Assembly (NCBI GenBank): GCA_959608885.1
Contig: CAUHSG010000003.1
Span: forward strand, 66,470 to 130,469
DNA from: an uncultured Coriobacteriia bacterium
GTDB lineage: Bacteria > Actinomycetota > Coriobacteriia > Coriobacteriales > QAMH01
Length of the DNA: 64,000 nucleotides
Direction: 5' to 3'
Shown here: positions 1 through 64,000 of the stretch, piece after piece
Layout of the letters: the number at the start of each line of letters is the position of its first letter
How positions within the stretch are numbered: the stretch's first letter is position 1
The notes under the pieces: generated by a model
What the model saw: only the letters and a program-made list of their open reading frames with translations
Database searches by the model: none
Told to the model about the DNA's origin: nothing
Position numbers and translations under genes: made by a program

Positions 1-136
1 GGGGATTACTGATGTTCTAATCGGATGACCTCGTCGCGATGAAACGCAGTCAAATGAGGTGCGTCTCCCGAAGAGGGACTGACTTGAGCTACCATGATGG
101 ACAAGAGGTACCGTTGCAGGAGGAATAGACTTCACC

Positions 137-1066
137 ATGCGCATCGACACGCTTTACGAGTTCATTTTGCTCGCGACCAACTTGAACTTCACCGATACCG
201 CCAAGAGCTTCTTCATAGCCCAGTCTGCACTGAGCAATCACATCTCCAAGTTGGAGCGTGAGCTGGGCGCGAAACTGTTCACCAGGGACAACAGGTCCGT
301 TGCTCTCACCAAGGTGGGAAAGACGTTTCTCGAAGACGCGAAGAAGATCGTCGCAGATTACGAGCGTGCCCTCGATAACGTGGCCATGTGCCGTCAGGGG
401 ACATCGTCGCTTCTGCGCATAGGGTTTCTCCTCGGATCCTTCGGCTCCTTTCTTCCCGCGACCTGCCTTCGTTACCGGGAAGAACATCCGGACGTCGAGT
501 TCTCGCTCAAGGTCCTCGACATCGGCGAGGTCCAGGCGGCATTGAACGATGATCAGATAGACATCGGATTCACGGTGTTCGCGCATGAATTGCAGGGCGG
601 TGGATTCGACTACCGTGTCATCTACGAGGACCGCTACAAGCTGGCCGTCCCAAAGACCCATCACCTGGCAAAGAAGGAGAGCCTTCAGCTCGCGGACCTG
701 AAGGGCGAGAAGCTAATGGCCCCTCGCTTCAATCCGCTCAAGGGCACTCTCGCTGAGATGAACGTCATGCTGCGCAATGCGGGAATCGAGGTGCTCAGCA
801 ACCAGCATGTCGTCGACGCCGCTTCGCTCATGACGACTTTGGTTGCCACAAATCAAGTGGCGTTGGCGCTGGATCATCTGAGTGTCTACGATGGCCGTGG
901 TGATTTGAAGTTCCTTCCCATCGAGGACGAGCGCATCAGAATTTGTGCTGGCCCCATGTGGCTGCGCTCCAACGACAAGGAGACCATAGTCCCCTTTGTG
1001 GAGTATCTATGCGATGCGTGTGTTGGCCTCACGAAAGAGGAGCTCTTCTCGGGCAGGCCGTTTTAA
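137..1066 (+). CDS. LysR-family transcriptional regulator
   Basis: 309-aa ORF. N-terminal LysR-type HTH (FTDTAKSFFIAQSALSNHISKLERELGAKLFTR) followed by a ~200-aa effector-binding-type domain. Confidence 0.9.
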   Translation: MRIDTLYEFILLATNLNFTDTAKSFFIAQSALSNHISKLERELGAKLFTRDNRSVALTKVGKTFLEDAKKIVADYERALDNVAMCRQGTSSLLRIGFLLGSFGSFLPATCLRYREEHPDVEFSLKVLDIGEVQAALNDDQIDIGFTVFAHELQGGGFDYRVIYEDRYKLAVPKTHHLAKKESLQLADLKGEKLMAPRFNPLKGTLAEMNVMLRNAGIEVLSNQHVVDAASLMTTLVATNQVALALDHLSVYDGRGDLKFLPIEDERIRICAGPMWLRSNDKETIVPFVEYLCDACVGLTKEELFSGRPF

Positions 1067-1278
1067 TCTAGCGCGATCGACCTTTGCTGTATGCAGTTTC
1101 CGTATCAGTGCGTTTCATGAAAGGCTTCCCGCCGTGCACAGTATGCACAGCTGGGACCTTCGATATCTGTATTTGGGGCTAAAGCCTCGGCCTTTCTATA
1201 ATCCGCGGCGAGAGGGGTGACGGCTGTCCTTTGGCCTGCTCCCTGAACGGATGAGTGCCATTCGGCAAGGAGAGCCCC

Positions 1279-2538
1279 ATGAAGAAACCGTTTTATGGAA
1301 ACCGCCTGATTGGCATATTGGGGTTCATGTACTTCTGCTCGTCAGGAGTGATTCTCCCTGCCGCCAACGTCATCAATCCCCTTATGCTCGAAGATGCCTC
1401 GATGGGGCTCACGGGCACCCTGTTGGGCATGGGCTTTTCCCTCTTCGTCCTCTTCCAGGGGCTGTCAGCGCCCGTTATCGGCGCCTTGATCGATCGCATC
1501 GGAGCAAGGCTCACCATGGCTATCGGTGCCGTCGCCCTGCTTGGGGCCTCGCTGGCCCTCGCCTTCCTGGTCTCGTCTCCCATCGCGTACTTCATCTGCT
1601 TCGGCATCATCGCGAGCGTGGGAGCGATGATGGCGGGCCAGCTCTCGACCCAAAGCACCATAGGTGCCTGGTTTGTCGCCCGAAGAGGCGTTGCCATGAC
1701 GGCGACGATGTTCATCGGGGCAAGTTCCGCTTTCTTGCTGCCCCCCGTCATCGAGGCGATTATCGGCTCCTGCGGCGGCTCCTGGCATAGCGGGTGGTAT
1801 CTGATCGCCGTCTTGAGTGTCGCCATGATTCCCGTGGCGCTCCTATTGGTCAAGAACAAGCCATCCGATCTTGGCCAGCTTCCAGATGGAGCCAGCGGTG
1901 CGGGTGATATGGCCGAGAAGCGCAAGGACTTCAAGGTTTTCAAGCGCGAGGAATCGTTTGCTTTCCCCCAGGTTCTCAGAACCCCCGCCTTTTGGCTCAT
2001 CGCCCTCGCGGCGACGGGAGGCTTTGCAGCCTACAGCTTTGCCACGTCCCAGGGCATGATTCACTTCACGACAATCGGCATCGAGCGCTCCGCCGTGGTC
2101 ATGGGCGTTTCCGTCATGGGAGGCGCGAGCCTGCTGGGAAAGCTCGTCATGGGATCGCTGTCCGACAGGGTCGAGCCGGTGCGCATCATCAGCATTGCCG
2201 CCCTGCTCATCGCCGCGGGAATACTGACGGCTGCCGTCGCCTTCAACGGTGCCATGATGCTCATCTACTACTTCTGCACGGGATTCGGCTTCGGTGCCAT
2301 TACGGCGACCTTTCCCACGGCAATCGCAAACTACTTCGGTGCCGGCGCGTTTTCCAAGAGCCTGGGCGTGGGCATATTCGTCACCACGATCATCGCCTCG
2401 GTTCTGCCTCTGGCAGGGGGTGTCATCTACGACGCCTGCGGCTCCTGTTCTCCGGCGTTCTTCCTTGCCGCGGTGGTTGTCGTCTGCTGTGCGGTGTGTG
2501 GTTTCTTCGTCAGGTTCCCCAAGAGGTCAGTTATCTAG
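1279..2538 (+). CDS. MFS transporter (oxalate/formate-antiporter-like by appearance)
   Basis: ORF 1255..2538. Start placed at ATG 1279 because AAGGAGAG sits at 1267-1274. Roughly 12 hydrophobic helices and an MFS loop motif (GALIDRIGARL). Confidence 0.85.
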   Translation: MKKPFYGNRLIGILGFMYFCSSGVILPAANVINPLMLEDASMGLTGTLLGMGFSLFVLFQGLSAPVIGALIDRIGARLTMAIGAVALLGASLALAFLVSSPIAYFICFGIIASVGAMMAGQLSTQSTIGAWFVARRGVAMTATMFIGASSAFLLPPVIEAIIGSCGGSWHSGWYLIAVLSVAMIPVALLLVKNKPSDLGQLPDGASGAGDMAEKRKDFKVFKREESFAFPQVLRTPAFWLIALAATGGFAAYSFATSQGMIHFTTIGIERSAVVMGVSVMGGASLLGKLVMGSLSDRVEPVRIISIAALLIAAGILTAAVAFNGAMMLIYYFCTGFGFGAITATFPTAIANYFGAGAFSKSLGVGIFVTTIIASVLPLAGGVIYDACGSCSPAFFLAAVVVVCCAVCGFFVRFPKRSVI

Positions 2539-2690
2539 TTTGCCAATCAGTAATCGGATTATCGAATCACGACTTCCTCAAGCCCGTACATACAATCAAG
2601 CTAGAACTGGGAGGTTGGAGAGGAGGAGGGTTATAGAGGACATGAAGAAGTGAGAAATACCGATTTTCTAGTATCAAAGGAGGAAAAGGA

Positions 2691-4106
2691 GTGGAAAGTA
2701 CAAACGTATCAATGCCAAAACGCCTGATTGGCATTGCCATTGCTGCAATCTGCATCATCGTATCTTGCTTCATTCCGGGCAGCGAGGCGCTATCCGCCGA
2801 GGGCGCTAGGGCCTTGGGCCTGCTGTTGGCCCTCGTTGCCTTGTGGATCACCTCTGCGCTGCCTCTGGGCGTCACCGCACTGCTCATCGTCGTGCTGTGC
2901 CCCGTGCTCGGAGTCGTGCCCAATCTCGGAGGCGCCATCGGTGGCTTCGCGAGCCCCCCGCTGTTCTTCATCATCGCGGTGTTCTCGCTGCCGGTCATCA
3001 TGATGAAAACCAACTGGGGCGTTCGTCTCATGAACGCGCTTCTCAAGTGGACGGGTAACAATACGCGCAAGCTCGTGCTCGGCTTCATGATCGCGACGAC
3101 CATCGTGTCCATGATCATGTCCGACGTGCCCTGCACCGTCTTGTTCATGGGCTTCGCGCTCACGATCCTCAAGGCGGCGGATGCAAAGCCCCTCAAGTCC
3201 AACCTCGGACGCTGCCTCATGATCGGCATTCCCGTTGCGGCCGTTACCGGCGGCATGGCTACTCCCGCCGGTAGCTCCTTCAACGTGGTCGCGATGGGCA
3301 TCATGCAGAAGGTGACCGGAGGCGCGGGCGTGTCCTTCCTGGACTGGGTTATCGTCGCCCTGCCGGTCGTCATCCTCATGACTCCGATCACCTGGTTCTT
3401 CATCACCCAGATCTTCAAGCCCGAGCCCATTTCCGATTCTTGCCTGCAGGGCATTCGCGACCAGGCTGCTGCAGCTACCAAGGTCGAGCCTCACGAGGTC
3501 AAGGCCATCATCATCATTGTCGGCCTGTTGGTGCTCTGGATTGTCGGCAACTGGGTTCCCCTGCTCAACGCGACCGTGGTGGCCCTCATCGGCCTGGCGG
3601 TCATGTTCCTTCCGGGCATCGAGCTTCTCTCGTGGAAGGAATTCCAGGAGTCCGTGCCCTGGGGTATCGTGATCATGTGCGGCACCATCATGTCCTTGGG
3701 CAGCGTCGTCGAGAACACCGGCGCCGCCACGTTCCTTGCCGGACTCATCACCGACAGCGGCATCATGAGCCTGAACTTCGTCCTTGCCCTGGGCATCATG
3801 CTCGCCCTGCTGTACCTGCTCCACACGTTCTGCCCCATCGGCGTTGCCATCCTCGGCATCTTCCTGCCTGTTCTCATCACCATGTGCGCAGGCTTCGGGG
3901 TGTCCCCCGCGGTTCCCACCATCGCGCTGGCCGTCGTGGTCGCAGGCAACTACATCGCCCCTGTGAATCCCACCGTCATGCTGACGTTTGGCGAAGGTTA
4001 CTTCACCTTTGGCGATATGGTGAAGACGGGCATCGTTCCCGCCATCGCGCTCATCGTCATCATGTCCCTGTGGATGCCCTTCATCTGCGGCGCCCTTGGA
4101 ATATAG
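2691..4106 (+). CDS. DASS/SLC13-family anion (di/tricarboxylate-type) symporter
   Basis: 471-aa polytopic ORF starting at GTG 2691 behind AAGGAGGAAAAGGAG. Hairpin-loop-like motif GGMATPAGSSFNVV and overall helix pattern match DASS permeases as I remember them. Confidence 0.85.
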   Translation: MESTNVSMPKRLIGIAIAAICIIVSCFIPGSEALSAEGARALGLLLALVALWITSALPLGVTALLIVVLCPVLGVVPNLGGAIGGFASPPLFFIIAVFSLPVIMMKTNWGVRLMNALLKWTGNNTRKLVLGFMIATTIVSMIMSDVPCTVLFMGFALTILKAADAKPLKSNLGRCLMIGIPVAAVTGGMATPAGSSFNVVAMGIMQKVTGGAGVSFLDWVIVALPVVILMTPITWFFITQIFKPEPISDSCLQGIRDQAAAATKVEPHEVKAIIIIVGLLVLWIVGNWVPLLNATVVALIGLAVMFLPGIELLSWKEFQESVPWGIVIMCGTIMSLGSVVENTGAATFLAGLITDSGIMSLNFVLALGIMLALLYLLHTFCPIGVAILGIFLPVLITMCAGFGVSPAVPTIALAVVVAGNYIAPVNPTVMLTFGEGYFTFGDMVKTGIVPAIALIVIMSLWMPFICGALGI

Positions 4107-4184
4107 CCCTGAGGGTTCGAGTCGGGAAGCTTGCCAGCTCATCGAGCTTCCCGACCATCCATCAAATGAGCTGCCCGCATAGGA

Positions 4185-4224
4185 AAGGGCCCCGGGAATT
4201 CGCTGAGGAATTCCCGGGGCCCTT
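4185..4224. terminator. Perfect 17-bp-stem palindrome between convergent transporter and fixX genes (probable bidirectional terminator)
   Basis: AAGGGCCCCGGGAATTC-gctgag-GAATTCCCGGGGCCCTT read directly. A second hairpin GTCGGGAAGCT-n13-AGCTTCCCGAC lies at 4121-4155. Confidence 0.6.
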
Positions 4225-4252
4225 CGCGTGCATCCCAAAGGTGATTCCCGCC

Positions 4253-4549
4253 CTAGCCGAATCGATACTCCACGCCCATCGTCGCCTCGGGAAACTTCCA
4301 CTTGCTCACGACGGTGCCCTCGCACAGGACGCGACAGGTGCCGCATTCCAGGCAGCCGGCGTAATCGAAGGACCTGGCTCCGTCTTCGTCTCGCTTGTAG
4401 AGGGCGGCCGGGCAGACCTTCACCAGCTTGTCGAATTCGGCGTCGTCAAGATCGTCTGCTAGGGTGATGTGGGGGTTGCCCTCGTCCACCTCGTACTTGT
4501 TGACCGCCAGGTATTCATCCATGTTGACGGTAATGGCATTCTCGCTCAT
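4253..4549 (-). CDS. fixX: FixX-type ferredoxin-like protein
   Basis: 98-aa C-terminal part of ORF 4253..4921, from MSENAITV. Cys pattern CPAALY...CLECGTCRVLC is typical of FixX. Its ATG overlaps the fixC stop as ATGA at 4546-4549. Confidence 0.9.
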   Translation of the reverse strand: MSENAITVNMDEYLAVNKYEVDEGNPHITLADDLDDAEFDKLVKVCPAALYKRDEDGARSFDYAGCLECGTCRVLCEGTVVSKWKFPEATMGVEYRFG

Positions 4550-5838
4550 AGCGCTTTCAGGGCTCCTCTCACATCTTTGAGGGCACTCATGACGCCCACT
4601 TTCTTGATAATGGGCTTCAACTTGGATTTGAGGGGTTCGACGGGTGTTCCGTCGATTAGGAACAGGGCGTCCATTACGTTCGCCGCGGCCTGTGGGTATA
4701 AGCCGAACATGCGGTCGAAGTTTTCGAGAAAGGCGGGTACGTCCTTGTATCGGCGCAAATCCTCCATGACGAAGGTGGATTCGAGGGCATCGACATAGCC
4801 CTGAAGGCCCGCCTTGGAGGTATCGCCCGAATCGATGGCCCTGGCGGCCTGCTGCCCCGCCAATTGTCCGGCGGCAATGGCGTAGTCCATGCCGCGCACC
4901 ATATAGCCGAGGTTGATGCACATCATGGCGCTGTCGCCCGCGAGCATGACTCCATCGCCCGTCAGCGGCGGCATGATGTTGACGCCGCCCTCCGGCACCA
5001 TGTGTCCGGAATGCTCCACCACCTTGGCGTCATGAATCAGGGGCGCCACGGAAGGGTGGTTCTTCAAGTCCTCGAGCATCTGGTAAACGGGTTTGTCCTT
5101 GCCGGAGGCGCAGGCTTCGATGCCAGCCACCACTCCCAGGGAGATGCTCTCCCTGTTGGTGTACATGAAGCCGCCCCCGAAGACGCCATGGGTGGCATCG
5201 CCGACGAAGAGCCAGGCGGCACCCTCTCCGTCTGCGCATAGCAGTCGGTCGCTCACGGTCTTCTTGTCGAGCATGAAGACTTCCTTGACGCCGATGGCAA
5301 CCTGGGATGCGGGGGGCTTGTCGTAGCCGACGGCATCCTTTGCGAGCAGGGAGTTCACGCCGTCGCAGAGGATGACCACCTCTGCGGTGATCTCGTCTTC
5401 GCCGGCGCGAATGCCGCAGACCTTACCGGACGCGTCCTTGACGAGCGACTCGACGGGAATGCCGTAGATGGTCTCGGCACCGGCCGCCTCGGCCTTGCCG
5501 GCGAGCCACTGGTCGAAGGGGGCCCGGAGCACGGAATAGGAGACGTTATCCTCTGCGCGCATGGCCTCGGACGTGAAGTCCATGGTTAGGTTGGCCTCCT
5601 GCGTCATCAGGGAGATGCGCTCGCGGGTGATCTTGCGTTCCAGCGGGGCCTCGCTCTCGAAATCGGGAAAGACCTTGCGTAGGGAGTGAGCATAAATGCG
5701 TCCGCCGGTCATGTTCTTTGCGCCGGCGAAGTTGCCCCTCTCTATGAGCAGCACCTCCTTGCCGGCTTTCGCCAACTCGTAGGCGGCGACCGAGCCCGCA
5801 CAGCCCGCGCCCACTACGATAGCGTCGAAATCAGCCAT
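4546..5838 (-). CDS. fixC: FixC-type FAD-dependent oxidoreductase (ETF-quinone oxidoreductase family)
   Basis: 430 aa. N-terminal dinucleotide fold DAIVVGAGCAGSVAAYELAKAG. AAGGAGGAAAG RBS upstream. Sits immediately 5' of fixX. Confidence 0.9.
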   Translation of the reverse strand: MADFDAIVVGAGCAGSVAAYELAKAGKEVLLIERGNFAGAKNMTGGRIYAHSLRKVFPDFESEAPLERKITRERISLMTQEANLTMDFTSEAMRAEDNVSYSVLRAPFDQWLAGKAEAAGAETIYGIPVESLVKDASGKVCGIRAGEDEITAEVVILCDGVNSLLAKDAVGYDKPPASQVAIGVKEVFMLDKKTVSDRLLCADGEGAAWLFVGDATHGVFGGGFMYTNRESISLGVVAGIEACASGKDKPVYQMLEDLKNHPSVAPLIHDAKVVEHSGHMVPEGGVNIMPPLTGDGVMLAGDSAMMCINLGYMVRGMDYAIAAGQLAGQQAARAIDSGDTSKAGLQGYVDALESTFVMEDLRRYKDVPAFLENFDRMFGLYPQAAANVMDALFLIDGTPVEPLKSKLKPIIKKVGVMSALKDVRGALKAL

Positions 5839-5847
5839 CTTTCCTCC

Positions 5848-7398
5848 TTAGTCCGGGCTGTCTTCCTTCAACAACGCGATGAGTTCGTCAAGGCGCTCCC
5901 TGGGCACCTTGCCCGAGACGAGGCGCTTCAGATCGTCGACGAAGATGACCCGGCGCGGCTTCTTGAACCCACCGAGTTGCAACGTGCAGTAGTCCTGGAC
6001 GTCCTGTTCGGTCACGGAGGCGCCGGGTTCGAGCACCACGAATGTTGCCAGGGATTCACCCCAGCGCTCGTCCGGCACTCCCGTCACCGCGACGTCGGCG
6101 ATGAAGGACCCCATCGACTCGATGCAAGAGGCCACTTCTGAGGGATAGACGTTTTCTCCGCCGCTCACCACCAGGTCGTTTTTCCTGCCCGAGAGTGTCA
6201 GGTATCCGTCCGAATCCACATAGCCCATGTCCTGCGTCGAGCACCACCCATCTTGCATGACCTCTCGCGATGCGGCGGCGTTCTTCCAGTATCCGCTCAT
6301 GGCGCAAGGGCTCTTCACTTGTATTTCTCCCACCACTCCTTCCCGGCAGGGCAGCCCCTCGTCATTGACGATGCGAACCTGGGTCCTGGGTACCGGTCGT
6401 CCGACCGTGGAAAGCAGCTCCCGCTTCTCGTGATCTTCGGGAGTAAGGATGGTTACCGTCGAGGCCATCTCCGTCATTCCGTATCCCTGTAGGAGCTTGC
6501 ATCCGAGAAGATCGCGGCAGCGCTCGATGAGGTCGGGGCTTGCGGGCTCGGCGCCGTAGATGATGAGTTCGAGGGTGTCTGCGGTAAGGCCGTGCTCCTC
6601 CACATACGAGCAAAGTGAGCGCATATGATAGGGGACGAGTCCGATTCTGGTGATTCCGTAGCGGGTCACGGTTTCCATGATGCTGCAGGGATCGGAGGAA
6701 TTCCCGATGACCGCGGCTCCGCCTGCCGAGAGGACGGCGAATACGGACATGCAGGTGGTGTGGAAGAAGGGCAGCACGAACAACATGGAGTCTCTGGAAG
6801 AGAACCCCATCGACTCCATGTCTATGGCAATGCGGTTCGCAATCGCCCTGTGAGAGAACAAGACTCCCTTGGGAGTTCCCGTCGTGCCACTCGTGAACAT
6901 CATGAGCACGGGATCCTCGTCATCCGCCGGCTTTTGGTCAGGCGGCGCGGGGGCTCTTTCGAGAAACTCCTCGTACGGGATTGTGTCGTCTAAAAGGCCC
7001 TCCTCGTGCCCGAACACGACCGTGGTCTCGATTGAGCCAGAAGAGGGCAAATGCGGGCCCAGGCGCTCCCATGCGTCGGCAGAGAGAACGGCGAGAGAGG
7101 CACCGGAACGCGCTATCAGTTCGAGAAGCGTCTGGTCCGAGAGCCGTATGTTGTGGATCTCGCAGACCGCCCCTATGCGAGAGCACGCCAGCGTCAGCTC
7201 GGCGAAGACCGCCGAGTTTGCGCTGACGTAGACCACGTGGTCTCCGCTGCTCACCCCGCGGGATGCCAATGCGCCTGCCAGCCTCTCCACGCGGGCGTGG
7301 AGCTGCGAGTACGTGCAGGCGCGGTGTCCCTCGATGATGGCGGGGGAGTCCGGAAAGCGGGTGAACGAGTCGCTGAACGCCTGGTCCAAGCGCATCAT
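5848..7398 (-). CDS. AMP-dependent acyl-CoA synthetase/ligase (CaiC-like position)
   Basis: 516 aa. AMP-binding signature FTSGTTGTPKGV and C-terminal SGKVPR motif. Its start overlaps the upstream CoA-transferase stop as ATGA (7395-7398). Confidence 0.9.
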   Translation of the reverse strand: MMRLDQAFSDSFTRFPDSPAIIEGHRACTYSQLHARVERLAGALASRGVSSGDHVVYVSANSAVFAELTLACSRIGAVCEIHNIRLSDQTLLELIARSGASLAVLSADAWERLGPHLPSSGSIETTVVFGHEEGLLDDTIPYEEFLERAPAPPDQKPADDEDPVLMMFTSGTTGTPKGVLFSHRAIANRIAIDMESMGFSSRDSMLFVLPFFHTTCMSVFAVLSAGGAAVIGNSSDPCSIMETVTRYGITRIGLVPYHMRSLCSYVEEHGLTADTLELIIYGAEPASPDLIERCRDLLGCKLLQGYGMTEMASTVTILTPEDHEKRELLSTVGRPVPRTQVRIVNDEGLPCREGVVGEIQVKSPCAMSGYWKNAAASREVMQDGWCSTQDMGYVDSDGYLTLSGRKNDLVVSGGENVYPSEVASCIESMGSFIADVAVTGVPDERWGESLATFVVLEPGASVTEQDVQDYCTLQLGGFKKPRRVIFVDDLKRLVSGKVPRERLDELIALLKEDSPD

Positions 7399-8636
7399 AG
7401 CCCTCCGACGTAGTCAGACTTTCTCAGTAGCCCATCTTCGTACATCTTCTCGATTTCCTGGGCGGTGAAGCCGATTTCCTCGAGAATGTCATCGTTGTCC
7501 ATTCCCTGCGAAGGGCAGCCTCTCCAAATCTGGGAGGGATTGTTCGCGAAGCGGGGAACGGACGTCACGCCCTTTACGGTTTTGCCGTCTACGGTGTCCC
7601 ACTCGACCCAGGTGTTGCGTGCGAGGTAATGGGGATGGTTTTCCATCATCTCGTAGTTCATGACCACGGAACAGGGAATGCCGACCCTGGACATGTCTTC
7701 GGCAAACTGCGTAGCCGTATGTTCGGCCGCATACGCCTCTATCGCCGAATCAAATACGGGAGCTCCGGGGCTGTGCAGCGCCACCGAGGGAATGCCTTCG
7801 GGGAAGAGCTCGCTTCCGTATTCCAGCCCGAAGAACTCCACCGCCTTCTTGGTGGTGCTTTGACCGGCCGTGAACAGGTAGACGCCCTCTCCATCCGCGC
7901 ATTCGTAGTAGCCCGCGCCGGCGGATATGTTGTCTCTGGGGGCTCCTGCCCCACGCTCTTCCTGGATTCCCTTCTCGAACCACTTTCCGAACAGGCCCGC
8001 CTGGCAGCGGACCGCCGCCTCGTACTGGGCTAGGTCGAAACTATCGCCCTTGCCCGTCTTGCAGGCGTTGACGTAGGCGGCCAGAGCGGAGCCATAGGCG
8101 AACAAGCCGGCGTAGTAGTCGGTCACGAACTTCTGGATCATGTAAGGAGGCCCGTCCTTGTACCCGTTGAGGTACATGAGACCGCTAAAGGCCCCCACCG
8201 TGAAGTCATATCCCGGCAAGCTCACGTAGTTGGGGTCTCCCGTGAGACCATATCCGGAAAGGTGTCCGATCACCAGGCGGGGGTTGTGCTCCCAGAGGAG
8301 CTGGTCGCTGTAACCCCATCTTTCCCATTGGTTTCCACGCGAGGCTTCGATGAAGATGTCCGCCGTCTCTATGAGCTTGAGGAAGACCTCGTGACCGGCG
8401 GGGGAGACCACGTCGAGCATGAGATTTCGCATGTTGCGCCGCTCGTTTTGCACGCCCCAGCCATCCTGGGTCCATCGATACGGGTCGATGCCCTTGGGAG
8501 ACTCCAGCCAGATCACGTCGGCGCCGTTTTCCGCGAAGAGCTCGCCTGCGAAGGGGCCGGCTGTGGACACGGCCGAGACGACCACCTTCATGCCTTTCAG
8601 GTTGCCGAATTGCGGCACGTCCTCGTATTTCGTCAT
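7395..8636 (-). CDS. Family III CoA-transferase, CaiB-like
   Basis: 413 aa. From memory it aligns along its length with E. coli CaiB, e.g. VPQFGNLKGMKVVV..AGPFAGELFAENGADVIW and RFANNPSQIWRGCPSQGMDNDDIL versus [30 protein letters not shown] RBS. Confidence 0.9.
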   Translation of the reverse strand: MTKYEDVPQFGNLKGMKVVVSAVSTAGPFAGELFAENGADVIWLESPKGIDPYRWTQDGWGVQNERRNMRNLMLDVVSPAGHEVFLKLIETADIFIEASRGNQWERWGYSDQLLWEHNPRLVIGHLSGYGLTGDPNYVSLPGYDFTVGAFSGLMYLNGYKDGPPYMIQKFVTDYYAGLFAYGSALAAYVNACKTGKGDSFDLAQYEAAVRCQAGLFGKWFEKGIQEERGAGAPRDNISAGAGYYECADGEGVYLFTAGQSTTKKAVEFFGLEYGSELFPEGIPSVALHSPGAPVFDSAIEAYAAEHTATQFAEDMSRVGIPCSVVMNYEMMENHPHYLARNTWVEWDTVDGKTVKGVTSVPRFANNPSQIWRGCPSQGMDNDDILEEIGFTAQEIEKMYEDGLLRKSDYVGGL

Positions 8637-8644
8637 GGCTCCTC

Positions 8645-10015
8645 CTAACGCTCGTAGTGCTCGTCGAAGAACTCGATGGCGCTGTTCACCGCCAGCTCGG
8701 TGCCGACGCCGGAGCCTCCCGCCTCCGCGCCGACGATGTAGAGTCCCTTCACGGGCGTGCAGATGGAGGGCCTGTCAACGCCCGCCTGGCCGGCTTGCTG
8801 GGCGATTCCGATTCCGGCCCCGTCTTCGCCCATGATACGGGCGGCGTCTTCGGGGAAGACCTTCTCGACGAAAACCGCATGTTCCTGCATGCCGGGGAAG
8901 TGCTCTTCGGCCACCTGGATGAGCTTGTCCAGAATGGCGGGGCAATACTTGTAATCGAGATCGCCGGGAACCGCCGTGGTCATCATGATCAGCTGCTTGC
9001 CCTCGGGGGCAATCGATGGGTCGAAGCTGGAGGGAACGACGATGAAGGAGTTGATGTCATCGGGGATCTCCCCGCGGTATAGCATCTCGCTGTATTCGCG
9101 CGGTGGCATCGTGGAGAAGTTCGACAGCATCTTGATTTCGGGACTGATCACGGTGTCCAAGGCAAAGCGCGCGATGATGGAGACGAAGGAAATCTCCAGG
9201 TTGTTCACGTACTCTGCGTATGCGGCATCGAAGTTCTCCTCGCCCGTAAGATCGAACACGGTTTCCTTGATGCCCGCGTTGGAGATTATGCAATCGGCTC
9301 GGTACTCCTCGTCGCCGGCAACGATGCCGACGGCGGTGCCATCTTCGATGATTATCCGCTCGACGGGTACGCCAAAGACCATGTCGACGCCATAGTCCTG
9401 GAGTCCCTTCATGTAGGCGTCGAGAATCGAGATGCACCCGCCATCGGGATAGCCGGACGAGCGCGCCTCCGCCTCCCACTTGAGGCAACGCGCGAATTCA
9501 CCCGCCGAAAGCCGGAATTCGGGGATGCAGCAGTAGATGAAGCCAACCTGGCTCACGCACGCATGGACGAAGGGATTTGTCGAGTACTCGTTCAGGAACT
9601 CCTCGAGCGTCTGCTTGTCGTAGGCATGGGTCTCCTCGTCGGTCATTTCCTTCACGTCGGAGACCATGCGCACGACCGCCTCGAAATCCTCGTCGGGAAC
9701 GCGCCCCTTGAGGTCGTGCGGGAAACGGAAGCTCTCGCCGCCGGCGCTCTGTATGGGGCGAACCTTCGTGAACTGGATGCCGTGGTCGACCTCGCAACGC
9801 TCGAGCAGCTTGATCAGGGGGCCGTTTTGCCCTCTTGATATCAGATGCACGCCGAAGTCGACGGTGAAGTCGTCACGTTTGGTCGATCCGATGCGTCCGC
9901 CAGGGGTGAAGCGCTTCTCGAAAAGCGCGACCTTCTTGCCGGAGTGGGCTAGCAGTAGTGCGGACGCCAAGCCGCCAACGCCAGCGCCGATCACAATTGC
10001 GTCATAGTGCTTCAT
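8645..10015 (-). CDS. FAD/NAD(P)-binding oxidoreductase, phytoene-desaturase (CrtI)-like family
   Basis: 456 aa. N-terminal YDAIVIGAGVGGLASALLLAHSGKKVALFEKRFTPGGR is a classic amine-oxidase/CrtI dinucleotide fold. RBS AAAGGAAAG. Confidence 0.85.
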   Translation of the reverse strand: MKHYDAIVIGAGVGGLASALLLAHSGKKVALFEKRFTPGGRIGSTKRDDFTVDFGVHLISRGQNGPLIKLLERCEVDHGIQFTKVRPIQSAGGESFRFPHDLKGRVPDEDFEAVVRMVSDVKEMTDEETHAYDKQTLEEFLNEYSTNPFVHACVSQVGFIYCCIPEFRLSAGEFARCLKWEAEARSSGYPDGGCISILDAYMKGLQDYGVDMVFGVPVERIIIEDGTAVGIVAGDEEYRADCIISNAGIKETVFDLTGEENFDAAYAEYVNNLEISFVSIIARFALDTVISPEIKMLSNFSTMPPREYSEMLYRGEIPDDINSFIVVPSSFDPSIAPEGKQLIMMTTAVPGDLDYKYCPAILDKLIQVAEEHFPGMQEHAVFVEKVFPEDAARIMGEDGAGIGIAQQAGQAGVDRPSICTPVKGLYIVGAEAGGSGVGTELAVNSAIEFFDEHYER

Positions 10016-10061
10016 CGTCTTTCCTTTCGGTTCGCCTGCCGGTGCGCGTATGCCAGCTCTT

Positions 10062-10520
10062 CTAGTGTTGTGCGGGCAGGGCGTAGTAGTTGAAGTTCAT
10101 CTGGGCAACGAGGAGCCCGTCGACATCGTAAACGGGGATGTCCAGGAAGTAGTCGCCGCGACCGCGCTCGCGGACGGGCGCGATCTTCTCCTCCGCCTCC
10201 TCTGCCGTGAGAGCAATGTCGACCTGCAGGTCCTTCGTCCCCGGCTTCACGAACTTGATGTCAACGCCTTTGAGGATGGGCACGAACTCGTCTGTGCCGT
10301 ATGTCGCCATGAAGAGGGTTCCACCGGCAATTTCCGCCAGGATAAACTCGCTTCCCGCATAGGCAATCCCAACGTGGTTCATGTGGAGGCCCTCAACAGG
10401 GAGGCGCAGCTTGACATGCCGCTCTTCCACGACCTCTGCCTGCATGTTTGCCATGTTGATGAAGGGCGTGGGGCCGTTGTTGACGTTATCGGCCAGGCCC
10501 TCGAAGAATTCCCTGTTCAT
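10062..10520 (-). CDS. Hotdog-fold protein (PaaI/DUF4442-type thioesterase-like)
   Basis: 152 aa. Size and pattern (HMNHVGIAYAGSEFILAEIAGG...VDIKFVKPG) resemble PaaI/YiiD_C hotdog proteins. Family assignment by eye only. Confidence 0.7.
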   Translation of the reverse strand: MNREFFEGLADNVNNGPTPFINMANMQAEVVEERHVKLRLPVEGLHMNHVGIAYAGSEFILAEIAGGTLFMATYGTDEFVPILKGVDIKFVKPGTKDLQVDIALTAEEAEEKIAPVRERGRGDYFLDIPVYDVDGLLVAQMNFNYYALPAQH

Positions 10521-10542
10521 GTGATTGCCTCTCTCTCGGGGT

Positions 10543-11472
10543 CTACTTGAGCAGCTCTACAAGTTGGGGAACGACCTCGTACAGGTCGCCCACGATGCCG
10601 TAGTCGGCGTATCTGAAGACGGGTGCGTTCTTGTCCTTGTTGATTGCGATTATGGTTCTTGCGCCCGTGACGCCAACCATATGCTGGACTTGACCGGAGA
10701 CGCCCAACGCGATGAACAGCTCCGGCTTGAGCATGGCGCCGGAAACGCCGATGTAGCGCTCCCTGGACATCCAGCCTTCGCCTTCGGCGATTGGACGGGT
10801 GCAGCCAAGTTCGGCATTGACGGCAACGGCAAGTTCGCGCGCCAATTGGAGGTCCTCCTCGCGCGCAAGGCCTCGGCCCACGCTGACCACGTTGCGGGCA
10901 GCGCTGAGGTTCACCTGCTCGACCTCTCGATGGCTCCTGTCGACGAGCGCAATGCCAGGCGCCCGAGATGGGGCCAGCTCGACGATGGGCGCGTTTTCGC
11001 CCGGCTCCCGGACATCTTGCGTGGCGAGCAGGCCGGTGCTCACCAGGATGATCGCGCAGCCGTCCGCCACCTGCTCGGTGCGGTACGCGTTGCCGCCATA
11101 CACCATGTGCTCCGCGCAGGGGGAGCCGCCTTCGTCGATTGTCACGCTTGTTGCGTCATTCACGACGCGCGTGCCGGCAGCGGCGGCCAGCTGGGCAGCC
11201 AGCAGGCGGGTGCGCTTGCTCGTTGCCGCGAGCACCGCATCGGGGGCGCTCTCCTTAAAGGCTGCCAGGATGGCAGCGCTGCCGTCCTCGTACAGGGTGC
11301 CTTCCGGAGTGTCGGCCCAGAGCACCTGTTCGACGTTACTGGCGGACACCGCATCGGCTCCCTCGCGGTTTCCAATCCACACGGCTTGAGCACTTGCGCT
11401 CAAGCCGTTGGCAAGAGCCGCAAGGGCCGGGTAGTCGCTCGAGTTCTCCGAAACGATCCAGATCTTATCCAT
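10543..11472 (-). CDS. etfA: Electron transfer flavoprotein alpha subunit (EtfA/FixB)
   Basis: 309 aa. C-terminal FAD-binding signature ...YIGVSGAMLKPELFIALGVSGQVQHMVG...IIAINKDKNAPVF. Confidence 0.9.
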   Translation of the reverse strand: MDKIWIVSENSSDYPALAALANGLSASAQAVWIGNREGADAVSASNVEQVLWADTPEGTLYEDGSAAILAAFKESAPDAVLAATSKRTRLLAAQLAAAAGTRVVNDATSVTIDEGGSPCAEHMVYGGNAYRTEQVADGCAIILVSTGLLATQDVREPGENAPIVELAPSRAPGIALVDRSHREVEQVNLSAARNVVSVGRGLAREEDLQLARELAVAVNAELGCTRPIAEGEGWMSRERYIGVSGAMLKPELFIALGVSGQVQHMVGVTGARTIIAINKDKNAPVFRYADYGIVGDLYEVVPQLVELLK

Positions 11473-11489
11473 GTTCTCTACCCTTCGTC

Positions 11490-12251
11490 CTATTGCGCGG
11501 CACGTATGGCCGCGACGAGCTCTTGGATGCTTTCCGGGCTGGCGTCTGGGAATATGACGTTCTTGCGTTCCGTATCCTGTGGGGCCAGGGTCTTCTGGGG
11601 TTTCACGGATGCCGCCGGTAAACCGCCGACGCCGGCCAGATCCCTCTTCTCCACGGGCTTCTTTCCGGCACTCAGGATATCCTTCATCTTGGGAACCCTC
11701 GGAAGGTTGATGTCCGTCGTCACGGAAATCACGGCCGGCGTGGTCAGTTCGAGAGTCTCGACGTCCTGTTCCAGGGTGCGCTTGACGGTGACGCTGCTTT
11801 CGCCGGGCGTCACCTCGCTCACCGCGTTCATGGTGGGCAAGCCAAGCAGGGCTCCGACGAGGGAACCCGTCTGCTGCGCGTATAGGTCAGAGGAGCCTTC
11901 TCCGAAGACGACCAGGTCGAACTCGAGATCCCTCAACACGCTTGCGATGACGGAGGCGGTCTGGAACGGGTCGGCATCCGAGAGCCCGTCATCGACGACG
12001 CATACGAGGTCTTCCGCGCCTCGCGACAACGCGCCCTTCACGAGCTTCGAATCCTCGAGCTTGGAGTCGCCGACGCTCAGCAACGTGCAGGCGCCCCCCG
12101 TTTGCTCCGCGAGCCGGACAGCCTCCTCGATGGCGACGAGGTCGTACTCACCTAGTACGTTCTGGGCTCGGTCGAAGCTTATGCTGCGATCCGGCAAGAC
12201 GCTGATGTCCTGGTTGTCTGGACTGACCTTGTAGCAGGCGATAGTCTTCAT
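11490..12251 (-). CDS. etfB: Electron transfer flavoprotein beta subunit (EtfB/FixA)
   Basis: 253 aa. MKTIACYKVSPD... with the typical EtfB layout. AGGAGGG RBS. Starts 9 nt after the upstream dehydrogenase stop. Confidence 0.9.
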   Translation of the reverse strand: MKTIACYKVSPDNQDISVLPDRSISFDRAQNVLGEYDLVAIEEAVRLAEQTGGACTLLSVGDSKLEDSKLVKGALSRGAEDLVCVVDDGLSDADPFQTASVIASVLRDLEFDLVVFGEGSSDLYAQQTGSLVGALLGLPTMNAVSEVTPGESSVTVKRTLEQDVETLELTTPAVISVTTDINLPRVPKMKDILSAGKKPVEKRDLAGVGGLPAASVKPQKTLAPQDTERKNVIFPDASPESIQELVAAIRAAQ

Positions 12252-12260
12252 CGTGCCCTC

Positions 12261-13421
12261 CTAACGGCTGAGCTGCTGCTGTGCCTCTTTGATGAGCGCG
12301 CGGCCAGCCGTGTGGACCATGATTTCCTCCGTGCCGGCCATGATGCGATAGACGCGTTGGTCTCGCCATAGGCGCGCGATACGACAGTCGTTCGTGTAGC
12401 CTATGCCGCCCATGACCTGCATTGCATCGTCAATGACCTCGAAAGCGGCGTGCCCCGTGTAGCGCTTGAGGAGGGAGGAGTCGATGGAGATCGATTCCCC
12501 GTTATCCTTTTTCCAGGCGGCCTTGTAGAGCATGTTCTGCATGTTCTCGATCTTGATCTTCATGTCGACCAGCTTCTCCTGGATGAGCTGGAACGACCCG
12601 ATTGGCCGCCCGAACTGCTCCCTTTGGCCGGCGTAGCGCAGGGCCTCCTCGTAGGCGCAGCGGGCCATGCCCACGTTTGCCGCGCAGATGGTGAGTCGTT
12701 CGACCTCGAAGTTCTTCATGAGCTGGTAGAAGCCCTTGCACTCCTCGCCCACAAGGTCGCTCTCGTCGCATTCGACGTCTTGCAGATACACCTCGTACGT
12801 GCCGCACATGTTGTTGCCGATCTTGCTTAGCTTCGAGGTCGTGATGCCGGGCCTGTCCATGGGAAACAGATACATGCTGAAGTCCTTGTAGGGACTTTCG
12901 TTAATGCCGCTACGGGCGACGCAGAGCATGTACGGTGCCTTGTCGGCGCTCGTGTTGAACGTCTTGGTGCCGTTGATGTACACCTTGCCATCGCGCTTGG
13001 TGGCGGTCGTTGCCATGGCGGCGCTGTCGGAGCCAGCCTGGGGTTCGGTAAATCCCAGCGTAAACGGCTTCTTGCCCTGCACGGCGTACTCGAGGACCGC
13101 TTTCTGCTGCTCGGGGTTGCCAAACGTCAGAATGTCATCGACCTCGGTGGAGAAGTTGATCCAGCAAAGCGAGGGATAACCGAGCGCATGGGCCTCCTCC
13201 GCCACCATGACCTGGGTGAGAATGTCGACGGGCGTTCCGTCATACTCCTCGGGAATGCCAAGGGAAGCGAAGCCGGCCTCGACCAAAGCATCAGCGGCCT
13301 TCTGGGGGAATACGTGTTTCTCATCGCATTCCTTGAAGTAGTCCTCGAAGTCCCCGCGCTCCATGACCGTACGAAGGCTTTCCAGCAAGAGCTCCTGTTC
13401 CTCTGTCCGCTTGAAGTCCAT
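12261..13421 (-). CDS. Acyl-CoA dehydrogenase family protein, CaiA-like (candidate enoyl-CoA reductase)
   Basis: 386 aa. From memory it aligns with E. coli CaiA end to end (MDFKRTEEQELL.., FQLIQEKLVDMKIKIENMQNMLYKAAWKKDNG versus [32 protein letters not shown]). First gene of the operon. Confidence 0.9.
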   Translation of the reverse strand: MDFKRTEEQELLLESLRTVMERGDFEDYFKECDEKHVFPQKAADALVEAGFASLGIPEEYDGTPVDILTQVMVAEEAHALGYPSLCWINFSTEVDDILTFGNPEQQKAVLEYAVQGKKPFTLGFTEPQAGSDSAAMATTATKRDGKVYINGTKTFNTSADKAPYMLCVARSGINESPYKDFSMYLFPMDRPGITTSKLSKIGNNMCGTYEVYLQDVECDESDLVGEECKGFYQLMKNFEVERLTICAANVGMARCAYEEALRYAGQREQFGRPIGSFQLIQEKLVDMKIKIENMQNMLYKAAWKKDNGESISIDSSLLKRYTGHAAFEVIDDAMQVMGGIGYTNDCRIARLWRDQRVYRIMAGTEEIMVHTAGRALIKEAQQQLSR

Positions 13422-13667
13422 GAGTTAGCACCCTTCCTCTGTAGGCTCTCCCAAAATAAAATTGAGGCGGCAGTCTGGCGGCAGAATTGCTATCCTCCTA
13501 TTGGAGGCAAGAGTCCGCTGCCTCTGCAGCGCATTATATGGACGGGCGGTTTCATTGCCCAAATACGTATATGTGCTGGGCAGTTGTCTGATTTGTTTTC
13601 GAGCCTATACGCCGAGCGGCTGATGGCTTTCACAATCTGCATACTTGTCGCGAAGGGGATTGGGAAG
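13422..13667. promoter_or_regulatory. Divergent promoter/operator region between the cai/fix-like operon and its LysR neighbour
   Basis: 246-nt, comparatively A+T-rich gap between divergent starts. Contains the small palindrome ATACGTAT (13563-13570). No promoter elements confidently assigned. Confidence 0.4.
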
Positions 13668-14630
13668 ATGGACATCGACATATACCGGGAGTTCATCGTG
13701 CTGACGACTCACAAGAGCTTCGTCGCCGCCGCAAATGAGCTGAACATGTCCCAGCCCTCGTTAAGCCGGCACATGAGCTCCTTGCAAAATGAGCTCGGCT
13801 GCAGGCTCTTCTATGACACCCGGCCCTTGAGTCTGACGGCTGCGGGAGAGGTGGTCCTCAAGTACGCGGGCAAGATCGTCGGTGACCAGGCAAACATGAT
13901 GAACGACCTGCAAGAGCTGTCCGCCTCTGACAGCAGCCGAATCACCATCACGGACATGCTGCATACGAATAACCTGTATTACGGAATCAACGAGGCCATA
14001 GCGCAGGCAAAGGGCAAGTTCGGCGGCCTTCGCGTGGACTACATAGACATGAACAGCAGCGGAATGAATCCGTTTCAGATGGTGGAGAAGGGGAAGGTCG
14101 ACATCTCCTTCGAGACAACGATCACGATGGACACCGCACCGGAGCTCGAGGTTCCAGACGGCTTGCGCTCCGTGCTGATTCCGGAATTCCACGGGGAGCT
14201 CGTGATTGGCGTTGACAAGACATCGCCCCTCTCGGGCAGGCAGGACCTGTGCCTGACGGATTTGAAGCGGGCGCGTTTCGTCATGCAGGCAAACCGATAC
14301 AACGAGCGTTTCAGGGAGGACTTCATCGAGCTCTGCCGTCTTGAGGGCTTTTATCCGAACATCACCCTGGTGCCGGCAGACAATCCGCTGAGCTTCTATG
14401 CCAGCAGCGTGGGGGACGGCATTCACCTGCTTACCCGCGTCAGCATGAAGCAATACAAGCCCTTCATGGCGGATCTCATCAAGCAGATGCTGAACATCGT
14501 GCCCTTTGCGGACAAGAAGCGGTATGTGAATGCCTACGCTGTCATGCAGGACGACATAAGCCGGCCCGAGATGGAATTCGTTGCGGCATGCCTCGAGGAG
14601 CACGCCGCGGCTCACATAACCGAGCTCTAG
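13668..14630 (+). CDS. LysR-family transcriptional regulator
   Basis: ORF 13188..14630 trimmed to ATG 13668 (MDIDIYREFIVLTTHKSFVAAANELNMSQPSLSRHMSSLQNELG), so the HTH sits at the N-terminus as in LysR proteins. Confidence 0.85.
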   Translation: MDIDIYREFIVLTTHKSFVAAANELNMSQPSLSRHMSSLQNELGCRLFYDTRPLSLTAAGEVVLKYAGKIVGDQANMMNDLQELSASDSSRITITDMLHTNNLYYGINEAIAQAKGKFGGLRVDYIDMNSSGMNPFQMVEKGKVDISFETTITMDTAPELEVPDGLRSVLIPEFHGELVIGVDKTSPLSGRQDLCLTDLKRARFVMQANRYNERFREDFIELCRLEGFYPNITLVPADNPLSFYASSVGDGIHLLTRVSMKQYKPFMADLIKQMLNIVPFADKKRYVNAYAVMQDDISRPEMEFVAACLEEHAAAHITEL

Positions 14631-14792
14631 AACGAATTTCTCTATTCCCTTTCGCGAATAAAGCGCTATACTCGGCTCACGCCATGATCTGCCCGAAGGT
14701 CGTCGTGCAGCGGCCCAGGGAACACCCATTGGTTGCACCGGATGCATCGAGGTGGCGCACGATGCATCGCCTCTCACAAAGGAGTGTGCAAC

Positions 14793-15224
14793 ATGGGCAC
14801 CGTCAAAGCCGTTTGCACTAGTGCCGTCAAGGGCATCCAGAAATCCGAACAACAGCATGTCGACCTCATTCCCGACTGGGGGATTGAGGATGATGCCCAT
14901 GCTGGTCCATGGCATCGCCAGGTGAGCCTTCTCGGCTACGAGCGTATCGAAGCTTTCAAGAGGCTCGGCGCCGATGTGGAGAACGGTTCGTTTGGCGAGA
15001 ACATCATCGTCGAGGGTTTCGACCTCAAGACGCTTCCCATTGGTACGCGCTTTGTCGTGGGCGATGCGGTGCTGGAGCTCACGCAGGTCGGCAAGCAGTG
15101 TCACAAGCACTGCGCGATTTATCACAAGATGGGGGATTGCATCATGCCCCGCGAGGGCGTGTTCTGCAAGGTGATCAAAGGCGGCCGCGTCTGTGCGGGC
15201 GACATTTTCGATATCATCGGCTGA
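14793..15224 (+). CDS. MOSC domain-containing protein
   Basis: ORF trimmed to ATG 14793 behind AAAGGAG (14778-14784). 143 aa with a MOSC-like core (GENIIVEGFDL...GTRFVVGDAVLELTQVGKQCHKHC). Confidence 0.8.
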   Translation: MGTVKAVCTSAVKGIQKSEQQHVDLIPDWGIEDDAHAGPWHRQVSLLGYERIEAFKRLGADVENGSFGENIIVEGFDLKTLPIGTRFVVGDAVLELTQVGKQCHKHCAIYHKMGDCIMPREGVFCKVIKGGRVCAGDIFDIIG

Positions 15225-15257
15225 GAAGAGAGAAAGGCAACATCTTTTGAGCGTTTT

Positions 15258-15311
15258 TTGCGATTGTGTGAAGATTACCGGCAAACCACCTTCACATAAT
15301 CGCAATTTTTT
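15258..15311 (+). terminator. Hairpin + T-run downstream of the MOSC gene
   Basis: TTGCGATTGTGTGAAG (15258-15273) pairs with CTTCACATAATCGCAA (15290-15305, one mismatch), followed by TTTTTT (15306-15311). Confidence 0.55.
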
Positions 15312-15462
15312 GACATAAGCCGCCAATCAATCTCACACAATCGAAAAAATGTTGCAAGCGAACGGTTCTCGGGGCGAGTTTTGGGTGTGGTCTGCAGGAT
15401 CGCGTTTGGTACTAGAATGCACGTATAGATAACGGCAATCATGAATAGGGGAGGAACATCCC

Positions 15463-16398
15463 ATGCACATACACAAGAACGTTTTCGAGCTCATCGGCAA
15501 CACGCCGCTTGTCGAGCTGACGAATTACGAGAACAATCACGGCCTGGGCGCCAGGCTCATCGGCAAGGTCGAGTACTTCGAGCCGGCCGGATCGATCAAG
15601 GATCGCATCGCGAAAGCCATGATCGACGAGGCCGAGGCAAACGGTCTGCTCGATGCCGATACAGTCATCATCGAGCCAACGAGTGGCAATACCGGCATCG
15701 GCCTTGCTGCCATCGCCGCCGCACGAGGCAATCGCATCATCATCGTGATGCCCGACACCATGTCCGTCGAGCGCCGCAAGCTCATGCGCGTCTATGGTGC
15801 CGAGCTCGTGCTTACGCCTGGCGCAGATGGCATGAAGGGCGCAATCGCAAAGGCGGAGGAGCTTGCGAACGAATATCCCAATTCGCTCATCCCGTCTCAG
15901 TTCACCAACCCGGCCAACCCGGCGATTCACTATCGCACGACGGGGCCCGAGATCTGGCGAGGCACTGATGGAGAGGTCGACATCCTGGTTGCTGGCGTCG
16001 GTACCGGTGGCACGATCAGCGGCGCGGGCGCATACTTGAAGGAGCAGAACCCGAGCGTGCGGGTCGTTGCCGTGGAGCCGGCGGACTCGCCCGTGCTTTC
16101 CGAGGGCAGAAGCGGAGCGCACGGCATCCAGGGCATCGGCGCCGGCTTCGTACCCGAGACGCTCGATACAGACGTCTACGATGAGGTCATCACCATCACG
16201 AACGAAGAGGCCTTCGAGACAGGTCGCGAACTTGCCGCGCATGACGGTCTGCTCGTCGGCATTTCGTCCGGTGCGGCTGCTGCCGCTGCCGCAAAGCTCG
16301 CGCAGCGCCCCGAGAACGCCGGCAAGAACATCGTGGTGATCCTGCCCGACACCGGCGAGCGTTATCTCAGCTCCGCCATGCTCGACTTCGCGGAATAA
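15463..16398 (+). CDS. cysK: Cysteine synthase A (O-acetylserine sulfhydrylase)
   Basis: 311 aa. PLP-lysine region [32 protein letters not shown] motifs. GGGGAGG RBS. Confidence 0.92.
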
Positions 16399-16478
16399 AT
16401 ATCGTCAGCAGTGGGACAAATGACCTGTCCATTTGTCTCATGCGATAGCGTCTATAATGGCGTCCGAAAATCTCTGAG

Positions 16479-17696
16479 ATGGAGGGCGTCGTGCGCTTGC
16501 GATACCGATTGATGCAGCTGTTGCGCAGGCACTGGATGCTTGGCGCTGCGGCGTTTGTTGCTCTCGTCTCCATGCTCTTCGTGCCGCCTGACGGGGCGTA
16601 TCTCGGCTATTTTGACTGGAAGACCATCGGTTGTCTGTTCTGCGTGCTGGCAGTCGCGAGTGCAATGCGAAGCGCGGGCGTCTTCGACTGGGTTGCCCGC
16701 GCCGCCATCGCGCGCTTCGGAAGTCCGCGCAAATTGACAATGACGCTCGTACTCGTCACGGCTGTGTTTTCGATGGCGTTTACCAATGACGTTGCGCTTG
16801 TCATCATGCTGCCGCTCTCGGTGGCTGCTCTTGTCGAGTCTGGCCAACCTCGGCTCGTGCCCGCCGTCTTCGCGCTGCAGGCGCTTGCGGCGAACCTCTG
16901 CGGCATGGTGACGCCGTTTGGAAATCCCCAAAACATCTACCTCTACTCCTACTTTCACATCGAGCTGGGCGAATTTCTCACAACGATGGCCCTGCCGTTT
17001 GTCCTGTCCGTTGTGGGTATCGTCTTCGCGACTTGGTTCATGACGAAGCGTGGCACCGTCGAAAGCGACAGCGTCTCGATGCAGCCGCAACAGGGCGCGC
17101 CAGACGAGGATGTCATGGCCCCTGCGATCTCGGCCGCGATGCTCGACCGTCGACGCCTCGTAGTCTACGTGCCGCTTTTTGCCATCGCGCTCCTCTCGGT
17201 CTTTCGCGTGGTTCCCTTCGGCATCGTCGTCATCATCGTTATCGTGGCGCTTCTCATCCTCGATCGCGATGCGCTGCTCAAGGTCGACTATCCGTTGCTC
17301 GCCACGTTCCTCTGCTTTTTCGTCTTCGCGGGGAACATGGCGCGCATTCCGGTGCTGGAGGAGGCGCTCCAGCCGCTCATGGGACAGTGGGGCTTGCTCA
17401 CTTCCGCTTTGACCAGCCAGGTCATAAGCAACGTGCCCGCCGCAGTGCTGCTCTCGCACTTTACCGACGCGTGGCAACCGTTGCTCATCGGCGTGAACAT
17501 CGGGGGAGCGGGTACCTTCGTGGGATCGCTCGCGAGTCTCATCGCGATTCGCCACTTCGCCATCGCGCGTACGATGATCCCGCGCCTGCGTGAGTCGGAT
17601 GCGCCGGATACGGCGTCCTTCCTCCGCCTCTTCGGCACTGTGAACGGCGCGTTCTTCATCACGCTGCTCATCATCTGCCAGCTGACGCTGGGTTGA
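16479..17696 (+). CDS. Anion permease of the ArsB/NhaD (SLC13/CitMHS-like) superfamily
   Basis: 405-aa polytopic ORF. FGNPQNIYLY and NIGGAGTFVGSLASL motifs resemble ArsB/NhaD-type permeases. Subfamily not resolved. Confidence 0.75.
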   Translation: MEGVVRLRYRLMQLLRRHWMLGAAAFVALVSMLFVPPDGAYLGYFDWKTIGCLFCVLAVASAMRSAGVFDWVARAAIARFGSPRKLTMTLVLVTAVFSMAFTNDVALVIMLPLSVAALVESGQPRLVPAVFALQALAANLCGMVTPFGNPQNIYLYSYFHIELGEFLTTMALPFVLSVVGIVFATWFMTKRGTVESDSVSMQPQQGAPDEDVMAPAISAAMLDRRRLVVYVPLFAIALLSVFRVVPFGIVVIIVIVALLILDRDALLKVDYPLLATFLCFFVFAGNMARIPVLEEALQPLMGQWGLLTSALTSQVISNVPAAVLLSHFTDAWQPLLIGVNIGGAGTFVGSLASLIAIRHFAIARTMIPRLRESDAPDTASFLRLFGTVNGAFFITLLIICQLTLG

Positions 17697-17810
17697 CGAA
17701 GGGGATTTATCTGTTTCGCTTGAGTTGACGTTTTGATGCTCTTTCGCACAAAGCGGCAAAAGACCAATACAATAGGGCGCATCAATACACCGCGCGAAAG
17801 GAATCATGGG

Positions 17811-19154
17811 ATGATCGAGCGCTACACGCTGCCCGAGATGGGCCACATCTGGTCTCTCGAGAACAAGTTCGACGTTTGGAAGGAGATCGAGGTCCTCGCC
17901 TGCGAAGCGCAGGCCGAGCTGGGGCAGTGCGGCATCACCGCTGAGGAGGCCGCGTGGATTCGCGCGCATGCCGATTTCACCGTGGATGAGATCGACGAGA
18001 TCGAGAAGGTCACCAACCATGACGTTATCGCCTTCACGACCGTCATGGCGAACTACATCGATGCTGACGTTCCCGAGGGCGAGTCCAAGCCAAGCCGCTG
18101 GGTGCATTACGGAATGACAAGCTCCGACCTCGGGGATACCGCACTGAGCTACCAGGTCACGCAAGCCCTCGATATCATCATCGCCGATGTGAAGCGCTTG
18201 GGCGAGACCTGTAAGCGTCGTGCGTTCGAGTTCGAGGATGCCATCTGCGTGGGCCGCACGCACGGCATCCACGCCGAGCCCATGACCTTCGGCATGAAGT
18301 TCGGCAGCTGGGCCTGGGCCCTCAAGCGCGCCGAGACGCGCCTACAGCAGGCGCGCGAGGTCGCCGCCACCGGAGCCATCAGCGGCGCGGTTGGCACCTA
18401 CTCCAACATTGATCCCTTCGTCGAGCAGTACGTCTGCAAGAAGCTCGGTCTCACGCCCGATCCGCTTTCCACGCAGGTCATCGCACGTGACCGGCATGCG
18501 CAGGTCATGTCGGCGCTCGCGGTGACCGCCTCCACAATCGAGTCCATCGCCATGCAGGTGCGCCTGCTCCAGCAGTCCGACGTCATCGAGGCCGAGGAGC
18601 CCTTCACCAAGGGTCAGAAGGGCTCGAGCGCGATGCCCCACAAGCGCAATCCCATCACCGCCGAGCGCATGTGCGGTCTTGCACGCGTCGTCAAGGCAAA
18701 TGCCCAGGTCGCATTTGACGACGTGGCGCTTTGGTACGAGCGTGACATCTCGCACTCCGGAGCCGAGCGCGTCGTCTTGGCCGATAGCTTCATCGCACTC
18801 GACTACATGTTCTCGAAGATGCAGTGGATGCTCGACGGCCTTAACGTCTACGTGAACAAGAGCCTGCACAACCTGTGGCGCACGCGCGGTCTCATTTTCA
18901 GCTCGAAGGTCATCCTCGCGCTCGTCGACACGGGCATGACGCGCGAAGATGCCTATGTCGTCGTCCAGCGCAACGCCATGAAGGTGTGGGATGACATCCA
19001 GCAGGCCATCGACGGTCCGAGCTTCCGCGAGAATCTCGAGGCCGATCCCGATTGTCCGCTCACGGAAGCGCAGCTCGATGCGATTTTCGACCCGACGAGC
19101 TTCCTGGGCCATAAGGACGTCATCTTCGACAAGCTCAAGGATTTGGAGTTTTAG
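17811..19154 (+). CDS. purB: Adenylosuccinate lyase
   Basis: ORF trimmed to ATG 17811 (MIERYTLPEMGHIWS...). Fumarate-lyase signature GSSAMPHKRNP. Confidence 0.92.
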   Translation: MIERYTLPEMGHIWSLENKFDVWKEIEVLACEAQAELGQCGITAEEAAWIRAHADFTVDEIDEIEKVTNHDVIAFTTVMANYIDADVPEGESKPSRWVHYGMTSSDLGDTALSYQVTQALDIIIADVKRLGETCKRRAFEFEDAICVGRTHGIHAEPMTFGMKFGSWAWALKRAETRLQQAREVAATGAISGAVGTYSNIDPFVEQYVCKKLGLTPDPLSTQVIARDRHAQVMSALAVTASTIESIAMQVRLLQQSDVIEAEEPFTKGQKGSSAMPHKRNPITAERMCGLARVVKANAQVAFDDVALWYERDISHSGAERVVLADSFIALDYMFSKMQWMLDGLNVYVNKSLHNLWRTRGLIFSSKVILALVDTGMTREDAYVVVQRNAMKVWDDIQQAIDGPSFRENLEADPDCPLTEAQLDAIFDPTSFLGHKDVIFDKLKDLEF

Positions 19155-19162
19155 GAACAGGC

Positions 19163-19462
19163 ATGGAAAACCAGACAAACGCTCTCATCGAAACGCAGGA
19201 ACCGGAGTTCCTGTACCGCACCCATGGCACGTGCTCGCGCGTCATCAAGTTCGACATCGACGACGAGAGCAAGGTGCACAACACCGAATTCATCGGCGGA
19301 TGTAACGGCAACGCCAAGGGCATTGCCTCGCTCATCGAGGGTCAGCCAGCGGATTGGGTCATCGAGCGCTGCGCGGGTACCCGTTGCGGCGGCAAGCCCA
19401 CGTCATGTCCCGACCAGCTATCACGTGCCCTCACCTGGGCGCTCGAGCAACGGCAGGCGTAG
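19163..19462 (+). CDS. TSCPD-domain small protein (TIGR03905-like)
   Basis: 99 aa. Contains GTCSRVIKFDI...FIGGCNGNAKGI...KPTSCPDQL, matching my memory of the 4-Cys TSCPD family. Confidence 0.75.
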   Translation: MENQTNALIETQEPEFLYRTHGTCSRVIKFDIDDESKVHNTEFIGGCNGNAKGIASLIEGQPADWVIERCAGTRCGGKPTSCPDQLSRALTWALEQRQA

Positions 19463-20776
19463 ATGACGGGCGGAAGTTCCTCATCCGCGCATGGTGGGCC
19501 AGAGCTTTCCCGACGCGATTTCCTGCGTTTGGGTGGCGGCGCGCTCGCCTGCGCGACGGCACTCGGTGCACCTGCGGTGCTCGCGGGTTGCTCCGGCAAT
19601 TCGGGCAGCGATAGACCCGCTACTCTCGAGGTGTCAACGAATGCCGTCGTCACGCTCGACGCCTTTGCCGAAATAGAGGACACGACCGGCTACTTCGAGG
19701 TCAAGGATCTCGCGCAATATCCCAAGGGAACCATGCTCTTCGCGTCCGAGGACGTGACGGCTGCCGCATTGCTGACGGGTGAGACGGCTTCGCCGCTGTC
19801 GACATGCTCGCTCGTCAACCTCGAGATCGGTGTCATGACGCCGGCGCTCGATCGCGCGGTCAACCATGATATGGGCTACAGCATATTCGCCGTGCGCGCA
19901 TCCAAAGAGCTGCTTGTCTGGGTCGAGAACAACTACCTGACCTCGGACTGGATGGTGTATTGCGCATCGATTTCGAATGGCGCTTTGAGCGGTCAGCCCG
20001 TCAAACTCGACGAGGGAAACGGCGAATACGACACTCCCGAGATTGCGGTCATCGGCACCGCCGCATATTGGATCGTGCAGCCCGCCGAGAACGGCCCGCG
20101 CACGACGGAGAACTCGTACCTGCGCGTTGCCGCGGGCGGGTCACGCTCGTCGGACCTGATCACGTCGGAGGGTCGTTTCAACGGGGGGCTTTCCGTGAGC
20201 GGGCAGATTCTCACCGCGATGCCGAGAGCCAAGGCCTCGAGCGGTGTGTACTACGAGCTTGCGGCAGTTTCCGCAGGGTCGGGTTCGATTGTCGCCACCC
20301 AGGTGATGCCGCACTCCTTCCGTCCCTCCAACGCCATCTACATGAATAATGCCTTTGCCTTCACGATTCCCGCATCCTATGACTATGGCGGTGGTATCGC
20401 GAACGTCGGCACCTATTACCCGATAGCAGGCGATTCATGGCTGCGGCTCGCGCGCCAATCACTCACGCCACCGGGCATCTGCAATGGTTGGTTGTTCGCG
20501 AAATCGAGCTCGCGCACGGTCTTTATCGATACACGCAACCAGCAGTATTTCGTCGTCGACGCCCCTGACGGCTGCACGGATTATGGCGACTATTCGGTAT
20601 GCACGGGAGAGGTTGCGCGCGTTTGCAACTACGCCACCGTCAACAAGTACGTGGGCGCCGAGAGGACGACGCAGGTCGTGCTGCGTTCGATTACTCCCAT
20701 CGCCGCGGGAACGACACCCGCGCCGCCGGCGACCGAGCCTGCGGCTGACCCGACGGGCGAGCCGGCCGAAAGCTAA
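19463..20776 (+). CDS. Secreted lipoprotein of unknown function (Tat signal + lipobox)
   Basis: 437 aa. SRRDFLRLGGGALA twin-arginine motif followed by the LAGC lipobox. Pro/Thr/Ala-rich C-terminal tail. ATG abuts the preceding stop. Confidence 0.7.
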   Translation: MTGGSSSSAHGGPELSRRDFLRLGGGALACATALGAPAVLAGCSGNSGSDRPATLEVSTNAVVTLDAFAEIEDTTGYFEVKDLAQYPKGTMLFASEDVTAAALLTGETASPLSTCSLVNLEIGVMTPALDRAVNHDMGYSIFAVRASKELLVWVENNYLTSDWMVYCASISNGALSGQPVKLDEGNGEYDTPEIAVIGTAAYWIVQPAENGPRTTENSYLRVAAGGSRSSDLITSEGRFNGGLSVSGQILTAMPRAKASSGVYYELAAVSAGSGSIVATQVMPHSFRPSNAIYMNNAFAFTIPASYDYGGGIANVGTYYPIAGDSWLRLARQSLTPPGICNGWLFAKSSSRTVFIDTRNQQYFVVDAPDGCTDYGDYSVCTGEVARVCNYATVNKYVGAERTTQVVLRSITPIAAGTTPAPPATEPAADPTGEPAES

Positions 20777-20879
20777 CTGGTGATAGACGCGACCTGTGCT
20801 CTTCGTGTTGGCAAACCTGACGCGAACGGCGTGCAATGGTACACTGCCAAGATGGAAGAAAACCGAAAGGAGTCTCATC

Positions 20880-21611
20880 GTGGACACCGGTTCCGAAGCT
20901 CGTCGCATTCTACTTGTCGAAGACGAAAAGAATATCCGTGATGCGGTGGCAGCGTACCTCGAGCGCGCTGGTTACTGGGTCACGCCTGCTGCAGATGGCC
21001 AGGAGGCTGTCGACGCGTTCTCCCTACATCAGTTCGATCTCGTCATCCTGGATCTCATGCTTCCGCGTCTTCCGGGTGAGAAGGTCTGCCGTATCATCCG
21101 TGACACCTCCGACGTCCCCATCATCATGCTTACTGCCAAGGGCGAGGTCGAGGATCGTATCGTTGGCCTCGAGCTTGGTGCCGACGACTACCTCATCAAG
21201 CCCTTCTCTCCGCGCGAGCTGGTTGCGCGCGTCCGTGCCCTGCTGCGCCGTGCTCACATCGACTCCGAGCCGCAGCGCGAGGTGCTCGACTTCGGTGGCC
21301 TCACCATCGACCTCAACGGCCACAAGGTTCTCGTCAACGACGAGGAGGTTGACCTCACGGCCAGCGAGTTTAAGCTGCTCACGACCCTGGCGCGCTATCC
21401 GGGTCGCGTCTATTCGCGCATGGAGCTCGTCGAGAAGGTTCTCGGCTACGACTTCGAGGGCTACGAGCGCACGATCGACAGTCACGTGAAGAACCTACGC
21501 GCCAAGATCGGCGACGACCCGCGCAATCCCCGTTGGATTTACACCGTGCATGGCGTGGGCTATCGCTTCGAGGTGCCCCGAGACGGCGAAGCAGCCGATC
21601 AAGAGGCGTAA
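20880..21611 (+). CDS. OmpR/PhoB-family response regulator
   Basis: ORF trimmed to GTG 20880 behind GAAAGGAG. Receiver (ILLVEDE...DLVILDLMLP...TAKG) plus winged-helix output (TVHGVGYRF). Confidence 0.9.
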   Translation: MDTGSEARRILLVEDEKNIRDAVAAYLERAGYWVTPAADGQEAVDAFSLHQFDLVILDLMLPRLPGEKVCRIIRDTSDVPIIMLTAKGEVEDRIVGLELGADDYLIKPFSPRELVARVRALLRRAHIDSEPQREVLDFGGLTIDLNGHKVLVNDEEVDLTASEFKLLTTLARYPGRVYSRMELVEKVLGYDFEGYERTIDSHVKNLRAKIGDDPRNPRWIYTVHGVGYRFEVPRDGEAADQEA

Positions 21612-21617
21612 GGATTC

Positions 21618-22937
21618 ATGAAGGACAAGCGTAAGACCCGCGAGAAGAAACCTCTCTCGTTTGCCATCTACGTCATGGGGGCATTTTTGCTCACGGCCGC
21701 CATGACCGTGCTCATCACTGCCGCGGCCATCGCGATTGTCTGGAATGTGGGCTACGCCGGCGAGCCGAGTGACGAGGATCTCTTCTTCGCGGTTTTTGCC
21801 GCCGGAGCCATCGCGCTCGTTCTCTCCATCATTCTCGGCATCTATTTCGCTGTCGGCATCGCGCGTCCCATCCAGCGCATTTCGGATACCGCCTCGGCAA
21901 TCAAGGAAGGTAACCTTTCGGCGCGCACCGGGCTTTCAGGTGATGATCAGCTCGGACAGCTTGGCCAGCGCTTCGACGAGATGGCCGACGCCATCGAGCG
22001 TGATCGCGACCTCGAACGTCAGCTCATCGGCGACGTGGCCCATGAGCTGCGCACGCCGCTCATGGCCATCCAGGCAACGGTCGAGGCCATCCAAGACGGC
22101 GTCTTCGCGGCCGATGAGGAGCATCTCAACACCATCTCGTTCGAGACGCGACGGCTAGGGCGTCTGGTCGAGGCGTTGCTGCATCTCAATCGCCTCGAGA
22201 ATGGTACAACCGAGGTCAAGCGTGATCTCGTTAATCTCAGTAGCGTGGTCAGCGGTCTGTCGACAACGCACGAAGCCCTGCTCGAGACCTCTGGCATCAT
22301 GTTCTTCACCGATGTCGCGCCCGACGTGATGATCATTGGCGACCAGGATCTCATCTCGCAGGCCGTCGCCAACCTCCTCTCCAATGCCGTGCGCTATACG
22401 CCCGAAAACGGCATGGTCACCGTCGAACTTGCCCGCGAAAACGGGTATGCGAGGATTTCGGTGCGCGATACGGGCGTCGGCATTGCCGAAGAGGACATGA
22501 AGAAGGTCTTTTCGCGCTTCTGGCGCGCCGATGTCGCTCGTCAGAGCGTCGATGGCGGTCTGGGCATCGGCCTGGCACTCGTCAAGGAGGTCGTTGACCA
22601 GCACTTTGGCGATGTTTCGGTGTCGTCCACACTCGGCGAGGGTAGCACCTTCGTCATGCGCATTCCGCTTGCTCCCGAAGATCATGTCAAGCCCATGACT
22701 CCCCATGCGCGCAAGAGCAGCTCGCGTCGCCGTCAGGAACGCGCCGCACGCAAGGAGCAGGAGAAGGCTCGCAAGATTGAGGAACGCCAGATGAAGGCTC
22801 GCCGCAAGGCACGCGAGGCGGGTGCCGGTATAAGCGCGACTCAGGAACTCAAGCTTTTCGGGCTGCACGTCTCGCTGCCCGCAACAAGACAACAAGAACA
22901 GCAAACGAGGGACAAGGAAGATGGTACTCATGAGTGA
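21618..22937 (+). CDS. Sensor histidine kinase (2 TM, HAMP, HisKA, HATPase) with Lys/Arg-rich C-terminal tail
   Basis: 439 aa. H-box HELRTPL, N-box LLSNAVRYTP, G-boxes DTGVGI and GGLGIGLALV. The last ~70 aa are a basic low-complexity tail. Confidence 0.9.
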   Translation: MKDKRKTREKKPLSFAIYVMGAFLLTAAMTVLITAAAIAIVWNVGYAGEPSDEDLFFAVFAAGAIALVLSIILGIYFAVGIARPIQRISDTASAIKEGNLSARTGLSGDDQLGQLGQRFDEMADAIERDRDLERQLIGDVAHELRTPLMAIQATVEAIQDGVFAADEEHLNTISFETRRLGRLVEALLHLNRLENGTTEVKRDLVNLSSVVSGLSTTHEALLETSGIMFFTDVAPDVMIIGDQDLISQAVANLLSNAVRYTPENGMVTVELARENGYARISVRDTGVGIAEEDMKKVFSRFWRADVARQSVDGGLGIGLALVKEVVDQHFGDVSVSSTLGEGSTFVMRIPLAPEDHVKPMTPHARKSSSRRRQERAARKEQEKARKIEERQMKARRKAREAGAGISATQELKLFGLHVSLPATRQQEQQTRDKEDGTHE

Positions 22938-23811
22938 AATGGCAATGCGTCCTGATTCGCAAGGCAAGGTCCGCGATTTGTACGACCTGGGAGACCAGCT
23001 TCTCATCGTCGCGACCGACCGCATCTCGGCTTTCGACTACATCCTCAAGGACGAGATTCCCTACAAGGGCGAGGTGCTGACGCGTCTGTCGCTCTTCTGG
23101 TTCGACCTGCTTGCGGACATCATTCCCAACCACCTGATTTCCGCGGACGTCACCGACCTTCCCGAGAAGTTCAAGCCGTATGCCGAGTGGCTCAACGGGC
23201 GCTTCATGCTCGTGCGCAAGGCCGAGATGTTTCCCGTCGAGTGCATCGTGCGTGGCTACCTTGCCGGCAGCGGTCTCAAGGAGTATCGCAAGCAAGGTAC
23301 CGTTTGCGGCATTGAGCTGCCGGCTGGTCTCGTCGAGGCAAGCAAGCTGCCCGCGCCCATCTATACGCCTTCCACCAAGGCCGAGATCGGTGACCACGAC
23401 GAGAACGTGAGCTATGAGCGCACGGTCGAGATGCTTGGCGAGAAGGATGCGAGCGCCCTGCGCGATGCGTCGCTTTCCGTCTACAAGAAGGCTGCCGATT
23501 ACGCTGCCCAGCATGGCATCATCATTGCCGACACCAAGTTCGAGTTCGGCATGATCGATGGTACGCTCACGCTGGCTGACGAGGTGCTCACGCCGGATTC
23601 GTCGCGTTTCTGGCCGGAAGATGCCTACGAACCCGGCAAGAGTCAGGCGAGTTTCGACAAGCAATTCGTGCGCGACTGGCTCGATGCCAACTGGGATCGT
23701 ACGGGCGAGCCGCCACAGCTGCCAGCCGACATCATCGAGGCAACGTCGAACAAGTACATCCAGGCCTACGAACTCATCACGGGCCAGCGTTTCGTTCCCG
23801 CGAATCTGTAG
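22921..23811 (+). CDS. purC: Phosphoribosylaminoimidazole-succinocarboxamide (SAICAR) synthase
   Basis: GKVRDLYDLGD..LLIVATDRISAFD signature. Start uncertain: in-frame ATGs at 22921, 22930, 22939 and 22945. The first two overlap the kinase gene end. Confidence 0.9.
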   Translation: MVLMSEMAMRPDSQGKVRDLYDLGDQLLIVATDRISAFDYILKDEIPYKGEVLTRLSLFWFDLLADIIPNHLISADVTDLPEKFKPYAEWLNGRFMLVRKAEMFPVECIVRGYLAGSGLKEYRKQGTVCGIELPAGLVEASKLPAPIYTPSTKAEIGDHDENVSYERTVEMLGEKDASALRDASLSVYKKAADYAAQHGIIIADTKFEFGMIDGTLTLADEVLTPDSSRFWPEDAYEPGKSQASFDKQFVRDWLDANWDRTGEPPQLPADIIEATSNKYIQAYELITGQRFVPANL

Positions 23812-23889
23812 ATACGGCGGCCGCGCGTGCGGCCATACGTTGTATCATAGGCATTTACACATCACAGGCATTCGAAAGGCGATTGACGA

Positions 23890-24546
23890 ATGACGCAGCG
23901 CAATTTCCAGAACGCACGCAACCAGGGCGACGGCCCCAAGGGCAAGTCGAAGAAGTCGGCAAGCTCCGCGAAGCTCAAGAGCAAAGCCGGCGCATCGGTA
24001 TACGCTCCCTCCAAGGAGGCCAAGGCCAAGCGTGCAAAGCAGGAAGCCAAGGCGAAGAGGAACCAGCCCGTCGAGGCAAAGGCGAACGATCCGATCGAGC
24101 AGCAGCGCCGTCGCGAGCGCGCGATGGTCTCGATGATGCGTGATTTGCCAGAGTACAAGTTCTGGCGTCGCATCTGGTGGATTGCCATGGGTATTGCGTT
24201 TGTCGTCATCATCCTCACCTGGCTCCCCAGCATGCTCATCAGCTCTGGCGTGCTGAGCGAGGACTTCAAGGAGACGGCAAGTTGGATTTCCACCGTTGGC
24301 TTCATCTTCGCAATTGTCGCCTTGATACTCGCCTTCTACATTGACCTCCGCAAGATTCGCAAGATTCAAAAGGCGCAAGAGGCCAAGGCTCGCAATCTCA
24401 CTAAGTCCGAGCGCCAGGAGCTCGACAAGGCCATCGCCGCGTCCATCGAGCGTGACCAGCAAAGGCGCGCGGAGCGCAAGGGCAAAATGCCCTGGGGCAA
24501 GAAGAAGACACAGGCGACTGTCGAGGACACGCCAAGCGAAGAGTAA
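23890..24546 (+). CDS. Hypothetical membrane protein with Lys/Ala-rich termini
   Basis: 218 aa. Two central hydrophobic helices flanked by basic low-complexity segments (KGKSKKSASSAKLKSK..., KAQEAKARNLTK...). No family recognised. Confidence 0.6.
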   Translation: MTQRNFQNARNQGDGPKGKSKKSASSAKLKSKAGASVYAPSKEAKAKRAKQEAKAKRNQPVEAKANDPIEQQRRRERAMVSMMRDLPEYKFWRRIWWIAMGIAFVVIILTWLPSMLISSGVLSEDFKETASWISTVGFIFAIVALILAFYIDLRKIRKIQKAQEAKARNLTKSERQELDKAIAASIERDQQRRAERKGKMPWGKKKTQATVEDTPSEE

Positions 24547-24558
24547 ATAGGAGACGCG

Positions 24559-26001
24559 ATGCTGCTCACCGCGAAATACGTCATTCCCATTACGTCGCCC
24601 TACATCGAGGACGGCGCCGTTCTCGTGCGCGATGACAAGGTTCTCGATTTGGGCACTGCGTCCCAGCTCAAGGACAAGTATCCGATGGAAGAAGTACGCG
24701 ATTTCGGCCTGTCCGTGCTCATGCCCGGATTCATCGACGTGCACACGCACCTTGGATACACGGCGCTGCGCGGCATGTTCGGCGATCTGCCCTATGCCGA
24801 GTGGAAACGCCGCGTCTTGCACACGGAGCCCTTCTTCACCGAGGAAGACTGGATTGACTCGGCGCGCGTTGGTGCACTCGAGGCTGTGGCCAGTGGCATT
24901 ACGACGATTGCGGATATTTCCGCATCGGGCGTCTCGCTTGTCCCCGCCAAGGAGATGGGCCTGCGCGCGCGTGTGTACTACGAAGTCTTGACCACGCAGA
25001 AGGAGCATGCCGAAGATGTCGTGCGCGAAGGCGTGGAGAAGATCGAGCGCTGGAAGGACGAATACGGAAGCGATTTGCTCGACTTCGGCCTTGCTCCCGG
25101 CCCTGTCTATGGTTGTCATCCGAGCGTCTTTCAGGCTATCGCCGATGTGGCGATCGAGAAGGACATTCCCGTAGCCATGCATCTGGCAGGAAGCCAGGAA
25201 GAGGCCGACTTCATCCGCTACGGTTCCTCTCCGTTTAGCGTTCACGTGAGCGAGCACGAGCAGGGCAAGCTTGCCGCTGCCTATCCGCCCTGGTTGCCCG
25301 CAGGCACCTCGCCTGTGAGCTACGTGAGCAACTGGGGCATACTCGACGTGCCTGGCATCCTTGCAATTCACTGTGTGCATGTTGATGATCGGGACATCGG
25401 CATCCTCAGGGACAAGCAGGTGCGCATCGGCTATTGTCCGCGCATCAACGCCAAGCTCGGCATGGGCTCAATGCCACTCGAAAAGTTCTGGGCGGCAGGT
25501 CTTACCATCGGCTTGGGCACTGACTCGCCGGCGGCTGTCGATACGACTGACATGATTGACGAGATGCGCATCGGCCTCATGATCACCCGCGCGACGAGTT
25601 CTGAGCGCTTCGTGCAAGCATCAGCGAAGAACGCCCTGCGCATGGCGACGATTGGATCTGCGCGCGCACTGGGTATCGAGGATAAGGTCGGGTCGCTCGA
25701 GCCGGGCAAGCAGGCAGACATCATCGCCATCGATTTGCATAATTCGCACCAGAACCCCACGACCGATCCGGAGAGTGCCGTTATCTACACGGCCAACCAG
25801 GACAACGTCAAGATGACTATGGTTGCCGGACGCATCCTCTACGACAACTTCGTCCACGTGTCGGGGTGTGATCGCGACGCGATTATCGACCGAGCGCGCG
25901 CCCTGCGTGTACGCATACGCGAGGAAGTCAGCGACGATGCGCTGCACAGGTCGCTCATAGAGCATGCAACGCAAGACGAACGAGACCGCTACAACAGATA
26001 G
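24559..26001 (+). CDS. Amidohydrolase-superfamily deaminase/chlorohydrolase-like protein (MtaD/SsnA-like)
   Basis: 480 aa. Metal-binding GFIDVHTHL near the N-terminus, later HLAGS and GLGTDS motifs typical of the cytosine/MTA deaminase branch. Confidence 0.85.
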   Translation: MLLTAKYVIPITSPYIEDGAVLVRDDKVLDLGTASQLKDKYPMEEVRDFGLSVLMPGFIDVHTHLGYTALRGMFGDLPYAEWKRRVLHTEPFFTEEDWIDSARVGALEAVASGITTIADISASGVSLVPAKEMGLRARVYYEVLTTQKEHAEDVVREGVEKIERWKDEYGSDLLDFGLAPGPVYGCHPSVFQAIADVAIEKDIPVAMHLAGSQEEADFIRYGSSPFSVHVSEHEQGKLAAAYPPWLPAGTSPVSYVSNWGILDVPGILAIHCVHVDDRDIGILRDKQVRIGYCPRINAKLGMGSMPLEKFWAAGLTIGLGTDSPAAVDTTDMIDEMRIGLMITRATSSERFVQASAKNALRMATIGSARALGIEDKVGSLEPGKQADIIAIDLHNSHQNPTTDPESAVIYTANQDNVKMTMVAGRILYDNFVHVSGCDRDAIIDRARALRVRIREEVSDDALHRSLIEHATQDERDRYNR

Positions 26002-26008
26002 GGTCATC

Positions 26009-26194
26009 ATGTCAAACAAGAACAAGTCTTTTCAGAAGAACAAGCAGCAAAAGCTCGAGCAGGAGCTGGCGGCTCAGTATCGTCGCGAGCAGCGTGACCG
26101 TCGTACGAAGCTCCTCAAGACCATCGGCATCACCATTCTTTCGGTGCTCCTGATTATCTCGTTCTGCTTCCCGGCATTCACGATGCTCTGGTAA
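26009..26194 (+). CDS. Small basic single-TM protein (hypothetical)
   Basis: ORF 25964..26194 trimmed to MSNKNK. Basic N-terminus followed by one hydrophobic helix (ITILSVLLIISFCFPAF). Weak evidence. Confidence 0.4.
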   Translation: MSNKNKSFQKNKQQKLEQELAAQYRREQRDRRTKLLKTIGITILSVLLIISFCFPAFTMLW

Positions 26195-26201
26195 GAGGCG
26201 C

Positions 26202-26350
26202 CCCCCGCACTCCGCAGGCGGCACTCGTATCGAGACAGCAAAGACCCAAAGCTGCTGCGCAACTCGCACGCCCTATGGGCGTGCTCAGACAGTGCTCGCA
26301 AATCGCTTTGGGTCTTTGCTGTCTCACTCGCGAGCCTGCGTCGTGCGGGG
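26202..26350. repeat. Nested palindromic element (cruciform-capable)
   Basis: Perfect 21-nt inverted repeat GAGACAGCAAAGACCCAAAGC (26232-26252) / GCTTTGGGTCTTTGCTGTCTC (26305-26325). Inner hairpin GCACGCCC-tat-GGGCGTGC (26266-26284). Imperfect outer arms CCCCCGCAC..CGCAGGC (26202-26219 / 26333-26350). Confidence 0.6.
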
Positions 26351-26483
26351 GCTGGCCAGTAGGGGACGGAGGGCGACCAGGAGGTCTCCCCTACAGGCGC
26401 TTGACGTGTGCGCTCCGTCGTCCTGAGCGGGGCGCCGCAAGGCGCGAAGTCGAAGGACCTCACGACGGGCTGCAGCTCGATCT

Positions 26484-27275
26484 CTACGAGGGCATGAGCG
26501 AAGCGCTATTTCCTCCCAGGTCGGCAGCGGTCTCCTCCTGCATGGACTTCCATGCCTCCTGTCGCTTCGCCAGCACTGCGCGAACCTCGGGGTCGTCGCT
26601 GAGTGCCGGTGGCGTCCAGGGCATCTCCCCAAGCGCGCGGACCACATCGCCAATCTTGCCATAGGGGATCGAGATAATCTGGAGCCCCGCCGGGTAGGTC
26701 TGCCGTCGTGACATGCCATGCCCCATGCCGCTGGTAATCGTGTTGACCTTGTCCTTGACGTAGGGATACGAGTACATCCATGCGCATGAGAGCACGGGTG
26801 AGGTCTTCGATTCCCACAGGTCTCCCGAGTAGTACGAGGTTGCGCGCATGAGGATGGTCGCCTGTTGCGTGTTTGCTACGCAGATGACGAGATCGGGGTC
26901 GAATTCGCAGGTCGCGACTGGGGAGAAGCTCACGTAGTTCACCGATCCGCGCGGCAGCGTCTCAATCTGCGTGTAGAGGCGCGCGTTGGGCGCCTGGGTC
27001 TTGAAGATCTCGAAGTCCTTGCCCGCCTGGCCGCTCGCTGCGAAGCTGGGCTTGTCGATCATTCCCAGAATCATGGTGCCGAAGCAGGTGTCGTCCTCTG
27101 CGGTTGTGTAGAAGCTCTCCCCGGTTGTCTGTGCTCGCTTGACGAACTGGCAGAAGGCGTCTCGCTCCTTTACGCGCTCGAGGCCCTCGGGCTTTGCATA
27201 GCTGAACTTGATGGCGACGGGCGGGAACTCCATATCGAGCTTCGCGAGCGTGTCCTTTGCTTCCTGGCTGAGCAT
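26484..27275 (-). CDS. DUF169 domain-containing protein
   Basis: ORF trimmed to ATG 27275 (MLSQEAKD...) behind GGAAAGGA. PVAIKF...FCQFV...DLVICVANTQQATILMRA... pattern matches DUF169 as I remember it. Confidence 0.8.
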   Translation of the reverse strand: MLSQEAKDTLAKLDMEFPPVAIKFSYAKPEGLERVKERDAFCQFVKRAQTTGESFYTTAEDDTCFGTMILGMIDKPSFAASGQAGKDFEIFKTQAPNARLYTQIETLPRGSVNYVSFSPVATCEFDPDLVICVANTQQATILMRATSYYSGDLWESKTSPVLSCAWMYSYPYVKDKVNTITSGMGHGMSRRQTYPAGLQIISIPYGKIGDVVRALGEMPWTPPALSDDPEVRAVLAKRQEAWKSMQEETAADLGGNSASLMPS

Positions 27276-27379
27276 GTGGTGTCCTTTCCGAATATCGGTC
27301 GGTACGCGGCAGAATATAGCATGCACATGCACTTCGCGTTAGTGGAAGATGCCTGGATAAAAGGTGCTAATTGAATGTG

Positions 27380-28153
27380 TCACTTGCCGTCGAACAGGTT
27401 CTTCAGCTGAACGCGATTGTTGACGTTGAGCTTGCGATACGCGTTGTAGACATGCTTCTTCACGGTCGAAAGTGATATGTAGAGCTTCTCAACGATTTGC
27501 TGTTCGGAGTCCCCGTCAAGCACATGCTCGATGACCTCACGCTCGCGAAGAGTGAGACCGGCTTGCTCGATGATGCTCTGCGCGCAGGGAGTGCTCGTGC
27601 GCCAGCGTTCTTCCTCGAGCAAACTTGCAAGCTTGAGGGCGATATGTGGTGCCATCAGGTTTGCAATGCGCACATCTCGGTTGGTGAATTCGCTCTCTGC
27701 CTTGGTGTTGAACAACGCGATTTCTCCGATGACGGCATTATCGTGCGAGAGTAGCGCGCGCAATGCATAGGTAAGGCCCTCTGGCTTGTAGATTTCGTTC
27801 CAGACGGGGGAGCTCTCGCGCACGTCCTCTGGAATCATGTCCCTGTCGCGGAAGGCATAGCTTGCTGTCTTGAGGTACAAGCCGTCATAGTACGGGTCTT
27901 CATCGTAGTTGTCGGTGAATTTCTCGATGAGATGTGCTGGAGCGCCAACGATTACGGGACGACTTGAGCGAGCGATGCCATGCTCCATCTTGATCATGGA
28001 AAACGTGCCCTGGTAACTTGGCGTCAGGGAGCGCAGGCAAGAGAGCGTTTCGTACTGTAGCTTCTCGACGCTGGAGGTGGTGTTGATGCGATAGATACTG
28101 TCGAGCATGAACTGCCAGTCGCGTTCATGAAGTTGTGCGTCATCGTTGGTCAT
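27380..28153 (-). CDS. LuxR-family transcriptional regulator with N-terminal sensory (GAF-like) region
   Basis: 257 aa. C-terminal LuxR/FixJ HTH LTLREREVIEHVLDGDSEQQIVEKLYISLSTVKKHVYNAYRKLNVNNRVQL. No receiver domain. Confidence 0.85.
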   Translation of the reverse strand: MTNDDAQLHERDWQFMLDSIYRINTTSSVEKLQYETLSCLRSLTPSYQGTFSMIKMEHGIARSSRPVIVGAPAHLIEKFTDNYDEDPYYDGLYLKTASYAFRDRDMIPEDVRESSPVWNEIYKPEGLTYALRALLSHDNAVIGEIALFNTKAESEFTNRDVRIANLMAPHIALKLASLLEEERWRTSTPCAQSIIEQAGLTLREREVIEHVLDGDSEQQIVEKLYISLSTVKKHVYNAYRKLNVNNRVQLKNLFDGK

Positions 28154-28431
28154 TTGAGATCGTAGTCTCCCTTCGCGAGCTAATTATAGGTTACGAACTA
28201 CGAAGTCTCTTTGTGCAATGTGCATCATTTCGACTAAGTTCTACTCATTTGTATAACCATTCTTCCGAATTTGCGCAAGGCTTTCCAAAATCGAATGCAA
28301 TCTGCTTTCAAATCAACTTATTTCAATCTTCGAATCCATTTAAGAAATGTGGAGAACCCATGAAAATCAGGCCTCGTTGTTCCAAAGCGACGAGCGCCAT
28401 TACGAAAGTGCGCTCAGGAAAAGGAGGGAAC
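28154..28431. promoter_or_regulatory. A+T-rich divergent promoter region between the LuxR gene and the C45 hydrolase gene
   Basis: 278 nt, clearly more A+T-rich than the flanks. Contains related half-sites AATCGAATGCAATC and CAATCTTCGAATCC. No operator proven. Confidence 0.35.
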
Positions 28432-29517
28432 ATGAGAGACGATTCGAAGCTGATACCCCAGGTCTTCATGAAGGGCAGCTTCCGCGAGATGGGTTCCCAA
28501 TATGGCGAAGCCATGGCGAGCGAGATTGCCTTCCAGAAGGACTGGTGGACCAAGGTTCTCGCCGCTCACTGGCCTAACATGGACATGGAGCGCGCGCTCA
28601 ATGCCGCCAAGACGATGTACGCGCCCGCTGTGGAGCTGTATGCACCGCGCTGGGCCGACTTCATTGAGGGCATGGCCGAAGGAGCCGGCCTTCCCTATGA
28701 TGACGTGCTCTGGATTAACGTTGCCTCCAACTTGCTCGAGGGCCCGGCAATGGCCATGAGGATGGTTGCGGGTGGCTGCACCGACATTGGCGTCCAGCCC
28801 GACAAGACCGATATCGGCAAGCTCATCATCGGCCAGAATCTTGATTGGCATCCCGAGCTCAAGCCCGTGTGCCTGCACTTCGATCCGGCAGATGCCCCCA
28901 AGGCGCTGGCGTTCACCATTTCCGGTGCGCTTCCGCAGTTCGGCATCAGCGAGAATGGCTATGGCTCGTTTGGCAATGCGCTGGGCACCGAGGAGAACAA
29001 GACGGGCGTCACCATGAACGCCCTTACCGCCGAGCTGTTGTTCCAGGATTGCATTGGCTCTGCCTGCGAGCGCATTACCATGGCGGATCGTTCCATGTGC
29101 TTCAACCACATGCTTGGTGCTGCCGATGGCACGCTCATCGACTTCGAGACCACGCCATCGAGCTTTGGCGTCTTGCTTCCCGAGGAAAAGGGCTGGATTG
29201 CGCATACCAATCACTACATCACCAGCTGGATGCAGAAGGATGACACCTTCAAGACCTTCCCCGACACGTTCGTGCGCCTGTCCTGGGCAGAGAAGTTCCT
29301 CCGCGATGCCGATGTCATCACGGTCGACACACTCAAGAAGATTTTCAGCGACCACCATGGCGACAAGACGCGCTCGCTGTGCACGCATCTTGTCCCCGGA
29401 GCCTCGTTTACCGAGTGCTGGCAGACGGTCTACTCGATGATCTCCATTCCCGAGGACGGAGTCATCTACGCGACTACGCAGCCGTGCGAGCACGAATACG
29501 AGGAGTATCGCCTGTAA
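28432..29517 (+). CDS. C45-family Ntn-hydrolase (acyl-CoA:6-APA acyltransferase / peptidase C45-like)
   Basis: ORF 28135..29517 trimmed to ATG 28432 behind AAGGAGGG. Candidate self-processing site/nucleophile VAGG-CTDIG. FREMGSQYGEA opening typical of the family. Confidence 0.8.
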   Translation: MRDDSKLIPQVFMKGSFREMGSQYGEAMASEIAFQKDWWTKVLAAHWPNMDMERALNAAKTMYAPAVELYAPRWADFIEGMAEGAGLPYDDVLWINVASNLLEGPAMAMRMVAGGCTDIGVQPDKTDIGKLIIGQNLDWHPELKPVCLHFDPADAPKALAFTISGALPQFGISENGYGSFGNALGTEENKTGVTMNALTAELLFQDCIGSACERITMADRSMCFNHMLGAADGTLIDFETTPSSFGVLLPEEKGWIAHTNHYITSWMQKDDTFKTFPDTFVRLSWAEKFLRDADVITVDTLKKIFSDHHGDKTRSLCTHLVPGASFTECWQTVYSMISIPEDGVIYATTQPCEHEYEEYRL

Positions 29518-29581
29518 CTCAGGGAATCGGGGGCATGAGGCAATGCGCTTCGTGCCCCCTGGTACACAAGGAGGAAAAGAA

Positions 29582-30805
29582 ATGTCAGCTATGAAGCAAA
29601 TTCCCAAGTGGCGTATGGTCATTGGCATAGCCGCACTGTTCATCTCGAGCATGTGCACGCTGGGCGACATGGTCATCACCCCGATTGCTGCAAATCTCTA
29701 TGAGGTGTTTGCGGATGCGCCCGAGGCGCTTCTCAACTTCGGTATCACGGGCCCGGCACTCGTGGGCCTGCCCTTTGGTCTGCTGGCGGGCTGGCTGTGC
29801 GACCGCTTCGACAAGAAGTGGGTCATGGTCGTGGGCTTCGCCATCTTCACGTTCTCTGCGATCTTTGGCGCGGCCATCGAGAACATCTGGTACTTCGTCA
29901 TCACGCGCTGCCTGGCGACTGGCGTGGGCTGGGGCATCACCAACACCGCTGCGTTCTCCATCCTGGCGGACCTCTTCTCCGATGAGAAGAAGCATAGCCG
30001 CATGGTCGGCTTCTACAACGCGACCATGTCCATCATGGGCGCCATCCTCTCCATGGCAGCTGGCATGCTTGCTGCCTCGGGCGTATGGCAGGATGCCTTC
30101 GCCATCTACTGGATTGCTGCACCTGTGCTCATTCTCATGATCATCTTCCTGCCGTCGCTTAAGCCGACGCCCATGGAGAATGCGGAAGGCAAGGTCGAGA
30201 CGGCTGCCGAGGTCGAGGAAGAGGACAAGGGATGGATTGGCAAGATTATCCCGCTGACCATTCAGGTGTTCTTCTTCGCATTGTTCTTCTTCGTCATGCT
30301 CTACATGGTCGCCCTCTACATTGCAGATGCTGGCGTGGGTGACGAGGCCTTTGCGGGTACGGTTGCCTCGTGCATGACGCTGGCCACCATGGTCGGCTCT
30401 ATCCTGTTCGAGCCGGTCTTCTCCAAGATGAAGAACACCGTTTACATGCCCTTCATGCTCGCTATTGGCGTGATGTTCATCCTCATGGGCTTTGTCGTGA
30501 CGCCGGTCATGACCATTGCCGGCGCCATTGTCATGGGCTTCTCGTGGGCATACTACTTCTGCTACTTCTATGTTCGCGTTACCCAGCTCGTTCCCGAGAA
30601 TCGCGCGGGTTCGGCAACGGGCGTCGTGGCCTTCTCTGATGGCCTTGCGGCAACTCTGTGCTCCTACCTCGTCACGGGCCTCATGGGCGCAACCGGCATG
30701 AACTGCGTCCAGCTCTGGCCGATTTTCGGTGTCGGCACTCTGATTACGCTGGCTATCTCGGTTGTCTACTGGATGCTCACGCGCAAGAAGAGCGTTCAGC
30801 AGTAG
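29582..30805 (+). CDS. MFS transporter (paralogue 1)
   Basis: ORF trimmed to ATG 29582 behind AAGGAGG. 407 aa, ~12 helices, MFS loop WLCDRFDKKW. Confidence 0.85.
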   Translation: MSAMKQIPKWRMVIGIAALFISSMCTLGDMVITPIAANLYEVFADAPEALLNFGITGPALVGLPFGLLAGWLCDRFDKKWVMVVGFAIFTFSAIFGAAIENIWYFVITRCLATGVGWGITNTAAFSILADLFSDEKKHSRMVGFYNATMSIMGAILSMAAGMLAASGVWQDAFAIYWIAAPVLILMIIFLPSLKPTPMENAEGKVETAAEVEEEDKGWIGKIIPLTIQVFFFALFFFVMLYMVALYIADAGVGDEAFAGTVASCMTLATMVGSILFEPVFSKMKNTVYMPFMLAIGVMFILMGFVVTPVMTIAGAIVMGFSWAYYFCYFYVRVTQLVPENRAGSATGVVAFSDGLAATLCSYLVTGLMGATGMNCVQLWPIFGVGTLITLAISVVYWMLTRKKSVQQ

Positions 30806-30943
30806 GCAAGGAAAAGTTCGAGGACGCTTTACGAAAAAGGGGAGACTCCGTCTGCATGGGGTCTCCCCTTTTCACGCGTGCTGCCTGGGCGGGATGTGGC
30901 CTTGAGTGGTGGCGCGATCCGATTGGAGTAGAGGAGGCTTCGT

Positions 30944-32164
30944 ATGGCACGTGATGCTCGCATGTCATCATGGCGCATGCTTATCGCGATGGCGGCTCTG
31001 TTCGTCTCGAGCATGTGCACGATGGGTGACTTGGTGATTACGCCCAGCGCCGCTGATCTATACGTTGCGTTTGCGGATGCGCCCGAGGCGCTCATCAACT
31101 TCGGCATCACGGGCCCGGCTTTAGTGGGATTGCCATTTAGCCTGCTGGCGGGCTGGCTGTGCGACCGCTTCGACAAGAAGTGGATCATGGTCGCGGGCTT
31201 CGCCATCTTCACGTTTTCCGCGATTTTCGGTGCGGCCATCGAGAACATCTGGTACTTCGTCATCACGCGCTGCCTGGCAACCGGCATGGGCTGGGGCATC
31301 ACCAACACCGCGGCGTTCTCCATCCTGGCGGACCTCTTCTCCGACGAGAAGCAGCACGGTCGCATGGTCGGCTTCTACAACGCGGCCATGTCCATCATGG
31401 GTGCCGTGTTGTCATCCGTTGCCGGGGTGCTCGCGTCCTATGGCATCTGGCAGAACGCATTTTCGATCTACTGGATTGCCGCTCCCACGCTCGTGTTGCT
31501 CATCGTCTTCCTGCCCTCCATGAAGCCCAAGCTCATGCGTGGAGCCGATGGGCACGTCGAGACCACAGAGGAGATCAAAGCCGAGGACAAGGGCTGGTGG
31601 AAGAGCATCCTGCCGCTTAATGCCCAGGTGCTCCTGGTTGCCGTATGCTATTTCGTGCAGCTTTACATGATCTCGCTGTTCGTCGCTGATACGGGCTTGG
31701 GAGACGAGAGCTTCAGCGGCTTGCTTGCCTCATGCATGACTATGGCGTCCTGTCTGGGCTCGCTTGCATTTGGTCCCTTGTTCGCAAAGATGAGGAATGC
31801 GGTCTACTTCCCGTTCCTCATCATCATCGGACTGTGCTTCATCGTTATGGGCTGCTTCGTGGGACAGACGACGGCAGTCTTCTGCTCCCTGCTCTTCGGC
31901 TTCTCTTGGGCGTTCTACTTCTGTTACTTCTACGTGCGCGCCGCAGAGCTTGTTCCCGAGAACCGCAAGGGTGCCTCGACAGGGGTAATTGCGTTTTCTG
32001 TTGGCCTCGCCGCCTTTCTCTGCTCGTACCTCATCACGGGTCTCATGAATGTAACGCATCTGGGCTGCGCCGCGCTTTGGCCCTGCTTTGGCGCGGTGGT
32101 CATCATCGTGTGCGCCGTCTCGATGCTTTATTTCTTCACGAAGCGAAGCAGAAGGTCTTGCTAG
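30944..32164 (+). CDS. MFS transporter (paralogue 2, tandem duplicate)
   Basis: 406 aa. GAGGAGG RBS at 30931-30937. N-terminal half nearly identical to paralogue 1, C-terminal half diverged. Confidence 0.85.
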   Translation: MARDARMSSWRMLIAMAALFVSSMCTMGDLVITPSAADLYVAFADAPEALINFGITGPALVGLPFSLLAGWLCDRFDKKWIMVAGFAIFTFSAIFGAAIENIWYFVITRCLATGMGWGITNTAAFSILADLFSDEKQHGRMVGFYNAAMSIMGAVLSSVAGVLASYGIWQNAFSIYWIAAPTLVLLIVFLPSMKPKLMRGADGHVETTEEIKAEDKGWWKSILPLNAQVLLVAVCYFVQLYMISLFVADTGLGDESFSGLLASCMTMASCLGSLAFGPLFAKMRNAVYFPFLIIIGLCFIVMGCFVGQTTAVFCSLLFGFSWAFYFCYFYVRAAELVPENRKGASTGVIAFSVGLAAFLCSYLITGLMNVTHLGCAALWPCFGAVVIIVCAVSMLYFFTKRSRRSC

Positions 32165-32191
32165 CCCATAGATGCTGTCCCCTCCTTAAGG

Positions 32192-32228
32192 GTAGCCCCA
32201 CGATGCAGACATCGCGGGGCTACTTTGA
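32192..32228 (+). terminator. Hairpin terminator after the second MFS gene
   Basis: GTAGCCCCACGATG-caga-CATCGCGGGGCTAC (one mismatch) followed by TTTGA. Confidence 0.5.
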
Positions 32229-32244
32229 CCTGGAGATAGCGTTG

Positions 32245-32577
32245 CTAGGCGCTCAGGGGATGGGGGAGCATGCCAGCTGATTTAAGGTCTTCGTCAACAA
32301 GGCCACGTAGGTAGTCAGAACGTGATACGCCAAGGTCCTCGGCGCGCTTGTCCATGAGCTCAACTATGGTGACTGGCTCCTTGAAACCGACGAGCTGCAG
32401 GTCGTCGGCGAACTTGGGAGGTCGTCCTGGTTTTTTGACAGAAATTGGGCTATCGGGAATATCGCCCTGAGCGTATATTTCCTCACGTTCGGCAAGCTGC
32501 TCGCGTGTTAGGTCAAAGCGCTCCTCCATCTCCTCATCCGAGACAGGTTCAAGGTTAATTATTTGGATTAAGCTCAT
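32245..32577 (-). CDS. Ribbon-helix-helix antitoxin, BrnA-like
   Basis: 110 aa. GRPPK motif followed by a C-terminal RHH-like segment VTIVELMDKRAEDLGVSRSDYLRGLV. Lies 24 nt downstream of a small toxin-like ORF. Confidence 0.6.
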   Translation of the reverse strand: MSLIQIINLEPVSDEEMEERFDLTREQLAEREEIYAQGDIPDSPISVKKPGRPPKFADDLQLVGFKEPVTIVELMDKRAEDLGVSRSDYLRGLVDEDLKSAGMLPHPLSA

Positions 32578-32601
32578 CTAGCACCCTTCTAGTGGGAGGT
32601 C

Positions 32602-32811
32602 TCATCGCATGAAAATAACAATGCCTTCCCAGTCTTCAGCAGCGACCATTTGCATGGGGCGCCCCTTCATGTCAGGGCCAATTGCCACAATCTCACCTTC
32701 GTGCAGTGCTGTCCGCCGGCGCATTGCCATGGGATTGGTCCAGGCATGAACAATATCCTCCTTGGCTATTCCATGCTTCAGGGCATGGTCATGAATCTTG
32801 AGGCTAATCAT
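32602..32811 (-). CDS. BrnT-like small toxin (possibly C-terminally short)
   Basis: 69 aa. KHGIAKEDIVHAW and IGPDMKGRPMQMVA..GIVIF resemble the BrnT pattern (KHGVsFEEA ... iG...gR.l.vv....irIIsAR), but the ORF stops where BrnT usually continues. Confidence 0.45.
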   Translation of the reverse strand: MISLKIHDHALKHGIAKEDIVHAWTNPMAMRRRTALHEGEIVAIGPDMKGRPMQMVAAEDWEGIVIFMR

Positions 32812-32850
32812 GAAGCCCCTTATTACGTTTAACGAAATTATACATTGCTG

Positions 32851-33171
32851 TTACCTGAAGCTCAATGGCATATGCATGCCTGCTGTGGTCCACGGGGTAT
32901 CTGCGCTTGGTCTCTCAAGGGCTGCGTACGCATGTCTGCACACGAGTAGGCGTCCTGGCACCACGTCCCGTTCGGCGCGCATGACCGCCCCGTGCTTGTC
33001 GACGAAGGCGACGTCTATTGGGTAGCACATGCCAAACGTGTGCACGCTCTTGCACGGGGCTATCACGAGGATGGCTTCTCCGTCGCCCCAGTTGTGCGAG
33101 GATCCCAAAAGCCCACGGGCTCTGGCGCCAAAGCCCAGGGCGAAGACGAAGCGCATGCTCTCGCCGTTCAT
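32851..33171 (-). CDS. DUF192 domain protein, last gene of the Tad operon
   Basis: ORF trimmed to ATG 33171, which overlaps the upstream stop as ATGA (33168-33171). Core ...LVIAPCKSVHTFGMCYPIDVAFVDKHGAV... is DUF192-like. Confidence 0.7.
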   Translation of the reverse strand: MNGESMRFVFALGFGARARGLLGSSHNWGDGEAILVIAPCKSVHTFGMCYPIDVAFVDKHGAVMRAERDVVPGRLLVCRHAYAALERPSADTPWTTAGMHMPLSFR

Positions 33172-33599
33172 AGGAGTTCTCCCGGCGTATAGGGGTCTAT
33201 GGACAACGTGCATTCGTGGGTAATCATGCTCGGTGCGCTAGCAAGCGAAAGGGGCCACGGGACAAAGCCAAGGATGCAGCGATAGGTAACCATGCTCGCA
33301 AGCAGTGCCCCGGTGTCCTCGCAGGTGACGGCCACTTCCGATCCGCGCCTCGCAAACTCGATTTCGAGGGCCCCCTCGATGGCGTACAAGCGCGATTCAT
33401 GGTCGTGTTCTCCGGTTGGGGGCGATGCGCCTTCGGCGATGACGACCTGGGCTGCAATGTGGTCGAAGCGCGCACACTCCCCTGCGAAGACGAGCATGTC
33501 GATGGCGATGACGAGGACGAGCAGGATGACGGGCGTCACCACCGCGAGCTCGACGGCCATCTGCCCGCGCTCGAAGCGCGTGGGAGCTTCCTGCCACAT
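33168..33599 (-). CDS. TadE-like pseudopilin/pilus assembly protein
   Basis: ORF trimmed to ATG 33599 (MWQEAPTRFERGQMAVELAVVTPVILLVLVIAID). ERGQ-x-AVE plus a hydrophobic helix is the TadE/TadF N-terminal signature. Confidence 0.7.
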   Translation of the reverse strand: MWQEAPTRFERGQMAVELAVVTPVILLVLVIAIDMLVFAGECARFDHIAAQVVIAEGASPPTGEHDHESRLYAIEGALEIEFARRGSEVAVTCEDTGALLASMVTYRCILGFVPWPLSLASAPSMITHECTLSIDPYTPGELL

Positions 33600-33603
33600 G
33601 ACG

Positions 33604-35700
33604 TCAGCCTCCCAGACTTGCGCCAAAGCGTCCGAGCACGTCTTCGAGCCTGGCGTCGATGTCGTCGGGAACCGGCAGGTACAGCGACCCATCACCGGTG
33701 CCGAGCCCAATGTCGGCAAGGGGGATCCGGGCAATCTCCAGACCATGCTCGTCCAGGAACTCGCCAATCTCGGGTACGCTCTCGATGTCGGCCACGAGGG
33801 CATCCAAGTCCCTCATACTGATGGCCCCGTACATTTGCGCACCGAGCTTGAGCCTGCCAATCACGTCTGCAGCCGCGCCCCCGCCACGTTCGAGCACGTA
33901 TGACGTGTTGACGAGCACGGGCTTGTAGCTATCGAGGTCGGCGGGCTCTATCCCCGCGGTGGCAAGCGCCGTCTCGAACGTGGACACCGCGGCATCCGAA
34001 AGCGTGGTACCCACGACCGGTATGGCGCCAAGGGTCTTGCGAAAGCCCGACTTCAGCCCCTCGCTGCCATCGACGTACGCCTTGAGCACGCTGCCCCAGG
34101 CGCCAAAGACGGTCTTGACGGGGCCCGACAGCAGGCTCTCTGATGGAACGAGCCCTTGCGCGACATCGGCGATGACATTGCCGGCATCGTCCGCGGCATC
34201 CGGGGCCAGCGTCGCCGCCGACATGGCGATGCGTGCGGGAACAGCCGCCTCGTCATGGAGAAAGGGGACGCCTTGCACGGAGCTGCCGGGGGCCACGACG
34301 ACGCAGATGCACCCATAGCGCCCCGGCGGCTGCGGGTCGTATCGCTTGCCGGCCAGCGATCGCGCCGCATCGGAAAGCAGCGATCCGATCTCCTCGCGTT
34401 CGGCGTCAAGCTCCTGTCTGGCGGCCTGCCCGTCTTCAATGGCCTGAGCATAGTCGCGTGATGCCTCCACGAGCGCAAGGTAGTGATACTCGAACCCGTT
34501 GCTGATGGAGGTCGATGCGCTGGGTACGCGGCCAAGCGTCGTCGCGGAAAACCTGCACGTGGGGCAGCTCTGGCATGCACCCGAATCGATGTCGCAGACC
34601 GCCGCACTGCCAGAAGGCGAGCCGGCGGCGTATTCCGGGCAGCCGGTCCAGGCGTGCAGCGTACGGGTCTCGCCATTGATGGACGTGGGGTATATGCAGT
34701 CCGTGTACAACGAGGTTTCCCTGATCTGCGCAGTGTTGCGAGCGAGCTGGACGAGGTGGGGGACTTCAGATCCCGAGGCGCTTGTCTCGATGCGACCGCT
34801 CGAGACCTGGTTGAGCGCGTATGCGTAGAACTGCTTGCGGGCGATTGACTCGCCCACGCGCTCGGGCGATCCCGATGCGTATGCGCCCGGCTCGCTTGCA
34901 TACCGTGCCTGGTAGTAGGCGACTGCCCGGTTGAGGGCGACGGAGAAGCTCCAGTTGTCCGGTGACGAGAAGTATGGGTTCTTCGCGCCGGAGATGCTCG
35001 AGAGCTTTGCCGCGCGCTCGAACATGCTCATGCCCTCGTTGCCGCAATCCGCCTGCCAGGCTCGTTTTCGCGCCGCGTCCTCGCGCTGCTGCGCTTCCTG
35101 CTGGGCAACGCTTGCCTGCTGCACGCTCTCCTCTTTCGACTCGATTTCATGTGCCGCCTGCCGTGCCTGCGAGTCGTCGGGAATGGATATGTCGATTCCC
35201 TCGATGGGCACGGTGATGGCAGCGCCTGCATAGGGGATGCCGCTTGCATCGGCATTTGCCTGGATGACCTGGCCGCTGCGAAGCGCGCAGAGGGCGGGTA
35301 GTGCCTTCTGGGCGGCGTCGAGCCCACGTATGGCGGAGTCGACAAACCGGTCGCGTGTTTCGAAGACCTTCGATCCCACGTGCGCGATTTCGGCGGCGGC
35401 TCCCTGGGCTCCGGGAATGAACGCCGTGACGGCAGAGACGGCATAGACCGTGAGTCCCAGCAGCGACAGGGACAATGCGCTTGCGTCAACTACCTGACCG
35501 GCCGTCACGAATTCGGCGATAACGCCATCGGCTGCGAGGGCCCCGGCGTCGGCGACGTACTGGATCTGTCCCGATCGCGAGCCGATTGCGATGCCTCGCG
35601 TGCACGCGAGCACAAGCGCCAAGGCCACGAGGACGGCCAATGCGGCTGCAGGGGTGGTAAACCCACCCTCATGGCGCATGAAGGCTCTGCCCCACTTCAT
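33604..35700 (-). CDS. Large TadG-like Tad-associated membrane protein (~698 aa)
   Basis: ORF 33604..35871 trimmed to ATG 35700, an ATGA overlap with the upstream stop (ATG 35706 also possible). N-terminal HEGGFTTPAAALAVLVALALVLA resembles the TadE/G-like pilus-assembly N-terminus. The rest has no recognisable domain. Confidence 0.7.
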   Translation of the reverse strand: MKWGRAFMRHEGGFTTPAAALAVLVALALVLACTRGIAIGSRSGQIQYVADAGALAADGVIAEFVTAGQVVDASALSLSLLGLTVYAVSAVTAFIPGAQGAAAEIAHVGSKVFETRDRFVDSAIRGLDAAQKALPALCALRSGQVIQANADASGIPYAGAAITVPIEGIDISIPDDSQARQAAHEIESKEESVQQASVAQQEAQQREDAARKRAWQADCGNEGMSMFERAAKLSSISGAKNPYFSSPDNWSFSVALNRAVAYYQARYASEPGAYASGSPERVGESIARKQFYAYALNQVSSGRIETSASGSEVPHLVQLARNTAQIRETSLYTDCIYPTSINGETRTLHAWTGCPEYAAGSPSGSAAVCDIDSGACQSCPTCRFSATTLGRVPSASTSISNGFEYHYLALVEASRDYAQAIEDGQAARQELDAEREEIGSLLSDAARSLAGKRYDPQPPGRYGCICVVVAPGSSVQGVPFLHDEAAVPARIAMSAATLAPDAADDAGNVIADVAQGLVPSESLLSGPVKTVFGAWGSVLKAYVDGSEGLKSGFRKTLGAIPVVGTTLSDAAVSTFETALATAGIEPADLDSYKPVLVNTSYVLERGGGAAADVIGRLKLGAQMYGAISMRDLDALVADIESVPEIGEFLDEHGLEIARIPLADIGLGTGDGSLYLPVPDDIDARLEDVLGRFGASLGG

Positions 35701-36167
35701 TTCCATGCTCCAATCCACGATGCGGGCGCATAGTCGCTGCGGGCCCACTCGGGCACTGATGCGCAGCTCGCCTCGACGCGCTGCTCGATGGCTCCGTTTT
35801 CGTCGATGTCGTTCGCGAGGCCCGCGACGATGCCAAAGAGGGGCAGCGGTTCGACATGGTTGACGATGCACATGCTCGCAGCCCCGCCCTGTTCGCTCGA
35901 CCAGGTGATGTTCCAGTCTTCGTCCATGTGGAAGACTGCCACCTTGGGTATGGCGTCAAGCCTGCGTTCCACAAACGCCCGCACCGACGTCTCGTCACTC
36001 GTGTTCGTCGCCAGCAGGCGGCAGCCCTCCGCGGCCGCCGCATTCATGATGCAGCGGTCGTAGAGGAGCAGCGCCGGTTGCAGGAGCAGGCCAAAGAGGG
36101 CAAACAGCACCGGGAGCAGCACGGCCGCCTCGATGGTCGACTGACCCGATTCAGAAGAGAAGCGCAT
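35697..36167 (-). CDS. TadE-like pseudopilin/pilus assembly protein
   Basis: ORF trimmed to ATG 36167 behind GGAGGGGTGG. MRFSSESGQSTIEAAVLLPVLFALFGLLLQP is a TadE-type N-terminus. Confidence 0.75.
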   Translation of the reverse strand: MRFSSESGQSTIEAAVLLPVLFALFGLLLQPALLLYDRCIMNAAAAEGCRLLATNTSDETSVRAFVERRLDAIPKVAVFHMDEDWNITWSSEQGGAASMCIVNHVEPLPLFGIVAGLANDIDENGAIEQRVEASCASVPEWARSDYAPASWIGAWK

Positions 36168-36351
36168 CGACCACCCCTCCCGCCGTTGTGAGTGCGTGCG
36201 AGGCGCCCGCCTGTACCAGGTCGGTGACGTCGCCATTTGCGACAAAGTGCCACAAGGCCGCGAACGCGCCCATGAGTGCAATGAGCACGAGCCCCACGAG
36301 CAGGTACTCGACCGACGCCTGTCCGGCTTCCCACCTTCTCGTATACCTCAC
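36151..36351 (-). CDS. Second Flp-type prepilin-like small protein
   Basis: 66 aa. EAG-QASVEY-LLVGLVLIALMGAF fits the Flp G/XXXXEY processing motif plus a hydrophobic helix. GTG start overlaps the flp stop (GTGA, 36348-36351). Confidence 0.55.
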   Translation of the reverse strand: MRYTRRWEAGQASVEYLLVGLVLIALMGAFAALWHFVANGDVTDLVQAGASHALTTAGGVVDALLF

Positions 36352-36554
36352 AGCCCGTTTACTCCGCTCGAAATGGCCTCCCAGAGCTCGCTGATCTTGC
36401 CCCTGAACGCTGCGATGGCGATCATCGCGATGACGGCCAGCACGCCGACGAGGATGGCGTATTCGGTCGTCCCCTGACCTTCCTCGCGCAGGCAGTGCAG
36501 CCTCGTCGTGGCCCTGACGTATGCACCGATCATCTTGTCCTTGAGTTTTTGCAT
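36348..36554 (-). CDS. flp: Flp-family type IVb pilin
   Basis: 68 aa. Leader followed by G-QGTTEY-AILVGVLAVIAMIAIAAF (G/XXXXEY motif). AAGGAG RBS. Confidence 0.8.
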   Translation of the reverse strand: MQKLKDKMIGAYVRATTRLHCLREEGQGTTEYAILVGVLAVIAMIAIAAFRGKISELWEAISSGVNGL

Positions 36555-36573
36555 GTCGTCTCCTTACCGTTGG

Positions 36574-37317
36574 TCAAAAGCCTGTCTGGACAAATTGGAG
36601 AAGCACCGGCCCCATGACCAGGATGAGCATGGCGGGCAGGATGCATGTTCCCGTGGGTACGAGCAGCTTGACGGGCGCCTTGGCTATCCGACGTTCGATG
36701 GCGCCGCGCCGCTGCCTGCGAACATCGCATGAGAAGCGAGCGAGCATGTCGGCAAGAGGCGATCCGTAGTGAATGGCCTGAATCGACGTATCGGCGAAGC
36801 GCTTCAGCGCCCTTGATTTCGTGCGCGCGAAGAGCGACTCAAGTGCTTGCTGGCGCGAGGCAAGACCACTGCTCCACTCCAGGCGCGCGCCTGCAAGCTG
36901 GTGCGCCAGCACGTTGTCGAACTTGTCGCAATAGAGGTCCAGCGCGGCGTCGAAGGATAGCCCCGAGCGGATGCCCATGGCGACGATGTCTGCCATCACG
37001 TCGACCTGCTCATCGCAGGCGCTACGCAGCTCGCGGGCTGCCCGGGCGTCGAGCATGGCGGGGGCCTTGCGGGTAAGCAGGTAGGCGGTGGGCATGCCTG
37101 CGACGAGCATCCAGGGGGTCGTTGCAAACGAGATGACGAGCGCCGCAGCGCAGAACACGAGAAAGCAGAGCGACTTGTCGCGCAGGATGTCCTCGACGTC
37201 GAGTTGCCCGTGCCTTGGTGCCGCGAATGCGAGACGCGTCGTCATCAGGCAAGCGCACCGCCATGCGCACGCGCAGGCAAGGATGCAGGCGAGCAGGCGC
37301 AATGCAGCTGGAATCAT
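36574..37317 (-). CDS. tadC: TadC-like type II secretion system F-family membrane protein
   Basis: ORF trimmed to ATG 37317, one nt after the tadB stop. T2SSF-like cytoplasmic domain (GIRSGLSFDAALDL...) flanked by TM helices. Confidence 0.8.
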   Translation of the reverse strand: MIPAALRLLACILACACAWRCACLMTTRLAFAAPRHGQLDVEDILRDKSLCFLVFCAAALVISFATTPWMLVAGMPTAYLLTRKAPAMLDARAARELRSACDEQVDVMADIVAMGIRSGLSFDAALDLYCDKFDNVLAHQLAGARLEWSSGLASRQQALESLFARTKSRALKRFADTSIQAIHYGSPLADMLARFSCDVRRQRRGAIERRIAKAPVKLLVPTGTCILPAMLILVMGPVLLQFVQTGF

Positions 37318-37318
37318 G

Positions 37319-38095
37319 TCAGACCGCCTCCTCGAGGTCGACCGAGAAGTCGACGGCAAGGGCCCTGCGCACGAGCACGATGCCCGCCGCCTCAAACAGG
37401 AGCGCGAGGACGAAGAGGCACACGCCGAGCGGGGAGCTCAGAAACCCCGTGAGGTATCCGGGCGAGAAGACGGACAGTATCGCCAACAGCGCAAACGGCA
37501 TGATGGTCACGATGCGGCTCGAAAGGCGTCCCTGTGCCGTCTTGGTGCGCAAGTCATCCTTGAGCTCGGCAGTCTGCTGGAGCAGGCCCGCCACGCTTTC
37601 GAGTATGTCGGTCAGGCTGCCGCCTGACTGGTGCTGGATCTCCATCGCGACGGCGAGGTAGGCGAACTCGGATCCTCCCGTACGCTGCCGCAGCTTTTCC
37701 AGTGCCTCGTCGAAGCCCTGGCCGGCCTCGAGATCCCACACCGTGCGCTTGAGCTCGCCAGCGAGCGGCTCGCTGCAGTTGTCTGCGGCATAGCGCAATG
37801 CCATGACAAGTGACGATCCACTCTCCAGCGCCGTGCATAGCAGGCGCAGCACCTCGGGCATCCCCTGTTCCAGGGCCTCGACGCGCTTTCTATGCCGGTA
37901 TCCGCCAAGCATCCTCGAGATGGGCGTGCTTGCCAGCATCCTGCCGTAAACGCGCTCGAGGGCGCGCCTTCCCGACGAGCGCAGGATCGATCGGCTGAGG
38001 TGGACGTGATCCAAAACCAGAAGACAAGATCGGTACATTCCATAGGCCGTTGTCACGAGTGCCCCAAGCAGGAGGGCTGCACTGATTGCACCCAT
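37319..38095 (-). CDS. tadB: TadB-like type II secretion system F-family membrane protein
   Basis: ORF trimmed to ATG 38095 behind GGAGGAGGTG. T2SSF-like core (LESGSSLVMALRYAA...GQGFDEALEKL...). Confidence 0.8.
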   Translation of the reverse strand: MGAISAALLLGALVTTAYGMYRSCLLVLDHVHLSRSILRSSGRRALERVYGRMLASTPISRMLGGYRHRKRVEALEQGMPEVLRLLCTALESGSSLVMALRYAADNCSEPLAGELKRTVWDLEAGQGFDEALEKLRQRTGGSEFAYLAVAMEIQHQSGGSLTDILESVAGLLQQTAELKDDLRTKTAQGRLSSRIVTIMPFALLAILSVFSPGYLTGFLSSPLGVCLFVLALLFEAAGIVLVRRALAVDFSVDLEEAV

Positions 38096-39417
38096 TGCTC
38101 CACCTCCTCCTGCGTGGCGATGCCCATGTAGGGAAGGTCGTAAACCCAGGCGGGAACGAGACCCCATTCGTAGTGGCGGTTGCGCCTGTTCCAGCTGACG
38201 GTGGGAACAAAGCCCCCTTGGGATGCGCCGCCTTCTTCGGCATCGAGTTCGCGTCTGCCCTCGTTGCGCATGGCGATCTGCGTGATGCGTCGCATGCCGC
38301 CGGCCAGGCGGTCCTGTTGCACGATGAGGTCGAGTGCCGATGCGATCTGCTCTCTAATGATCTGAGTGGGCAGGTCCATGCCGTAGCGCACCATCATGAC
38401 AAGACGGGGTATGGCCTCGGCGGGCGAGTTGGCATGCAGCGTCGTCATCGAGCCATCGTGGCCGGTGTTCATGGCCTGGAGCATGTCGAGGGCCTCCGCG
38501 CCGCGGCATTCGCCCACGATGATGCGGTCGGGACGCATGCGCAGGGCATTCGTGACGAGGTCGCGTATGGTTACGGCGCCACGCCCCTCGGCATTTGCCA
38601 GGCGCGCCTCCAGGCGTATGACATGCGGGTGCTGGTCGAACCTGAGCTCGGCGCTGTCCTCGATCGTTATGATGCGCTCGGCGTGGGGGATGAGTCGCGA
38701 AAGCGCATTGAGAAGGGTTGTCTTGCCCCCACCTGTGCCCCCAGACACGGCGATGTTCTTGCGTGCGCGTACGGCCCAGGCAAGCAGGCGCTCCATTTCG
38801 GGGGAGAGCGCATCCATGTCCACCAGCTCGTCGAGCGTGAAGGATTGGGTTCGAAACTTCCTGATGGTGACTGACGTCCCGTCGATCGAAAGGGGCGGGA
38901 TGACGACGTTGACGCGATGTCCCTCTGGCAGACGCGCGTTTACCAGTGGGCTCTGCTCGTCGACGCGACGTCCCAATGGGGACACGATGCGATCGACGAC
39001 GAGCCGTAGCTGCTCCTCGGAATCGTAGCGCTCCGCGCTACGATAGACGCTGCCCCTGCGTTCGAAGAAGATCGCATCGGGGCCGTTGACCATTATCTCG
39101 GTGATCTCGTCGTCCTTGAGCATCTTTTCGATGGGACCCAGGCCCAGGACCATGTCAAGGGTGTGCTCGACGAGCGCGTCGCGCTCTTGCCCGGTCATGT
39201 GTCCAAAGCCATGCACGCTCAGGAGCTGGTCGATCGTGGCGGCCAGCTCGCGTCGCGCGACCTCGCGCCCCCTGGCGAGCAGCTGGGCGATGCGCTCGCT
39301 CGGGATTTCCCCGTAGAGCAGATCCCGCAGGCGCGCATGCTCCCTTTCGTATCCTGCACCCATTGCATCGGTGGAGTCGGCAACCTGGGTCTTCGTTATG
39401 TAGTCACCGAGCTTCAT
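38053..39417 (-). CDS. tadA: CpaF/TadA-family pilus assembly ATPase
   Basis: 454 aa. EIMVNGPD, Walker A SGGTGGGKTTLLNAL, Asp/His boxes (IIVGECRG, GHDGSMTTLHAN). Confidence 0.92.
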   Translation of the reverse strand: MKLGDYITKTQVADSTDAMGAGYEREHARLRDLLYGEIPSERIAQLLARGREVARRELAATIDQLLSVHGFGHMTGQERDALVEHTLDMVLGLGPIEKMLKDDEITEIMVNGPDAIFFERRGSVYRSAERYDSEEQLRLVVDRIVSPLGRRVDEQSPLVNARLPEGHRVNVVIPPLSIDGTSVTIRKFRTQSFTLDELVDMDALSPEMERLLAWAVRARKNIAVSGGTGGGKTTLLNALSRLIPHAERIITIEDSAELRFDQHPHVIRLEARLANAEGRGAVTIRDLVTNALRMRPDRIIVGECRGAEALDMLQAMNTGHDGSMTTLHANSPAEAIPRLVMMVRYGMDLPTQIIREQIASALDLIVQQDRLAGGMRRITQIAMRNEGRRELDAEEGGASQGGFVPTVSWNRRNRHYEWGLVPAWVYDLPYMGIATQEEVEQWVQSVQPSCLGHS

Positions 39418-40202
39418 GAGAAGAGCCTCCGTCTTTTTTGCGGCGTGGGGGCAAACTCGATGCCGATGCGCGGGAGCAGGCAGCTCAGCATCCTCTGGAT
39501 ATCCGGTATGGGGGCGGCCTCGCCCTCGACGAGCTCCTCGATGCGGCCGGCTTCCACCAGTGCCCCGACGCCGCCCTTGCCATCGGCAAGGGCGAAGAGC
39601 TCGTCTGCGTCAAGGGAGACGCGTGCATGCTCGAACTCGCTTCTGGGCAAGTTCGAGGACCGGTTGAGCACGTAGGCGATGCGCGCTGTGGGAATGCCGA
39701 TCCTCTGGCAGAGCTCGCCTGCCTTGATCGCCCCGTAGACCGACGAGCGCCGATGGTCCATCAGGATGATCACGAGGTCGGATGACACGAGGAGTGCCCC
39801 GGTGAGACCCGACCAGTACTGGCCGGTATCCGCAATGACGAGGTCGTAGCGATTGCGCACGTGATCCATGAGTTCGACCACGGCATCGGCGACCTCCTCT
39901 GCCACCTCGGGCAACACGGGTGCCTTGAAAAGGTCGAGTTTGGCCGAGATGGGGACGGGGTTGCATGCGGTGCCTTGCGCCAGGTTGGAAAGCGCGACGT
40001 CGAGCCCCAGCCAATAGCCCATGTCCCCAAACTGCAGGTCGCCTTCGAGAATCGCCGTCCTGATCGACTGGCGTGCCACGAGATGCCCTGCGAGAAGCGC
40101 CAGCGTGCTCTTGCCCGTGCCCCCGCTTGCCGACACCAGGGTGACGAGTGGCGCCTGGTTGCACGTGGCCGAATACGCCCGCTTGTCCACGGTGCCCATC
40201 AT
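39414..40202 (-). CDS. TadZ/CpaE-like ParA/MinD-family ATPase
   Basis: 262 aa. Deviant Walker A SASGGTGKSTLA. ATGA overlap with tadA (39414-39417). Confidence 0.8.
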   Translation of the reverse strand: MMGTVDKRAYSATCNQAPLVTLVSASGGTGKSTLALLAGHLVARQSIRTAILEGDLQFGDMGYWLGLDVALSNLAQGTACNPVPISAKLDLFKAPVLPEVAEEVADAVVELMDHVRNRYDLVIADTGQYWSGLTGALLVSSDLVIILMDHRRSSVYGAIKAGELCQRIGIPTARIAYVLNRSSNLPRSEFEHARVSLDADELFALADGKGGVGALVEAGRIEELVEGEAAPIPDIQRMLSCLLPRIGIEFAPTPQKRRRLFS

Positions 40203-40862
40203 CTAGCTCACCTGATTTGCGGCGCTGTTGCCGGGCAAGACGAAGTGGATGGTCCCACGCGCCGAGGCGGATATGAGCTCGCTCACGCTCGAGGGCGTCA
40301 CGGCGAGCGTCACCCACGAGATCTGCTTGTCTCCCGCATCGTCGGGCGTGCTCGTCTCGAGCACGAGTATGCGCTCGCCGATCATCGTGATTTCGCCCGA
40401 TGCAGCTTCGACGTAGACGTCGACGACCGAGCCCGCCCGTATGGCGCCTCCCACGGCAAGCACGTCATCGGAGGCAACGCTTGCGGCGGCAAGCCCGTCG
40501 GGTACCGTGATCCTGGATGATCCGTCACCCACGCGCTCGAGCAAGATGGGCTCGTTCACGCGAATCTCGCTCTGGGCGACGAGCCCTTCGAGTTGCTCGT
40601 GGCTCTGGGCGGCCTGGCCCTGCGGCAGGAAGTCGACGAGCCATTCCTGCACGGTTGCGTTCGACTCGTCGACGGTGCCCCCGATGGGGATTGTCTTGGT
40701 CGCGACGAGCACGGGGACACGTTCGCCCCCGTATTGCTGGATGGCGGCCGCGCGTGCCATGGATGCCTCGGATTTGATGGTCGCCGTATAGGCAAAAACG
40801 CACAATGCCGCCAGCACTCCGCAGCAGATCGCGATTGCCGTTTGCTTTCGTTGTCTCGTCAT
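40203..40862 (-). CDS. cpaB: CpaB/RcpC-like Flp pilus assembly protein (SAF domain)
   Basis: 219 aa. N-terminal TM anchor, then a SAF-like segment (VPVLVATKTIPIGGTV) and RcpC-like C-terminus. First gene of the operon. Confidence 0.85.
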   Translation of the reverse strand: MTRQRKQTAIAICCGVLAALCVFAYTATIKSEASMARAAAIQQYGGERVPVLVATKTIPIGGTVDESNATVQEWLVDFLPQGQAAQSHEQLEGLVAQSEIRVNEPILLERVGDGSSRITVPDGLAAASVASDDVLAVGGAIRAGSVVDVYVEAASGEITMIGERILVLETSTPDDAGDKQISWVTLAVTPSSVSELISASARGTIHFVLPGNSAANQVS

Positions 40863-41081
40863 GACACCTCCACGACACGTCCGTTGGAGCCGTGACTATG
40901 CAACAGGGGCGTCCGAGCCATCTACCCCCAGAACCTGTACGATTTCGGAGTTGAATCGGATCGACTTCGGATTGATTTCAGACGCGATTCCGAAAGCCCC
41001 CGTTCAGCGCAGGGGAGTGCGTTGCGTCAAGAGCACGTCCAATGCATGCGCAATTGGGGGATTCTCAAAAAATTTTTCGCA

Positions 41082-41146
41082 GGGGCCGCGTTTCCACGCG
41101 GACAACATGTCGCTGGCGGCGTTTTGCGGGGGCCGCGTTTCACGCG
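41082..41146. repeat. Two direct copies of a GC hairpin motif (probable trkA terminator region / Tad upstream region)
   Basis: GGGGCCGCGTTTCCACGCGG (41082-41101) and GGGGCCGCGTTTCACGCGG (41128-41146). On the minus strand the first is followed by AAAAATTTTTT. Confidence 0.4.
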
Positions 41147-41216
41147 GCCCGGGTTGCCGCGAAGCGGGCTGTCGGGGAGCGACCATCGAGGCGGCATCTC
41201 CCATATGCCGCGTTTC

Positions 41217-41882
41217 CTAGAGATGCCTGATGATGCTGCGGAACTCCTCCTCGGCATCGCTCTTGGTGGCGGCGATGATGGTCTCGCCGGGGTAGAGCAC
41301 CGTGTCGCCCGTGATCATCACGAACTCGTCATCGCGGATGACGGCGATGAGTTGCGTGTCATGTGAGAACGGGATATCTGCCACGCGCACGCCGTCCTTG
41401 TGACGCATCTTGGCGGGCAACTTCGTCTCGACCATCACGATGTCGCCCTCGCGTAGCGAGAACACCATGCGCATGTCACCTACGATGGCTTCCTCCTCGA
41501 CCATACGCGCGATGAGCTCGGTCGACGAGACAGGTTCGATGCCCACCTCGTGGAAGATACGGCCGTTCTTGGGGTTGTTGACGTTGGCGATGCAACGCGG
41601 GACGTTGAACGTGGTCATGGCGATCTCGCAGGCCACGAGATTCGTCTCGTCATGGCCCATGAGCGCGACGAAGAGGTCGGCGTCATCGACGCCGGCATCA
41701 AGCTGCACGGCCGAATCCGTGCCGTCGCCCTCGATGATGAGCACTTCGGGAGGCAGCGTATCGGCGAGGTGATCGATGGTCTCGCTGTCCTCCTCGATAA
41801 GCGTGATGCGATGGTTCTGTTCGAGCATCATCGAGATAAGGTATTCCGCCGTGGTCGATCCGCCGCTAATGACAATGAACAT
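41217..41882 (-). CDS. TrkA-family K+ transport regulatory protein (RCK; CeoC-like), degenerate NAD motif
   Basis: ORF trimmed to ATG 41882 (MFIVISGGSTTAEY...). RCK_N/RCK_C layout, but the GxGxxG position reads SGGSTT. Confidence 0.85.
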   Translation of the reverse strand: MFIVISGGSTTAEYLISMMLEQNHRITLIEEDSETIDHLADTLPPEVLIIEGDGTDSAVQLDAGVDDADLFVALMGHDETNLVACEIAMTTFNVPRCIANVNNPKNGRIFHEVGIEPVSSTELIARMVEEEAIVGDMRMVFSLREGDIVMVETKLPAKMRHKDGVRVADIPFSHDTQLIAVIRDDEFVMITGDTVLYPGETIIAATKSDAEEEFRSIIRHL

Positions 41883-41886
41883 GTGA

Positions 41887-42531
41887 TCAGCTCCTGATAA
41901 AGCGCGAAAGGCGACCGAAGTCATCGCGAGCCACGCAGACGATGGCGACATCGCCATCATGCAAGATGGTGTCCTGCGTGGGAAGGATGGTCTCGTCGTC
42001 ATGCTCGACGGCGACCACGCGCGCATCGTAATCCTTCTCGAGCTCGCTGCATGACATGGTCACGTCATCTTCAAAGTTGAAGGCGAAGCGCACGAGTTCA
42101 TAGCTGCCGAAGGTGTCGATGTGATGGCCGTGTCCCGATTGGATCTTCGAGAAGATTTCCTCGGCGACGAGAGTCGTTCCGCAGGCGAAGTCGAGGCCGA
42201 GCTGTGCGTAGGTCTTCTCGCGACGCGCCTCGTAGAGTCGCGCGATTACATGCGGGACCTCGTAAATGCGACGTGCGACTTCCGCAATCATGAGGTTGGC
42301 GTTATCGTTGCTCGTGACCGCTGCGATGACATCGGCTTCCTCGATGCCGGCATCCAGGAGCACGCTTTCATCAAAGCCGATTCCGCGCACGATGCGACCG
42401 TTGAAATCACGCCCGAGGTTCTTGAACGCATCGGTGGCGCGGTCGATGACCGAGACGTTGTGGCCGTCTTCGGAAAGCAGGGTCGCCAGGTGGCTTCCCA
42501 CGCGACCGCATCCCACGACGATGATGTTCAT
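41887..42531 (-). CDS. trkA: TrkA-family K+ transport regulatory protein (RCK; CeoB-like)
   Basis: 214 aa. MNIIVVGCGRVGSHLA Rossmann motif and an RCK_C-type C-terminus. Confidence 0.9.
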   Translation of the reverse strand: MNIIVVGCGRVGSHLATLLSEDGHNVSVIDRATDAFKNLGRDFNGRIVRGIGFDESVLLDAGIEEADVIAAVTSNDNANLMIAEVARRIYEVPHVIARLYEARREKTYAQLGLDFACGTTLVAEEIFSKIQSGHGHHIDTFGSYELVRFAFNFEDDVTMSCSELEKDYDARVVAVEHDDETILPTQDTILHDGDVAIVCVARDDFGRLSRFIRS

Positions 42532-42547
42532 GGCGCGCCCCTCTCGC

Positions 42548-43819
42548 CTACTGCGCGGTGATCACATCGCAACCCATGTACGGGCGCAGCACCTCCGGAA
42601 CCGTGATGGATCCGTCGGCGTTCTGGTAATTCTCGATGACGGCTGCCATAGTGCGCCCGACGGCCAGGCCGCTGCCATTGAGCGTGTGCGCGAAGTGCTT
42701 CTTGCCGTTTTCATCGGTGTACTTGATGTTGGCGCGTCGTGCCTGGAAATCGCCACAGTTGCTGCAGCTCGAAATCTCCTTGTACGCGCCATAGCTCGGC
42801 AGCCACACCTCGAGGTCGTAGGTCTGACGGGCAGAAAACCCGAGGTCACCCGTGCACAGGCTGATGACGCGATAGGGAAGCCCCAGCTCCTGCAAGATCT
42901 TCTCGGCGCAGGCGGTCATGTCCTCGAGCTCATCGTCGGATTTCTCGGGGTTGGCGAAACGCACCATCTCGACCTTGTCGAACTGGTGCACGCGAATGAT
43001 GCCACGCGTGTCGCGACCGGCGCTGCCCGCCTCCTCGCGGAAGCACGGCGTGTAGGCACAGTAGCGAATGGGCAGTTCGGCGCTGTCGAGCACCTCGTTG
43101 GCATGCAGGTTGGTGAGCATGACCTCGGCCGTGGGGATGAGATAGAGCCCCTCTGTCGTCTTGAAGAGATCTTCCTCGAACTTGGGCAGCTGGCCCGTTC
43201 CGGTGAGGGTTTCCTTGTTCGCGAGTGCAGGAACCCACCATTCGGTGGACCCCCATTTGACGTGCTCGTTGAGCATGAAGTTGATAAGCGAGCGCTCCAG
43301 ACGGGCACCGGCGCCGTGCAATGCGTAGAAGCGCGCGTGCGCGAGCTTCACGCCACGCTCGAAGTCGATGATGCCGAGCTCGGGGCCAAGGTCCCAGTGC
43401 GCTTTAGCCTCGAAGTCGAATTCGCGCGGCGTGCCCCAGCGGCGCACCTCGGGATTATCGTTCTCGTCATCGCCGATGGGCGTGTTGGGGCCGGGGATGT
43501 TGGGAATGGAGTAGGTGAGGCCGTTGAGCTCCTCCTCGATAGCCACGAGGGCGCCATCGAGGTTGTCTATCTCGTCGCCCACATTGCGCATGCGAACCTT
43601 GGCAGCCTCGGCCTCTTCGGCGTTGCCCTCCTTGAGCAGCTGGCCGATTTGCTTCGAGACGGTGTTGCGCTCGGCCTTGAGGGACTCGACCTTCTGGATG
43701 ACCTCGCGGCGTTCTTCATCGAGGCGACGAAACTCATCGTAATCCCACTTCGCGTGGCGATTCTTCAGAGCCTCTTCGATGGCTTCCGGGTTTTCGCGAA
43801 TGAAGCGAATGTCGAGCAT
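42548..43819 (-). CDS. serS: Seryl-tRNA synthetase
   Basis: ORF trimmed to ATG 43819 behind [22 protein letters not shown] opening, class II motifs ([32 protein letters not shown]). Confidence 0.93.
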
Positions 43820-43934
43820 TGTTCCTCCTGTGCGTATGCGCGTCATGCCGTTCGAAATGTGTTGCGAGCAAGTATACCTCTCACGGCGCGTTTTGCGGTA
43901 CCATGCGACCCGTGACTTTTAGCTGGGAGAGAGT

Positions 43935-44132
43935 ATGTTCGACGAATATTTCGCATACTTTGGTCTGACGGGGGGCGTTCTCCTCATCATCGGCATTGGC
44001 TTGCTCCTCTTTCTGTTGATCGCCATCATTCTCGAGCGGCGCACCAAGCTGCTCTTTCCCGAGCGGCACAAGCCCAAGTCGAACGCAGATGACGATTTTC
44101 TGTCCTTTGACGATGACGAGGATGAAGACTGA
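43935..44132 (+). CDS. Small membrane protein with acidic tail (hypothetical)
   Basis: 65 aa. One long hydrophobic helix followed by DDDFLSFDDDEDED. GGGAGAG upstream. Confidence 0.45.
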   Translation: MFDEYFAYFGLTGGVLLIIGIGLLLFLLIAIILERRTKLLFPERHKPKSNADDDFLSFDDDEDED

Positions 44133-44189
44133 GTCTCCGGGTACACTTAACCCGACCCGTGCATGACGAGCCAAGCAAAGGAGCACGAC

Positions 44190-44585
44190 ATGATTAGAAA
44201 GCGCCTCATCGTATGCCTCATCGCAGCGGTCATGTCCTGCACGTGTCTGCTCACGTTCGCGGCATGCGGTTCGGCGGATGCCAACAACCTCGTGGGCGAG
44301 TGGAAGATCAAGGACACGGACGTTACGGTCGTCTTCTCGGGAGACAAGTTCAAGCTTGTTGGCAATACCTTCGACTACTCGGTCGATTCTGGTGCTAAGA
44401 CCATCACCTACAAATCGGGTGATGCGACGGGCAGCGCGAAGTACAGCTTCAGCGACAACGGCCAGCAGCTCACGCTCGAGGAGAGCGATGGCGTTGGCGG
44501 GACGAAGACCACCGTGTTCGACAAGGTTTCAAACGATGGCAATGCCGAACCGTCGGCAAATGGCGTCGTAGCCGAAGGTGAGTAG
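44190..44585 (+). CDS. Small lipoprotein (hypothetical)
   Basis: ORF trimmed to ATG 44190 behind AAAGGAG. Signal peptide with lipobox LTFAAC. Confidence 0.65.
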   Translation: MIRKRLIVCLIAAVMSCTCLLTFAACGSADANNLVGEWKIKDTDVTVVFSGDKFKLVGNTFDYSVDSGAKTITYKSGDATGSAKYSFSDNGQQLTLEESDGVGGTKTTVFDKVSNDGNAEPSANGVVAEGE

Positions 44586-44649
44586 GTTTCGCGTGCGGTG
44601 TTTCGGCATCGCACGACGAGAGCGGTACAATACATGCATGCGAGCGAGT

Positions 44650-44750
44650 GCGTCGCATGGGCTTGGGCGGCATCATGTCCCGAACCTGGTCAGGTCCGGG
44701 AGGAAGCAGCCATAAGGGGCCTCTGGTGGGCGCCCAAGTCCATACGGCGC
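44650..44750 (+). ncRNA. ffs: Small bacterial SRP RNA (4.5S-type)
   Basis: Conserved domain IV core CCTGGTCAGGTCCGGGAGGAAGCAGCC (44685-44711). Closing helix GGGCTTGGGCG (44659-44669) pairs with CGCCCAAGTCC (44731-44741). Typical location upstream of dnaX-ybaB-recR. Ends approximate. Confidence 0.75.
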
Positions 44751-44757
44751 ACTTCTC

Positions 44758-45429
44758 ATGCAAGATAGGCTGGTAATGGAAGTAATACAGTTTTTCATCG
44801 ACTTGCTGCGCGACCCGCGCGGGTTCATCGCGCAATGGATCATCGAGCTGGGTCCCGTCTGGGTCTACACGCCGTTGTTTCTCATCATCTTCGTCGAGAC
44901 GGGTTTGGTCGTCACGCCGTTTTTGCCGGGTGACTCGCTGCTGTTCTGCGCGGGTATCTTCGCGGCCGACGGCGGTGGCCTCAACATTTTCGTGCTCATC
45001 ATCCTCATGACGATCGCCGCGATTCTGGGTAACACCTCGAACTATTGGATTGGTCGCAAGGTGGGCCAGGCCATCGTGGCAAGCGGTCGCGTCAAGGCGC
45101 TCACACCCGAGCGCATCGCGAAGACGCAGGCCATGCTCGACAAGTACGGCTCGATTGCCGTGTTCCTCACGCGCTTCTTCCCGATCATCCGCACCTTCGC
45201 GCCGTTTCTGGCGGGCATGGGAGAGATGCACTTCGGGCGCTTCACGCTGTTCAACGTTCTGGGCGGTGTCACCTGGGTGTGCGTGTTCACACTGCTGGGC
45301 TACTTCTTCGGCGGCGTGCCCTTCGTCCAAGATCACTTCGAGCTCGTCATCATCGGCATCGTGGTCATATCGTTCATCCCCACCGTGGCCGGTCTCATCA
45401 AGGCCAAGATGAGCACGAAAGGAAAGTAG
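44758..45429 (+). CDS. DedA-family membrane protein
   Basis: 223 aa. FLIIFVETGLVVTPFLPGDSLLF is the DedA/SNARE-associated signature. Alternative start at ATG 44776. Confidence 0.85.
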   Translation: MQDRLVMEVIQFFIDLLRDPRGFIAQWIIELGPVWVYTPLFLIIFVETGLVVTPFLPGDSLLFCAGIFAADGGGLNIFVLIILMTIAAILGNTSNYWIGRKVGQAIVASGRVKALTPERIAKTQAMLDKYGSIAVFLTRFFPIIRTFAPFLAGMGEMHFGRFTLFNVLGGVTWVCVFTLLGYFFGGVPFVQDHFELVIIGIVVISFIPTVAGLIKAKMSTKGK

Positions 45430-45435
45430 GGATTC

Positions 45436-47271
45436 ATGGCTCTTTCGCTGTATCGCAAGTATCGTCCCGAGGTGTTCGCCGACGTCGTTGGCCAGGAGCA
45501 TGTCGAGAAGACGCTCGTCAACGCCATCTCGGAGGGCGCGGTCGCCCATGCGTACCTGTTCTGCGGGCCACGCGGAACGGGCAAGACCACGTCGGCGCGC
45601 CTGCTCGCCAAGGCGCTTCTGTGCGAGTCGGCTCAAAACGGCCAACCCGACGGCACCTGTCCGCAGTGTCTCGAAATCGCGCAGGGCACGCATCCCGACG
45701 TCTTCGAGCTCGACGCCGCGAGTCGCACGGGTGTCGATAACGTGCGCGAAGAGATTATCGGGCGCGTCGGGTTCGCTCCGACGCGCGGTCGCTTCAAGGT
45801 CTACATCATCGACGAGGTGCACATGCTGTCGACGGCGGCGTTCAATGCGCTGCTCAAGACGCTCGAGGAGCCGCCCGAGCATGTCGTCTTCGTGCTGTGC
45901 ACGACCGACCCGCACAAGGTTCCCGAAACCATTCAGTCCCGTTGCCAGCGTTTCGACTTCCGTCGCTTCTCCATCGAGGAGATCGTGGGTTATCTCGAGC
46001 GTATCAGCAAGGGCGAGGGCTTCGAATACGAGCCCGAGGCACTCGAGTTCATCGCCGCCAAGTCCGCCGGCGGCATGCGTGATGCCACGACGGCACTCGA
46101 GCAGGTTGGCGTCTACACCGAGGGCAAGATCACGCTCGACGAGGCCACGCGCATGTTCGGCCAGATCGACATCGCGGCACTCTTCGAGATAGCGGGATAC
46201 ATCGCGCGGCGCGATACGCCGTCGTGCTTCGTCTGGATTAACGACCTCGTGGGTCGCGGTGTCGACCTTTCGCAGTTCTCGCGCGACCTTGCGGCGCATC
46301 TGCGCAATCTCTACGTGACCGCCATCACGGGAGGCGATAACGGCATCGTTGCCTGTACGGCTGCACAACTCGAGCGCTACCGACAGCAGGCAGCCGAGTT
46401 CGGCGGCGTCGACCGCCTTGCCCGCGCGCTTGACATATGCGGGTCGCTCGTCGCGGAACTGCGCAACTCGTCGGATGCTCGTTTGAGCGTCGAGGTTGCG
46501 ATGACGCGCCTCACCAGGCCCGATAGCGAGCTCACGCTCGAGGCCCTTGCCGAGCGCATCGAGGCGCTCGAGCTCAGGCCGTCGATGGCGGCAGCGTCGC
46601 AACCCGCTTTCGAGACGGCCCCCACCTCTACCGTGGCAAACGCGGTCGAATCAGAGACTGTTGTTAGTCGCGCTGCGGAGGAGCCTCCCGCTTCGACGCC
46701 CATTGACGACACACCGCCGTGGGAGGACGCAGCCCCCGCGGCCGAGCCGATGCCCATCCCCGAGCCCGAGCCAGCGCCTGCTGCCGAGCCCGTCGTCACT
46801 GTCGCGGCAGCCGACATGTCGCCCGAGCGTCTGCTCGCCGCCCTGCTTTCTGTGGTCAAGCGCGAGGATGCGGCTACGGGCGCGTTGCTCTCGGGCGTTT
46901 CGCTGTCCACGGAGGACGGGCAGTACCAGCTGCTCTTTCCCACGGGCTCCGACTTCCAGATGCGCATCGTTAACGGCCCCGATGCCAAGGCCATCATCAA
47001 CAAGGCCTTTGCCGAGGTGCTTGGTCACGAGGTGCATTTCAGCTGCCAGATCGGGTCGTTCTCGGGGCTCTCCGCCCAGTCGGCGCCACTGACGAGCGAG
47101 CCTCCCATGAGCATCGCCGATGACATCCCGCCGGTAGACGATGGCTATTTCGAGAGCCTGGTTGCCGAGCAATCTGCCGTTCCCGCCGACGAGATGCCCG
47201 CCGACTTTGCCGACGCCCTCTCCGCCTTCGGAGCAGGTGTTAAAGTACACGAGATAAACGACGAGGAATAA
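45436..47271 (+). CDS. dnaX: DNA polymerase III subunits gamma/tau
   Basis: 611 aa. LYRKYRP..F.DVVGQEHV, Walker A GPRGTGKTT, Zn module CESAQNGQPDGTCPQC, box IIDEVHMLS. Confidence 0.93.
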   Translation: MALSLYRKYRPEVFADVVGQEHVEKTLVNAISEGAVAHAYLFCGPRGTGKTTSARLLAKALLCESAQNGQPDGTCPQCLEIAQGTHPDVFELDAASRTGVDNVREEIIGRVGFAPTRGRFKVYIIDEVHMLSTAAFNALLKTLEEPPEHVVFVLCTTDPHKVPETIQSRCQRFDFRRFSIEEIVGYLERISKGEGFEYEPEALEFIAAKSAGGMRDATTALEQVGVYTEGKITLDEATRMFGQIDIAALFEIAGYIARRDTPSCFVWINDLVGRGVDLSQFSRDLAAHLRNLYVTAITGGDNGIVACTAAQLERYRQQAAEFGGVDRLARALDICGSLVAELRNSSDARLSVEVAMTRLTRPDSELTLEALAERIEALELRPSMAAASQPAFETAPTSTVANAVESETVVSRAAEEPPASTPIDDTPPWEDAAPAAEPMPIPEPEPAPAAEPVVTVAAADMSPERLLAALLSVVKREDAATGALLSGVSLSTEDGQYQLLFPTGSDFQMRIVNGPDAKAIINKAFAEVLGHEVHFSCQIGSFSGLSAQSAPLTSEPPMSIADDIPPVDDGYFESLVAEQSAVPADEMPADFADALSAFGAGVKVHEINDEE

Positions 47272-47280
47272 GGAGCCACG

Positions 47281-47601
47281 ATGGCCAAAGGAATGAACCC
47301 GCAGGCAATGCTCAAGCAGGCCCAGAAGATGCAGGCCAAGATCCAGGCCGTGCAGGAGGAGGCCGCACGCGAGACCGTCGAGGCGACGGCCGGCGGCGGC
47401 ATGGTGACCGCGACCGTCTACGGTGACCTGCGCGTGAAGAGCATCGAAATCGATCCCGAGGCACTCGATCCCGAGGATGTCGAGATGCTGCAGGACATGA
47501 TCGTCGCTGCCGTCAACGAGGGTATCGCTGAGGCCCAGGCGATGGTCGACCAGCGCATGGCCTCCGTGACGGGTGGCATGAACATTCCGGGGCTCTTCTA
47601 G
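47281..47601 (+). CDS. YbaB/EbfC-family nucleoid-associated protein
   Basis: 106 aa. MLKQAQKMQAK...GGGMVTATV.G...IEIDPE pattern, located between dnaX and recR. Confidence 0.9.
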   Translation: MAKGMNPQAMLKQAQKMQAKIQAVQEEAARETVEATAGGGMVTATVYGDLRVKSIEIDPEALDPEDVEMLQDMIVAAVNEGIAEAQAMVDQRMASVTGGMNIPGLF

Positions 47602-47607
47602 CTTTCC

Positions 47608-48204
47608 ATGAAGAAGGAAGCGTCCATTCAACATGCGCTCGAGGAGATCGAGCGCATGCCGGGCATTGGCCCCAAGTCCGCGCAGCGCATACTCAACTGG
47701 CTCTTGACCAGCGATGATGAGATTGCACTCGGTATTGCCGAGGCCATCGTCGACGTCAAGAAGGCAATCCACCTGTGCCCGCGTTGCCACAACTTCGCCG
47801 AAGGCGAGATGTGCGCGATTTGCCTGGATTCACAACGCGAGGCTACGGCCATCTGCGTCGTCGCCGAGCCGCGTGATGTCGAGGCAATCGAACGTACGGG
47901 CATGTACGAGGGGCTCTACCACGTTCTCGGCGGCGTTATCAACCCGATGGAGGGCTCGATGCCCGATGACCTGCACATCTCGGACCTCATGGCGCGCTTG
48001 GGCAGCGAGCCTATCGAGGAAGTCCTCGTTGCCACGAATCCCGATGTCGAGGGCGAGACGACGGCGAGTTACCTAGCTCGCCTCATCAAGCCGCTCGACA
48101 TTCGCGTGACGCGTCTGGCCAGCGGTCTTCCCGTGGGCGGCGAGCTCGAATACGCCGACGAGGTCACCCTCGGCCGCGCCATCGAATCGCGCCGCGAGCT
48201 GTAG
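47608..48204 (+). CDS. recR: Recombination protein RecR
   Basis: 198 aa. PGIGPKSAQR HhH, C4 zinc finger CPRCHNF..CAIC, Toprim region ICVVAEPRDV. Confidence 0.93.
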   Translation: MKKEASIQHALEEIERMPGIGPKSAQRILNWLLTSDDEIALGIAEAIVDVKKAIHLCPRCHNFAEGEMCAICLDSQREATAICVVAEPRDVEAIERTGMYEGLYHVLGGVINPMEGSMPDDLHISDLMARLGSEPIEEVLVATNPDVEGETTASYLARLIKPLDIRVTRLASGLPVGGELEYADEVTLGRAIESRREL

Positions 48205-48271
48205 ATTCGCCCACCTGTCACGTTCCCGTTACCGGGCACTGCATCATGCTGGAGTATAATAGTCGCTTACA

Positions 48272-49738
48272 TTGCAAATCCCTGCGCAGCACGCATGCGC
48301 ATGCCAAGCGAAAGAGCAGCACGTGTCAGATCCAAAGGAATCCGAGGTCTTTCAGCACTTCGGCGCATATAGCGGTTATGACCAAAGCTATTACAGTCAC
48401 TTCAACGTCAAGCGCGGGCTGCGCAATGCCGACGGCACGGGTGTCGTCGCCGGCATCACCTCGATATCAAACGTGCATGGCTATCTCACGGACGAGGGTG
48501 TGCGCGTGCCCGACGATGGCCGCCTGACCCTGCGTGGCTACGATATCGAAGACCTCGTCGATGCGGCTGCCGCCGAGGGGCGTCCTGGCTACGAAGAGCT
48601 CGCCTACCTTCTGATTGCGGGCGATCTTCCCAAGCGTGCCGAGCTCGAGCGCTTCAATGCCGCCATCGATGGTTATCGCAATCTGCCGGATGGCTTCGTC
48701 AACAACCTCATCATGAACTATCCGTCCGAAAACGTCATGAACATGATGGCACGCAGCGTGCTCATGCTCTACGCCGCCGATGGAGCAGACGAGATCGACG
48801 CCATAAACAAGCGCCATGAGGTCGAGGTTGCCGTTCAGCTCCTGAGCCGCCTGCCCCGCATCGCCGCGTTGTCTTATCTGGCAAGTCGCCAGCGCACCGT
48901 CGCCGGCAGTCCCATGTACATCAACCCACCAAAACCAGGTCTTTCCACGGCCGAGACCTTCCTCTACATGCTGCGTCACGACATGCAGTACACGGCCGAG
49001 GAAGCCCGCATGCTCGACATCATGCTCATGCTGCATGCCGAGCACGGCGGCGGCAACAACTCGACCTTCACCACGCGCGTGCTCACCTCGAGTGGTACCG
49101 ATGCGTATTCGGCATACGCCGGCGGCATATGCTCGCTCAAGGGTCCGCGTCATGGCGGGGCCAACATCAAGGTGGTCGAGCAACGTCACGACCTCATGGA
49201 GCAGGTGAGCGACCCAGGCGACGAGGGGCAGGTTGCCGATTACCTGCGCCGCGTCCTCAAAAAGGAAGCCTTCGACAATAGCGGTCTCATCTACGGCATG
49301 GGTCATGCCGTCTATACGCTCAGCGACCCGCGCGCGGTCATCTGCAAGAAGTATGCGCGCGAGCTTGCCAATGGCACGGAATACGAGCAGGAGTTCGAGC
49401 TGGTCGAGACCATCGAGCGCCTCACGCCCGAGCTCTTTCAGGAAGCTCGCGGTTCGCGCAAGGCGATTTGCGCCAACATCGACATGTACTCGGGCCTCGT
49501 GTACACGATGCTCGGTATTCCCGAGGAGCTCTATACGCCACTGTTCGCCACGGCGCGCATGGCGGGCTGGGCAGCACACCGCTTCGAGGAAATCGTCGAG
49601 GGCAAGCGCATCATTCGTCCGGCATACAAGGCGATTAACAGTTTGCGTTCGTACATTCCGATGGACCAACGCGAACAGGCGGTGCAAGAGGAAGTCGTCG
49701 AAGAGATTGATCACGCGCAGACGTTCTACAACGACTAG
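48272..49738 (+). CDS. Citrate synthase family protein
   Basis: Catalytic-region motifs LMLHAEHGGGNNSTF and GMGHAVY..DPR. True start may be the in-frame GTG at 48323. Confidence 0.88.
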   Translation: MQIPAQHACACQAKEQHVSDPKESEVFQHFGAYSGYDQSYYSHFNVKRGLRNADGTGVVAGITSISNVHGYLTDEGVRVPDDGRLTLRGYDIEDLVDAAAAEGRPGYEELAYLLIAGDLPKRAELERFNAAIDGYRNLPDGFVNNLIMNYPSENVMNMMARSVLMLYAADGADEIDAINKRHEVEVAVQLLSRLPRIAALSYLASRQRTVAGSPMYINPPKPGLSTAETFLYMLRHDMQYTAEEARMLDIMLMLHAEHGGGNNSTFTTRVLTSSGTDAYSAYAGGICSLKGPRHGGANIKVVEQRHDLMEQVSDPGDEGQVADYLRRVLKKEAFDNSGLIYGMGHAVYTLSDPRAVICKKYARELANGTEYEQEFELVETIERLTPELFQEARGSRKAICANIDMYSGLVYTMLGIPEELYTPLFATARMAGWAAHRFEEIVEGKRIIRPAYKAINSLRSYIPMDQREQAVQEEVVEEIDHAQTFYND

Positions 49739-49774
49739 GCAGACAGGTAACGAGAAGCAAAGGGGCGTGCTCGT

Positions 49775-50413
49775 ATGGCAAAGGAACTGAAGATCGGCAC
49801 GGCAGAAGAGCGTGAGGCGCTGGCTGAGCAAGCCCTCACCGACGAAGATATCGTCGATGCGCTTGCGCAGGAAATCGCCGGATCGAGTAGGATTCGTCGC
49901 CAGAAGGCCGCCGCGACCGTCGCGCTCATCGCCGACAAGGACGCGAGCGTGTTGCTTCCCTTCTCCGATGATATTGCGAGTGGCCTGACCAAACCCGAAG
50001 CCCAGACGCGCTGGGAAGTTCTGCACGCGCTCGACAAGATGGGCAAGGCCGGTCAGCGATATGATGAGGATGTGCTCGTCGCTGCCGAAGACTCGCTCTA
50101 TGACGAGACGAACGGTTTCGTCCGCGAGGCCGCGTTCCATTTCTTCTGCGGTTACGGCAGCGCCTCGGTCGACAATTCCGAGGAAGTCTGGACGCAGATT
50201 GACGAGGCCATCCAGTGCTATCACGGCAACCCCGAGTTCACCGACATGCTCATGCAGCTCGTCGCATTTGCCGAGGGAAACATCTCGCTCACCACCAGTT
50301 CCGCGCTCGCGCAGCGCATGAAGTTCGATTCCGAAAACGCATCGGGCACGCTGCGCATGCGTTCGGAGCAGATCGTCGCCGCTCACAAGAAGCGCCTCGA
50401 ACGAGAGAAATAG
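49775..50413 (+). CDS. Hypothetical protein (helical-repeat-like)
   Basis: 212-aa ORF with an in-context start. Amphipathic helical-repeat appearance. No family recognised. Confidence 0.6.
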   Translation: MAKELKIGTAEEREALAEQALTDEDIVDALAQEIAGSSRIRRQKAAATVALIADKDASVLLPFSDDIASGLTKPEAQTRWEVLHALDKMGKAGQRYDEDVLVAAEDSLYDETNGFVREAAFHFFCGYGSASVDNSEEVWTQIDEAIQCYHGNPEFTDMLMQLVAFAEGNISLTTSSALAQRMKFDSENASGTLRMRSEQIVAAHKKRLEREK

Positions 50414-50434
50414 TCGCTTGTCGTAAGGCGGCGC

Positions 50435-50911
50435 TTAGCGCTGCCGTTTATATACGGGGTGCAGGCTCAGCACCTCCGCAAGCCTGTTGGCGTAGTAGCG
50501 GATTCCGCTTGCCGTGCCGCACTCCTCGCCAACGTTGAGAAGCAGAAGCTCTATGACGTCGCTCCGGCTCTTGAAGAGCATGGGGTATTTGCGAACGAGC
50601 AAATCGAGAAAACCGACCGCACTCACGTCGAGCGTGACGTGAATGTAGCGTGATGCCATGAGATCCGGATCTTTGATTTGGGCAACGATTCTGTTCGCTC
50701 GCAACTTCGCCAGCCCGACGACGAAACTGTCATCGGGCTCTGCAATGTAGACGTGCTCGGATAGGAAGATAATGGTCTCGACGAGCTGGCTCACACTTGC
50801 AAAGGTCATCGTGTCATTCTTGAGAAGCGGCAAGACCGAGGCGAACACATCTTCACTGACGGCAGCTCGAATCGTTTCCTTGGGTTCCTCGCGCTGTGGT
50901 CTTCCGCTCAT
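50435..50911 (-). CDS. Hypothetical protein
   Basis: 158-aa ORF, convergent with the previous gene, in a locally A+T-richer stretch. No family recognised. Confidence 0.55.
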   Translation of the reverse strand: MSGRPQREEPKETIRAAVSEDVFASVLPLLKNDTMTFASVSQLVETIIFLSEHVYIAEPDDSFVVGLAKLRANRIVAQIKDPDLMASRYIHVTLDVSAVGFLDLLVRKYPMLFKSRSDVIELLLLNVGEECGTASGIRYYANRLAEVLSLHPVYKRQR

Positions 50912-51014
50912 GCGTTGTCCTGCCTGCTGGTGCGTGTCATATAGCCGAAGCTAGATGGATTATAGGGCAAGGAGGTGTGTGCACGAAGTGAGGAGAAAGT
51001 CGTCATAGGGGGGA

Positions 51015-51653
51015 TTGAGGCACATGAACATCACATCTGATTCGAGCGGCGCGGTTGTCCTGACCACGCACGAAAGAAAAGGCTATTTCACGTCGATCCT
51101 GGGGGAGGATATAGACCTGCGTTTCAATCCACGTCATGAGGGAACGTTGGAGAACGTGCTTCATAACACGATTGCAGCGGGCGGGAGTCTCGTAATCATC
51201 GACGAGGCGTTCTTCATAGACGTCGACGATATGGCCACGGGGCTCGAGAACTTCTTTCGGCGGGAAAGCCACCCCGAGCGTCTCAAGCTCATCATCGTAT
51301 GCACTCATCGCAAGGTAGGCGATTTTCTCCTCGCCTTTCTCGTCATGTATTGCGGAATCTACAACATCATCTACGGAAAGTCGGGCGTTGATGTGAGCAT
51401 TGGCCTGGACAGGCTCATGAAACGCGACAACACGCGCGCCGATGTTCTGCATCTGGCCGAGGCGGGCTGCTGGCGAGCGGCGAAAATGGCCGAAGCACGT
51501 ACGAACGCCGACGATGCGGCATGTAACGCCCTGATCACGGACGCTCCAGACAAGGAGTGGGGCTTCAAGAAGATAAGTCGAGATGCGTTCATCGACGTCA
51601 AAGGCGTTCGACTCCTGAAGATCCACATTGAAATCAGCTCCGTGACAAGCTAG
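51015..51653 (+). CDS. Hypothetical protein (possible pseudo-receiver/P-loop-less ATPase-like fold)
   Basis: 212-aa ORF. LVIIDEAFF...LKLIIVCTH strand-like pattern hints at a Rossmann-like/receiver-like fold. Speculative. Confidence 0.5.
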   Translation: MRHMNITSDSSGAVVLTTHERKGYFTSILGEDIDLRFNPRHEGTLENVLHNTIAAGGSLVIIDEAFFIDVDDMATGLENFFRRESHPERLKLIIVCTHRKVGDFLLAFLVMYCGIYNIIYGKSGVDVSIGLDRLMKRDNTRADVLHLAEAGCWRAAKMAEARTNADDAACNALITDAPDKEWGFKKISRDAFIDVKGVRLLKIHIEISSVTS

Positions 51654-51851
51654 AAAACCAGGAGCGTCATATTTCACGGTGCGTGAATTTGGCCGGGGAA
51701 GGGGGGGTGAGATACTTGGACTGGGACTTTTGCATTGCCATTCGAAATCATGGTTTGCAAAAAACCATATCTTGCCGAGATGATTTTCTCCAAATGAGAT
51801 AAATGCTGCGAGTACCCTGCTTCCTCGCAAGAGCAATATCGAGGAGTCAAG

Positions 51852-52109
51852 ATGAGCATTGTGATTCCCCCTGCGCCCTCGCACGAGAATGCTTCGGCGG
51901 TGATGGCGCGTCTCGATCGCCTTTCGCGTGACGAGTCTCCGGAAGAGAAAAGCGTTCATGCAGTGCGCCAATCCCGCGCGCTGCTCATCACGTCTTGCGT
52001 TTTGTCCGCAGGCGGCATCTTCTTGCTCATCTGTGCAATCGCGGTTATTTGTACGCCCGACGCGGTGTTTTCCCAAGCTGTCTTCCTCGCATGCAAAAGT
52101 CTGTTCTGA
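51852..52109 (+). CDS. Small membrane protein (hypothetical)
   Basis: 85 aa. GAGGAG upstream. One clear TM helix (LLITSCVLSAGGIFLLICAIAVIC). Ends 15 nt before the large regulator gene. Confidence 0.4.
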   Translation: MSIVIPPAPSHENASAVMARLDRLSRDESPEEKSVHAVRQSRALLITSCVLSAGGIFLLICAIAVICTPDAVFSQAVFLACKSLF

Positions 52110-52124
52110 GGGAGGCGCACGATC

Positions 52125-54875
52125 ATGAACGACAAGATGGAGCTCGATTTCGAGTCGCTTGCGAGCGAGACCGATATTGCGGAGCTTGCGATCGACGCGA
52201 GTCCGCGCCTGGAGTCGCTTGCGGCCAGCCATGTCAAGCGTGACGAACTCATCTCGATGATGCTGCAAGATCGCAATTCCCTGCGCGTCATTGTCGCGCC
52301 GCATGGCTTTGGCAAAACCGAGCTCGCGCGTGAGTATGCGCAACGCCTCTTTCCAGCCGATGCTGTCAGCTTGGTTAACGCCTCGAGTCCCGACTTCCTG
52401 CTCGCGCTTGATAGCGACGATCGCGCGATTCTGCGACGCAATGCCACATCACCGGGGCTCATCATCCTCGATGATCTCCCCTGGCTACACGAGCAACGTG
52501 CCCAGACGCTCTCGCGGTGCATCGACGCCGCTCTCTATGTCGGCATCGAAATCATCGTGACCACAACGCCCTCATGCGACACACTCAGCGTCTTACAGCC
52601 CGACCGCCTCTGCGTACATGCGACGGACTTGCTCGTCACCGAGCAAGAATGCGCACCGCGTCAGGTGACCGAGCAGGACGGAGGAAGTCGTGCATTCGCG
52701 CGGAAGCGATGGAGCGATGCCGGCAAGCTGTTGTTCGGACGCGCGCCATCGGTTATATGGGGAACGAATACGTTTGCGCAGCGCGAATGTCTCAAGGGCC
52801 TGTTTTCCGAGAAGCTTCCCACCAATATCCTGCGCGGCATGTTTGCCATGTTCTTGTTCGAGATGGGCACCATGCGCGACCTCGAGAGCGCGGGGATTGC
52901 GCTCAGGAACGAGGACATTTCCCTGCTCGCGCGCGACTATCCGATCTTTGGTATTGACACGATTTCGGGCGAATTCAAGGTCATGCATTTCGAGCTTGCC
53001 GATTTGAAGCACGCGGTTTTCGCGAACAAGCTCGAGCCGGTCGTGCTCGAGGGCAGCCATGCGTTATCCGAACGCGTTCTCGGCTCGTTGTTCAGGCGTA
53101 ATGACTTGCGACGTGGCTCGGCGGTCATCGATGCGTTCTGCAATGACGAACGGTGTGCGAGCTGGCTCGTCGAGCGTGGTTGGGATTTCCTCGATGCGGG
53201 TGAGACGCACCTCGTCTCGACGCTCCTCGATCGTTGTCCCGAAGCAGCGTATGCTTCGAGCGGCGTGTTGCAGACGATCCATGCTTGGGTTGCCGGCCTT
53301 TCGGGAGATACGCGCGAAGCGTGCCATATCGCACGGCATGTCCTTGCTGCGCGAGAGGAAGCGGGGAAACCCGATGCCGCCAGCGTTGCGTCGCGTGTCG
53401 CGCTTGCAGTCTTTGACGAGAATGCGATGGTCGAGACCAGGCAACGTGAGCTCTCGTCAGAATATGGGCCGTCGTGCGCGATCGATTCTCTCGCAAATGT
53501 GCTCGACATATGCTCGAATGCCGAAATCGCGCGCGCATTTCGTCCCGACGCTTTCGATGGTGACATTAGGTACGAAAAGGCGCGTAGAGCCCCCGGCAAG
53601 CAGCGAGTGCGGCAGCTCATGACGCTGTTTACCGCGCATGCTGGCGCATTCGGGGATTCCCGGGCATTCAGGCTCTCCCTTCACGTGCTTGCCCATGTTG
53701 ATAATTCCGACTTGCGGCATCTTGTTCAGGATCTTGGCTGCGATGCGGTGCTCCGAATGCGCAGATGCGGCGTGACGACGTTTTCCGAGGCAGTGCTCGT
53801 ACGCGACCTGTGGGATACGGGATACTTCGGGTTGGTCGGGCCGGTCATAGACCGGCGTGATGCGAAGGTCCTCGATGGTGCCACGCACATGCTCGAGATG
53901 CTTGCGAGCTACTGTGGGCTCGAGTCCATCCCGATTCCCTGGGAGCTGCGTGGGCTTTCCTCGAACAAAACGGCGGGCATGCCCAAGCCTAACGTCGTCA
54001 GTTCCGGTGTGGACGAGATGTACGTTCGACTGTTTGGCGGGTTCGAGGTGACAGTCGGCGATACGTTCCTGAGCGAGGGGAAGCTGCGCAAGAAGGCCCG
54101 CGCGCTCTTTGCCATGCTCGTGCTCAATCATGGCCGCGACGTTCCCCGCGATGACCTTTTCAAGCAGATATGGCCAGGTCTCTCCCGTACACATGCGCTC
54201 GATAACTTTTACACGATTTGGGGCAATTGCGTTTCGGTTGTGGGCGAGGATCCCTATCTCGAGCGCAACGGCGAGTACTGCCGCATCGATCCACGTTTCG
54301 TGCGTTCGGACGTCGGCGAGTTCGAGCAGCTCACGCGTCACCTGCTCGTCTCCGAGCATGATGCGAATTACCTGCTCGACACCTACGCCAAGATCGAGGT
54401 TCTCTATCGGGGAAGTCTCTTGCCCAGCGAGAAAAACGTGCGGGCTATCAACGCGCAGCGCGATCGATACCGAGCCCTCTATGTCGATGCGATGGTCGCC
54501 GCGACGGATTGCGCACTGCGCGTGCATGATACGCGCATCGCCCTATGGTTTGCGCGCAAGGCCATGGAGGAGGATCAGGCGCGCGAGGATGTGTACCGTG
54601 TGCTCATGAAGGCGCAGATTGCATCAGGACAGCGTTGCCCGGCCATCAAGACCTATCTCGCGTGTCGCGATTATCTGCAGGGCACGCTCGGCCTTGACCC
54701 ATCTATCGAGACGCGTGAGCTGTACAACGCCCTCGTCACGACCGACCCCGAGCTCCTGCGGCTCGAGGCGGCAATCACGCAGAAGACAGTCTGGCATATG
54801 GGAGGCCCTATGCGCGATATGTGGCTTCTATGGGCATGCGCTTGTTCCCCACTCGTTAGGGAGGGCTTGCGTTGA
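52125..54875 (+). CDS. Large regulator: N-terminal P-loop (MalT/STAND-like) NTPase + C-terminal SARP-type winged-helix and BTAD domains
   Basis: 916 aa. Walker A VAPHGFGKTELA and Walker B LIILDDLPW near the N-terminus. The C-terminal ~270 aa read like OmpR/SARP wHTH (VRLFGGFEV...LRKKARALFAMLVLN...R..L...WP) followed by BTAD (YRGSLLP...E.VYRVLMKAQIASGQRCPAIKTYLACRDYL..LGLDPS.ETRELY). Confidence 0.8.
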   Translation: MNDKMELDFESLASETDIAELAIDASPRLESLAASHVKRDELISMMLQDRNSLRVIVAPHGFGKTELAREYAQRLFPADAVSLVNASSPDFLLALDSDDRAILRRNATSPGLIILDDLPWLHEQRAQTLSRCIDAALYVGIEIIVTTTPSCDTLSVLQPDRLCVHATDLLVTEQECAPRQVTEQDGGSRAFARKRWSDAGKLLFGRAPSVIWGTNTFAQRECLKGLFSEKLPTNILRGMFAMFLFEMGTMRDLESAGIALRNEDISLLARDYPIFGIDTISGEFKVMHFELADLKHAVFANKLEPVVLEGSHALSERVLGSLFRRNDLRRGSAVIDAFCNDERCASWLVERGWDFLDAGETHLVSTLLDRCPEAAYASSGVLQTIHAWVAGLSGDTREACHIARHVLAAREEAGKPDAASVASRVALAVFDENAMVETRQRELSSEYGPSCAIDSLANVLDICSNAEIARAFRPDAFDGDIRYEKARRAPGKQRVRQLMTLFTAHAGAFGDSRAFRLSLHVLAHVDNSDLRHLVQDLGCDAVLRMRRCGVTTFSEAVLVRDLWDTGYFGLVGPVIDRRDAKVLDGATHMLEMLASYCGLESIPIPWELRGLSSNKTAGMPKPNVVSSGVDEMYVRLFGGFEVTVGDTFLSEGKLRKKARALFAMLVLNHGRDVPRDDLFKQIWPGLSRTHALDNFYTIWGNCVSVVGEDPYLERNGEYCRIDPRFVRSDVGEFEQLTRHLLVSEHDANYLLDTYAKIEVLYRGSLLPSEKNVRAINAQRDRYRALYVDAMVAATDCALRVHDTRIALWFARKAMEEDQAREDVYRVLMKAQIASGQRCPAIKTYLACRDYLQGTLGLDPSIETRELYNALVTTDPELLRLEAAITQKTVWHMGGPMRDMWLLWACACSPLVREGLR

Positions 54876-54930
54876 CCTGTGCTAAAGTAATATGACGCCA
54901 ATATCGTTCTCGAAAATAAAGGCATGAATC

Positions 54931-57687
<2,757 letters not shown>

Positions 57688-57698
57688 GATAGCGGGAG

Positions 57699-58802
57699 AT
57701 GGCAGACAATCACGCACAGGAACTTGCGGCTCTGCGCGAGCGCATCGAGAAGATGGGCTCGTATCTGCACATCGACGACAAGCGTGCGCAGCTTGCCGAT
57801 CTCGAAGCCCAGTCGACGCAGGCGGGATTCTGGGACGACCAGGAGCACGCGCAAGGCATCATGAGCAAGGCCGCTGCCCTGCGTGACGAAATCGCCGAGT
57901 ACGATAATGCCGTCTCGCTTCTCGAGGATGCCGAGACGGCCAACGAACTCGCGATAGAGGGCGATGACGAGCTCGAAATTGAGGTCATCGATTCGATACA
58001 TACGCTCACGACAAATGCCGACGCGCTCGAGCTTTCCTCGTGGTTCGATGACGAGCTTGATTCGGGCGATTGCATCGTGACGATCAACCCCGGCCAAGGC
58101 GGGCTCGAGGCCCAGGACTGGACCGAGATGCTCTTCCGCATGTACACGCGCTATGCAGAGCGCAAGAACTGGAAGGTCACCGTCAACGACGCTCCTGCCG
58201 GCGAGGCCATCGGTCTTGACCGCGCGACCTTCACGGTGAGCGGTCATAACGCCTACGGCATGCTCAAGAGCGAGCAGGGCGTGCACCGCCTCGTGCGCAT
58301 CAGTCCCACCGATGCCAAGAAACGCCGTCAGACCACCTTCGGTGGTGTCGAGGTCCTGCCCGTTTTGCCCGATGACATCGAGGTCGAAATCGACGAGGGC
58401 GACCTGCGCATCGACGTCTACCACTCTTCGGGTCACGGCGGCCAGGGCGTCAACACCACCGACTCTGCCGTGCGCATCACGCACCTGCCCACGGGCATTG
58501 TCGTCACCTGCCAAAACGAGCGGTCACAGCTCCAGAACAAGGCGACGGCCATGGGCATCCTGCGTTCCAAGCTCTACGAGCTCGAACAGGAGAAACGCGC
58601 CAACGAGCTCGACGAGCTGCGCGGTCCCAAGCACGAGATCTCCTTTGGCAATCAGATTCGCAACTACGTGCTCTATCCCTACCAGATGGTGAAGGACCTG
58701 CGCAGTGGTGTCGAGACGGGCAATGTCGACGCCGTATTCGATGGCGATATCGACGAGTTCGTCGTGGGCTACCATCAGTGGCGCGTCAGCGAAGCGGGCT
58801 AA
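57699..58802 (+). CDS. prfB: Peptide chain release factor 2 (uninterrupted ORF; SPT instead of SPF)
   Basis: 367 aa in one frame. GGQ motif SSGHGGQGVNTTDSAVR. Tripeptide position reads RISPTD (58302-58310). Overall similarity to actinobacterial RF2 from memory. Confidence 0.92.
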   Translation: MADNHAQELAALRERIEKMGSYLHIDDKRAQLADLEAQSTQAGFWDDQEHAQGIMSKAAALRDEIAEYDNAVSLLEDAETANELAIEGDDELEIEVIDSIHTLTTNADALELSSWFDDELDSGDCIVTINPGQGGLEAQDWTEMLFRMYTRYAERKNWKVTVNDAPAGEAIGLDRATFTVSGHNAYGMLKSEQGVHRLVRISPTDAKKRRQTTFGGVEVLPVLPDDIEVEIDEGDLRIDVYHSSGHGGQGVNTTDSAVRITHLPTGIVVTCQNERSQLQNKATAMGILRSKLYELEQEKRANELDELRGPKHEISFGNQIRNYVLYPYQMVKDLRSGVETGNVDAVFDGDIDEFVVGYHQWRVSEAG

Positions 58803-58904
58803 AACATATCGCCGGTTATCCCCGATTTCTCGTCGCGTTCGCAAGCGTAGCAGGTATCATGGGCTGTGCCCCAAAAATCGGCTGCGAGAAATCGAGGTCT
58901 TCGC

Positions 58905-59750
58905 GTGATTGAGGAATCCGTAGACAAGATCGAGGCGCGTGCGAACAACATGCGCAAAAACATTATCAAGATGCTTAAAGAGGCCGGTAGTGGTCATCCT
59001 GGCGGATCGCTTTCCGCCGCGGACATCGTCGCCTCGCTCTATTTTGGCGGCGTGATGAACTATTCCGAGGATGACCCGAAGCACCCCGAGCGCGACTACT
59101 TCATTCTCTCGAAGGGCCATGCTGCGCCGGTACTCTACGCCGCGCTCGCAGAGCTTGGCTACATTCCCGATGAGGAGCTGCTCACGCTGCGCAAATTGCA
59201 TAGCCGTTTGCAGGGTCACCCCGACTCCAAGAAGCTTCCCGGCGTCGAGGTCTCGACCGGTTCGCTTGGTCAGGGCCTCTCGATTGCCGCAGGCGTCGCG
59301 CTCGGCGCGCGCATCAACCAGCAGAAGGATGGCGGCTCCATACGCCGCGTCTTCACGCTGCTCGGCGATGGCGAAATCGAGGAGGGCCAGGTTTGGGAGG
59401 CGGCCATGTTCGCCGCCCACTACAATCTTGATAACCTCATTGCCATCGTCGATAACAACAACTTGCAGATTGACGGAGACGTGCGCGATGTCGCTGGTCT
59501 TGGTGGCATCAGCTCGAAGTTCAAGTCATTTGGCTGGCAGACGATCGAAGTCGACGGTCATGACATCAAGGCCATCATCACTGCCCTCAAGACGGCGACG
59601 ATTCTCGAGGGTTCGCCCGTTTGCATCATCGCCCATACCATTAAGGGCAAGGGCGTTTCGTTCATGGAAAACCAAGCAGGCTGGCATGGCAAGGCTCCAA
59701 ACGAGGAGCAGGCCCGCGATGCGCTTGCCGAGCTTGAGGGGAGGGAGTAG
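58905..59750 (+). CDS. Transketolase, N-terminal (TPP-binding) subunit
   Basis: GSGHPGGSLS, SKGHAAP, GDGEIEEGQVWEA motifs. Start set at GTG 58905 (GAGG 7 nt upstream). The ORF is open from GTG 58866. Confidence 0.88.
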   Translation: MIEESVDKIEARANNMRKNIIKMLKEAGSGHPGGSLSAADIVASLYFGGVMNYSEDDPKHPERDYFILSKGHAAPVLYAALAELGYIPDEELLTLRKLHSRLQGHPDSKKLPGVEVSTGSLGQGLSIAAGVALGARINQQKDGGSIRRVFTLLGDGEIEEGQVWEAAMFAAHYNLDNLIAIVDNNNLQIDGDVRDVAGLGGISSKFKSFGWQTIEVDGHDIKAIITALKTATILEGSPVCIIAHTIKGKGVSFMENQAGWHGKAPNEEQARDALAELEGRE

Positions 59751-59752
59751 CC

Positions 59753-60691
59753 ATGGCACAGACCATCGCGACCCGTGAGGGCTATGGCGAAACGCTCGTC
59801 GAGCTCGTCAAGGAGGGCTACGACATCATGGCCGTCGAGGCCGATCTGTCCGGATCCACCACCACCAAGAAGCTTCAGGACCTCGACCCGGATCGCTTCG
59901 TCAACGTCGGCATTGCCGAGCAGAACATGATCGGCGTTGCCGCAGGCCTCTCGCTTGCAGGTAAGACGGTCTTCACCGGTAGCTTCGCCGCCTTCGGTAC
60001 GGGGCGCTGCTATGACCAGATTCGCAACACCGTCTGCTATGCGGACCTCGACGTCAAAGTCGCGCCTACGCATGCGGGCATCACCGTCGGCCCTGATGGC
60101 GGTAGCCATCAGATGCTCGAGGACGTGAGCCTCATGCGCGGCTTGCCCGGCATGAACGTGCTCGTTCCGGCCGACTACTGGGCGGCAAAGCAGGCCGTGC
60201 GCATTGCGGCGATTACGCCCGGTCCCTTCTACATTCGCCTGGGGCGCGCCAAGGTGCCTACCGTGTACGAAGAGGGTACCGTGCTCGAGCTTGGCAAGTC
60301 GTACGTGCTGCGCGAGGGAACGGACGTCACGCTCGTTGCGGGTGGCATCGAGGTTGCGCAGGCCCTTCTCGCCGCCGACCAGCTTGCCGCCGACGGCATC
60401 TCGGCTGAGGTCATCGACGTGTTCAGCGTCAAGCCCTTCGACAAGCCCACGTTGCTTGCGAGCATCAAGAAGACTGGTTGCGTCGTCACCTGCGAAGAGC
60501 ATTCGACAGTCGGCGGTTTGGGCTCGGCAGTTGCTGACATCATCGGCGAGAACTACCCCGTTCCGCTCGAGCGTGTCGGCGTGCGCGACATGTTCGGCAC
60601 GAGCGGCGAGCCCGATGAGCTGCTCGCGGAGTATGGTCTGGACGCCGCCGGCATCGCGCTCAAGGCTCACGCCGCCATCGCCCGCAAGTAG
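59753..60691 (+). CDS. Transketolase, C-terminal (pyrimidine-binding) subunit
   Basis: 312 aa. Starts 2 nt after the N-subunit stop. GIAEQNMIGVAAGL and PTHAGITVGPDGGSHQ motifs. Confidence 0.9.
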   Translation: MAQTIATREGYGETLVELVKEGYDIMAVEADLSGSTTTKKLQDLDPDRFVNVGIAEQNMIGVAAGLSLAGKTVFTGSFAAFGTGRCYDQIRNTVCYADLDVKVAPTHAGITVGPDGGSHQMLEDVSLMRGLPGMNVLVPADYWAAKQAVRIAAITPGPFYIRLGRAKVPTVYEEGTVLELGKSYVLREGTDVTLVAGGIEVAQALLAADQLAADGISAEVIDVFSVKPFDKPTLLASIKKTGCVVTCEEHSTVGGLGSAVADIIGENYPVPLERVGVRDMFGTSGEPDELLAEYGLDAAGIALKAHAAIARK

Positions 60692-60694
60692 CGG

Positions 60695-60727
60695 ATGAGA
60701 CAGCTTGGTCTGACCAAACTGTCTCAT
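60695..60727 (+). terminator. Hairpin downstream of the transketolase genes
   Basis: ATGAGACAG-cttggtctgaccaaa-CTGTCTCAT. The loop itself can pair (TTGGTC/GACCAA). No clear T-run. Confidence 0.45.
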
Positions 60728-60873
60728 AATCGGCAGGCGCCTGCAGAAGACGTGCCAAAGAAGTTGGCCGCATGCGTGTACGCTTTGTGATGTTCGAAAT
60801 ATCTTGTTGGGTCTTTTAGGCCAGTGGGATAGAATACTAAGCCGATTAAGCTGAATGAGATCGGAGTTGAAAC

Positions 60874-61911
60874 GTGGCACTATTCGGCAAATCGTCGCGC
60901 GGCGCCCATGCAGCGGGTGGTCGCTCGTCAAAGTCACGTGGCCAGTCGGCAAACGTGCCTCAAGCAAATGAACAGCAAGCATCTGGTGATATGCGCAGGA
61001 CCAGGCAGATGGATGCGCGCCTTCCGCGCGTTGACGGCGAGAGCAACGTCGACGTACGTCGTAATGTCGGCGGTAGCGGTGGACGCCAGCGTCAGGCAAA
61101 CCAGACGGGCCAGATGAACCCGCTATCGACCTCCAACATGCCTGCGGCCACCGAGGCCATCGGTTCCTATGCCGACCTCGCGCTCGACGAGAACGCGAAG
61201 CAAAATCTCGGTCCCGTTGTCATCTCGATGCGAAACGTCACCAAGGTGTATCCGGCGCAGCCCAATAGGCCCGCGCTCGCCAACATCACACTCGACATTC
61301 GCTCGGGCGAGTTCCTCTTCCTCGTCGGTCATTCCGGCTCGGGCAAGTCGACCTTCATCCGCATGCTCAACCGCGAGATCGTCCCCACGAATGGCGAGCT
61401 CATCGTCGCGGGCGAGAACCTGCGCACCATAAAGAGCTGGCGCATTCCGTACCTGCGTCGCAGCGTCGGCTGCGTGTTCCAGGACTTCAAGCTCCTGCCC
61501 AACAAGACGGCGTTCGAGAACGTCGCCTTCGCGCTCGAGGTAATCGGCAAGTCGCGTCATGTCATTCGCACGCAGGTGCCCGAGGTCCTGCGCCTTGTCG
61601 GTCTCGAGGAGAAGATGGACAAGCTTCCCGACCAGCTTTCCGGTGGCGAGCAGCAGCGTGTGTCGATCGCGCGTTCCATCGTCAATCGTCCGCCGATTCT
61701 CATCTGCGACGAGCCAACGGGCAACCTCGATCCCCAGACCTCCCTGGGCATCATGCGCCTGCTCGAGCGCATTAATCGCACGGGTACGACGATTCTCGTC
61801 GCCACGCACGATCGCGAAATGGTCGATCAGATGCGTCGTCGCGTGCTCGCACTCGAGAACGGCACGCTCGTCCGCGACCAGAAGAAGGGAGTGTACGGCT
61901 ACGATGTCTAA
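60874..61911 (+). CDS. ftsE: Cell division ATP-binding protein FtsE with ~115-aa basic disordered N-terminal extension
   Basis: Canonical FtsE core from about 61216 ([11 protein letters not shown]...[10 protein letters not shown]...[14 protein letters not shown]...[12 protein letters not shown]). The ORF is open from GTG 60874 (CGGAG upstream), so the start is uncertain. Confidence 0.85.
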
Positions 61912-62827
61912 GATTCTCTACTTCCTCAAAGAGTCCGTCATCAGCTCGCGCCGCAATCTCGGCACGACCATCGGCGGTATCGTCACCATCTTTCTGTCGC
62001 TTCTCATGATCGGCGTGACCATCATTATCTCGATCATGATTGGCAACCTCGCCTCGTCGTTTGAAGACGAGGTCAACGTGCGCCTCTACATTGCAGACGA
62101 GGCAACTGACGAGCAAATAGCGAGTCTCGACAGCTACCTCAAGACGCTCGAGAACGACAAGGGCAACATCGCATCGGTCGATTTCCGCAATAAGGATCAG
62201 GTACTCGAGGATTTCCAGCGTCAGACCGCGAACAATCCCGACATCGTGAATCAGCTTGATGGCAACCCGCTGCCGCGCACCTATGTCATCACGCTGCGCG
62301 ATACGCATAAGGTCCAGGACACGGTGAGCGCGATTCTCGGAAACGAGGCATTCACCGCGATTGCCGACAATCCCGATGATCCATCCGATTCCATCAAGTA
62401 CGGTCAGGGCACGGTCGAGCGTCTCTTCGCCGTCACCAACGTCATTCGCTATGCGTGCATCGTGGCGGTCGTGCTGCTCGTGTTCATCTCCCTCGTCTTC
62501 CTCAACAACACGATTCGCCTCGCAATCCTTGCCCGTAGGCGTGAGATTTCCATCATGCGACTCGTGGGCGCCACCAACGGTTTCATTCGCGGGCCGTTCG
62601 TGACAGAAGGCGCGTTGCAGGCGCTTGTGGGCGCGGTGTTCGCGATCATCGTGCTCTCGCTCGTGCGCGTGACGGTGTTCCCGGCTCTTGAGAACATGGT
62701 GAGCTTCTTGCCGCTTTCCGTCGATGCGGGCGTGTACTCGGCGATTTACCTCGTGCTCATCATTGCCGGCGTGCTCATTGGCATGTTGGGTTCGGCCATC
62801 GCAATGCGTCGTTATCTTAAGGTCTAG
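61904..62827 (+). CDS. ftsX: Cell division permease-like protein FtsX
   Basis: ORF 61559..62827 trimmed to ATG 61904, which overlaps the ftsE end by 8 nt. [20 protein letters not shown] opening, extracellular domain, three C-terminal TM helices. Confidence 0.88.
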   Translation: MSKILYFLKESVISSRRNLGTTIGGIVTIFLSLLMIGVTIIISIMIGNLASSFEDEVNVRLYIADEATDEQIASLDSYLKTLENDKGNIASVDFRNKDQVLEDFQRQTANNPDIVNQLDGNPLPRTYVITLRDTHKVQDTVSAILGNEAFTAIADNPDDPSDSIKYGQGTVERLFAVTNVIRYACIVAVVLLVFISLVFLNNTIRLAILARRREISIMRLVGATNGFIRGPFVTEGALQALVGAVFAIIVLSLVRVTVFPALENMVSFLPLSVDAGVYSAIYLVLIIAGVLIGMLGSAIAMRRYLKV

Positions 62828-62878
62828 TGTCGAAACTTGAGCTCAGGGCCACATCGAACAGCATCAGATAGGGTCGAC

Positions 62879-63352
62879 ATGGGCGCGAAGACGGACAAGA
62901 AATCACGGGGCATCAAGAAACGTAAGCCCTCGCAGCGCACGGATGCTCCCAAGGCGCAAAAGCGCAAGCGTGAGCATTCGTGGCGCATACCCGCCATTAT
63001 CGGCTGCGTCATTCTCTTCGCCATCATCGTCTTGTATCCGGTTGGACGTGACTATTACAAGACGATGCGCACGGAGCAGCGCCTCCAGGCACAGCTCGAT
63101 GCCGTGAACGAGCGCAACGAGGCGGTTCAGGCCGAAAACGATGCCCTGCAAACCGAGGAAGGCGTCGAGAATCAGGCTCGCTCCGACCTAGGCTGGGTGA
63201 GGGAAGGGGAGAGCTCGGCCGTCGTCACGAACGAACAGGGGACGGTCGATAATGCCTCGCGTCTTCCCGACCATCTCGACGAGAAGAGCATCACCGCACC
63301 GCAGACCTGGTACTACACCATTCTCGATACGATATTCTTTGTTCACGAATGA
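62879..63352 (+). CDS. Septum formation initiator (FtsB/DivIC-like) protein
   Basis: Trimmed to ATG 62879. Basic N-terminus, one TM helix, then a coiled coil (EQRLQAQLDAVNERNEAVQAENDALQTEEGVENQARSDLGWVREGE). Confidence 0.7.
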   Translation: MGAKTDKKSRGIKKRKPSQRTDAPKAQKRKREHSWRIPAIIGCVILFAIIVLYPVGRDYYKTMRTEQRLQAQLDAVNERNEAVQAENDALQTEEGVENQARSDLGWVREGESSAVVTNEQGTVDNASRLPDHLDEKSITAPQTWYYTILDTIFFVHE

Positions 63353-63386
63353 GCCCATGCAGTGATAGCATTATGAGCCTGCTCGT

Positions 63387-63472
<86 letters not shown>

Positions 63473-63544
63473 AATCGCGCTCATATGCGCTGTGCAAAGA
63501 TATACAATGTCTAACCAAGAGGAATGCACGACCAAGGGGGAACA

Positions 63545-63928
63545 ATGGCACTATTCGGAAATTCTCCGACCGCCCACAGGCTGCCGGAATACCGCGTCGC
63601 GGCACTCGCATCGCTCGATCTCGAAGAGCACATGAAGGACAACCCGCTCGTTCTTGACCGTCCCGGTCATATCGAGTGGATGGTCACCGAGGACGAGGAC
63701 GGTTACCTTACCGCTCACGGTGCCATCAGGGTTCCCGTCAACATCGTCTTCGCTCCCGCTACCGAAGAGGGGGCCGATCCGGAAATCGAGCGTGTCATCG
63801 TCAATGGCAAGCGCAAGTTCGATCGTCGTGTCGAAGAAGAGGAGCTGCACGACAAGAACTACGGCCTCGACGTCAAGAAGGCGCAAAGCGAGAGCTTCAT
63901 GCGCTATCGCAAGAACATCAAGGGCTAG
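63545..63928 (+). CDS. Hypothetical protein
   Basis: ORF trimmed to ATG 63545 behind AAGGGGGA. 127 aa, acidic/basic mix, no family recognised. Confidence 0.55.
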   Translation: MALFGNSPTAHRLPEYRVAALASLDLEEHMKDNPLVLDRPGHIEWMVTEDEDGYLTAHGAIRVPVNIVFAPATEEGADPEIERVIVNGKRKFDRRVEEEELHDKNYGLDVKKAQSESFMRYRKNIKG

Positions 63929-64000
63929 CCAGGAGATACGGCGCAAGGCGTCTTCTCGTCGTAGCGGGGGTATGCGCAACATCATGGTCAATCATATCTT

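Follow-up and report, generated by a model that had tools for sequence, protein, structure and literature searches.

The gene under study, which lies in a 64,000-nucleotide stretch of Coriobacteriia DNA (the whole of which is referred to here as the window), is likely to encode a signal-transducing ATPase transcription factor of the STAND class (NOD) and of MalT/LAL lineage, in which a SARP module (an OmpR-type winged helix plus BTAD) has replaced the LuxR helix-turn-helix (HTH). The open reading frame, its domains and the associated elements are collected in Table 1; the ORF list places the gene where an earlier reading of the letters alone (hereafter the sequence-only reading) had located it. 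A ribosome-binding site, GAGGGAGG, is found about 10 nt 5' of the ATG. The ancestral length of the regulator is 889 aa, with the last residue codon ending at 54791 and the ancestral stop codon at 54792-54794; relatives are 889 aa long, and full-length homologs range from 870 to 890 aa. In the window copy codon 890 reads TGG, and because the relatives carry TGA in this position, the final 27 residues are a disordered stop-loss tail. The AF2 models of the regulator have pLDDT values of 83 and 85.6; the full-chain pTM is 0.57, and the placement of the SARP module relative to the NOD is modelled without confidence.

Table 1. Features of the regulator gene and its flanking elements (window coordinates)
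Feature	Residues	Coordinates	Strand	Basis or remarks
Pair of CATG-centred (pseudo)palindromic boxes, AAATCATGGTTT-N6-AACCATATCTT		51745..51774	+	About 100 nt 5' of the small gene; candidate operator
Gene for 85-aa single-pass membrane protein	85 aa	51852..52109	+	Ends 15 nt before the regulator start; conserved upstream partner
Regulator ORF	916 aa	52125..54875	+	ATG start; ORF list
P-loop nucleotide-binding domain	36-180	52230..52664	+	Conserved residues, AF2, Foldseek
Helical and winged-helix domains of the NOD	~181-300	52665..53024	+	hhalign, column conservation
Putative sensor domain, all-helical, solenoid-like	~301-600	53025..53924	+	AF2, pLDDT mostly >85
Flexible linker	~601-630	53925..54014	+	AF2, pLDDT <50 for 609-627
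OmpR/PhoB-type winged-helix DNA-binding domain	631-728	54015..54308	+	NCBIfam AfsR model, Foldseek, conserved residues
BTAD (bacterial transcriptional activator domain)	729-889	54309..54791	+	PF03704, conserved residues, hhalign
Stop-loss tail and new stop codon	27 aa	54792..54875	+	Codon 890 TGG versus TGA in relatives; disordered in AF2
Extended -10 promoter element of secA, TGTGCTAAAGT		54878..54888	+	Directly 3' of the regulator stop codon

The sequence-only reading had proposed a MalT-like NTPase at the N terminus, and this assignment is borne out by motifs, fold and structural matches. The Walker A motif APHGFGKT (aa 58-65, with GFGKT at 61-65) and the Walker B motif LIILDD (aa 112-117) are both in place, HVKRDELISMML forms the pre-Walker-A helix within the nucleotide-binding domain, and residues 40-180 of the AF2 model form an alpha/beta core with five parallel strands. 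Across 43 homologs G61, G63, the Walker A lysine K64 and D116 are invariant, and even in very divergent members the G-x-G-K-[TS] pattern and the first Walker B acidic residue are either invariant or conservatively D/E. A Foldseek search with residues 1-612 placed MalT (8bob) first, at E=7.7e-6; no other match reached E<=1e-3, the next being RFC, plant NLRs, Avs4 and CED-4. Residues 13-54 of MalT align to the regulator family profile (E=5.6e-4), and residues 298-427 of E. coli MalT align to the regulator in hhalign (E=2.2e-5). The helical and winged-helix domains of the NOD show a GxP-like motif (G205..P208) and a near-invariant DYPxFG...F284 wing. The MHD-equivalent residue, according to the profile alignments, is H288; a single-sequence hhalign with MalT had pointed to Y272 (a His-to-Tyr replacement), which was dropped in favor of the better-supported profile alignments. 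The Pfam AAA models matched the N terminus below threshold only, and the Pfam NB-ARC model (PF00931) gave no match to the regulator.

The middle of the protein is helical, as had been suggested, but the all-helical stretch of the AF2 model (residues 183-596) is about 410 aa long rather than about 500. Its putative sensor portion gave no Pfam match to TPR or TPR_MalT, and TPR-like matches in the PDB were weak; in a profile alignment it is colinear with the helical region of the MalT-SARP proteins described below. The C-terminal end (aa 631-889 of the ancestral 889) is occupied by the wHTH and BTAD that the sequence-only reading had recognized. The Pfam BTAD model (PF03704) scores 52.9 bits, compared to a cut-off of 22.1, over residues 759-870, and positions 27-275 of the NCBIfam AfsR model align to residues 630-880 (E=9e-8); the Pfam Trans_reg_C match is partial and below threshold (E=0.015). 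Foldseek superimposes the module on the SARP of AfsR (8hvr_I; TM 0.82, rmsd 3.2 A) and on EmbR of M. tuberculosis, the latter being the best match by E-value (2.8e-8). The regulator family profile retrieves AfsR from the PDB (E=4.5e-12), and the module aligns with AfsR-type SARP modules in hhalign over 247 columns (E=2.6e-34). In the AF2 model aa 632-728 comprise a three-strand sheet, three helices and a hairpin. Among the homologs G638, R655 and L665 of the winged helix are invariant and W683-P684 conserved, as are, invariantly, residues R820-E821-D822 of the BTAD. No GerE-type (LuxR HTH) match was found in the regulator.

The domain assignments at both ends thus uphold the proposed combination of LAL domain order with a SARP output, and this order is common in the sequence databases rather than rare. 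Of the 150 best matches of an exhaustive search, 147 are representatives of 600 aa or more, and every one of these carries a C-terminal SARP (147/147 and 67/118 in the protein sets surveyed). At E<=1e-30 the regulator matches 1,588 representatives, each standing for a 50%-identity cluster, the architecture being confirmed in at least 147; a repeat homolog search with a diverse family alignment recovered essentially the same set of proteins. Members of the MalT-SARP group are found across many named Streptomyces species, as well as in Gaiellaceae, soil metagenomes and soil Actinomycetota, and the full-length hhalign alignment between it and the regulator family extends over 835 columns (probability 100%, E=1.1e-51). 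For the sequence-only reading it would have been a refutation if the order had proved to belong to a common, already characterized family: the family is indeed common, but literature phrase searches for a C-terminal SARP or BTAD yielded no paper that describes such a domain order. The published SARP classes (small, medium, large and SARP-LAL) all have an N-terminal SARP (PMC10972967), and a 2026 preprint on AfsR classifies N-terminal SARPs alone (bioRxiv 10.64898/2026.09.02.748808). Mycobacterial IniR (PMC5760070) was considered as a characterized relative and set aside as an analogue only, because its output is of the LuxR type.

Like the MalT/LAL proteins (E. coli MalT, actinobacterial LAL regulators and IniR), the regulator begins with a P-loop NOD that has a MalT-like pre-Walker-A helix and a winged helix, and it ends in a DNA-binding output; the helical region between them is a putative sensor. 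The output in those proteins is a LuxR/GerE HTH of about 60 aa, whereas that of the regulator is a wHTH plus BTAD of about 260 aa; unlike them, the regulator also lacks a Pfam match to TPR_MalT or WHD_MalT, and does not conserve the MHD-type His or the second Walker B acidic residue. The SARP module itself is shared with AfsR and the other large SARPs (SARP-NB-ARC-TPR) and with the SARP-LAL proteins (PimR, SanG, FilR), as is the overall scheme in which a STAND ATPase is linked to a SARP output. In these proteins, however, the SARP is N-terminal; the regulator further differs in the type of its NOD (MalT instead of NB-ARC), in its host, a gut anaerobe, and in its housekeeping locus. The characterized SARPs reviewed in PMC10972967 regulate secondary-metabolite clusters of Streptomyces. 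EmbR also shares the SARP module, but there it is N-terminal and followed by an FHA domain, with no NTPase. Both the domain order and full-length homology are found in the uncharacterized proteins of Streptomyces, Gaiellaceae and soil metagenomes annotated as "BTAD domain-containing putative transcriptional regulator" (AAA_22/WHD_MalT/Trans_reg_C/BTAD; e.g., P0051), to which the regulator is about 15% identical. These proteins keep the canonical MalT motifs YRYHxLF and TEGWxAGL and Pfam-detectable WHD_MalT and TPR_MalT domains, neither of which Pfam detects in the regulator, and P0051 lies beside a contractile-injection-system cluster, in contrast to the secA-prfB context of the regulator.

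The housekeeping genes secA and prfB were confirmed downstream of the regulator in the window, and the arrangement is a general one: the regulator stands immediately 5' of secA-prfB in 14/14 ortholog-type Coriobacteriia loci, down to approximately 26% identity, and even the distant orthologs keep secA-prfB downstream while their upstream neighbors are quite different. The locus is a vertically conserved block of the core genome, set among dnaX-recR-gltA and secA-prfB-tkt-ftsEX. The taxonomy of the loci was inferred from the neighboring housekeeping proteins (Coriobacteriia MAGs for the orthologs, Enorma for the paralog locus). In Enorma-like genomes, regulator paralogs of about 1,000 aa are located elsewhere, adjoining PTS EIIA/nagB. 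Among the candidate target genes suggested by the sequence-only reading, tight linkage to the regulator is seen for the 85-aa gene alone. A gene of this kind abuts the regulator in all nine Collinsella-like ortholog loci, with a 4-nt overlap in two of them (L011 and L012), and its product shows a conserved N-terminal I-x-V-P-x-x-P motif and one TM helix. It is absent upstream of the distant regulator orthologs and therefore cannot be a universal input. A search of the regulator locus against Rfam gave no match.

The pair of CATG-centred boxes upstream of the small gene is conserved in an alignment of eight orthologous upstream regions, and in locus L016 both palindrome arms are altered together (TCTCATGAGA). 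The palindrome AAACCATGGTTT has a single occurrence in the window and a single one in each orthologous locus, and therefore defines no regulon here; being palindromic, the conserved upstream element is a better fit for an HTH protein that binds as a dimer than for SARP protomers in tandem. SARPs bind phased direct repeats (about 11 or 22 nt) that overlap the -35 region of their target promoters. No conserved SARP-style repeats with 11- or 22-nt phasing were found in the three candidate promoters across orthologs, including those of the small gene and secA in 8-10 orthologous loci; in both promoter sets the scan gave nothing or no more than expected by chance. An 11-nt-phased TATGNG run after the stop codon in locus L002 was rejected, since it is not conserved beyond close relatives. 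A sigma-70 consensus scan of 49.7-55.1 kb found no promoter. The TGnTAnAnT-type element of secA is kept in 10/10 of the regulator-secA spacers compared, also in L016.

The label given by the sequence-only reading, a permuted SARP, implies a circularly permuted AfsR-type large SARP, with the same NB-ARC/TPR machinery and the SARP moved to the other end. The protein does have the same three kinds of module as AfsR, and its SARP module is clearly AfsR-like, but the NOD speaks against this origin. With AfsR-type proteins it aligns over the P-loop core alone (101 columns, E=4.2e-7), compared with 361 columns, including the winged helix, for MalT/LuxR proteins (E=1.1e-11) and 365 columns for the MalT-SARP group (E=3.8e-17). 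In the latter group, WHD_MalT and TPR_MalT domains are present and the NOD matches that of MalT/LuxR proteins at E=1e-95; in addition, MalT was the top structural match of the regulator and NB-ARC was not detected by Pfam. Judged by these profiles and by the predicted fold, the NTPase chassis is of the MalT/LAL type and not of the AfsR/NB-ARC type. A permuted AfsR is thus very improbable, and the protein is better described as a LAL chassis with a SARP in place of the LuxR helix-turn-helix. The same NTPase could alternatively be a degenerate pseudo-ATPase scaffold, in which case the protein would be a constitutive or partner-controlled SARP that operates without nucleotide switching. More than half of the 43 homologs have G, N or A in place of D117, the second acidic residue of Walker B; the sensor-1 Arg occurs in just 8/43, His288 is not conserved, and all of the Pfam AAA models fall below threshold. 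Nevertheless, Walker A and the first Walker B acidic residue are kept across very divergent members, which is hard to explain without nucleotide binding, and we regard a pseudo-ATPase as distinctly unlikely.

Two further explanations concern the role of the protein. It may serve specifically to control the neighboring secA-prfB genes (or the operon that it forms with the small gene), and would then convert a membrane-derived signal into secretion and translation-termination capacity. The adjacency in every ortholog-type locus, including the distant ones with other upstream neighbors, is consistent with such a role, as are the membrane-protein partner, the lack of a predicted terminator between regulator and secA, and a secA promoter that in the window has an extended -10 and no good -35. 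On the other hand, every locus provides secA with a strong extended -10 promoter of its own, of a type that needs no activator; no conserved repeat is found near its -35 region; adjacency within a core block can last without a functional link; and the paralogs of the Enorma-like genomes adjoin PTS EIIA/nagB instead. We consider this explanation unlikely. STAND NTPases are often defense sensors, and Avs4 is among the weak Foldseek matches, such that the protein might be an anti-phage (Avs-like) STAND protein, whose C-terminal module would be a DNA-targeting effector and not a transcription factor. The PADLOC defense models gave no match to the regulator or its neighbors, however, the locus is of the vertically inherited core, and the C-terminal output is a full SARP activator whose BTAD residues are conserved, not a nuclease or other toxic effector, all of which makes a defense function extremely improbable.

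For the favored MalT-lineage regulator with a SARP output, a mode of action can be proposed that follows those of MalT and AfsR. At rest, the putative helical sensor domain (aa ~300-600) would keep the NOD closed. Binding of a signal to the sensor and of ATP to the invariant Walker A would jointly open the NOD and drive oligomerization, whereby the SARP modules, carried on a flexible linker of about 20 residues, would be drawn together. Once clustered, the modules may occupy repeated sites in promoter-proximal DNA and, by way of the BTAD, bring in RNA polymerase, thus activating rather than repressing the target genes. A plausible input to the sensor domain, or membrane tether for it, in the Collinsella-like clade is the small membrane protein encoded alongside, by way of its conserved N-terminal peptide on the cytoplasmic side. 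Because the second Walker B acidic residue, the sensor-1 Arg and the MHD-type His are poorly conserved, nucleotide probably switches the protein chiefly by being bound, hydrolysis being slow or absent, and the degeneration of the hydrolysis and ADP-sensing motifs renders a canonical ADP/ATP cycle uncertain. The invariant K64 and the conserved W683-P684 and R820-E821-D822 argue for retained nucleotide binding and for DNA binding and activation. Precedents for the mechanism are provided by MalT, AfsR (PMC10936776; bioRxiv 10.64898/2026.09.02.748808) and IniR (PMC5760070).

A more ambitious proposal, which we consider doubtful and a long shot, is that the protein is a class-wide, vertically inherited core regulator of the Coriobacteriia, whose MalT-type switch would read an envelope or membrane signal (in the Collinsella-like clade, via the cytoplasmic peptide of the co-translated small membrane partner) and whose SARP would activate secA-prfB or a secretion/envelope regulon. 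If true, the protein would give the SARPs their first member with a housekeeping function outside secondary metabolism, and the large MalT-SARP family its founding characterized member.

The present finding is incremental rather than surprising, because all of the modules, as well as the logic of STAND transcription factors, are already known. The literature treats SARPs as activators of antibiotic clusters, in Streptomyces and its relatives, with the DNA-binding part at the N terminus, and LAL/MalT regulators as having LuxR-type outputs. The third combination joins a MalT-type switch to a SARP output at the C terminus and constitutes a large, ancient family, with at least 147 architecture-confirmed representatives and up to ~1,600 at E<=1e-30, and in human-gut Coriobacteriia one of its members is a core gene fixed beside secA-prfB. 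A characterized member would extend the classifications of both SARP and LAL regulators, would test SARP activation from the C-terminal end of an oligomerizing NOD, and would offer a first handle on regulation in Collinsella-type gut bacteria.

The sequence-only reading had given the regulator an N-terminal P-loop NTPase and a C-terminal winged helix plus BTAD, and every element of that arrangement was confirmed by Pfam, NCBIfam, AF2, Foldseek and profile comparisons (see table). Besides the BTAD, Pfam returned only sub-threshold matches to Trans_reg_C and AAA-type families; positions 27-275 of the NCBIfam AfsR model (the SARP module) align to residues 630-880 of the regulator (E=9e-8), and a faint NCBIfam MalT match falls at residues 35-74. 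Across an alignment of 43 homologs, the invariant residues include G61, G63 and K64 (Walker A), D116 (Walker B) and P119/P149 at the N-terminus, and G638, R655, L665, D729, P767, R779, R820-E821-D822 and Y867 in the C-terminal module. The AF2 model computed with this alignment has a pLDDT of 83 overall (85.6, with a pTM of 0.77, for residues 1-612). In Foldseek searches the C-terminal 250 residues matched the AfsR SARP domain (8hvr_I; TM 0.82, rmsd 3.2 A) and also EmbR. For the N-terminal 612 residues MalT (8bob_C) ranked first (E=7.7e-6, 427 columns) and was the only match at E<=1e-3, followed by RFC-type AAA+ proteins, ZAR1, RPP1, Avs4 and CED-4. The family profile likewise matched the PDB sequences of AfsR and EmbR at E of about 1e-11 to 1e-12, and that of MalT at E=5.6e-4 in the pre-Walker-A/P-loop region.

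Features of the regulator and its surroundings (aa, residues of the regulator; otherwise window coordinates)
Feature	Position	Strand	Remarks
Five-stranded alpha/beta P-loop core	aa 40-180		AF2
All-helical region	aa 183-596		AF2
Disordered linker	aa 609-627		AF2
Beta-sheet and winged helix	aa 632-728		AF2
Helical BTAD	aa 729-891		AF2
BTAD	aa 759-870		Pfam, 52.9 bits vs cut-off 22.1
Putative 549-aa ORF	42266-43915	+	no Pfam family at E<=1e-3; overlapped by a 432-aa opposite-strand ORF, either strand could be coding
Small SRP RNA, bacterial	44654-44749		Rfam RF00169, 66.6 bits; upstream of dnaX and recR
Orphan gene	49775-50413	+	weak HEAT_2 match only
Orphan gene	50435-50911	-	no Pfam, NCBIfam or PADLOC family
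Orphan gene	51015-51653	+	no Pfam, NCBIfam or PADLOC family
Pair of CATG-centred (pseudo)palindromic boxes	51745-51774		spacing 17-18 nt; small gene starts about 100 nt downstream
Small gene (85 aa)	51852-52109	+	single-pass membrane protein
Regulator ORF (916 aa)	52125-54875	+	stop codon at 54873-54875
C-terminal extension of regulator	54792-54875		27 residues, disordered by AF2
GTTCCCYWCTCGTTA / GTTCCCCACTCGTTA box	54843-54857		24 nt upstream of secA -10 hexamer
prfB (RF2)	57699-58802		single uninterrupted 367-aa ORF; PCRF domain from residue 30
tRNA	63387-63469		

A protein that joins these two parts might be an AfsR-type regulator with its domains rearranged, or a MalT/LAL protein with a different output. 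The two origins were compared on the NOD parts only, using profiles of the regulator family, of bona fide MalT/LuxR proteins, of AfsR-type large SARPs, and of proteins from outside the Coriobacteriia that combine a MalT-like NTPase at the N-terminus with a SARP at the C-terminus (the MalT-SARP group). The family NOD aligned with MalT/LuxR proteins over 361 columns (E 1.1e-11), covering the NBD, helical domain, winged helix and the start of the sensor, and with the MalT-SARP proteins over 365 columns (E 3.8e-17). The match to AfsR-type NODs, in contrast, was limited to 101 columns of the P-loop core (E 4.2e-7), and a rearranged AfsR was rejected. MalT-SARP NODs are themselves very close to those of MalT/LuxR proteins (E=1.3e-95), and homology between this group and the diverse Coriobacteriia family extends essentially from end to end (probability 100%, E=1.1e-51, 835 columns); family residues 250-398 align with residues 298-427 of E. 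coli MalT (winged helix/arm). Because of these profile comparisons, the whole-length homology and the alignment with E. coli MalT, the regulator is assigned to a MalT/LAL chassis carrying a SARP at the position of the LuxR helix-turn-helix. The proposal of a LAL domain order with a SARP output was thus essentially right, but the architecture is a widespread, database-visible one and not a singular oddity. An assembly or fusion artefact as its origin is excluded by hundreds of independent full-length homologs.

To assess the frequency of the arrangement, 1.84 billion representatives (50% identity) were searched exhaustively with the profile. This gave 82,594 matches at E<=1e-3, most of them due to the SARP module, which is abundant, and 1,588 of them reached E<=1e-30. 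The best 150 each had E<=5e-146, mostly as a single stretch over the entire profile, and all 147 proteins of at least 600 aa among them carry the SARP at the C-terminus. Among 19 remote matches of the first homolog search, the SARP was C-terminal in 8 (AAA_22/TPR_MalT followed by Trans_reg_C and BTAD in Pfam) and N-terminal in 10. A search seeded with the remote C-terminal-SARP proteins yielded 529 matches at E<=1e-20; among the matches listed, 67 of the 118 proteins of at least 600 aa have a C-terminal SARP, the remainder being mostly MalT/LuxR proteins. Many of the 67 come from Streptomyces species or Gaiellaceae and bear the name "BTAD domain-containing putative transcriptional regulator", and some C-terminal-SARP proteins are labelled "MalT/DNA-binding SARP family" by JGI. 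These counts make the arrangement common and visible in databases. In the literature, phrase searches on a SARP or BTAD at the C-terminus turned up no description of this domain order. The classification of SARPs in a review (PMC10972967) covers N-terminal SARPs only, as does that of a 2026 AfsR preprint, and in a 2026 survey of STANDs in Nature the transcriptional ones are represented only by MalT, GutR and AfsR. Mycobacterial IniR (PMC5760070) is a MalT-like STAND regulator but has a LuxR-type output. The architecture is therefore a widespread, uncharacterised branch of the MalT/LAL lineage with SARP output. One Streptomyces member, P0051 (Streptomyces sp. NPDC096132 contig, L015 11829-20718), adjoins a contractile-injection-system gene cluster (CIS_tube, Phage_GPD/VgrG, PAAR, gp25, Tail_P2_I and a NADase_transloc protein), which may hint at the regulatory targets of the Streptomyces MalT-SARP branch.

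Examination of the ATPase motifs shows that the Walker A sequence A-P-x-G-F-G-K-[TS] is essentially invariant in the family. In Walker B, the first acidic residue is D, with E instead in distant members; at the second (D117 in the regulator), over half of the members have G, N or A. An Arg at the expected sensor-1 position occurs in only 8 of the 43. Residues Y272, P273, G276 and F284 of the winged helix are nearly invariant; H288, which aligns with the "MHD" histidine of MalT and NLRs, is not conserved, the commonest residue there being Gly. From these motifs we infer that nucleotide binding is probably retained, that hydrolysis would be weak or absent, and that the ADP clamp would be non-canonical.

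The regulator ORF is the sole long ORF at its position consistent with the homologs. A GAGGGAGG ribosome-binding site lies ahead of its start, which falls 15 nt past the stop codon of the small gene; its GC content, about 58-60%, is similar to that of its surroundings. Close homologs are 870-890 aa long, and the alignment spans residues 1 to 889. Codon 890 is TGG in the window copy and TGA in L001, L002 and the 99%-identical homolog P0001, so the last 27 residues appear to be a recent stop-loss tail, and the new stop lies 2 nt before the extended -10 element of secA. The stop-loss may reflect genuine strain variation or an error in sequencing.

The closest genome locus belongs to an uncultured human-gut Coriobacteriia MAG (90% identity), and the housekeeping proteins near the regulator cluster with Coriobacteriia MAG sequences. 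The gene order in the window is SRP RNA, dnaX, ybaB (placed by analogy with orthologous loci, with no annotation in the window itself), recR, citrate synthase, the three orphan genes (212 aa, 158 aa and 212 aa), the small gene, the regulator, secA, prfB, transketolase and ftsEX, which bears out the secA-prfB pair originally read downstream. Many bacterial prfB genes contain a programmed +1 frameshift; the single uninterrupted ORF suggests that this organism lacks it. The block from citrate synthase to the regulator is kept in orthologous loci down to 41-44% identity, the orphan trio being kept in most Collinsella-like loci, reduced in L011 and L016, and missing from distant ones. In three distant family members (L005, L013 and L014; about 26-31% identity) the upstream genes differ (one has an M16 peptidase, the others obg-proBA-nadD-rsfS), but secA-prfB-transketolase still directly follows the regulator, making this adjacency the best-conserved contextual feature. 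A group of about 1,000 aa (P0033-P0043, on the Enorma-like contigs L006 and L007), presumably paralogous, is preceded by PTS EIIA and nagB and followed by yhbY and ribonucleotide reductase; with this separate locus, Coriobacteriaceae would carry at least two lineages of the regulator. A defence (anti-phage) role is unlikely, given the core syntenic locus and the absence of a PADLOC match. An Rfam search of the regulator locus found no family.

The small partner (76-127 aa across loci) lies directly against the start of the regulator gene, and in L011 and L012 the two overlap by 4 nt. Its cytoplasmic N-terminus has a conserved M-x-I-x-V-P-[PR]-[AT]-P motif and an ARLDRF-like helix, followed by one TM helix and a short tail starting A/T/S-P. 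The small ORF has no counterpart upstream of the regulators of L013 and L014 or of the paralog. In L005 the gene lying 180 nt upstream encodes a protein of 128 aa whose TM helix is C-terminal. Since short peptides are frequent ligands of helical repeat sensor domains, the N-terminal peptide may, in the Collinsella-like clade, act on the regulator as an input or anchor it to the membrane, an arrangement that would recall the sequestration of MalT by MalK.

The CATG-centred pair is a single-copy element both in the window and in every locus that has it. It is conserved upstream of the small gene in eight loci (L001, L002, L004, L009-L012 and L016), followed by TTTTCTC and a TAC(C/T)CT -10-like hexamer. 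In L016 both palindrome arms are changed together to TCTCATGAGA, and this covariation suggests that the symmetry is selected. Symmetry of this kind suits a dimeric HTH protein better than SARP protomers in tandem, and in several loci (L004, L009, L010, L012 and L016) an XRE-type HTH gene sits just upstream, inserted ahead of the small gene; the window lacks it. No conserved SARP-type direct repeats emerged: a shuffle-controlled scan for 7-mers recurring at 10-12 or 21-23 nt gave nothing conserved in either of two promoter sets. Downstream, all 11 spacers examined contain a separate extended -10 (TGnTAnAnT) for secA, and no terminator was predicted between secA and the regulator. The GTTCCCCACTCGTTA box of the window, which falls within the stop-loss extension, recurs at a similar spacing from the -10 hexamer in L002, L009 and L011 and is not conserved in more distant orthologs. 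Autoregulation and control of secA are both possibilities for the regulator. The significance of the regulator lies mainly in the size of its uncharacterised family, the absence of that family from SARP and LAL classifications, and its class-wide linkage to secA in gut Coriobacteriia.
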